From Candidatus Heimdallarchaeota archaeon (GTDB taxonomy: Archaea; Asgardarchaeota; Heimdallarchaeia; Heimdallarchaeales; Heimdallarchaeaceae), in contig JAAFKJ010000040.1 of the NCBI GenBank assembly GCA_021399395.1, positions 1 to 18,423 on the forward strand: DNA of 18,423 nt, read 5' to 3'. The position numbers were made by a program, and so were the translations under genes. The notes beneath the pieces were generated by a model. That model worked only from the letters and a program-made list of their open reading frames with translations. It was not told where the DNA came from and searched no databases. Positions within the stretch are counted from its first letter, which is position 1. Each line of letters starts with the position of its first letter. Shown piece by piece: positions 1 to 18,423 of this stretch.

Positions 1-309
1 GAAACAAAAATCATCATTTCAGGCCATGATGAAGTAATGTATGATACCAAGCTAATCAAAAGCAATCTAGAATATCTAGAAGAATTAACTGTTGGTAAAG
101 TAGATAGATCGAATTTTACAAAGAAGCACAGAGGAATCCATTATCTTAACGTCTCACGATTGGGTGAGATGATGAAGGATGCAGAAGATTTTGAAAAAGC
201 AAGAATGTATTATGAAGAAACACTAGAACTTTTAGAAGAAGTGGAGAAAACTTTGGAAATTGAAGCTAAAATCGCTGAAATCTCCAAAATACTCAAAGAA
301 ATTGTATAA
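1..309 (+). CDS. C-terminal part of a probable MBL-fold metallo-hydrolase with a C-terminal TPR-like helical hairpin (5' truncated)
   Basis: Frame 1 is open from base 1 (ETKIIISGHDEVMYDTKLIKSNLEYLEEL). IISGH followed by a helix ending YL resembles the last MBL motif (IIPGH...YL). LGEMMKDAEDFEKARMYYEETLEL fits a TPR pattern. Confidence 0.5.
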   Translation, partial: ETKIIISGHDEVMYDTKLIKSNLEYLEELTVGKVDRSNFTKKHRGIHYLNVSRLGEMMKDAEDFEKARMYYEETLELLEEVEKTLEIEAKIAEISKILKEIV

Positions 310-377
310 ACAATGATTGTTGCAACTAATATTTTTAAAATAACATTAAATCAATTCTAATAAAGTATAAATACTAC

Positions 378-407
378 TTGTTTAATTCTTGTTTAATTCT
401 GTTAAAT
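378..407 (+). repeat. 11-bp tandem direct repeat (TTGTTTAATTC x2 plus a partial third copy) upstream of iorA; possible operator
   Basis: 378-388 and 389-399 are identical; 400-407 (TGTTAAAT) is a degenerate copy. It lies just downstream of the TATA-like AAAGTATAAAT at about 362-372. Confidence 0.45.
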
Positions 408-426
408 ATCGGTGCTGATAGTAAAA

Positions 427-2325
427 ATGACCTCTGTGAACAATGCTGGTGATAATGAAGAGATTCACACTAAAGAAACGCAATTATTGATGGGAAATAG
501 AGCTGTTGTGCAAGGACTTTTAGAAGCAAAAGTTGGTTTAACTACAGCATATCCAGGTACTCCAAGTACAGAAATACAGATGCAGTTGTACAAATTAAGT
601 AATAAAGGACAACTCTATTTTGAATTTTCTGTAAATGAAAAAGTTGCACTTGAAATTGCTGCTGCTTCTGCTTTATCTGGTGTAAGATCAGCTGTAATTA
701 TGAAACATGTAGGTTTGAATGTGGCCTCTGATCCCTTGATGGCACTAGCTTATTTTGGTGTAGTTGGGGGGATGGTTCTAGTTGTAGTTGATGACCCGGG
801 ATGCTTATCAAGTCAAAATGAACAAGATTCTAGATTTTGGGGAAAATTCTCTCATCTGCCTATTTTAGAACCTTCCACTTCTCAAGAAGTAAAAGATACA
901 ATAGTCAAAGCTTTTGAATTATCGGAAAGGTATAACTCGGTATTTATTGTTCGTTTAACCAATTATACTTCTTTGAATACTTCAGAAGTTGAAAAGAATG
1001 TTGTTGAGGAAAAAATGAATAAGGATGGAGAATTCTTCAAAGACGTTCGATATATTGTACCCGCAAGGTATGTCTATCACAAAGAATTACACGGTAAAAT
1101 CAAAGCTATTAGGGCAGATAAAGAGTTTTTAGGATTTAATGAGTTAAGATATTCTGATTCAAAATCTAATAAATTGATAGTAACTCAAGGGTCTATCTTT
1201 CCAATGGTGGAATATACTAGAAATTTTGGTAAACTAGATATAGCTATCCTAAAGGTAAGTGCTATTCATCCTTTGAGTGAAGAACAACTTTGCGAGATTA
1301 TTAAAAATTACAAATACATCTACTTTGTCGAAGAGCTAGAATCTTATTTGGAGGATGAAATTTCTGCAATTATTGCAAAAAACAATCTAAATGTGAAGAT
1401 TATTGGAAAGGAAAAATTACGAATTCCTCAAGAAAACAAAATTACTCCAGATGTTCTTCTAGAACCTTTCACACTAATTGCTGCTGACCCTGATGATGAA
1501 AATACTTTCAGGTATGAAGAGATACCACAATTACCTTTCGAGCCAGTCATTGGAAGAGAAGACTTGCTTCTTCCTAGAACCTTGCCTAGATTATGTGATG
1601 GTTGTTCTCATCGAGGAGCATTCTATTCAATAAAAAGAGCAACTAGTGTCTCCACACACATTTTACCATCTGATATAGGCTGCTATGCTCTAGGTCAAGT
1701 TTCTCCAATAGAGGTTGGTGATTTCTGGTTGTGCATGGGTGCAAGTATAGGAACTGCCATAGGATTTTCACTTACTAACAATAAACCAGTTATAGCAATT
1801 ATAGGCGATGGAACTTTCTTTCATGCAGGTATTCCTCCACTTATAGATGCTGTGCTCTATAATCATAATATCACAGTAGCAATTTTGAATAACCGATTAA
1901 CAGCAATGACGGGAGGACAACCTACTCCATCTTCTAATGAAGATTCGTCACAGAATCAAACCCCGGTTGATATAGAAGAACTAGTAAAAGCTATTGGTGT
2001 TAAGTGGGTCAAATCTGTTAGAGTAGAGGATGTTAAAGAAAATACAAAATTGGTTAGGGAGGCTATGGATTTTGAAGGTCCATCTGTAATGATATTTAAT
2101 GGTGAATGTGTAGTAGAACTCTATAAGCATGATTTCGATTTAGGAGAACCCCCATACGTAGATCAAGAAATCTGTAATCACTGTGGTATATGTTTTATCG
2201 AATTTGATTGTCCTTCAATTGTTAAAGTGGAAGGACGTATAGAGATTAAGGAAGAAACATGTTCAGCCTGTAACATATGCGTAAATGTTTGTCCTCAGGA
2301 GGCAATTATTCCTAGAAAGAAATAG
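427..2325 (+). CDS. iorA: Indolepyruvate:ferredoxin oxidoreductase alpha subunit
   Basis: Motifs YPGTPSTE, NEKVALE, MKHVGLNVA, SSQNEQD, LCxGCxHR, DIGCY, TPP-binding GDGTFFHAG...NNRLTAMTGGQ, and C-terminal ferredoxin Cys clusters (CNHCGIC...CP; CSACNICVNVCP). ATG 427 preferred over GTG 412. Confidence 0.95.
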   Translation: MTSVNNAGDNEEIHTKETQLLMGNRAVVQGLLEAKVGLTTAYPGTPSTEIQMQLYKLSNKGQLYFEFSVNEKVALEIAAASALSGVRSAVIMKHVGLNVASDPLMALAYFGVVGGMVLVVVDDPGCLSSQNEQDSRFWGKFSHLPILEPSTSQEVKDTIVKAFELSERYNSVFIVRLTNYTSLNTSEVEKNVVEEKMNKDGEFFKDVRYIVPARYVYHKELHGKIKAIRADKEFLGFNELRYSDSKSNKLIVTQGSIFPMVEYTRNFGKLDIAILKVSAIHPLSEEQLCEIIKNYKYIYFVEELESYLEDEISAIIAKNNLNVKIIGKEKLRIPQENKITPDVLLEPFTLIAADPDDENTFRYEEIPQLPFEPVIGREDLLLPRTLPRLCDGCSHRGAFYSIKRATSVSTHILPSDIGCYALGQVSPIEVGDFWLCMGASIGTAIGFSLTNNKPVIAIIGDGTFFHAGIPPLIDAVLYNHNITVAILNNRLTAMTGGQPTPSSNEDSSQNQTPVDIEELVKAIGVKWVKSVRVEDVKENTKLVREAMDFEGPSVMIFNGECVVELYKHDFDLGEPPYVDQEICNHCGICFIEFDCPSIVKVEGRIEIKEETCSACNICVNVCPQEAIIPRKK

Positions 2326-2334
2326 GTGAGAAAT

Positions 2335-2964
2335 ATGAGTCAGAACATAGATAATGAAAAACCGATCAACATTGCAATAATAGGTCTTGGAGGACAAGGA
2401 GTAATTACTCTCACCAAACTGATAGCTAACGTAAGCTTTGGACTAGGTAAGAAAGTATGTTACAATGAGATTCATGGACTATCTCAAAGAGGTGGCTCTG
2501 TTCAATCATTACTTCGAATAAATGAAGCTGAAAATCCTGTTTTCGCAGCCAAGGATGCTGATTACATAATCGGATTAGAAAAGTTAGAAACTCTTAGATA
2601 CTTATATCTGGCAAAGGGGTCGACAGCAAAGGTAATTATCACCAATAAATATCTTATCAGACCAACCTCAGATTTGGGATATGAGCAGTTCCCAGATGAG
2701 GATGCAATTATGCTAGAAATAAAGAAACACTCTTCTGAACTTTATCTTTTTGATGCTTTAGGGTTTGAAGAGAATACAAAAACAAAATTCAAACCACTAA
2801 ATGTAGCTGTTTTCTCAGCTATAACAACCTTTCAAGAATTAGGTTTACCAACTAATAAAGCAGAAAATCTAGTGAATGAATACCTTGGAAGAAACATGAT
2901 AATAAGACAGATTAACAAGAAAGCCTTTAAGGATGGTTCAAAATGGCTGAGGAAACTGGAGTGA
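2335..2964 (+). CDS. iorB: Indolepyruvate:ferredoxin oxidoreductase beta subunit
   Basis: GLGGQGVI and EIHGLSQRGGSV motifs; directly follows iorA; AGGTGA RBS precedes ATG 2335. Confidence 0.92.
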   Translation: MSQNIDNEKPINIAIIGLGGQGVITLTKLIANVSFGLGKKVCYNEIHGLSQRGGSVQSLLRINEAENPVFAAKDADYIIGLEKLETLRYLYLAKGSTAKVIITNKYLIRPTSDLGYEQFPDEDAIMLEIKKHSSELYLFDALGFEENTKTKFKPLNVAVFSAITTFQELGLPTNKAENLVNEYLGRNMIIRQINKKAFKDGSKWLRKLE

Positions 2965-2969
2965 ATGAA

Positions 2970-4007
2970 ATGAATGTTATAATAGTAGGACCTGGTGCGA
3001 TTGGTTGTGGTGCTGCAGCAACTATAGGAGACAATGATCATACAGTTTATCTTCTCGGTAGAGAATATCACAAAGAACACTTTTCCAAAAAACCTGTGTT
3101 TTACAAAGTAGGAGATAAAACTATTTCTGCAAAAATAAATCCTATAATTATGGATGATTTAAAAGGTGGATTTATCAAACCTGATGCTATTTTAATTACT
3201 CTAAAAGCAAATAGTACAATGGCTTTGGTTAAGGAAATGGAAGAATATCTTCCCTCTGAAACACCACTAATTTCTCTCCAGAATGGTTTTATTGCACAGG
3301 ATATTTTTGATAACACTTCGTTCAATAATGTCTTTGCTTGTGTTGTTGGTTTCAATAGTGTTCTTGAGGATACTGGTGTAGCAATTCAAACGACTGATGG
3401 TGATATGATTGTTGGTAAAATTAAATCAGAAAATACTGAAAATACCAAAGATGATATTCCCGGATTTATTCTTGATCTTCTAAATCACTTAATTGAAACT
3501 AAAGTTTCTCAAAATATCATTAGTGATGTCTGGATGAAGGTAATGATCAACTCAACAATAAATCCAATCTGTGCAATAGGTAATCTAACATTAGGAGAAT
3601 TAGGAATCTACGAACCTGGGCTCAAACTAGGTTTATGGACCTGGAGAGAGCTTGTTCATGTTGTTGATGCTTTAAAACTGCGGTTGAATCCTTTCCAAGG
3701 GATCTTACATCCAGAAATGTTGTATGTTTATGACATTGTGAGCTATGGTATAGCAAGAATGGTAATATGGAAGATGACTGGAGATAACAAAGATGCGGTT
3801 GTATCCATGCTTCAAGATGTAAGGAGTGGGCGTTCAACAGAAATTGACTATCTTAATGGAAAAATCTTCGAAATAGGAAGCGAATATGGCATAGAAATGC
3901 CTGTAAATCAGATTCTGATAGATACCATAAAACAAATCGAAAGAGGAGAACTAAAACCCTCTAAAGGATTGCTTAACAAACTATATAGAGACTACATTAT
4001 GAAATGA
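2970..4007 (+). CDS. panE: Ketopantoate reductase (PanE/ApbA) family 2-oxoacid reductase
   Basis: N-terminal GPGAIG Rossmann motif, TLKA, SLQNG, catalytic WMKVMINSTIN, and SMLQDVRSGRSTEIDYLNG. GGAGTG RBS precedes ATG 2970. Family is secure, substrate is not. Confidence 0.85.
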   Translation: MNVIIVGPGAIGCGAAATIGDNDHTVYLLGREYHKEHFSKKPVFYKVGDKTISAKINPIIMDDLKGGFIKPDAILITLKANSTMALVKEMEEYLPSETPLISLQNGFIAQDIFDNTSFNNVFACVVGFNSVLEDTGVAIQTTDGDMIVGKIKSENTENTKDDIPGFILDLLNHLIETKVSQNIISDVWMKVMINSTINPICAIGNLTLGELGIYEPGLKLGLWTWRELVHVVDALKLRLNPFQGILHPEMLYVYDIVSYGIARMVIWKMTGDNKDAVVSMLQDVRSGRSTEIDYLNGKIFEIGSEYGIEMPVNQILIDTIKQIERGELKPSKGLLNKLYRDYIMK

Positions 4008-4020
4008 GTTATTCTCAACT

Positions 4021-4042
4021 CTCTTTTTCTTTTAGTTTTTAT
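4021..4042 (+). terminator. Oligo-T tract, probable archaeal terminator of the ior-panE operon
   Basis: CTCTTTTTCTTTTAGTTTTTAT begins 14 nt after the stop codon. Confidence 0.5.
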
Positions 4043-4132
4043 GTTGAAATCCGGATATATTTTTGAACAGATAGGTCACACTTAAAAATGACTTAATTAA
4101 AATGTATTACTAAGTGCTCAAAAGTGGTTAAA

Positions 4133-4456
4133 ATGAAAATCGCAGAACTTAAACCTGATTCAAATTTTGACGAAATAAAAGTAAGAATATTATCTAAACA
4201 AGGTCCTAGAGAAGTGAATGCCAAAGGCAGAATGATGCAAGTTTGGGATATTTTGGTAGTTGATGATACAGGTACTACAACTCTAACTCTCTGGGGTGCT
4301 ACAGCTGCTGACAACTACAAAGTAGGTCAAGTAATAACCATAAACGATGGTTGGTGTAAGCAGTTTATGGATAAAAAACAGATATCCTTAGGACGAGGAG
4401 GAAAAATCTTCCCTGCAGACGATGATTCAAGTATTCCGACTAAACCCCCAGAATAA
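4133..4456 (+). CDS. ssb: Single-OB-fold single-stranded DNA-binding protein (crenarchaeal SSB / hSSB1-like)
   Basis: KIAELKP...IKVRIL...VVDDTGTTTLTLWG...GQVITINDGWCKQFMDKKQISLGRGGKI matches the Sulfolobus SSB pattern, including the W, W and F base-stacking aromatics. No long acidic tail. Confidence 0.88.
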   Translation: MKIAELKPDSNFDEIKVRILSKQGPREVNAKGRMMQVWDILVVDDTGTTTLTLWGATAADNYKVGQVITINDGWCKQFMDKKQISLGRGGKIFPADDDSSIPTKPPE

Positions 4457-4529
4457 ATTTTCTATTGCTTCTTCAAAAACAATTATATTTCCTCTTTCTT
4501 TTTGTTTTCATATCAAATGAAGTGAAAGA

Positions 4530-5603
4530 ATGAGTCAGATTATAATTAAAAGCCCAAACCCAGATGTTATTTGGAATTCATGGAAGCAAAAAGCTTCAAG
4601 AAGAAATATCAAACTTGAAAAACACTACAAAACTAAAGGGGCGGTGTTCTCTTTAGATAACATTACAGCTGCTGAATATGTGAAAGCTGTAAACAAAGCA
4701 GTAATTGTGTTTTATGAAGAAATATACGAAGCGAAACCATCCTCAACCAACAAAGTAATCAAAAAAGGGAATGTGAGATCTCTTCAAAAAGAACAATTCT
4801 ACGAATTCAAAACGGTAGCTGTGAAATCAGAATGGAAAGGTCCTGAAGATGTCTCCTATTTGAATTCTATTCAACAGTACAGTTGTACAACTTGTAATGG
4901 TTCAGGTGCAATCACCTGCTCGAAATGTAATGGTAGAAAAATGATTACGTGCTCGAATTGTAAAGGTACAACTGTTGGTTGTAAAACCTGTAAATCAACA
5001 GGTAAAACCACCATTAAGATTTCTGTCATTGATCAACAGAACAACAAGATGAACGTTGAGCAGACAGTTCCTTGTCCTTCTTGTTCTGGTTCAAAGCGAA
5101 TAGAATGTTATAAGTGCGGTGGTGTAGGGAAGGTCCCATGTGATTCCTGTCAAGCAGAAGGTTCGAAGCGATGCAAAGATTGTAGCGGTCATGGGGTCTT
5201 ATTCAAGTGGGTTGTTCAACCAGTTCCTTTCAAAGCAGAACGAAATGCTACTCCTGTTATTCTATCCACTACCAAACTCTCTGGATTTGAAAAAGAGATG
5301 GGTGCAGAAATTCAAAATGCAATAGAGAGAGTTGAAGGGATCGCACTCAGAGATCCATACAATGAATTGAATCAACGATTTATTGAACCTAGTTTGGGTT
5401 ATTATTCTAAAGAAGTAGATAAGATTGTTCACGAAACTCAAAAAAGCTGGAGAAATGCAGAGAAGAATAAGGATTATACAGTTAAAAAACCAGTTTATCT
5501 CTTCCCTCTAATAGTATTAGATTGTGAAACTGCTAAGGGAAAGAAATTTCAAGTATTTTCTATAGGTTCAGAAAGAGGATATCTGGTGTTTGGTAAGATT
5601 TAG
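4530..5603 (+). CDS. SSUH2-like protein with eight DnaJ-type CxxCxGxG zinc-binding repeats (no J-domain)
   Basis: CxxC motifs CTTC, CSKC, CSNC, CKTC, CPSC, CYKC, CDSC, CKDC. No HPD J-domain. C-terminus VYLFPLIVLDCETAKGKKFQVFSIGSERG resembles the SSUH2 C-terminus as I recall it. Confidence 0.7.
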   Translation: MSQIIIKSPNPDVIWNSWKQKASRRNIKLEKHYKTKGAVFSLDNITAAEYVKAVNKAVIVFYEEIYEAKPSSTNKVIKKGNVRSLQKEQFYEFKTVAVKSEWKGPEDVSYLNSIQQYSCTTCNGSGAITCSKCNGRKMITCSNCKGTTVGCKTCKSTGKTTIKISVIDQQNNKMNVEQTVPCPSCSGSKRIECYKCGGVGKVPCDSCQAEGSKRCKDCSGHGVLFKWVVQPVPFKAERNATPVILSTTKLSGFEKEMGAEIQNAIERVEGIALRDPYNELNQRFIEPSLGYYSKEVDKIVHETQKSWRNAEKNKDYTVKKPVYLFPLIVLDCETAKGKKFQVFSIGSERGYLVFGKI

Positions 5604-5627
5604 AGGGTTTAAATAAACTCCTTTTCC

Positions 5628-5975
5628 TTAACAATTCAGGTGGAATGCTCCTGCAACTTTAACACCTTTTTCTGCAAGCTCATTAAATTTCTTCATGGCT
5701 TGAGTGGATTTTTCTATAATAACAGTGATTTCTTTAGCATTTAGCTCTTTTATTAACTCTTCTGGGATATCTACCAAACCAAACATGCCTGAACCTACAA
5801 CTAAGGTTTCTATTTCTTTTTCCATTAGAATTTCTAAGTCTTTTAAGTGAAGAGAATGTCCTTTCTTTCTTCTCCAATTAGTTTCAATAGAATCGGTGAA
5901 AATTATCAAGTCTGAGGTGTAGGATTTACCATTGATTACCATTTTACCAAATTTATATTTTTCTATAATATTCAT
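5628..5975 (-). CDS. Mth938-like domain protein (AAMDC/NDUFAF3 family)
   Basis: IEKYKFGKMVINGKSYTSDLII, WRRKKGHSL, LVVGSGMFG, and the characteristic C-terminal GAFHLNC. Confidence 0.9.
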   Translation of the reverse strand: MNIIEKYKFGKMVINGKSYTSDLIIFTDSIETNWRRKKGHSLHLKDLEILMEKEIETLVVGSGMFGLVDIPEELIKELNAKEITVIIEKSTQAMKKFNELAEKGVKVAGAFHLNC

Positions 5976-6048
5976 TTTGAAAAGAATTAATATACGATTA
6001 TACTGAAATAAAAACTTATAGAAAAAAATAAAGATTGAATATAAGACA

Positions 6049-6132
6049 CTAATTTTTAGTTGCTTTTTTTTGTCCTTTTGGTGCTCTTGTGATAGAGGTT
6101 TTCTTTTGTTTGCTTGTTTTCTTCTTTGCCAT
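6049..6132 (-). CDS. 27-aa lysine-rich basic micropeptide MAKKKTSKQKKTSITRAPKGQKKATKN (not in ORF track)
   Basis: ATG at 6132, TAG at 6051-6049, GAGG RBS 7 nt upstream, and a T-tract on the minus strand at about 6021-6030. Contains 10 K and 1 R with no acidic residues. Confidence 0.5.
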   Translation of the reverse strand: MAKKKTSKQKKTSITRAPKGQKKATKN

Positions 6133-6169
6133 TTTCATTCCTCATATCAATCTTTTCGGTCCAGCTCTT

Positions 6170-6303
6170 CTAATTGTATTCGTCTTCGTCAAATTCTTCA
6201 TAGGAATCTTCATCGTCTTCGTCGTCATCCCATTTTTCTTTGAACCAATTGTCTTCTTCATCGACTGGTTGTTTCTTATTTCTAGATTTGCATTTACAGC
6301 CAT
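6170..6303 (-). CDS. Small highly acidic peptide (...KSRNKKQPVDEEDNWFKEKWDDDEDDEDSYEEFDEDEYN); start uncertain
   Basis: Strongly protein-like D/E/W/F/Y composition ending in TAG at 6170. There is no nearby in-frame start: ATG 6303 is in another open frame (6142-6303), and the nearest in-frame TTG (6362) lies in promoter-like DNA. Confidence 0.4.
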
Positions 6304-6393
6304 TTTTGCTGATTTTGAGAAAATCTAAAAAAATGGTATATAATGAAATGTTTAAATTCAAATTGATAGATAAATGATTGCTGGCGGAAAGTA

Positions 6394-7089
6394 GTGAAAA
6401 TAAAACTGAGACCACCTAATGAATGGGGTTATTATCTTAACCCAGAAACATTCGAAATTAGAGAGACAATAGGAGATATTCCTAACAATGTTTTAGTAGT
6501 AATTCGAAAAAAAGAATATAGAGCAGAAATAAGTAGATCAGTTTTTAGAACCTTTTATGCAACAATTTCCAATAATATGTTAGTATACCTCTCGAAAAAA
6601 GACACTGCTAAGAAACTTACTAAGCTTTGTGTTCAATTTATGCTTGAAAAGGGAGAAATTCCTCCTAGGGTAATTATTGATCAAAAAAGGATTGAAAATA
6701 AGCCTTTTGAGCTTATTTTTCATTTCAGAACATTTGCGACCTTTCCATTGAAATTCTCTGATAACATATTTGAAGATGAAGAACAAAAAGAACATATTAC
6801 AACTCTTATTAATAGTATCAAAACTGATTTTATCAAATCTAGAGAAGATAATTCTTGGTATATTGAATATGCACCAAATGGAAGAACTCTTTGTAAAAAG
6901 TGTAAGAAACAAATTAAATACAAGGAAATGAGAATTACTGAAATCTTTAGTAAGATAGAGCAGAAGGATCAACGGTTCTATCATTTCAAGTGTACAGACT
7001 GGTCCAAACTTACTTCAAACCTTGTTAAAGGAATAGATAAATTGACTGAAGACGATCAAAATCAAGTAAAAAAGAAACTCAAGCATTAA
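6394..7089 (+). CDS. Protein with an unknown N-terminal domain and a C-terminal PARP-type zinc finger
   Basis: YIEYAPNGRTLCKKCKKQI...MRI...FYHFKC...KGIDKLTEDDQNQVKKKL gives C-x2-C-x26-H-x2-C plus the trailing helix typical of zf-PARP. Confidence 0.82.
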   Translation: MKIKLRPPNEWGYYLNPETFEIRETIGDIPNNVLVVIRKKEYRAEISRSVFRTFYATISNNMLVYLSKKDTAKKLTKLCVQFMLEKGEIPPRVIIDQKRIENKPFELIFHFRTFATFPLKFSDNIFEDEEQKEHITTLINSIKTDFIKSREDNSWYIEYAPNGRTLCKKCKKQIKYKEMRITEIFSKIEQKDQRFYHFKCTDWSKLTSNLVKGIDKLTEDDQNQVKKKLKH

Positions 7090-7114
7090 TCGAATTTCTT
7101 GACTTTTTCATTGA

Positions 7115-7132
7115 CAAAGTATTATATATAGA
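7115..7132 (+). promoter_or_regulatory. BRE/TATA-like promoter of the stomatin-HPS unit
   Basis: CAAAGTATTATATATAGA lies about 45-60 nt upstream of ATG 7175, and an AGGAG RBS sits at about 7160. Confidence 0.45.
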
Positions 7133-7174
7133 TTCTATCAATATTTCTTTGAAAATTCAAAGGAGTTAAAAAAA

Positions 7175-7945
7175 ATGGCCGAATTATGGTGGATAGGTAT
7201 AGTTGTAGGAGTACTCGCATTTTTCTTTGCTATCTGGTTCCTTTCAGGCATCAGAGTTGTACTTGAATACGAAAGAATTGTTGTATTCCGATTAGGAAGA
7301 TACAAACGAACAATGGGACCGGGAATAGTTTATGTTCTTCCCATCTTAGAAAAAGCTAGAAAAGTTGATTTAAGGATTATAACTCAAGACATTCCTAGAC
7401 AAGAAGTTATGACTCGAGATAATATTCCAGTTTTAGCTAATACAGTTGTATATTTCAAAGTTGAACGTCCTGAAGATGCAGTGATTAAAATTGAGAATTA
7501 TGTATACGCAGTTAGACAATACACTCAAGCAGCTCTAAGAGACACAATGGGAACAATGGAACTTGATCAAGTGCTTATTGAAAGAGATAAAATTGCTCAA
7601 GATATTAGAAATATTGTTGATAAAGAAACCAGTGAATGGGGTATTGATATCAAAGGCATTAAGATACAAGAGCTTGAACTTCCTGCAGAGATGAAAAGAG
7701 CATTTGCAATGCAAGCTGAAGCAGAAAGAGAAAAAAGAGCTGCAATAATTAAATCAGAAGGTGAACTTCAAGCAGCATCAAATCTTGCAGAAGCAGCAGG
7801 TAAACTTGCAGGTAATCTAGGAGCTATGCAATTAAGAACTTTGCAGACTATTAGAGATATATCTCAAGATCCAAGCGAGAAAATTGTTATCTTCATGCCT
7901 AGTGATTTAACAGAAGTTGCTAAGAAAGTTGTAGGTAAGAAATAA
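7175..7945 (+). CDS. SPFH/band 7 stomatin-like (slipin) membrane protein
   Basis: N-terminal hydrophobic segment, EYERIVVFRLGR, GPG, VDLR, QEVMTRDN, WGI, AMQAEAEREKRA, SEGE, AMQLRTLQT. Confidence 0.95.
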   Translation: MAELWWIGIVVGVLAFFFAIWFLSGIRVVLEYERIVVFRLGRYKRTMGPGIVYVLPILEKARKVDLRIITQDIPRQEVMTRDNIPVLANTVVYFKVERPEDAVIKIENYVYAVRQYTQAALRDTMGTMELDQVLIERDKIAQDIRNIVDKETSEWGIDIKGIKIQELELPAEMKRAFAMQAEAEREKRAAIIKSEGELQAASNLAEAAGKLAGNLGAMQLRTLQTIRDISQDPSEKIVIFMPSDLTEVAKKVVGKK

Positions 7946-7958
7946 GAGGCGAGAGCTT

Positions 7959-8630
7959 TTGGATTTAGATACTATCAAGAGATATGTACAAATTGCTTTC
8001 AATGGCTCAGCTCAGCAGGTTCGAAGAGTACTACCTCAGATAAAATATGATCCAAGAATAATCATAGAGGCAGGTACTCCATATATTAAAAGAACTGGTA
8101 TGGCAGGAGTCAGCCTCATCAGACGAATGTGGCGTGGATTGGTTGTTGCAGATATCAAAGTTACAGATGGAGCTGTAAAGGAAGTGATGTTCTCAGCTGC
8201 TGCAGGAGCTAATGCAGCAACTGTAATGGGTTCTGCTCCTGTTGAAACATTGGATTACTTTGTTACATATTGTAAAAATCACAATATCTACTCAATGATA
8301 GATATGCTAGGTGTTGATAACCCTCTACGGAAAATGCTTCCTATGAAATCCAAACCTGATGTTATTGTTATTCACAAAGGAAGAGATGAGGAAAGCAACA
8401 AGAGAACTCTTATCAGATATAAAGATATAGCAAAAATACGTTCGAAATATAGTTCTCTTGTTTCAGTAGCTGGTGGATTGGACTATTTGCATGTTAGAAA
8501 AGCTTACTTCAATGGTGCTGACATAGCTATTCTGAATGTCACAGAACCAGACGACCCGAATGTTGGAATACCTGATCGTTCAAACTTTAGGCAGATAATG
8601 CCAGCAATTCTAAATGCAGTAGGTAACTAA
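7959..8630 (+). CDS. 3-hexulose-6-phosphate synthase-like protein (OMPDC/HUMPS barrel, resembling the HPS domain of Fae-Hps)
   Basis: VQIAFN, IEAGTPYIK, ADIKVTDG, PDVIVIHKGRDEE, VAGGL and GADI motifs. TTG start with a GAGG RBS. Confidence 0.8.
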   Translation: MDLDTIKRYVQIAFNGSAQQVRRVLPQIKYDPRIIIEAGTPYIKRTGMAGVSLIRRMWRGLVVADIKVTDGAVKEVMFSAAAGANAATVMGSAPVETLDYFVTYCKNHNIYSMIDMLGVDNPLRKMLPMKSKPDVIVIHKGRDEESNKRTLIRYKDIAKIRSKYSSLVSVAGGLDYLHVRKAYFNGADIAILNVTEPDDPNVGIPDRSNFRQIMPAILNAVGN

Positions 8631-8640
8631 CCTACTCTCA

Positions 8641-8652
8641 TTTTTTTACTTT
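8641..8652 (+). terminator. Oligo-T terminator after the HPS-like gene
   Basis: TTTTTTTACTTT begins 11 nt after the stop codon. Confidence 0.5.
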
Positions 8653-8680
8653 AAATCAACCCAATATTCTGGTTGAGATG

Positions 8681-8700
8681 GGAAAATGCTTTAAATTTAA
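8681..8700 (+). promoter_or_regulatory. BRE/TATA promoter of dppA, probably giving a leaderless mRNA
   Basis: GGAAAATGC followed by TTTAAAT about 25 nt upstream of ATG 8719; no RBS visible. Confidence 0.45.
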
Positions 8701-8718
8701 ATGTATAAACTATAACTG

Positions 8719-9567
8719 ATGAAAGCTTTCATTTCTGTTGATTTGGAGGGAATGCCTTACGTCGTTATTCCTGGTCATTTGAATCTTAAAGGATCACTTT
8801 ATCCTGAAGCTAGAAAAATAGCTACCCAAATTACTCTTTTTGTAACTGAAGAACTTCATAAGAATGGTTTTGATAAAATAATAGTAGCTGATAGCCATGG
8901 ACCAAAGATAAATCTACTAGTTGATGATTTACCAGAATGTGTTGAAATTGTGAGGGGTGGTCCTAGACCTATAAGCATGGTAGCTGGTTCAGAAGGTTGT
9001 GATGTAGGATTATTCCTGGGTTATCATGCTAAATTTGGAACAATAAATGCAACTTTTGATCATACATACAGCGGAGGAAGTGTAAACAAACTCGTCTTAA
9101 ATGGAATTGAAGTGAGTGAATATCTTATGAATTCTTATACAATTGGAGAGTTTGGTATACCTTCAATATTGGTTGCAGGAGATAAGCAATTGATAGAAGA
9201 TGATGTTAAACCATACACTCCATGGGTCGAATCTGTAACATTAAAAGAATCTCTTAGCAGATTTTCAGCAAAGAGTCCAAGCATGAAACTAATTGAAAGA
9301 GAACTACGCGCAGCTACTAATAAAGCAGTGATAAATGTCAATGAAAATCTTGTAAAGCCCCTTGTTCTTGAAAAGCCGATTAATGTCTCTCTAACACTTC
9401 GTGACACACATCAAACTGATGCTGTTTCTTATCTACCTTTTATTTCTAGAAAAGATGCCCTTACTGTAGAATATGTCTCTAAAAATATGGTTGAAGCTTA
9501 TAAAACATTTCAAGCAATTATGTTCATTTCTTCGGCTTCCTCTTCAATACTTCAAAATCTCAAATAA
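8719..9567 (+). CDS. dppA: D-aminopeptidase, peptidase family M55
   Basis: MKAFISVDLEG (DxE zinc ligands), DSHG, GYHA, FDHT, EVSE and VAGD motifs. Confidence 0.93.
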   Translation: MKAFISVDLEGMPYVVIPGHLNLKGSLYPEARKIATQITLFVTEELHKNGFDKIIVADSHGPKINLLVDDLPECVEIVRGGPRPISMVAGSEGCDVGLFLGYHAKFGTINATFDHTYSGGSVNKLVLNGIEVSEYLMNSYTIGEFGIPSILVAGDKQLIEDDVKPYTPWVESVTLKESLSRFSAKSPSMKLIERELRAATNKAVINVNENLVKPLVLEKPINVSLTLRDTHQTDAVSYLPFISRKDALTVEYVSKNMVEAYKTFQAIMFISSASSSILQNLK

Positions 9568-9659
9568 AACCGACGAGGGATTCCTTTGCCATAATTTTTT
9601 TAATGAGCATTCAAATAGTAGCCCAGAGACTTTGGAAAATACTTTCATGAGGTTCTAAA

Positions 9660-10910
9660 TTGGGCAAAAGAAAAGTACCTACTTTTATTTTCATTGCTAT
9701 TCTTGTTGTATCAATAATAGTTCTTGATGTAGTTAGACAAGCTCAATTTAGAGGAGATAAAGATGAAATTGTTCTAAGTGTTCTCTATACAAGTGAAAAG
9801 AAAGGATGGATAAATTCAATAGCACCTGAATTCCCTGAATGGTTTTCTGAAAGGAATCTTGGGATGAGTGTTCGATTAGAATTTGAAGTATTAGGAACTC
9901 GAACGTCAATGCTTTCTATCCTATCAGGTGAAAGTAAACCCGTAGTTTGGAGCCCAGCCGCATCAGTGTGGGTACCACTTTTTGACTGGTCTTGGGAGAA
10001 AAAGTTTGGAAACCATATTATTGATTTTGATCAAGTAAAACCATTGGTTGCTTCACCAATTATCCTGGGAACTTGGGAGAGTTACAGAGATGAAAATAAT
10101 TTCACTAAATGGGCAGACCTATACGATTTAGCTAATTCTGAACTTAAACTTGCACACACTTCTGCTCAAGAATCAAATTCTGGATATATGGCTGTCCTTC
10201 TCGAAATCACAGCTGCCAGTGGGAAGGAACCAGATCAAATAACCATGACAGATTTGCAGAATACTACGATCCATGATTGGATGGAAAAGGTAGAATCGAC
10301 AGCTGTGCTTTATGGGTCTTCTACTGGTTTTCTAGCAAAACAAGCAGTTCAGTTAGGACCTTCAGGTCTAAATGTAATGATACTTTATGAGAATTTAATC
10401 ATCGAAACTGCTAAAGATGGAGAAGCCTTTGCCAAATGGGGAGAAAATATTGTAGCAGTGTATCCTGAAGAAGGAACACTGTGGAGCGATCACCCGTTTG
10501 TTATTCTTAATGCTTCATGGGTTACTCCTGAGGAACAATTTGCTGCGACAGAATTTGAAACCTTCTTGTTAAGTAAAGAAACTCAAAAACAAGCAATACC
10601 CTTCGGTTTCAGACCTGGTAATGAAACAATAGTAAATGATACTGATATTATAGCAGAAATGGAACAAGTATTCAAATCTGAAAATGGTGTTGCTCTAGAC
10701 ATTACCATACCTAAATTCAGCGTTCCAACAGATGGAGAAGTGTTGGACAGAATTCCTGATGTATGGTTGAAAACGAGAGCGACAACTCTTGAAAAAGACG
10801 AGGATGCTGAATATTTTCAACTAGGTTATGAATTTCTGACAGTGGTTCCAATAGTATTCGGCGCTCTTCTTATTCTAATTATTTTCAAAAGAAAGAGGAG
10901 GGTAAAATAG
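9660..10910 (+). CDS. ABC transporter substrate-binding protein (vWA-associated SBP type) with N- and C-terminal TM helices
   Basis: N-terminal TM segment. Motifs SEKK, PVVWSPAASVW, LVASPII, LAHT..ESNSG, YGSSTGFL, YENLII, VYPEEGTLWSDHPF, GFRP. C-terminal TM followed by KRKRR. Sequons NFT, NTT, NAS, NET, NDT. Confidence 0.8.
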   Translation: MGKRKVPTFIFIAILVVSIIVLDVVRQAQFRGDKDEIVLSVLYTSEKKGWINSIAPEFPEWFSERNLGMSVRLEFEVLGTRTSMLSILSGESKPVVWSPAASVWVPLFDWSWEKKFGNHIIDFDQVKPLVASPIILGTWESYRDENNFTKWADLYDLANSELKLAHTSAQESNSGYMAVLLEITAASGKEPDQITMTDLQNTTIHDWMEKVESTAVLYGSSTGFLAKQAVQLGPSGLNVMILYENLIIETAKDGEAFAKWGENIVAVYPEEGTLWSDHPFVILNASWVTPEEQFAATEFETFLLSKETQKQAIPFGFRPGNETIVNDTDIIAEMEQVFKSENGVALDITIPKFSVPTDGEVLDRIPDVWLKTRATTLEKDEDAEYFQLGYEFLTVVPIVFGALLILIIFKRKRRVK

Positions 10911-12640
10911 TGGATTTAGAAGATAAGAAATTGGATGCAGAAGTTAAGATGAGACGAACGCTTCTAGCAGCTGAAAGATGGTTATCTAAGAAAGGTGTTC
11001 TGTCTGTTGGGAAAGTGTTTACAGTTGGAATATTCATTCTTCTAGTTCTTGGACCTATTCTTTATCTTCTTCTTCAAATAATAATCAGCTGGGATGACAT
11101 CAATTCTACTGTTTTCAATGACCCTATCTTGGGGAATGAAGCTTTTCTTATGATGATGAGGTCGATAGGTCTCTCTCTTAAGATTGCAGCTATTGTAACA
11201 GTTTTTGATATAATAGTTGGAGTACCAATTGCTTGGATTTTAGCAAGATATAACTTCAGAGGGAAGAATATTTTGGACACTTTAGTAGATATGCCAATGG
11301 CCGTCCCAACCAGTGCGTTAGGTTTCTCAATTTACCTGTTCTGGGGAACAAATAATGGGATTTCGAAATTATTTAATTCTGAAGTGGGGTTGGTTTCCCA
11401 AGGAACACTTTTGATAATATTAGCTCATGTAGCGTTTACTTTTCCCTATGTAACCAGATCGATAAAAGGTATAATCTCTGATTTAGATTTGAATCTAGAA
11501 AAAGCAGGAAGAACCCTAGGAGCCTCTCCATTTACCATAGCTAGAATGATCTCTCTACCATTAGTTAAAGAAGGATTACTAGCAGGAATAGTTTTAGCTT
11601 TTACTCGATCACTTGGAGAAACTGGAGCTACTCTCATTGTGAGTGGTGTTTATCAAACGGCACCCGTAGTTATCGTGAGTTGGATGAAAGGTCTCAAGAT
11701 TCCAACCACAGCTTTCTTAGCATTTATGCTTATAATAATCAGTTTAACATTGCTGACTTTGGTTCGATTATTTGCACGAAAAGTTGGTTTACCTTGGAAT
11801 AAAGTATTTCCAAGATTTGAAAGAAAACTTAGCTCAAAACCCGTTACCCGAACCCGTGATGGAGTTTCTCTCTTCTTGTTTCTCATTTTTGTTTTTGTTC
11901 CCGCTCTCTTTGTGATTGTATTCCTATTCCAATGGTGGGGTGGTTCTCCCTTCTCAGGTGATCCACAAGCTGGAATGATCTACCAGGTGTTCCAAGCTCC
12001 AGATCAGAAAATTACGGATATTACGAATGCGTTGGTAACGTCTATAGAAATAGCTCTAATTGTAACTTTGATCAATGTAATCATAGCTACACCAATGGCT
12101 TTCTTCATTTCAAAAATGAAAAATAAGAAATTGAAAGGATTCCTTGACTTGTTAATAGACATACCTCTTGTCATTCCAAGTTCTGCTTTAGGTTTTAGTA
12201 TTTTCTTCCTGTGGGGATCAAATGGGATGCATATTCTTTCTCCCGGGTTTATGATGATTATTGTAGCTCATGTTTCTTTCACGTATTCTTATTGTGTCAG
12301 GCCTCTGATAGGGTCATTTGATGCCATACCTACGATGTATGATGAAGCAGCAACATCTTTTGGGGCATCGAAGTTCACTGCTTTTAGAAAAGTAACATTT
12401 CCTTTCTTGAAGAGTGGATTGATCGCAGCTGCTATCATGACCTTCACAAGATCCATGAGTGAAACAGGTGCAACAATTATATGTATGGGCGTAGAAAGAA
12501 CTATCCCTGTTCTATTAGTTGATTTCTTCGAAGCTTCTACATTTCCAGCTGCTGCTTTCGCTGCGACGATATTAATTGTCATTTCATTCTTACTGTTACT
12601 GTTACTAAGATTCTTTTCAAGGAGGAAGAGAAATGAGTGA
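10910..12640 (+). CDS. ABC importer permease with two fused ModB/CysT/CysW-like domains
   Basis: Two homologous halves: DMPMAVPTSALG / DIPLVIPSSALG; EAA loops LEKAGRTLGAS / YDEAATSFGAS; FTRSLGETGAT / FTRSMSETGAT. GTG start overlaps the upstream TAG, with a GAGGAGG RBS. Confidence 0.9.
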   Translation: MDLEDKKLDAEVKMRRTLLAAERWLSKKGVLSVGKVFTVGIFILLVLGPILYLLLQIIISWDDINSTVFNDPILGNEAFLMMMRSIGLSLKIAAIVTVFDIIVGVPIAWILARYNFRGKNILDTLVDMPMAVPTSALGFSIYLFWGTNNGISKLFNSEVGLVSQGTLLIILAHVAFTFPYVTRSIKGIISDLDLNLEKAGRTLGASPFTIARMISLPLVKEGLLAGIVLAFTRSLGETGATLIVSGVYQTAPVVIVSWMKGLKIPTTAFLAFMLIIISLTLLTLVRLFARKVGLPWNKVFPRFERKLSSKPVTRTRDGVSLFLFLIFVFVPALFVIVFLFQWWGGSPFSGDPQAGMIYQVFQAPDQKITDITNALVTSIEIALIVTLINVIIATPMAFFISKMKNKKLKGFLDLLIDIPLVIPSSALGFSIFFLWGSNGMHILSPGFMMIIVAHVSFTYSYCVRPLIGSFDAIPTMYDEAATSFGASKFTAFRKVTFPFLKSGLIAAAIMTFTRSMSETGATIICMGVERTIPVLLVDFFEASTFPAAAFAATILIVISFLLLLLLRFFSRRKRNE

Positions 12641-13745
12641 TATTCGATTCCAACATGTGACTAAGATTTTTGGGAGAAAAGTAGAAGCTGTAAAGGATCT
12701 TAGTTTCATAATTAATGATGGTGAATACGTCTCTTTGATTGGTCCTTCTGGATGCGGAAAAACAACTGCATTACGATTATTGGCAGGTACTATCTTACCT
12801 ACGAAAGGACAGATATTTTTTGATGATAAACACATGGAAAATGTTTCGATTCAAGATAGGAATATTGGTTTTGTATTCCAACATTTTGCAATCTTTCCAC
12901 ATATGACTGTTTGGGAAAATGTTGCTTATGGACCAACAGTACGAGGGAGACACAAGAAGGATATAGAATCGTTAGTAGAAAATGCTCTCAAATCTGTCCA
13001 AATAAGCTCTAAAGCTGAGCTTTACCCACCCACATTATCTGCACCAGATTGGCAAAAAACTGCTCTAGCAAGAGTCTTAGCATCTGAAGCTCGCATTCTT
13101 CTACTAGATGAACCATTAGGCGCACTTGATCAAAAAATCAGAGAAGAGTTCCAAGTTTTTCTCAGGGATCTGGTCAAACGTGAAAAACTAACTGCAATAC
13201 ATGTAACTCATGATCAAGCTGAGGCTCTAACTATAAGTGATAAAGTAGCAGTCATGAATAAGGGTGAGCTAATTCAACTAGGTTCTCCAACTGATTTGAT
13301 ATATAATCCGAATCATATTTTCACTTCGTTTTTTGTTGGTGAATCAGATTTCCTGGAAGGTGTTGTCATAAATGATGAGGAAAAAGAATCAGAAGTGAAG
13401 ATAGGTCAATCGATAATTAGAACTCATAATACTGGTGTTTCTAAAGGAAAAAGAGTAGCAGTAGCTGTAAGAAGAGAATTTTTCCAACTGGAGAAAATCA
13501 CCAAAGATGCGGACAAGATTACTAATAATTACATAAACGGTACAATAATTCAAGACCAATTTTTAGGTCTCTTGAGACGAGTTAGAGTTAGACTAGAAAA
13601 TCAACAAATAATTGAAGCGAAGATACATGCAAAGTATCCTATTCATTTCAATGAAAATGAAAGTGTGAAAGTGGGTTTTGATTCATCTCTTAGTAGATGT
13701 TTTGATTATCCTAAAGAAGGAATTATAGCTGCTTTGGAGATGTGA
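12633..13745 (+). CDS. ABC ATPase 1 (CysA/PotA/MalK-like, C-terminal TOBE) with a degenerate signature motif
   Basis: Walker A GPSGCGKT, Q-loop VFQ, Walker B LLLDEP and H-loop VTHD are canonical. The signature reads LSAPD instead of LSGGQ. Confidence 0.92.
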   Translation: MSDIRFQHVTKIFGRKVEAVKDLSFIINDGEYVSLIGPSGCGKTTALRLLAGTILPTKGQIFFDDKHMENVSIQDRNIGFVFQHFAIFPHMTVWENVAYGPTVRGRHKKDIESLVENALKSVQISSKAELYPPTLSAPDWQKTALARVLASEARILLLDEPLGALDQKIREEFQVFLRDLVKREKLTAIHVTHDQAEALTISDKVAVMNKGELIQLGSPTDLIYNPNHIFTSFFVGESDFLEGVVINDEEKESEVKIGQSIIRTHNTGVSKGKRVAVAVRREFFQLEKITKDADKITNNYINGTIIQDQFLGLLRRVRVRLENQQIIEAKIHAKYPIHFNENESVKVGFDSSLSRCFDYPKEGIIAALEM

Positions 13746-13749
13746 TGAT

Positions 13750-14844
13750 ATGGTTAAAGTCGAATTGAAAGATGTAACAAAATTCTACGGAAAGATACGG
13801 GGAGTTGAGAATATCGATCTTTCAATTGATGATGGTGAATATCTTGCCGTTTTGGGGCCAACAGGGTCAGGGAAAACATCTACAATGTACTTATTGGCAG
13901 GTTTGCTCAAACCTTCATCTGGTTCCATTCACTTTGACCAAACCGATGTTACAAAAACACCTGCAGAGGATAGGGAAGTGGGTTTTGTGTTTGAAGAATA
14001 CAATCTCTTTCCACGTATGCTGGTGGAGGAAAATGTTCTATTTGGTCCAGTGGTCAAAGATTTGGACATACCTGAATCTAAACTGATTGCAAAAGAACTG
14101 TTTACTTTGCTCAATATAGCTGGAAAAGAGAAAAACCTTCCAGATGAAATCAGCGGGGGACAAAAACAAAGAGTAGCCCTGGCAAGAGCTATAGTTTCAA
14201 ATGCCAAACTCTTGGTGATGGATGATCCACTTAGAGCTCTAGATGCAAAAATTAGAGAAATACTGCAAGTTGAACTTCGTAAGCTAGTAAAGGATCTTGG
14301 CTTAACATGTATTCATGCTACTCATGATACTCATGAAGCAATGAGAGTAGCAGATAGAATAGCGGTTTTCAAAGATGGAAAAATAGTTCAAATCGGCTCT
14401 CCAGAAGAGGTTTACAATCATCCAAATTCATTATATGTCGCTGATTTTCTAGGTGAGAATACTACAATAAAGGGAAAAATAAGTGAGAAGAAAAACGATT
14501 GCTACTTCAAAACAGAAGATGGATTAGAGTTTAAAATAGAGACGAGTTTGAATGATGGAGAAGAAGCGATAGCTCTGGTACCTTCTGAATTGTTGGATGT
14601 TTTTGATGTAAGTGAAAGAAAAAATATCAATTATGACAATATCCTAGAGGGAAAAGTCCTCAAATCGAAGTGTATTGGAGAATTCAATGAAATAGAAATC
14701 AAGCTCAATAATACTATTTTCAAAGCTAAAGATCTAATCGGGAAGAATATCCCGTTAAAGAAAGGTAGTACAGTATTGATTGCTACCGATAAAGATGATT
14801 ACAGAATATTTCCACAAAAAGAGGAGATAGAAAATGAAAAATGA
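13750..14844 (+). CDS. ABC ATPase 2 (CysA/PotA/MalK-like, C-terminal TOBE) with degenerate Walker B and Q-loop
   Basis: Walker A GPTGSGKT, signature ISGGQKQR and H-loop ATHD are intact. The Q-loop is VFE (Q to E) and Walker B is VMDDP (catalytic E to D). Confidence 0.92.
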   Translation: MVKVELKDVTKFYGKIRGVENIDLSIDDGEYLAVLGPTGSGKTSTMYLLAGLLKPSSGSIHFDQTDVTKTPAEDREVGFVFEEYNLFPRMLVEENVLFGPVVKDLDIPESKLIAKELFTLLNIAGKEKNLPDEISGGQKQRVALARAIVSNAKLLVMDDPLRALDAKIREILQVELRKLVKDLGLTCIHATHDTHEAMRVADRIAVFKDGKIVQIGSPEEVYNHPNSLYVADFLGENTTIKGKISEKKNDCYFKTEDGLEFKIETSLNDGEEAIALVPSELLDVFDVSERKNINYDNILEGKVLKSKCIGEFNEIEIKLNNTIFKAKDLIGKNIPLKKGSTVLIATDKDDYRIFPQKEEIENEK

Positions 14845-14917
14845 AAAGAAATCAGAGAAAATTAATAAACGGTCTCACATAGTTAAGACTATAGATTCCT
14901 TTGTTGAGGGGTTTTAA
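14834..14917 (+). CDS. Possible 27-aa bridging ORF MKNEKKSEKINKRSHIVKTIDSFVEGF
   Basis: GAGGAG at 14821-14826 sits 7 nt before ATG 14834. The ORF overlaps the ATPase 2 stop and ends 1 nt before the DUF47 ATG. Confidence 0.3.
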   Translation: MKNEKKSEKINKRSHIVKTIDSFVEGF

Positions 14918-14918
14918 A

Positions 14919-15587
14919 ATGAGTAATAGAGAACTTAAACAGTGGTTAAGTCGTCGTCGTGAATCAAGAATCTTGAAGCGTATCAGAGATCACTTGATTT
15001 ATGTTGACAGTTGTATAGTCAAAGGTAAGGATTTCTACAAATTCTGGCTGGAAAAGGATGAGGAAGCATCTAAGAACATGTACGAGATAATTTTTCAAGA
15101 GGAAAAAACAGCTGACGGTGTTGAAGCTGAAATCATTGATATGCTTTCAGAAGGTAAAACACCAGAATATGTTAGAGCAGATCTACTGAGTTTCATCCGA
15201 ACAGCTGATAAAGCTGCTGGGAATGCAAAAAGAGGAGTCAAAAATCTACTTGTACTCATTAAACATGAATTCCCTAAAGGTATCAAAGATTTAATTGGTA
15301 AAGTCTTTGATCTTCTCGCAGAAGAAATTGATGCTTTCATAGAAGTCTTTGATGCTATGTTCAAAGTTGAACATGAAGAGCTAATCGGAAACATCGCTAA
15401 AGTTGATAACATTGAATCTCAAATAGATGATTTGTATGCAGACCTAAAATATGAAATTGCTTATAATTCAGTAGATGTTCCTGCAGGTGCATTAATCATT
15501 CTAGATCATGCAATAAAAGATCTTGAAGATGTATCGGATTTAGTGGAAGATTGTGCAGATATGATAAGAAGTATAGTTCTACTTTAA
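14919..15587 (+). CDS. DUF47 / PhoU-like phosphate transport regulator (TIGR00153-like)
   Basis: All-helical with duplicated E-x3-D motifs (EEKTADGVE...RADLLSFIRTADK; IESQIDDLY...LEDVSDLVEDCAD). GAGGGG RBS precedes ATG 14919. Confidence 0.88.
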   Translation: MSNRELKQWLSRRRESRILKRIRDHLIYVDSCIVKGKDFYKFWLEKDEEASKNMYEIIFQEEKTADGVEAEIIDMLSEGKTPEYVRADLLSFIRTADKAAGNAKRGVKNLLVLIKHEFPKGIKDLIGKVFDLLAEEIDAFIEVFDAMFKVEHEELIGNIAKVDNIESQIDDLYADLKYEIAYNSVDVPAGALIILDHAIKDLEDVSDLVEDCADMIRSIVLL

Positions 15588-15659
15588 TCTCAATGAATAA
15601 AAATGAATTGCTAAATAGTTAACTGAAACATTTTTATTCAATAAACTCTCTCGAATAGT

Positions 15660-17057
15660 ATGGGTCAGAAGGAAACAAGTAGTGTGTTAATTGATAGAGT
15701 TTTAGATACGATTATTAAGAAATCCCTTAAAGAAATTAAGGATTTTATCCTTCAAAATTGGCATCCTGAGACATTAGAGAAGAGAGGAGTTAAATCTATT
15801 TTAGATTCTCTACATCACATTAAAAGAGAACTTGATGGCGTTGAAATTTATCAAACTTTCAAAGAATCGCCTGAGAAAGAATCTGCAATATTATTGAATC
15901 CAGAAACAGAAGATTGGATTAAATTCTCTATAATGATATCTGAAGAGGAGCCATTTTTAGTTAAGGGTCTAGGCTTAAGACCTACGTCACCTCCAAAAGA
16001 TATTGGTGTTGAAGTAAAAGAAGAGGATTTAGCATCTGCAATAGGAGATTCTATCAAAGGTTTGCTAGATAAAAATCTCTTCTCAGGTGTTGTTATTGTA
16101 GCTAAGGAAAATAAAATAGTCTTTCAGTTGGCACATGGCTATTCAAATGTAGATTCAACCATTCAACTAAATCTTGATACTAAATTCAACCTTGGTTCTA
16201 TGAATAAGATGTTTACATCTCTTGCGATTGCAAAACATATAGAAGAAGGTCATTTTTCTTTTGATAGTACAGTTGCTGAGTTACTTCCTGAAGCACAGAT
16301 TGATCAATCAGAGCAAATAAAAGTACATCATCTACTTACACATTCATCTGGATTAGGTAGTTTTTTCTCTGCTGAATATATGAAAAAGAAGGATCAATAT
16401 GTAGAAGTAAAAGACCTCCTACCCTTAATTGAAAAAGAACAACTATCTTTCTCACCAGGATCTAGTTTTCAATACAGCAATTCTGGTTTTGAGGTACTTG
16501 GAAATATCATTGAAAGAGTTAGTGGAATGACCTATTATGATTATGTAAGAGAAAACATTTTTCTTCCATTAGATATGAACAATACCGATAGTTACAGACT
16601 TGATGATGATCTAGAGAACCTTGCTATTGGATATACTAAACATCTGGGGATGAATCAACCTCCTTCTAAAGAATGGGTAGCAAATACGAAAATGGCAAGA
16701 ATCAAGGGAAGTGCAGCAGGAGGAGGATATTCCTCAGCACATGATTTGTTAACATTTAGCCAAGCCTTATTCTCCTATAAGATACTTAATGAAGATTTAA
16801 CAAAAGAAGTATTGAGTGGTAAAATACGCTTGGAACCAGGGAGTGATGATATTATGTACGGTTATGGTTTTGGTATTCATCAATTCGGAAATATAACTAG
16901 ATATGGTCACAACGGAGGTGCACCAGGTATTAACAGTTTTTTTGGAGTATATCTGCCAATCAATTACACTGTCATAGTACTCTCAAATTATGACCCTCCT
17001 TCGGCTGAAAGAATAGGTAATAAAATCCACTCTATATTATCCAAAATGAAAAAATGA
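15660..17057 (+). CDS. Serine hydrolase of the beta-lactamase class C / D-peptidase family with an extra N-terminal domain
   Basis: SxxK (LGSMNK), LLTHSSG, YxN (YSN), IFLPLDM and GHNGG motifs. About 120 aa N-terminal extension; no signal peptide. Confidence 0.9.
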   Translation: MGQKETSSVLIDRVLDTIIKKSLKEIKDFILQNWHPETLEKRGVKSILDSLHHIKRELDGVEIYQTFKESPEKESAILLNPETEDWIKFSIMISEEEPFLVKGLGLRPTSPPKDIGVEVKEEDLASAIGDSIKGLLDKNLFSGVVIVAKENKIVFQLAHGYSNVDSTIQLNLDTKFNLGSMNKMFTSLAIAKHIEEGHFSFDSTVAELLPEAQIDQSEQIKVHHLLTHSSGLGSFFSAEYMKKKDQYVEVKDLLPLIEKEQLSFSPGSSFQYSNSGFEVLGNIIERVSGMTYYDYVRENIFLPLDMNNTDSYRLDDDLENLAIGYTKHLGMNQPPSKEWVANTKMARIKGSAAGGGYSSAHDLLTFSQALFSYKILNEDLTKEVLSGKIRLEPGSDDIMYGYGFGIHQFGNITRYGHNGGAPGINSFFGVYLPINYTVIVLSNYDPPSAERIGNKIHSILSKMKK

Positions 17058-17071
17058 AAAACTCATTAATA

Positions 17072-17503
17072 TTAGATATAACTACTATTAATGGCTTTAA
17101 CTGGTCCTCCGCACTCTGGACATTCTCTTTCTCCAAGAATCACTTCATATCCACAGTACTCACAGAATCGAGGTTTTTTGACACCAGATGGTTTGTATCC
17201 TGGTGCATAAGGACCTATTTTAGATAATTTGAAGCTCTGAAGAGACGAGAACATGTTATTCTTCCTTCTTGTAAACATCAGTATGAGTGTTGGTGCAACA
17301 ATAAATGGTATGTATCCCATGCTTCCATAGAGTATGTACACTCCTATCATCATCCTATCAATATCTGTAGAGGGATCCTCTCCAAAAATACTTGAGAAGA
17401 TAATAACCAAAGCTGCAATTATTGCTCCTACAAATATTAGCATCTCTATTAGTAGGATGTATTTGAATGCGCCACTCCCCTTTTTCTTTGTTTCAGTACT
17501 CAT
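17072..17503 (-). CDS. Two-TM membrane protein with a C-terminal zinc ribbon
   Basis: Two hydrophobic helices followed by CEYCG...CPECGG. ATG 17503 (GAGG upstream) preferred over 17554. Confidence 0.75.
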   Translation of the reverse strand: MSTETKKKGSGAFKYILLIEMLIFVGAIIAALVIIFSSIFGEDPSTDIDRMMIGVYILYGSMGYIPFIVAPTLILMFTRRKNNMFSSLQSFKLSKIGPYAPGYKPSGVKKPRFCEYCGYEVILGERECPECGGPVKAINSSYI

Positions 17504-17611
17504 CTTGTTATTTTCCTCAATTAGATTAATAAATGTTGAGATGAAATCTCTCAAATCTCCAAAACTACAGTTTATAAGTGCATATAAGGCGATAGTTTTT
17601 AGTGTGAAATC

Positions 17612-18423
17612 ATGATTTTGAAAATGAAATCAACAAAACAACAAGTTATAATTATTCTCATTCTAACTATGCTATTTTTTACTAACTACCCTCAAGCATC
17701 TTCAGCCTATAATGATCCAATTGAGATCCTTATTATAGTTGATGATGGGTATGGTGCAAATGTTCCGCCAATATTAGATCATTTCGACGATTTTGGTTGG
17801 AATGTTACTATTGCAGGTTTAAATCAGACAGTTACATCTTGTGAGTTCTTTGGTTATGTTACAATGGAAACAGATATTCTTATTCCCGATATAGAAGATG
17901 TAACAGTTTATGATGCTGTAAGTGTCTTACCTGGCGAAGCTCATGTTAACTTGCTTTCTAGTCAGACAGTTTTAGATTTGATAAAGACAGCAGCTAATGC
18001 AAACGTTGTCGTGAGTGGATGGTGCAAAGCTGTAAGAGTGCTTGCTTATGCCGATGTAATTGATGGTAAAAATGTTACAGGACACGCATCATTTATTGCA
18101 GAGTATGAAACTGCTGGTGCTACATATGTGGGTGAAGTACCTCCAGTTATTGATGGAAATATAGTTACAGGTGTAAGAAGCAATTATTATCAGATACACA
18201 AATGCTATGCTATTGGTAAAGCTATAGGTGTTTTTGAATCAAACCTCCCAGTATTGGGTGAAATTACTGTGGAAACCTCATCAACAAATGCCAAGCAAAT
18301 AACATTGAGTGTTGAAATAACAGAAGAATCAGATCTCTTGCATGCTAAAGTGAGGTTATTTGAAGTTAACAGAACTACAGGTGAGAGACTATCAGCATTC
18401 TCTTCATACTATAAGACTCTAAC
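17612..18423 (+). CDS. Secreted DJ-1/PfpI-family protein followed by a probable beta-sandwich domain (3' truncated, not in ORF track)
   Basis: The frame is open from ATG 17612 (or 17624) to the window end. Signal peptide MKSTKQQVIIILILTMLFF...ASSA, then ILIIVDDGYG, YDAVSVLPG, VSGWCKAVRVLAYADVIDGKNVTG, AGATYV, and PPVIDGNIVTG. Confidence 0.85.
   Translation, partial: MILKMKSTKQQVIIILILTMLFFTNYPQASSAYNDPIEILIIVDDGYGANVPPILDHFDDFGWNVTIAGLNQTVTSCEFFGYVTMETDILIPDIEDVTVYDAVSVLPGEAHVNLLSSQTVLDLIKTAANANVVVSGWCKAVRVLAYADVIDGKNVTGHASFIAEYETAGATYVGEVPPVIDGNIVTGVRSNYYQIHKCYAIGKAIGVFESNLPVLGEITVETSSTNAKQITLSVEITEESDLLHAKVRLFEVNRTTGERLSAFSSYYKTL

Follow-up and report, generated by a model that had tools for sequence, protein, structure and literature searches.

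The gene at positions 6394 to 7089 of the window (by which we mean the whole stretch of DNA analysed here, 18,423 nucleotides long) encodes a real, conserved and non-enzymatic two-domain protein, in which a zinc finger of the type known from PARP1 and DNA ligase III follows an N-terminal domain, hereafter the N-domain. In eukaryotes, the zinc fingers of PARP1 belong to the earliest responders when DNA breaks. The zf-PARP family is already known, and the finger is a further member of it; what is new is the architecture, with its unrecognised domain, and the breadth of the enzyme-free finger proteins of Asgard archaea. The putative break-sensor module, without an enzyme, is common in several Asgard lineages, with varied partner domains, and could provide a simple and tractable system in which to study the sensing of breaks as it was before ADP-ribose signalling existed. 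The analysis also yields an uncharacterised family of domains, represented by about 100 clusters, with a confidently predicted fold for which there is no solved counterpart.

Identity and fold of the finger

The finger occupies the C-terminal 77 residues of the protein (Table 1), and its assignment to zf-PARP is almost certain. The initial annotation, which had read a PARP1 Zn1-like finger from the sequence, named PF00645 as the profile to scan; the match at residues 158-229 covers the full profile (positions 1-87 of 87) with 47.7 bits (E 2.6e-12), above the curated cut-off (gathering threshold) of 39.3 bits. Since the same profile matched none of 14 well-known control genomes, this match is far beyond chance. 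No catalytic domain was found in the protein, in which no Pfam family besides PF00645 scored above its cut-off. The C-terminal translation of the reading frame is ...SWYIEYAPNGRTLCKKCKKQIKYKEMRITEIFSKIEQKDQRFYHFKCTDWSKLTSNLVKGIDKLTEDDQNQVKKKLKH; W155 begins at base 6856, and 26 residues separate C170 from H197, so that the zinc-ligand motif reads C-x2-C-x26-H-x2-C.

Table 1. Features of the gene and its upstream region, with residue numbers of the encoded protein
Feature	Residues	Positions in the window	Strand	Remarks
Putative BRE/TATA-like promoter motif		6345..6357	+	about 40 nt 5' of the start; conserved in the clade-A upstream alignment
Shine-Dalgarno-like GGCGGA		6383..6388	+	6 nt before the GTG; orthologues read GGTGA
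Whole gene		6394..7089	+	231 codons and stop, GTG start (ORF list)
N-domain	1-144	6394..6825	+	alpha/beta in the AlphaFold2 prediction for the isolated domain
Predicted N-domain strands	10-15, 22-24, 34-43, 48-59, 62-66, 93-95, 107-112, 115-119			
Predicted N-domain helices	68-86, 129-140			
Linker	145-152	6826..6849	+	predicted flexible
zf-PARP zinc finger	153-229	6850..7080	+	PF00645 match at residues 158-229 (6865-7080)
First zinc knuckle	Cys167, Cys170	6892..6903 (6892-6894; 6901-6903)	+	aligned with PARP1 C21 and C24
Second zinc knuckle	His197, Cys200	6982..6993 (6982-6984; 6991-6993)	+	aligned with PARP1 H53 and C56
Counterpart of PARP1 Arg18	Arg164	6883..6885	+	BLASTP register; among 25 Asgard fingers, at least 90% have Arg at this column
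Counterpart of PARP1 Arg34	Arg180	6931..6933	+	BLASTP register; invariant in 25/25 Asgard fingers (R28 of alignment A4)

In BLASTP comparisons, residues 6-87 of a mammalian PARP1 (P0137) align with residues 152-227 of the window protein (33% identity, E 1e-8), and the second PARP1 finger, Zn2, aligns as well (E 4e-5). When a profile of the 23-member family was compared with solved chains, all 15 distinct sequences at E<=1 were fingers of PARP1 or DNA ligase III; the best of them reached E 3.3e-23, and profile positions 146-230 were the only ones matched in these hits. The ligase III finger (1UW0) was found at E 7.9e-9.

The structural comparison gave the same picture. The full-length AlphaFold2 model (mean pLDDT 83.1) was matched to PARP1 Zn1 by Foldseek (E 1.4e-5), and VIA-align superposed it on Zn1 (3od8_A) with Z 12.9, rmsd 2.4 and 81 aligned residues, on Zn2 with Z 11.5 and on the ligase III finger with Z 8.6, rmsd 2.3 and 80 aligned residues. 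The seven chains that reached Z>=8 among the 48,161 compared are all PARP1 or Lig3 fingers, and the predicted structure of the window finger has the fold of these solved domains. The profile score, the superposition on Zn1 and the register of the ligands thus bear out the first reading of the finger, and the Zn1 sequence quoted in the initial annotation agrees with the PARP1 sequence in the HMMER alignment.

The residues expected to hold zinc and DNA are among those most strictly kept. Cys167, Cys170 and His197 are invariant in all 23 family members, and Cys200 is found in 22 of the 23; over 25 Asgard fingers belonging to several architectures (alignment A4) all four ligands are invariant. In the numbering of that alignment C15, C18, I22, R28, H45 and C48 do not vary at all, and at least 90% of the sequences have R12. 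The phosphate-grip arginine and the terminal helix of Zn1, which the initial annotation had also pointed out, are both present: R164 stands in register with R18, and the C-terminal helix is there. Arg34 of PARP1, the counterpart of Arg180, is presumably a DNA-contact residue as well. It should be mentioned that a review (PMC8150716) describes R18 and R122 of PARP1 as the grip on the phosphate backbone, key to DNA binding, assigns only a modest contribution to the base-stacking loop (F44 in Zn1, L161 and I164 in Zn2), and reports D45 to be required only for inter-domain activation.

The base-stacking loop of the window finger is two residues shorter than that of PARP1 Zn1. The position of F44 is taken by Ile188 in the window copy, according to the BLASTP alignment, and by E, D or Q in its relatives, where the hydrophobic residues of the loop lie elsewhere in the loop and are not positionally conserved.

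The N-domain and its relatives

Modelled alone, with 25 diverse homologues in the alignment, the N-domain was predicted by AlphaFold2 with good confidence (pLDDT 87.0, pTM 0.78) with five strands that lead into a long helix, followed by three more strands and a second helix. The pTM of the whole protein is 0.60, and residues 144-151 have a pLDDT below 50 in the full-length model, which indicates that N-domain and finger are probably independent of each other.

The initial annotation did not recognise the first 150 or so residues and saw in them no catalytic motif of PARP or ligase. Pfam and NCBIfam confirm this, because no family of either collection is reached by residues 1-144; NCBIfam has no family for the window protein, for its paralogue or for the relatives P0026 and P0037. 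The family profile gives no sequence match of residues 1-144 to any solved chain. The AlphaFold/Foldseek check that had been advised for this region ended with a confident model and no solved counterpart: Foldseek found nothing at E<=1e-3 in either the PDB or BFVD, no usable match came from the ESM Atlas, and none of the 48,161 chains compared by VIA-align reached Z>=5. The best structural match was PipX (3n5b_B; Z 4.4, rmsd 3.6, 76 aligned residues), where the usual background is Z 7-8. So far, therefore, the modelled N-domain resembles no known family or fold, a missing match being no proof of a new fold.

A PUR/Whirly-like double repeat was considered at one point, as suggested by the order of secondary-structure elements and by a match of Z 3.7 to 3nm7. 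This reading was dropped, because the 3nm7 match was absent with the domain alone and hhalign gave a probability of 0.2% for the two halves; no internal repeat was found in the N-domain by this comparison.

A word-index search with the whole protein retrieved only six proteins, and the family became visible by an exhaustive profile search with the N-domain against 1.84 billion representatives, which collected 103 cluster representatives at E<=1e-3 (59 at E<=1e-10). The named members are all Asgard (Promethearchaeota, Hodarchaeales), and one of them is automatically labelled 'PARP-type zinc finger-containing protein'; so far, the N-domain is known from Asgard archaea only. Pfam was scanned with 65 of the 103 relatives, namely the longer or weaker ones, the other 38 being mostly top hits of 130-243 aa. 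In 23 of the 65 a zf-PARP match lies C-terminal to the N-domain (20 above the cut-off), including forms of 411-581 aa; three carry a SWIM zinc finger in place of zf-PARP, four carry WD40, LRR, ankyrin or TPR repeats, one has a weak RFX5_N match, and the remaining 34 match no Pfam family. Two full N-domains in tandem precede a single finger in four proteins (P0026, P0028, P0034 and P0051, the last with an added RPA_C match), and in P0046 the second N-domain match is partial. Reading frames that consist of the N-domain only were found near N-domain-plus-finger genes in three genomes of the Asgard family f11 (G242, G240 and G258).

Over 77 aligned rows, the conserved positions of the N-domain are W11, I15, K38, Y55, K68, L75, Y82, P90, K100, N102, Y109, P111, Y114, D115, F117, L119 and L138, that is, conservation concentrates on aromatics and lysines, with a single Asp and a single Asn. 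A finger joined to a catalytic domain is known from plant ZDP and ligase III, and the order of an unknown domain and a targeting finger in the window protein resembles such fusions of enzyme and finger. The N-domain might accordingly be imagined as a new enzyme that the finger brings to breaks and whose substrate is a DNA end or something related to damage; the conserved D115, N102 and three lysines would suit such a role, and the unmatched fold leaves room for it. We nevertheless consider an enzyme quite improbable: the 77 rows show no conserved set of His, Cys, Ser or Glu, the domain has neither a Pfam or NCBIfam match nor an enzyme fold at Z>=5, and its fusions to WD40, LRR, ankyrin and TPR scaffolds are typical of interaction modules.

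Family, distribution and genomic context

Of the 24 other genomes of the genus, 19 have full-length homologues, none of which contains internal stops. Within the genus, this full-length family divides into three clades, A (7 rows), B (12 rows) and C (4 rows), with SH-aLRT values of 98-99. The family tree places the window gene in clade A, a paralogue clade of the N-domain plus zf-PARP family whose start codon is never ATG, and there it has the longest terminal branch (0.57). It is one of two zf-PARP paralogues of its own genome; the second, the main copy, belongs to clade B, lies on contig C69 and is 31% identical to the window protein. The window copy is the divergent paralogue, with a basic N-domain and finger and a long branch. 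Its charge is +4 over the N-domain and +9 over the finger. The N-domain is acidic in most family members (median pI 5.5), with a pI of about 5 in clade B and in f11 and of 9.0-9.8 in clades A and C (9.2-9.8 in clade A); judging from this contrast, the role of the N-domain may differ between clades A and B.

The upstream regions of the seven clade-A genes align with a mean column identity of 75%. The BRE/TATA-like motif within them may function as a promoter, and the GGCGGA close to the start codon as a Shine-Dalgarno sequence (Table 1). No Rfam family matched within the window.

The host assembly, a metagenome-assembled genome in which the window is contig C128, comprises 2.8 Mb in 201 contigs and is 81.8% complete and 2.6% contaminated. 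The window is carried by six DNA datasets from two studies of cold-seep or sediment metagenomes, and no RNA dataset was listed with it. Several of the homologues from the same genus lie on contigs of 120-220 kb, so that the gene belongs to the genome itself and does not stem from a stray contaminant. The archaeal host first assumed is confirmed, and it is an Asgard archaeon: contigs of same-genus homologues are named Heimdallarchaeota, AB_125 among them. Other contigs with same-genus homologues are named Promethearchaeati or 'uncultured archaeon', and one Thorarchaeota.

The architecture of N-domain plus finger is also present in a second Asgard lineage, family f11. The distribution of both domains was surveyed by profile in a sample of 301 Asgard genomes (Table 2), which are incomplete, so that a domain not found in one of them differs from a domain absent from it. 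The statement of the initial annotation that zf-PARP is only sporadic in prokaryotes does not hold for Asgard archaea, where the finger was found in 94 of the 301 genomes and is nearly universal in families f5, f3 and f1.

Table 2. Genomes with a zf-PARP finger or an N-domain among the 301 incomplete Asgard genomes sampled
Family	zf-PARP	N-domain	Remarks
All sampled	94/301	73/301	
f1	21/28	21/28	
f3	9/11	3/11	
f4	3/3	0/3	
f5	19/21	0/21	
f11	40/76	40/76	both in the same 40 genomes
f14	0/68	3/68	
f17	0/19	0/19	
f27	0/7	5/7	

The neighbours of the gene in the window belong to metabolism and transport, and encode a DUF498 protein, an SPFH protein, an OMP-decarboxylase-like protein, an M55 peptidase and an ABC transporter. 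No conserved repair neighbour was found in 21 loci of the genus. At 10 of these 21, all of clade B, a rubrerythrin-like gene (a weak match, 20 bits for a cut-off of 22.8) lies 5' of the family gene, and a convergent gene for an AMP-binding enzyme is found on its other side. The 12 f11 loci likewise have no consistent or repair neighbour; the only recurrent one is a PAS histidine kinase (5/12), and a single f11 genome has an Hsp20 gene flanked by an N-domain-plus-finger gene and an N-domain-only gene.

The rubrerythrin-like gene and the single Hsp20 gene hint at a stress context, and could be taken to mean that the finger binds RNA or another ligand, in a protein of RNA metabolism or of the stress response. 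Such a reading appears highly improbable, considering that the solved relatives of the finger are all DNA-break binders and that the stress-related neighbours are either weak matches or limited to one locus; moreover, neither neighbour hints at RNA binding itself.

As to the rest of the repertoire, no WGR domain was found in the 81.8%-complete host genome, and no PARP catalytic domain (PF00644) either, a negative that says little given that this profile also matched no control genome. The ATP-dependent ligase of the host is a separate gene, a frame of 591 aa on contig C23.

Proposed function, origin and comparison with known finger proteins

Taken as a whole, the data are probably best explained by a non-enzymatic protein that binds DNA breaks and uses its N-domain as an adaptor. 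From the conserved DNA-contact residues, a stand-alone DNA break sensor, as suggested in the initial annotation, is a reasonable inference. By analogy with the fingers of PARP1 and ligase III, the finger would bind DNA discontinuities (nicks, ends and single/double-strand junctions) without sequence specificity, and the predicted flexible linker would tie it to the N-domain. A role as an adaptor or in oligomerization is the most likely one for this domain, in view of its mostly acidic character, its tandem forms, the N-domain-only genes near full-length ones in three f11 genomes, and its occurrence with repeat scaffolds. It might pair with a second copy, so that two fingers would be placed on each break in the manner of Zn1 and Zn2 of PARP1, or it might recruit another protein to the break thus marked. 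A role at single/double-strand junctions would fit the other Asgard proteins in which sister fingers are fused with an SSB-like OB fold, of which P0110 (zf-PARP, Ssb-like OB fold matched by PF21473 with 50.7 bits, zf-PARP) is an example.

It should be noted that some observations were counted against this explanation, namely the shorter stacking loop without a positionally conserved hydrophobic tip, the one family member (L019) in which Tyr replaces the fourth ligand, gene neighbourhoods that have no link to repair, and the contrast between the basic N-domain of clade A and the acidic one of clade B.

The protein might instead be a general or structure-specific binder of DNA or chromatin, for example a nucleoid-associated factor or a transcription regulator, whose finger has no special role at breaks. 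The loci examined are indeed devoid of a repair-gene neighbourhood, the N-domain and the finger of the window paralogue are both strongly basic, and PARP1 itself is described (PMC6135609) as also binding undamaged DNA and acting as an architectural protein of chromatin. We regard this as unlikely, however, since what stays invariant among Asgard fingers is the set of zinc ligands together with those arginines which in PARP1 contact the backbone at the DNA end, the OB-fold fusions of the sister fingers point to single/double-strand junctions and not to intact duplex, and the N-domain is acidic in most of the family. A DNA-break binder with an adaptor domain is the reading preferred here.

The origin of the finger was addressed with trees of individual fingers, in which the eukaryotic sample consisted of PARP1 fingers only, from seven sequences, and the root was not placed. 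A quick tree built from 67 fingers united 13 of the 14 eukaryotic PARP1 fingers in one clade (SH-aLRT 95), located among the fingers of the N-domain family with supports of 86-89, and showed the second fingers of bacterial tandem-finger proteins as a separate clade. These bacterial proteins, of about 188 aa and high G+C, bear Kofleriaceae (Myxococcota) names. A more careful tree was calculated from 61 fingers and 85 columns after the long-branch sequences L072d2 and L070 and both fingers each of P0174 and P0169 had been dropped; all 14 eukaryotic fingers fell on one side of a branch with a support of 9/39, and monophyly of the N-domain-family fingers was not rejected (AU p 0.436). Given the weak branch support, the PARP1-only sampling and the unplaced root, the tree speaks neither for nor against an Asgard origin of the eukaryotic finger. 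The phylogeny proposed in the initial annotation, here with eukaryotic, Asgard and bacterial fingers, left the eukaryotic and Asgard fingers unordered. The protein may be a eukaryotic signature protein, as suggested there: the finger is frequent in Asgard genomes and was found in none of the 14 control prokaryotes, but it is present in Kofleriaceae too, and the AU value gives no order of descent.

A bolder proposal is that the PARP1/ligase III finger arose in Asgard archaea as a diversified, enzyme-free set of sensors with adaptors, comprising finger plus N-domain, finger plus SSB-like OB fold and tandem fingers, and that the N-domain is a new fold which recruits the response machinery. We think it rather unlikely as it stands; if true, it would imply a primitive layer of DNA-damage signalling that predates poly(ADP-ribosyl)ation. 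As for earlier work, no paper on zf-PARP in Asgard archaea was found in the library searched; the word 'PARP' does not occur in the preprint PMC13734099. A 2014 survey (PMC4245714) states that PARP homologues were undetectable in archaeal genomes. Some of the relatives are already labelled automatically by the NCBI pipelines.

Among prokaryotes, the tandem-finger proteins of Kofleriaceae are like the window protein in being non-catalytic, and differ from it in that they consist of fingers only, two in number, and have no N-domain. The other Asgard zf-PARP proteins are closer, being likewise small and non-catalytic, with the same invariant ligands and arginines. They include tandem-finger proteins of about 263 aa with Hodarchaeales names, proteins of 316-372 aa in which an Ssb-like OB fold lies between two fingers, proteins with a finger and a C-terminal region of about 200-218 aa, a form whose finger precedes about 110 residues that have a sub-threshold OB-type match only, and forms of 167 and 619 aa. 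They have no N-domain, and their finger is N-terminal, whereas that of the window protein is C-terminal.

With Zn1 and Zn2 of PARP1 (3OD8, 3ODC, 4AV1 and 2N8A) the window finger shares the CCHC register, the fold, the C-terminal helix and the arginine of the phosphate grip. Between the two knuckles lie 26 residues in the window protein and 28 in Zn1, and where Zn1 has Trp51, in its motif WYH, the window copy has Phe. At the level of the whole protein, PARP1 has two fingers and the window protein one, and according to Pfam the latter is devoid of Zn3, BRCT, WGR and the catalytic domain (PF00644). DNA ligase III differs from the window protein in that its finger is N-terminal and that it possesses a ligase domain, for which the window protein has no hit (PF01068); the two are alike in that each polypeptide carries a single zf-PARP finger acting together with a second domain.

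Start codons and upstream region of the clade-A genes

The clade-A genes, i.e. those of the paralogue clade to which the window's finger gene belongs, begin with a near-cognate start codon and never with ATG in all seven examples compared (the window and loci L004-L009). The window gene starts with GTG, three others with CTG and three with TTG, while ATG occupies the aligned start position in 14 of the 15 clade-B rows and in all four clade-C rows. For L004 and L007, the CTG is the sole start that retains the conserved N-terminus, since a TGA occurs in frame two codons 5' of it. Comparison of the upstream regions revealed that conservation extends across the 70 nt preceding the start, including a BRE/TATA-like motif, and that a GGTGA-like Shine-Dalgarno sequence is present. 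These features suggest that the clade-A paralogue is translated at a deliberately low or a regulated level.

On the minus strand, an ORF of 81 codons whose C-terminus is very acidic extends over the opening 22 bases of the finger gene. Pfam gave no match for it and no counterpart was found in the other compared loci; it is probably not a gene. Further upstream, a 357-aa protein contains a series of CxxCxGxG-type cysteine repeats. It matches the DnaJ central domain, at 23.1 bits against a cut-off of 32.7, and the BSD2 cysteine-rich domain, in both cases below threshold, and it lacks a J domain.

Coordinates of the features discussed
Feature	Sequence	Positions	Strand
Cysteine-repeat protein	window	4530-5603	+
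81-codon ORF	window	6170-6415	-
Compared upstream region	window	6324-6411	
Clade-B paralogue	G000:C69	16205-16894	-
Clade-B paralogue, same gene	L001	1492-2202	-
Match shared with G003:C9	L032	570-1259	
Three-gene f11 locus	L068 (G242:C338)	514-2247	-

The clade-B paralogue and its locus

The genome from which the window derives encodes a second paralogue, which belongs to clade B, is 31% identical to the finger gene and has an acidic N-domain. On its 5' side lies a same-strand gene for a protein of 160-190 aa that weakly matches rubrerythrin, at 20 bits against a cut-off of 22.8; on its 3' side is a convergent gene for an AMP-binding enzyme. This gene order was seen again in 10 of the 21 compared loci, all 10 of them clade-B. 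In one clade-B protein (L019, G005:C26), alone among the 23 family members, Tyr replaces the fourth zinc ligand at the Cys200 column, the rest of the protein being intact; this may reflect a sequencing error or a three-ligand finger.

At L032/L034 and P0128, the submitters' labels do not agree with the genome placement. The L032 contig was labelled Thorarchaeota, yet its match coordinates are the same as those of G003:C9, from the window's own genus. Protein P0128 was submitted as Methanobacteriota, whereas its contig has the length (70,591 bases) of G026:C10, from the window's order.

Related genes in other Asgard lineages

In one genome of f11, an Asgard family that also has N-domain plus finger proteins, three same-strand genes follow one another head to tail, encoding an N-domain plus finger protein, an Hsp20 small heat-shock protein (45.5 bits) and an N-domain-only protein. 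An N-domain-only ORF also lies 1.7-2 kb from the full-length gene in two more genomes of the same genus.

Other enzyme-free zf-PARP architectures occur in Asgard lineages without the N-domain, at loci L071 (G250), L073/L077 (G026, G030), L072/L076 (G134, G220), L074 (G027), L075 (G291) and L070 (G109). They comprise tandem fingers, two fingers flanking an Ssb-like OB fold (PF21473, 50.7 bits in P0110), a finger with about 110 more residues, a form of 167 aa, and a protein of 619 aa that carries just an N-terminal finger.

Follow-up and report, generated by a model that had tools for sequence, protein, structure and literature searches.

Here we describe a five-gene importer, assembled from sulfate/molybdate-type parts and a PhoU-like regulator, in an 18,423-nt stretch of Candidatus Heimdallarchaeota DNA (hereafter the window); no published description of the five-gene system was found. 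From gene context we predict that the cassette imports a phosphate-type oxyanion and carries a PitR-like regulator, a reading to which we give a probability of roughly 60%, the most likely substrate being a small tetrahedral anion such as inorganic phosphate or a closely related oxyanion of phosphorus. Sulfate is the main rival substrate, above all for the Heimdall clade to which the window belongs.

Gene layout and transport parts

The five genes occupy positions 9660–15587, all on the plus strand, and encode a substrate-binding protein (SBP; 9660–10910, 416 aa), a fused double permease (10910–12640, 576 aa), two ATPases, NBD1 (12633–13745, 370 aa) and NBD2 (13750–14844, 364 aa, 32% identical to NBD1), and a DUF47/PhoU_div (PitR-type) protein (14919–15587, 222 aa; PF01865, 68.6 bits). 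The junctions, in gene order, are a 1-nt overlap, an 8-nt overlap, a 4-nt gap and a 56-nt gap, and both the ORF listing and the Pfam/NCBIfam scans bear out the first-pass annotation, which had noted five co-oriented genes, the first four overlapping or nearly abutting. The longest DUF47 reading frame (14901–15587, 228 aa) begins at a TTG; we prefer the ATG at 14919, because GAGGGG precedes it and 222 aa is the length in relatives, which widens the A/T-rich gap behind NBD2 to 74 nt. Upstream, an A/T-rich, TATA-box-like element (ATAATTTTTTTAATGA, 9591–9606, plus strand), about 55 nt 5' of the SBP start, is a candidate operon promoter; when 12 Heimdall-clade upstream regions are aligned, most share a T-rich box at this distance. 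The Shine-Dalgarno-like GAGGTT (9649–9654, plus strand) lies 5 nt 5' of the TTG start at 9660, and GAGGTT/GGGGAT is kept ahead of this start in relatives. As first remarked, the Pfam/NCBIfam scans found no PiT or Pst gene within the window; a PiT+DUF47 pair does occur elsewhere in the same genome.

The SBP matches SBP_bac_11 (32.6 bits) and SBP_bac_8 (31.5 bits), both barely above cut-offs, and is its own genome's only SBP_bac_11 match above cut-off. It comprises an N-terminal transmembrane anchor (residues ~8–30), a class II cluster-D type binding domain (~35–376) and a C-terminal transmembrane helix (~392–415) followed by a basic tail. No NCBIfam family was matched at E ≤ 0.01, and the curated WtpA, ModA, Sbp, PstS and FbpA models were not reached; membership of a characterised WtpA/ModA/FbpA group, which would have spoken against a new type of importer, thus did not emerge. 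The earlier view that the protein resembles none of PstS, ModA, WtpA and Sbp holds for these models but not for more sensitive searches, in which the family profile matched solved relatives among sulfate-binding proteins only (1sbp, E = 3.2e-7; 5um2, 5.2e-7; SubI, 1.1e-6). Structure comparison of the AF2 model (pLDDT 93.6) placed Sbp (Z 27.6 and 27.2) and TbpA (27.4) nearest, followed by PhnS-like STM0429 (25.1), AfuA (24.6) and P5PA (24.5). Sharing 13–18% identity with Sbp, the SBP is related to the sulfate binders no more than distantly.

The five invariant motifs of the SBP all lie at strand-to-helix N-caps in the model, as short Ser/Thr/Gly loops at the anion-contact positions of sulfate-binding proteins. 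The Sbp sulfate ligands Ser45, Ala173 and Trp192 (PMC7177696) align with the invariant positions S/T80, T222 and Y243. Across the pocket motifs, 33 of 36 positions in genome G006 and 34 of 36 in G099 are the same as in the window protein, the differences being conservative.

The permease carries two BPD_transp_1 stretches (PF00528, 111.8 bits), and its best NCBIfam matches are TIGR01581, ModB (TIGR02141), WtpB and CysT, confirming the double ModB/CysT-type permease proposed at first reading. It scores 217.7 on TIGR02141 (cut-off 182.6) and 229 on TIGR01581 (cut-off 210.3), both being sums over the two halves, compared with 74.5 on PstC (cut-off 196.45) and 61.5 on PstA (cut-off 193.45). The scores above both cut-offs would suit a tungstate/molybdate importer supplying the aldehyde:ferredoxin oxidoreductases of the organism, as would the six AOR-family genes of this genome and the lack of a second SBP_bac_11 match there, although that genome is just 81.8% complete. 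We consider this very improbable: the window SBP matches no ModA or WtpA model, the recurrent neighbours of the cassette are phosphate rather than molybdopterin genes, and within the same family the closed genome G026 encodes canonical WtpABC (WtpA TIGR03730, 265.9, cut-off 242.75; WtpB and WtpC adjoin it) in addition to the cassette system.

The two ATPases are asymmetric, as had been proposed. NBD1 has an intact Walker A (GPSGCGKT), Q-loop Q, Walker B DE and H-loop H and a degenerate signature, LSAPDWQ; NBD2 has an intact signature (ISGGQ), with Q replaced by E in the Q-loop and a Walker B (DD) devoid of the catalytic Glu. The NBD1 signature lacks SGG in all 65 two-NBD loci, and the same 65 pair a consensus ATP site with a degenerate one. 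Bathyarchaeia forms with a single NBD are wholly consensus, and in a quick tree the NBD2 rows sit on longer branches. Both proteins score best on CysA/PotA groups (PstB model, 146.7 against a cut-off of 343.2) and align full length to MalK/GlcV/PotA-type ATPases bearing C-terminal domains. NBD1 carries a C-terminal regulatory-type domain and NBD2 also has a C-terminal domain; the suggested TOBE domains are borne out in part, TOBE_2 reaching 16.5 bits on NBD1 (cut-off 21) and giving no match on NBD2.

Conservation of the cassette and its DUF47 protein

The cassette is kept across Asgard and Bathyarchaeia genomes. We examined the best 80 of 411 relatives found in a contig search, 63 of which were informative (both NBD genes present, with 900 nt or more of sequence behind the cassette). 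Every one of the 63 has a PhoU-superfamily gene next to the cassette, and since the arrangement was found again in every informative locus it is far beyond chance. DUF47 follows directly downstream in 60 (54 by tblastn, six more by Pfam), which settles in the affirmative the conservation on which the original proposal had been staked; it lies directly upstream in one locus (L084), and an AbrB-PhoU gene takes its place in two (L039, L040). Single-NBD loci (L041, L064) likewise end in DUF47. Exceptions are two loci fetched separately, from G006 and G099, with no adjacent DUF47; the NBD genes are unlinked in G006 too.

These exceptions, together with the 56–74-nt A/T-rich gap ahead of DUF47 in the window, would fit a gene that is a mere neighbour with its own promoter, functionally unconnected to the transporter. 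We regard this as the least probable of the alternatives considered here, as adjacency and orientation persist in 60/63 loci while DUF47 identity among loci falls to 18–20%, and as the substitute in L039 and L040 is another PhoU-family gene. In 32 sampled loci, moreover, the NBD2–DUF47 spacing ranges from −44 to +81 nt, with start/stop overlaps in four.

The DUF47 profile matches both DUF47 structures (2iiu, 3l39) and true PhoU (4q25, 1t72), and its invariant acidic motifs comprise E62, D66, D97, E166, D170, E203, D207 and E210. The cassette protein is ~33% identical to the PiT-linked DUF47 of the same loci. Experimentally, PitR (PF01865) has been shown to be a phosphate accessory regulator in Staphylococcus aureus (PMC13170248). 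The family is nevertheless not phosphate-specific by architecture, because the genome of the window also encodes a DUF47 fused to an MFS transporter.

Complex prediction lends weak support to an action of DUF47 through the NBDs. DUF47 modelled with the ATPases gave an ipSAE of 0.52 (best control, 0.00), rated as weak support on a calibration that 58 of 80 solved complexes passed, as did 2 of 110 mismatched pairs; at ipSAE ≤ 0.60, the passes comprised only seven of those solved complexes, plus both mismatches. Model runs shared at least 93% of contacts, with partner pLDDT of at least 84.

Taken together, the five genes probably form one binding-protein-dependent (type I) ABC importer. The SBP would be anchored in the membrane by both ends and catch its anion in a cleft lined by the invariant motifs, at helix N-termini as in sulfate-binding protein, before docking onto the fused ModB/CysT-like permease. 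Hydrolysis of ATP would be confined to the site that the P-loop side of NBD1 makes with the signature of NBD2, whereas the P-loop side of NBD2 and the degenerate NBD1 signature may bind ATP without turnover, as a structural or regulatory site. By analogy with the action of PhoU on PstB and of PitR on PitA, the DUF47 protein might bind the ATPase dimer and throttle import, or report its flux, according to phosphate status.

Phosphate context and competing substrates

Phosphate-type genes lie within 9 kb of the cassette in 32 of the 80 loci: PiT in 21, a PF01663 phosphodiesterase in 20, AbrB-PhoU in 14, PhoU in six and PstB in five. Where PiT is near, it occurs as DUF47-PiT-DUF47; the phosphodiesterase is just upstream of the cassette in many loci, and a pyrophosphatase occurs in two. 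None of the 22 Heimdall-clade loci (L015–L036), the most window-like, has a nearby phosphate gene. Among 201 Asgard genomes, each at least 80% complete but related and so not independent samples, the SBP family occurs in 10 of the 19 lacking both PstB and PiT compared with 46 of the 182 others, an enrichment that, with the neighbouring genes, supports the phosphate inference made at the outset. Five genomes (G006, G017, G054, G071, G099) have the SBP gene while PstB, PiT and the Na/Pi cotransporter NptA were not found in them. As 22 of the 56 carriers have PstB too, the cassette is not a simple Pst replacement; nine genomes in which Pst, PiT and the cassette system are all missing indicate that assembly gaps matter.

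Counting against phosphate, the SBP, permease and NBDs are all most closely related to characterised proteins of sulfate, molybdate or tungstate transport, and the genome of the window has an ATP sulfurylase as well as its PiT+DUF47 pair already.

The cassette might instead be a divergent archaeal CysPTWA importing sulfate or thiosulfate, with DUF47 regulating anion uptake more broadly. The profile matches, top folds, aligned ligands and CysT/ModB- and CysA/PotA-type scores described above all fit this, as do the atlas neighbours outside the SBP's own family, which are sulfate-binding clusters. The ATP sulfurylase is a 584-aa reading frame; SulP was not found in any of six Heimdallarchaeaceae genomes, the cassette of L034 is directly flanked by a sulfotransferase gene, and ATP sulfurylase is present in 34 of 56 carriers compared with 61 of 145 non-carriers. 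However, the remaining 22 carriers lack it, including three 100%-complete genomes (G077, G157, G160), and four of the five carriers without a known phosphate importer (G006, G017, G054, G099) have neither it nor any phosphate importer searched for. Every Cys equivalog score is under cut-off, no sulfur-assimilation neighbour recurs as phosphate genes do, and experiments so far, in the text accessible to us, tie PhoU-superfamily partners to phosphate importers (PMC13170248). We therefore hold sulfate to be unlikely, if a serious contender.

Somewhat less probable again is import of an organic or condensed phosphate (sugar phosphate, thiamine phosphate, aminoethylphosphonate, pyrophosphate) rather than orthophosphate. 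TbpA, STM0429, the hexose-phosphate binder AfuA and P5PA all fall within 3 Z units of Sbp, and the ThiP and PhnU2 models, which the permease matches weakly and far under cut-offs, are fused double permeases too. In five loci (L051, L063, L069, L071, L083) Pst and PiT lie within the cassette's own island, and such genomes would profit more from another phosphorus substrate; the upstream phosphodiesterase and the pyrophosphatases would also fit. Yet profile similarity stops at the sulfate binders without reaching TbpA, AfuA or PhnS, short Ser/Thr/Gly N-cap loops are typical of small-anion sites, the equivalog scores for such substrates are all far under cut-offs, and an Rfam search of the window found no TPP riboswitch or other family.

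Comparison with known systems

The predicted phosphate-type importer shares its logic and order with PstSCAB-PhoU: a binding protein, two permease units, ATPase(s) and then a PhoU-superfamily gene. In Loki/Thor/Odin-type loci it lies in the same islands as pst-phoU, PiT and AbrB-PhoU, and some Firmicutes carry a pair of neighbouring pstB genes whose roles are unequal (PMC12096839). No cassette part is a Pst orthologue, however: the SBP has no PstS/PBP_like_2 match, the accessory has one PF01865 domain rather than the double PF01895 of PhoU, the permease is fused and one ATP site is degenerate.

For each transport part, the closest relatives by sequence belong to CysPTWA (Sbp/CysP, SubI) and ModABC/WtpABC, the NBDs being CysA/PotA/WtpC-type proteins that carry a C-terminal domain. 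In contrast, the SBP stands outside the curated models of these systems, and canonical WtpABC coexists with the cassette in G026. To our knowledge, neither CysPTWA nor ModABC/WtpABC has been described with a fused permease, a PhoU-like partner or a heterodimeric ATPase in which one site is degenerate. FbpABC, ThiBPQ and AfuABC do combine a cluster-D SBP with a fused permease of ~550 aa (two BPD_transp_1 units), and TbpA, AfuA and FbpA are close fold neighbours (Z 23–27), but the cassette SBP has no profile-level match to their binding proteins; these systems use a single NBD gene and are not known to include a PhoU-like one.

The paired consensus and degenerate sites recall heterodimeric ABC exporters, in which the degenerate site likewise combines the defective signature of one subunit with the defective catalytic residues of the other (reviewed in PMC7756269). 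Those are type I exporters, however, whereas the cassette is a binding-protein-dependent importer; among the literature matches listed there was no importer with one degenerate ATP site, though such importers may exist elsewhere.

Finally, the accessory and that of PitA-PitR are both PF01865 proteins, and this genome also has a classical DUF47-PiT pair, but the partner in the cassette is an ABC importer and not a PiT carrier. [quoted passage not shown] The pairing of DUF47 with an ABC importer falls outside these three clades.

The cassette and its distribution

The cassette occupies 9660-15587 on the + strand of contig C128, in a genome (G000) of 2.8 Mb in 201 contigs that is 81.8% complete, and close homologues of the window's proteins carry the source labels Heimdallarchaeaceae or Heimdallarchaeota. 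Its first gene encodes a binding protein (SBP) of 416 aa with matches above cut-off to SBP_bac_11 (32.6 bits) and SBP_bac_8 (31.5 bits) and none to any NCBIfam family at E ≤ 0.01. It is followed by a permease of 576 aa with two BPD_transp_1 (PF00528) units, best matched among curated models by ModB, WtpB and CysT, and by two ATPases, NBD1 (370 aa, PF00005 at 107.9 bits) and NBD2 (364 aa, 109.6 bits), which share 32% identity and are mutual best matches within their own genome. The fifth gene, running to 15587, encodes a DUF47/PhoU_div protein (PF01865, 68.6 bits against a cut-off of 24.4). With two BPD_transp_1 units in the permease and two ABC_tran ATPases, the transport genes have the make-up of a type I ABC importer.

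ORF coordinates and Pfam matches bear out the first-pass annotation's picture of five co-oriented genes, the first four overlapping or abutting and DUF47 last. Genes 1 and 2 overlap by 1 nt, genes 2 and 3 by 8 nt, and genes 3 and 4 stand 4 nt apart; the DUF47 gene follows NBD2 after 56 nt, or after 74 nt if translation starts at the ATG at 14919, which is preceded by GAGGGG and yields 222 aa, the length found in relatives. The first gene is preceded by a T-rich box resembling TATA and by the sequence GAGGTT, both common to most relatives in the Heimdall clade. No Rfam family matched the window, and a bacterial-type scan, not designed for archaea, found promoter-like and terminator-like sites at about chance (17 against 20.9 expected and 4 against 3.5 expected, respectively). 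The claim that neither a PiT nor a Pst gene sits beside the cassette also holds: no PiT (PF01384) was found in the window, the genome's PiT being encoded on a different contig together with a separate DUF47, and the PstC, PstA and PstB models score far below their cut-offs. Elsewhere in the window, a 231-aa ORF (6394-7089, +) carries a zinc finger of the PARP/DNA-ligase type (zf-PARP, 47.7 bits; cut-off 39.3), a domain described mainly in eukaryotes.

A profile of 17 SBPs, run against contigs from one genome per species, recovered 411 relatives. The best 80 of these 411 loci were examined; they carry Heimdall, Loki/Promethearchaeota, Thor, Odin, Hod and Sigyn labels, all on MAGs, along with Bathyarchaeia. 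Sixty-three of the 80 were informative for synteny, having two NBD genes by tblastn with the window proteins and no less than 900 nt of downstream sequence; the other 17 were cut short or had one NBD. A DUF47 match lies directly downstream in 54 of the 63. Among the nine tblastn misses, six have a PF01865 ORF at that place, two (L039 and L040) have an AbrB/MazE-PhoU gene there, with an additional divergent DUF47 upstream in L039, and one (L084) has a DUF47 match directly upstream of the SBP gene. A PhoU-superfamily gene is thus adjacent in 63/63 informative loci, so that the DUF47 linkage noted in the first pass extends across archaeal genomes, and NBD2 and DUF47 lie -44 to +81 nt apart in 32 sampled loci, four of which show an overlap.

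Two genomes outside this set depart from the pattern. G099 has the four transport genes and no adjacent DUF47; directly after the second ATPase gene, in the usual DUF47 place, stands an ORF of 1492 aa without a Pfam match (L184:8330-12808). G006 has an SBP and permease without adjacent NBD or DUF47 genes, and three DUF47 genes elsewhere in the genome. Their SBPs are identical to that of the window at 33/36 (G006) and 34/36 (G099) motif positions (see below), the differences being conservative.

Bacterial relatives of the SBP occur in other settings. A metagenome-contig scan with the single SBP gave 106 relatives; 80 were retained, 34 of them on loci of at least 8 kb. None of these 34 holds the cassette, and permease or DUF47 matches were found in none; ATPase-like matches appear in only three (L138, L139, L149), each weak (25-36% identity) and encoded on the other strand. 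Most of the loci (29/34) have a second SBP homologue some 2.5 kb upstream, which in two of three Pfam-scanned loci (L143, L112) takes the form of an SBP-VWA fusion, about 575-585 aa long, upstream of a stand-alone SBP. This other SBP module, seen on soil-type metagenome contigs (L105-L165; e.g. L143:4439-8206, L112:4443-8167), begins in L143 with the SBP-VWA fusion, continues with an unannotated ORF (about 290 aa) and ends with the SBP (about 400 aa). Further bacterial fusions join the SBP domain to VWA domains, Ser/Thr kinases or a second binding domain.

Binding protein and substrate

The Pfam matches and an AF2 model of high confidence (pLDDT 93.6) make the SBP an extracytoplasmic class II binding protein, and the model's structural neighbours belong to cluster D (Z 23-27.6 across about 280-300 residues). 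The modelled binding domain lies between an N-terminal helix (8-30) and a C-terminal helix (392-415), an arrangement that may be read as a membrane tether at both ends; the C-terminal helix is absent from Loki-type relatives. The closest VIA-align neighbours are Sbp (Z 27.6 and 27.2) and the thiamine-binding TbpA (27.4), followed by PotD, PhnS-like, SubI and AfuA proteins at Z about 25, all cluster D and all at 9-18% identity. With the single sequence, phmmer found no match among PDB sequences at E ≤ 10. At E < 0.001, a profile of 60 SBP sequences matched only sulfate-binding proteins (1sbp 3.2e-7, 5um2 5.2e-7, SubI 6ddn 1.1e-6), and the same proteins take the top Foldseek ranks. The first-pass view that the SBP looks unlike PstS, ModA, WtpA or Sbp therefore stands in that no curated model is reached, and needs amending for Sbp, to which there is a distant profile match.

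The published sulfate ligands of Sbp are Asp11, Ser45, Ser130, Gly131, Gly132, Ala173 and Trp192 (PMC7177696). Three of the seven, Ser45, Ala173 and Trp192, align under HMMER with S/T80, T222 and Y243 of the window SBP, and the remaining four fall outside the stretches aligned with the SBP profile. The motifs Y43-x-S-E-K47, G79-S/T80, S172-N-S-G175, S221-T-G223 and Y243-E-N are invariant in 17 archaeal sequences, and over 60 sequences, bacterial fusions included, the majority of motif residues either do not vary or reach at least 90% conservation. Every motif is placed by the model where a strand meets the N-terminus of a helix, the arrangement expected for an oxyanion site. In SulT binding proteins the anion is held by backbone NH groups and Ser/Trp donors at helix N-termini. 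S/T80, T222 and Y243 belong to these invariant motifs, which would line a predicted anion pocket.

As to which anion, every transport part has its nearest relatives among sulfate, molybdate or tungstate systems. Tungstate is a less likely substrate, because a closed genome of the same family (G026) has a canonical WtpABC besides the cassette; its true WtpA scores 265.9 on TIGR03730. Our best guess is phosphate, from the gene neighbourhoods, the genome inventories and the DUF47 partner. Neighbourhoods were read by Pfam on 95 flanking ORFs of 25 loci and then by tblastn over the best 80 of the 411 loci, with a reach of at most 9 kb. PiT lies near the cassette in 21/80 loci, typically within a DUF47-PiT-DUF47 triplet; a PF01663 phosphodiesterase/pyrophosphatase-type gene occurs in 20/80, often directly upstream and co-oriented, AbrB-PhoU in 14/80, PhoU in 6/80, PstB in 5/80 and inorganic pyrophosphatase in 2/80. 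At least one of PiT, PF01663, AbrB-PhoU, PhoU and PstB is present in 32/80 loci.

All 32 are non-Heimdall. Within the same reach, no phosphate gene was found beside the 22 Heimdall-type loci (L015-L036) or in the window, and it is above all in the Heimdall clade that sulfate import is a live rival. An ATP sulfurylase is present in the window's own genome, neither SulP (in six Heimdallarchaeaceae genomes) nor a canonical Sbp was found in that family, and a sulfotransferase adjoins the cassette in one Heimdall-type locus; these features, with the nearest relatives of the transport parts, keep sulfate in contention. ATP sulfurylase is also somewhat commoner among genomes with the SBP family (34/56) than among those without it (61/145).

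The ATP sulfurylase (G000:C13:1580-2212 and relatives) is contained in a longer ORF in Heimdallarchaeaceae (about 580 aa) than in most other Asgard genomes (about 385 aa), which suggests a fusion in that family, possibly with APS kinase.

The case for phosphate draws further on 201 Asgard genomes at least 80% complete, which, being related, are not independent of one another. The SBP family occurs in 56, PstB in 109 and PiT in 145. It is found in 19 of the 72 genomes with both PstB and PiT, three of the 37 with PstB only, 24 of the 73 with PiT only, and 10 of the 19 with neither. Five of these 10 carriers (G006, G017, G054, G071, G099; 83-96% complete) lack a detectable Na/Pi cotransporter as well, yet have two or three DUF47 genes each; ATP sulfurylase was not found in four of the five. 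Nine genomes of the 201 show none of Pst, PiT and the SBP system, and absence from incomplete MAGs is weak evidence. Strict complementarity with Pst is rejected, since 22 of the 56 SBP carriers also have PstB; in a few loci Pst and the cassette share one island.

The DUF47 partner points the same way. PF01865 proteins (PitR) control phosphate homeostasis in Staphylococcus aureus (PMC13170248). The cassette protein has a single PF01865 domain above cut-off, with E/D positions invariant in 33 cassette-linked sequences, and thus is of PitR/DUF47 type; it scores 45.6 on TIGR00153, below the cut-off of 104.3, and its profile reaches true PhoU structures distantly (E 2e-7 and 1e-6).

In several triplets (L043, L049, L054, L068, L078, L080 and others; L043:15082-17562 is an example) the DUF47 genes on either side of PiT belong to different subtypes, one of which Pfam recognises weakly (24-29 bits). 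Such triplets occur in 21 loci.

ATPase asymmetry and the DUF47 partner

The asymmetry of the two ATPases remarked on in the first pass recurs, with the same split, in 65 related two-NBD loci. NBD1 keeps Walker A, the Q-loop Gln, the Walker B Asp-Glu and the H-loop His, and has LSAPDWQ as its signature; NBD2 keeps the signature ISGGQ, with Glu in place of the Q-loop Gln and Asp-Asp as its Walker B pair. ABC ATP sites are composite, joining the catalytic side of one NBD to the signature of the other, so the catalytic side of NBD1 and the signature of NBD2 would form a consensus site, and the catalytic side of NBD2 and the signature of NBD1 a degenerate one. The NBD1 signature lacks SGG in 65/65 related two-NBD loci and the window, and the NBD2 Q-loop residue is Glu in 64/65. 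Walker B of NBD2 is DD in 17/17 Heimdall-type two-NBD loci and in L081 and L090, and DQ in L084. Asn takes the place of the H-loop His in most loci of Loki, Thor, Odin and Bathyarchaeia type, and degeneration is weakest in L065. The motifs pair a signature defect on NBD1 with a catalytic-motif defect on NBD2, both conserved in relatives, and so predict an ATPase dimer with one degenerate site.

Three one-NBD loci of Bathyarchaeia (L041, L042, L064) have fully consensus motifs. A quick maximum-likelihood tree of 59 rows separates all cassette NBDs as one clade from three outgroup ATPases (support 99). The NBD1 rows make up one side of a branch (84), the single-NBD proteins are their sister group (97), and longer branches are seen for several NBD2 rows. 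From this topology we conclude that the NBD duplication is specific to the cassette.

Could DUF47 act through the ATPases, as the first-pass annotation proposed? Three-chain predictions of NBD1, NBD2 and the DUF47 partner, with 33-row alignments for each, scored 0.52, 0.48 and 0.53, against 0.00 in all three controls, a result rated as 'weak support'; at least 93% of contacts are shared between runs, with a partner pLDDT of 84 or more. In calibration the mark was reached by 58/80 solved complexes and 2/110 mismatched pairs, and at scores of up to 0.60 only seven of the 80 solved complexes passed, as did both mismatches. The scores obtained here mildly raise the odds of a predicted DUF47-NBD contact and are not evidence of binding.

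In the same genome DUF47 is also built into a secondary carrier as its cytoplasmic module: a 660-aa ORF on C102 (L003:1468-3450, -) combines MFS_1 (150 bits) with a C-terminal DUF47/PhoU_div domain (37.4 bits); by architecture, therefore, DUF47 is not restricted to phosphate carriers. A 390-aa protein on C134 (L099:3915-5087, +) pairs a PhoU domain (47.6 bits) with TrkA_C, a non-canonical architecture for the PhoU family. The genome further encodes very long ABC permeases of 962, 846 and 1164 aa, on C171 (L096:3698-6586), C28 (L098:7408-9948) and C25 (L097:5420-8914), decorated with large extracellular domains; two of the three have N-terminal LVIVD repeats fused to BPD_transp_1.

Wider reading and comparison with known systems

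Taken together, these features may describe a high-affinity phosphate ABC importer of Asgard archaea and Bathyarchaeia that evolved independently of Pst. It would have originated in the sulfate/molybdate transporter lineage and then recruited a PitR-type (DUF47) protein, making a fourth importer-regulator pairing beyond the three described for bacteria. Its ATPase would have become obligately asymmetric after a gene duplication still traceable through the consensus single-NBD forms of Bathyarchaeia, the degenerate site being broken clade by clade (Walker B Glu to Asp in Heimdall, H-loop His to Asn in Loki types), and the non-hydrolytic site might serve with DUF47 as a phosphate-status switch. 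The system could be the only phosphate importer in G006, G017, G054, G071 and G099. For this joint reading, a Pst-independent importer with a recruited DUF47, a switch and a sole-importer role in some lineages, we put the chance a little short of even, at roughly 0.4.

Asgard archaea are the closest prokaryotic relatives of eukaryotes, and their phosphate uptake is usually judged by Pst and PiT genes only. Since 19 of the 201 genomes show neither PstB nor PiT, and 10 of these 19 have the SBP family, metabolic reconstructions may miss the main importer. The purpose of degenerate ATP sites, so far studied mainly in exporters, is a question on which a symmetric-to-asymmetric ATPase series inside one importer family would bear. 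Identification of the ligand would also annotate a large set of sensors, as the SBP domain is reused in bacterial VWA and kinase fusions. Were the ligand sulfate, the result would be smaller yet useful, filling the missing sulfate uptake step in Heimdallarchaeaceae. The system would also add a new pairing to the bacterial scheme in which every PhoU clade has its one importer family, and would bring archaea into it (PMC13170248).

The literature offers partial parallels. Enterococcus faecalis is reported to have tandem pstB genes with unequal roles (PMC12096839), a parallel for a phosphate importer with two ATPase genes. Reviews of degenerate ATP sites concern exporters (PMC7756269), and the literature matches listed include no importer case. 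A search that left subscription journals and supplements outside its reach found nothing on an Asgard phosphate transporter with PhoU; the titles and abstracts listed for DUF47 with ABC transporters are passing mentions, none describing such a cassette.

Functionally the cassette mirrors pstSCAB-phoU, yet it falls outside Pst on every count. The SBP matches no PstS-type family (PF12849, TIGR02136, TIGR00975) in Pfam or NCBIfam at E ≤ 0.01; PstC (74.5 against 196.45), PstA (61.5 against 193.45) and PstB (146.7 against 343.2) all score below cut-off; and the partner matches PF01865 only, without the two PF01895 repeats of PhoU. The whole genome, at 81.8% completeness, yields no PF12849 match and no PstC, PstA or PstB equivalog above cut-off. 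Against CysPTWA (SulT), CysT (201.9 against 246.1), CysW (156.1 against 329.1) and the NBDs on TIGR00968 (243.0 and 241.6 against 342.75) likewise fall short, and the SBP, with no NCBIfam family, has only its distant profile match to Sbp. Compared with ModABC and WtpABC, the SBP matches no ModA or WtpA model and the permease stays below WtpB (210.3 against 340). ModB-type permease models are the only sulfate/molybdate models whose cut-offs the cassette exceeds (TIGR02141, 217.7 against 182.6; TIGR01581, 229 against 210.3), with scores that sum the two halves of a fused protein. Its ancestry places the cassette with the sulfate/molybdate importers, yet it reaches none of their curated SBP or ATPase cut-offs. 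Its DUF47 is PitR-type as in PitA-PitR, but is paired with an ABC importer and has no adjacent PiT. The 2026 scheme for bacteria recognises three clades of regulator, with one importer family for each (PMC13170248), and the pairing of an ABC importer with DUF47 lies outside the scheme as set out there.

Follow-up and report, generated by a model that had tools for sequence, protein, structure and literature searches.

In a Heimdallarchaeota-type archaeon, the genes at 9660-15587 of the window (the whole 18,423-nucleotide stretch of DNA that was analysed) encode a type I ABC importer. Its motor is probably an obligate NBD heterodimer of two ATPases, A1 and A2, in which one ATP site is consensus and the other degenerate. 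These ATPases are an anciently duplicated PotA/CysA/MalK-like pair that is predicted to form a head-to-tail NBD dimer. Site 1 would consist of the Walker A, Q-loop, Walker B and H-loop of A1 and the ISGGQ signature of A2. This site would be fully consensus and would hydrolyze ATP, powering transport. Site 2 would be composed of the Walker A, the Glu-containing Q-loop, the Asp-Asp Walker B and the H-loop of A2, and of the LSAPD signature of A1. ATP is expected to bind at site 2, but its hydrolysis there would be slow or absent. With heterodimeric exporters as the model, site 2 may act as a latch or sensor, and the importer is predicted to use one ATP per cycle.

Gene order and ATP-site motifs

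The genes of the operon are the following.

9660..10910, + strand: gene of the substrate-binding protein (SBP; ORF call), 416 aa; a signal/anchor helix lies at the N-terminus and a membrane helix at the C-terminus
10910..12640, + strand: permease of 576 aa in which two BPD_transp_1 domains are fused (PF00528 matches)
12633..13745, + strand: ATPase 1 (A1), 370 aa, catalytic half-site intact, signature degenerate
13750..14844, + strand: ATPase 2 (A2), 364 aa, signature intact, catalytic half-site degenerate
14901..15587, + strand: PhoU_div (DUF47) protein, 228 aa counted from a TTG start (PF01865, E 6.2e-19)

Two stretches of the permease match PF00528 in Pfam (111.8 bits), and the matches of the SBP to SBP_bac_11 and SBP_bac_8 exceed their Pfam cut-offs. 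BPD_transp_1 domains, an SBP gene and ATPase genes, all in one + strand operon, identify the system as a type I binding-protein-dependent ABC importer. The genes are tightly packed. At the junctions, the permease start overlaps the SBP stop, the permease end overlaps the A1 start by 8 bases, and a gap of 4 bases separates the A1 stop from the A2 start. These overlapping or abutting genes would be compatible with the co-translation of A1 and A2 in equal amounts. An ATG preceded by GAGGGG is located 18 bases inside the TTG start of the PhoU_div gene, and this internal ATG is the likelier start. The PhoU_div protein matched none of the solved structures at E values up to 0.01. In a sequence-cluster look-up, the proteins of the window were singletons without a name, and the PhoU_div sequence was absent.

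ABC_tran (PF00005) is present in both ATPases, with E 8e-31 and 107.9 bits for A1 and E 2.3e-31 and 109.6 bits for A2 (cut-off 25). The two proteins are 32% identical over 362 residues and have a common domain layout, A2 being a full-length paralogue. The ATP-site motifs are located as follows.

12741-12764, + strand: A1 Walker A, GPSGCGKT, canonical
12870-12884, + strand: A1 Q-loop, FVFQH, canonical
13035-13049, + strand: A1 signature, LSAPD where LSGGQ is expected, degenerate; part of composite site 2
13098-13115, + strand: A1 Walker B, LLLDEP, catalytic Glu present; site 1
13200-13214, + strand: A1 H-loop, HVTHD, canonical
13855-13878, + strand: A2 Walker A, GPTGSGKT, retained
13984-13998, + strand: A2 Q-loop, FVFEE, Glu at the Gln position (13993-13995); site 2
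14149-14163, + strand: A2 signature, ISGGQ, intact; completes consensus site 1
14212-14229, + strand: A2 Walker B, LVMDDP, DD at 14221-14226 with Asp for the catalytic Glu; site 2
14314-14328, + strand: A2 H-loop, HATHD, His kept

The initial annotation had placed the deviations at LSAPD (13035-13049), DD (14221-14226) and Glu (13993), and all of these coordinates are exact. The map also agrees with its assignment of a consensus site 1 and of a site 2 that collects the three substitutions. Two non-identical NBDs in which the catalytic deviations of A2 and the signature deviation of A1 fall on one composite site are the sequence hallmark of a consensus/degenerate pair. Because Walker A and the A-loop are kept, site 2 may still bind ATP, and nucleotide binding is probably retained in A2.

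Outside the NBDs, the C-terminal domain of A1 is a weak TOBE-like domain in Pfam (TOBE_2, E 0.0013, below the cut-off), and no Pfam match was found for that of A2. Neither ATPase reaches the cut-offs of the NCBIfam equivalogs PotA, CysA, PhnT2, WtpC, MalK and UgpC. The top equivalog for both is TIGR03265, with 281.9 bits for A1 and 270.9 bits for A2 against a cut-off of 457.7. Each of the two ORFs (370 and 364 aa) is separate and carries a single NBD, unlike the fused NBDs of CUT2 (RbsA-like) proteins.

Conservation and selection in Asgard archaea

Deviations of this kind could result from a sequencing or assembly artefact or from the recent decay of a redundant copy. The window belongs to a metagenome-assembled genome with a completeness of 81.8%, and all genomes compared are metagenome-assembled. 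However, contigs of two runs (X3 and X6) of an independent study cover all three deviant places with identical letters, and the A1 and A2 frames contain no stop codons. All 21 loci of a close set of orthologous Heimdallarchaeota loci, at 62-89% identity, likewise share the gene order SBP-permease-A1-A2 and the deviations. The A1 signature is LSAP[DE] in 21/21 of them, and the co-occurrence of LSAPD-like signatures with the DD and Q-to-E changes that had been looked for in orthologous operons is seen in every one of these loci. Both ATPase genes are under purifying selection. The dN/dS ratio, far under 1, is 0.04-0.14 for A1 (computable in 6/7 comparisons) and 0.07-0.12 for A2 (5/7). Lineage-specific decay and sequencing error are excluded by the orthologue conservation, by several independent changes in A2 (see below) and by this purifying selection. 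Together with the independent contigs and the pattern in a wider set of pairs, these results led us to reject artefact and pseudogene decay, whose probability we consider negligible.

The wider set comprises 46 A1/A2 pairs, namely the window, the 21 close orthologues and 24 distant loci. It covers 15 family codes of the phylum, and its rows are kin and not independent. A1 retains its Lys, Gln, Asp-Glu and His in 46/46 pairs, and an SGG signature is found in 0/46. Most rows have other residues at both signature Gly positions, as in LSAPD and FGNPG. The signature of A2, in turn, is xSGGx in all 46 pairs, and its Q-loop never has Gln (Glu in 44, Ala in 2). The Walker B of A2 is DD in 24 rows, DE in 18 and DQ in 4, and its H-loop has Asn in 13 and Gln in 5. 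The Walker A Lys of A2 is kept in 43/46 and lost in 3 loci, and the A-loop aromatic residue is present in 38/46. The complementarity proposed for the window thus extends to all 46 pairs: the broken signature is confined to A1 and the broken catalytic residues to A2, with at least one broken residue in each A2. In the lineages of the 18 pairs whose A2 keeps the catalytic Glu, the case for a degenerate site is based on Glu in the Q-loop, Asn or Gln in the H-loop, and the partner signature.

The secondary changes in A2 vary by lineage and include replacement of the Walker B Glu by Asp or Gln, replacement of the H-loop His by Asn or Gln, and loss of the Walker A Lys. On the tree, the Walker B Glu position changed at least four times and the H-loop at least twice. 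Extra changes that vary by lineage and are confined to A2 match what is expected if selection for hydrolysis has been relaxed at one of the two sites. The initial annotation had argued for selection rather than decay, and the 46/46 pairs, the dN/dS of about 0.04-0.14 and the several independent changes in A2 speak in its favour.

A heterodimer with two working but unequal sites, in which the deviations are tolerated and two ATP are used per cycle, would share many of these features. The Walker A of A2 is kept, as is the H-loop His in the window, and the catalytic Glu is present in 18/46 A2 proteins. Asp is chemically near Glu. Residual activity is possible when Asp replaces the catalytic Glu. 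Furthermore, LSGGM or LSGGA signatures coexist with otherwise consensus sites in the sister group described below. On the other hand, the deviations all fall on one composite site in 46/46 pairs, and the A1 signature lacks both Gly residues in most rows. The independent losses in A2, including that of the Walker A Lys in three loci, are hard to square with selection for hydrolysis. We regard two working sites as unlikely.

The location of the catalytic defects on A2 would also suit a motor formed by an A1 homodimer, with A2 as an accessory or regulatory pseudo-ATPase outside the two NBD positions of the permease. The putative PhoU_div regulator in the operon indicates that accessory parts exist. 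In such a homodimer, however, both sites would carry a degenerate signature, as SGG is found in none of the 46 A1 proteins. The strict conservation of the A2 signature can be understood only if this motif forms an active site together with the Walker motifs of the partner. In addition, A2 is full-length, has an A1-like domain layout and co-evolves with A1. The A1 homodimer was rejected on the loss of the A1 signature and the strictly kept A2 signature, and is even less probable than two working sites; the obligate A1/A2 heterodimer remains the preferred reading. Indirect support for it comes from the adjacent genes, the complementary motifs and the congruent trees of A1 and A2.

The PhoU_div gene is found downstream in 19/21 close loci; in the other two (L005 and L019), the contigs end before its position. 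It also adjoins many distant loci. The encoded PhoU_div protein, conserved as a partner in the operon, is a candidate regulator. In one locus (L168), A1 is present and no A2 lies within the fetched stretch. The A1 frame there enters unrelated high-G+C sequence after approximately residue 340, and the locus looks disrupted or misassembled.

Sister loci, duplication history and substrate clues

In the tree, the A1-type and A2-type proteins form separate clades, whose branching agrees for the most part. Sister loci are found in the Bathyarchaeia phylum, Thermoplasmata and some Asgard lineages, and their ATPases belong to the same clade as A1 and A2. These loci share with the window a homologous fused permease (33-40% identity), an SBP and PhoU_div. 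One canonical ATPase is encoded in 8/20 sampled sister loci. Two ATPases with near-consensus motifs, in reverse order, are encoded in another 8/20 and in 8 Asgard loci. The duplication of A1 and A2 is older than the split from this sister group with near-consensus pairs. Among the A1-equivalents of the Asgard loci, 3/8 have a signature that lacks one Gly, and 3/8 A2-equivalents in the sample from the Bathyarchaeia phylum have an H-loop Asn. These incipient changes have the same polarity as those in the A1/A2 pairs. In scans with generic Walker and signature patterns, ordinary ATPases were among the matches listed, and the archaeal loci L046, L080 and L081 were informative.

These loci can be tentatively read as natural stages in the evolution of a single family of archaeal importers, although we give this reading less than an even chance. 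The series would lead from a single symmetric ATPase to a near-consensus pair, then to a pair with a degenerate site, and would end with pairs in which the second site lacks even the Lys of its Walker A. In the same tentative reading, the Asgard importer would use one ATP per cycle, and its dead site would be an ATP-occupied latch or energy-state sensor. If this is true, the conserved PhoU_div protein may be the partner that reads the dead site, and the design might have evolved in response to the severe shortage of energy that these sediment archaea face.

Clues to the substrate come from the SBP and the permease. In Pfam, the SBP weakly matches SBP_bac_11 (E 9e-8) and SBP_bac_8, and it has no NCBIfam match. 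Its AF2 model (pLDDT 89.7) was compared using Foldseek. The best hits were 5um2 and 1sbp (sulfate-binding), followed by 4r6y, ModA, AfuA and PotD, at 11-18% identity. This fold search gave no specific ligand and pointed only to the group of sulfate, molybdate, iron, polyamine and sugar-phosphate binding proteins. In a protein atlas, SBP_bac_11 clusters without a name ranked first for the SBP, followed by sulfate-binding proteins. The NCBIfam models that score best for the permease describe permeases of the molybdate/tungstate/sulfate type. It scores 229 bits against the TIGR01581 cut-off of 210.3 and 217.7 bits against the TIGR02141 cut-off of 182.6, both scores being summed over the two fused halves, and it is below the cut-offs of the WtpB, CysT and CysW models. 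The molybdate-type scores may be a hint of an oxyanion substrate and do not denote membership. A small oxyanion is our weak guess for the substrate.

Comparison with known ABC transporters

It has long been asked how many ATP are used per substrate in binding-protein-dependent importers, and whether hydrolysis is needed at both sites. The question has so far been approached via engineered single-site mutants; work on HisP is cited in PMC3971661. The present family would offer natural single-site importers alongside close symmetric relatives, and the number of ATP used and the part played by a site that does not hydrolyze ATP could be compared in matched systems. The consensus/degenerate design is a frequent feature of exporters in reviews, including PMC3971661. 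A literature search, with most subscription journals outside its reach, found no consensus/degenerate pair described for PotA/CysA/MalK-type importers. The logic familiar from exporters is seen here in a PotA/CysA-type importer, in which it is retained across a whole archaeal phylum.

The solved relatives closest to A1 are PotA (8y5f, 8zx1), a MalK-like protein of Pyrococcus (1v43/1vci), CysA (1z47) and ModC (3d31), with E values from 5e-65 to 3e-52. The PotA, MalK, CysA and ModC systems resemble the present one in the layout of an NBD and a C-terminal domain, the BPD_transp_1 permease and the binding protein. Such importers use two copies of one gene product and have two consensus sites. The initial annotation took symmetric homodimers to be the norm for this class of ATPase, in line with these relatives and with the sister loci that encode a single canonical ATPase. 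Here, in contrast, the ATPases are two paralogues of 32% identity with complementary defects.

TM287/288, TAP1/2, BmrCD, MRP1 and CFTR follow the same composite-site logic: the catalytic Glu is replaced, the signature of the partner has degenerated, and the degenerate site keeps its Walker A. In TM287/288, the Walker B Glu-to-Asp change is held responsible for the inactive site in part of PMC3971661, and the Glu-to-Asp change in the Walker B of A2 is the replacement described there. However, the heterodimeric exporters have another membrane fold, NBDs fused to the membrane domains and no binding protein. The asymmetry of the importer pair arose independently of that of the exporters.

Unequal ATP sites have reportedly been described for the mycobacterial peptide importer OppABCD, which has a fused OppD. 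The CUT2 importers RbsA and NupO, whose twin NBDs are fused, also have one degenerate ATP site, as described for these importers in PMC11466899. They differ from the A1/A2 pair in being one polypeptide, in their ATPase subfamily and permease type, and in the loss of the second Walker A Lys. Unlike these CUT2 systems, the archaeal importer has two separate PotA/CysA-type genes.

Operon and composite ATP sites

The importer genes of the window are tightly packed, and the two ATPases share only 32% identity.

Genes of the operon and its flanks, and deviant motifs (window positions)
8719-9567, operon flank: Peptidase_M55 D-aminopeptidase homologue (E 4.7e-79)
9660-10910, +: binding protein (SBP)
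10910-12640, +: fused two-domain permease; start overlaps the SBP stop
12633-13745, +: ATPase 1 (A1), PF00005; 8-base overlap with the permease end
13035-13049: A1 signature LSAPD, deviant
13750-14844, +: ATPase 2 (A2), PF00005; start 4 bases past the A1 stop
13993-13995: A2 Q-loop, Glu at the Gln position, deviant
14221-14226: A2 Walker B, Asp-Asp, deviant
14901-15587, +: PhoU_div/DUF47 protein
15660-17057, operon flank: Beta-lactamase-family (serine hydrolase) protein, 465 aa (E 1.1e-59)

In an ABC dimer, one NBD supplies each ATP site with its Walker A, Walker B, Q-loop and H-loop, and the other NBD supplies the signature. The catalytic motifs of A1 are GPSGCGKT, the Q-loop Gln, LLLDEP and HVTHD. 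A2 carries the signature ISGGQ and has kept both an intact Walker A and the H-loop His. By the composite-site rule, every deviation therefore falls on the site that joins the A2 catalytic motifs to the A1 signature (site 2), and the reciprocal site (site 1) is fully consensus. Each motif lies exactly where the initial annotation had placed it, and all three deviant places are identical in contigs of two runs from an independent study. The motor would be a heterodimer in which A1 and A2 are obligate partners and a single site works; we infer the dimer, the inactivity of homodimers and the behavior of site 2 from sequence.

Conservation of the asymmetric pair

When prokaryotes were scanned at one genome per species, 21 close loci had an A1 orthologue at 62-89% identity, beyond which the next A1 matches reach at most 44%. 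Record titles of these loci read Candidatus Heimdallarchaeota or Heimdallarchaeum in nearly every case, with Thorarchaeota for one locus and "uncultured archaeon" for three. The permease-A1-A2 order is kept in 21 of 21, with SBP upstream and PhoU_div downstream as far as the contigs extend, and every locus combines LSAP[DE] in A1 with FVFEE and MDDP in A2. Pairwise dN/dS between the window and seven close loci is 0.04-0.14 for A1 (six of seven computable) and 0.07-0.12 for A2 (five of seven), figures that are rough because synonymous sites are saturated.

The motifs were then counted over 46 aligned pairs: that of the window, 21 from the close loci and 24 of the 26 distant ones. Two loci were left out: L171, in which the A1 signature stretch is masked, and L192, in which the permease is cut; the motifs of L192 match the pattern.

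Motif counts over 46 pairs (the rows are kin and so do not represent 46 independent events)
A1 Walker A Lys, Q-loop Gln, Walker B Asp-Glu, H-loop His: 46 each
A1 signature: LSAPD 19, LSAPE 9, FGNPG 5, LNTPE 3, WGNGD 3; LNAAD, VAAAD, LDAAD, LTAPQ, LSVPD, LSDPE and FANPG once each; SGG in 0
A2 signature xSGGx: 46
A2 Q-loop: Glu 44, Ala 2
A2 Walker B: DD 24, DE 18, DQ 4
A2 H-loop: His 28, Asn 13, Gln 5
A2 Walker A Lys replaced (GxGPS): 3
A-loop aromatic: A1 46, A2 38
A1 D-loop (window 13116-13130), mostly Gly before ALD/SLD: LGALD 27, LGSLD 10
A2 D-loop (window 14230-14244), mostly Arg or Lys: LRALD 24, LKALD 6, YRALD 3, FKALD 3

The A1-signature and A2-catalytic deviations, whose co-occurrence in orthologous operons the initial annotation had singled out as a check, are found together in all 21 close loci and all 46 aligned pairs. 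On a tree of 27 rows, A2 requires at least four changes of the Walker B Glu, at least two in the H-loop, and at least one each in Walker A and the Q-loop. Such recurrent, varied erosion is consistent with hydrolysis at site 2 being under relaxed selection. That the A2 signature is strictly conserved is sensible only if it completes the catalytic site of A1. Retention of Walker A and the A-loop suggests that ATP would still be bound at site 2 in most lineages. Comparative evidence thus supports the earlier proposal of a single degenerate site, within a heterodimer whose physical existence and site activities are predicted.

In one family of the phylum, A2 lacks the Walker A Lys, with GxGPS replacing GxGKT/S:
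L160:4579-5631
L161:2325-3380 (-)
L162:4450-5496
In these A2 proteins, Walker B also reads Asp-Gln and the Q-loop has Glu, and their A1 partners carry LNAAD, VAAAD or LDAAD. Nucleotide binding at site 2 may have been lost altogether in this family.

Distribution and symmetric relatives

In an exhaustive HMMER search with A1, the nearest 50%-cluster representatives have odd signatures (LSAPE, LDAAD, LSTPD, LHAPD, LGAPG, LSIPE, LSVPD, FGNPG), and most of the 150 matches listed have LSGGQ or LSGGM. A fused permease homologue (E 1e-40 or better) is found in 147 of 400 genomes and 48 of 85 genera of the window's phylum. Forty of these places were sampled for coverage of family codes, not at random. 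The SBP-permease-A1-A2 arrangement is present in 26, and eight have two ATPases in reverse order with near-consensus motifs. Four (L185, L186, L194 and L197, one family) have SBP followed by a split homologous permease, with no ATPase gene within the 6.5-8 kb examined. One reaches a contig edge, and one (L168) has A1 without A2. At L168:3410-4768, the A1 frame enters unrelated Arg/Gly-rich sequence of much higher G+C past about residue 340, and no A2 follows; this is likely an insertion or misassembly in that genome. One sampled genome, G127, carries two complete asymmetric operon copies (L174 and L175), with A1 signatures LSVPD and LSDPE.

In a quick IQ-TREE analysis of 80 rows, with eight canonical representatives as outgroup, the paired ATPases form a single clade (support 99). 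The A1 type is one clade (28 rows, support 99), and the A2 type is another (28 rows, support 93) that adjoins the ATPase encoded first in the reverse-order loci. The two subtrees are largely congruent.

In the phylum of a Bathyarchaeia genome, the permease (E 1e-70 or better) occurs in 53 of 301 sampled genomes. Among 20 of these 53 loci, drawn chiefly from the head of the list, eight have a single canonical ATPase (GPSGCGKTT, LSGGM, catalytic residues complete), eight have two near-consensus ATPases, and four have no adjacent ATPase. All of their ATPases fall within the family clade (support 100) in a FastTree analysis of 109 rows that includes these loci. The signature Gly is lost (LSRGA, LSSGA) in three of eight A1-equivalents of the near-consensus Asgard pairs, and the H-loop has Asn in three of eight A2-equivalents of the Bathyarchaeia-phylum pairs. 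These few deviations share the window's polarity. Symmetric relatives of the asymmetric importer exist and can be used for comparison.

Outside the family clade, a locus titled uncultured Candidatus Bathyarchaeia archaeon (L046:5998-8192) encodes two adjacent ATPases that are mutual closest relatives. The first has the signature MTQRE and intact catalytic residues; the second has YSGGE and a Q-loop Glu. By its motifs, this is a second, independent putative asymmetric pair with the same complementary pattern.

Substrate and comparison with known systems

Permease models for molybdate, tungstate and sulfate give the permease its highest scores, and it exceeds two model cut-offs solely through the score summed over its two halves. 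The predicted SBP structure (pLDDT 89.7) is nearest to sulfate-binding proteins, followed by binders of phosphonate, molybdate, sugar phosphate, iron and polyamine; identities are 11-18% throughout. Its atlas relatives are unnamed SBP_bac_11 clusters of Asgard archaea and Chloroflexota, and then sulfate-binding proteins. A PhoU_div gene adjoins most related loci, including close orthologues, distant Asgard loci and single-ATPase relatives, and its association predates the degenerate site. Its placement varies: in some loci it lies upstream or is encoded on the other strand, and L195 has two copies. The conservation of this neighbor is a hint that the system may serve an anion and have a PhoU-like regulator.

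The closest solved sequences to A1 are PotA, archaeal MalK-like proteins, CysA, MsmX, MalK and ModC; neither A1 nor A2 reaches a curated equivalog cut-off. Degenerate sites are frequent in exporters, according to passages in PMC3971661 and PMC7756269, and a passage of a genome-wide survey notes such sites in RbsA and NupO, importer ATPases of the fused type (PMC11466899). Full-text searches, with few subscription journals in their scope, found no description of a consensus/degenerate pair in a PotA/CysA/MalK-type importer. Our comparison of sequences supports such a design in a PotA/CysA-class type I importer, apparently fixed across Asgard archaea. The silent site of TM287/288 offers a parallel: a Glu-to-Asp change is held responsible for it in a passage of PMC3971661, and Walker B of the window's A2 has the same change.
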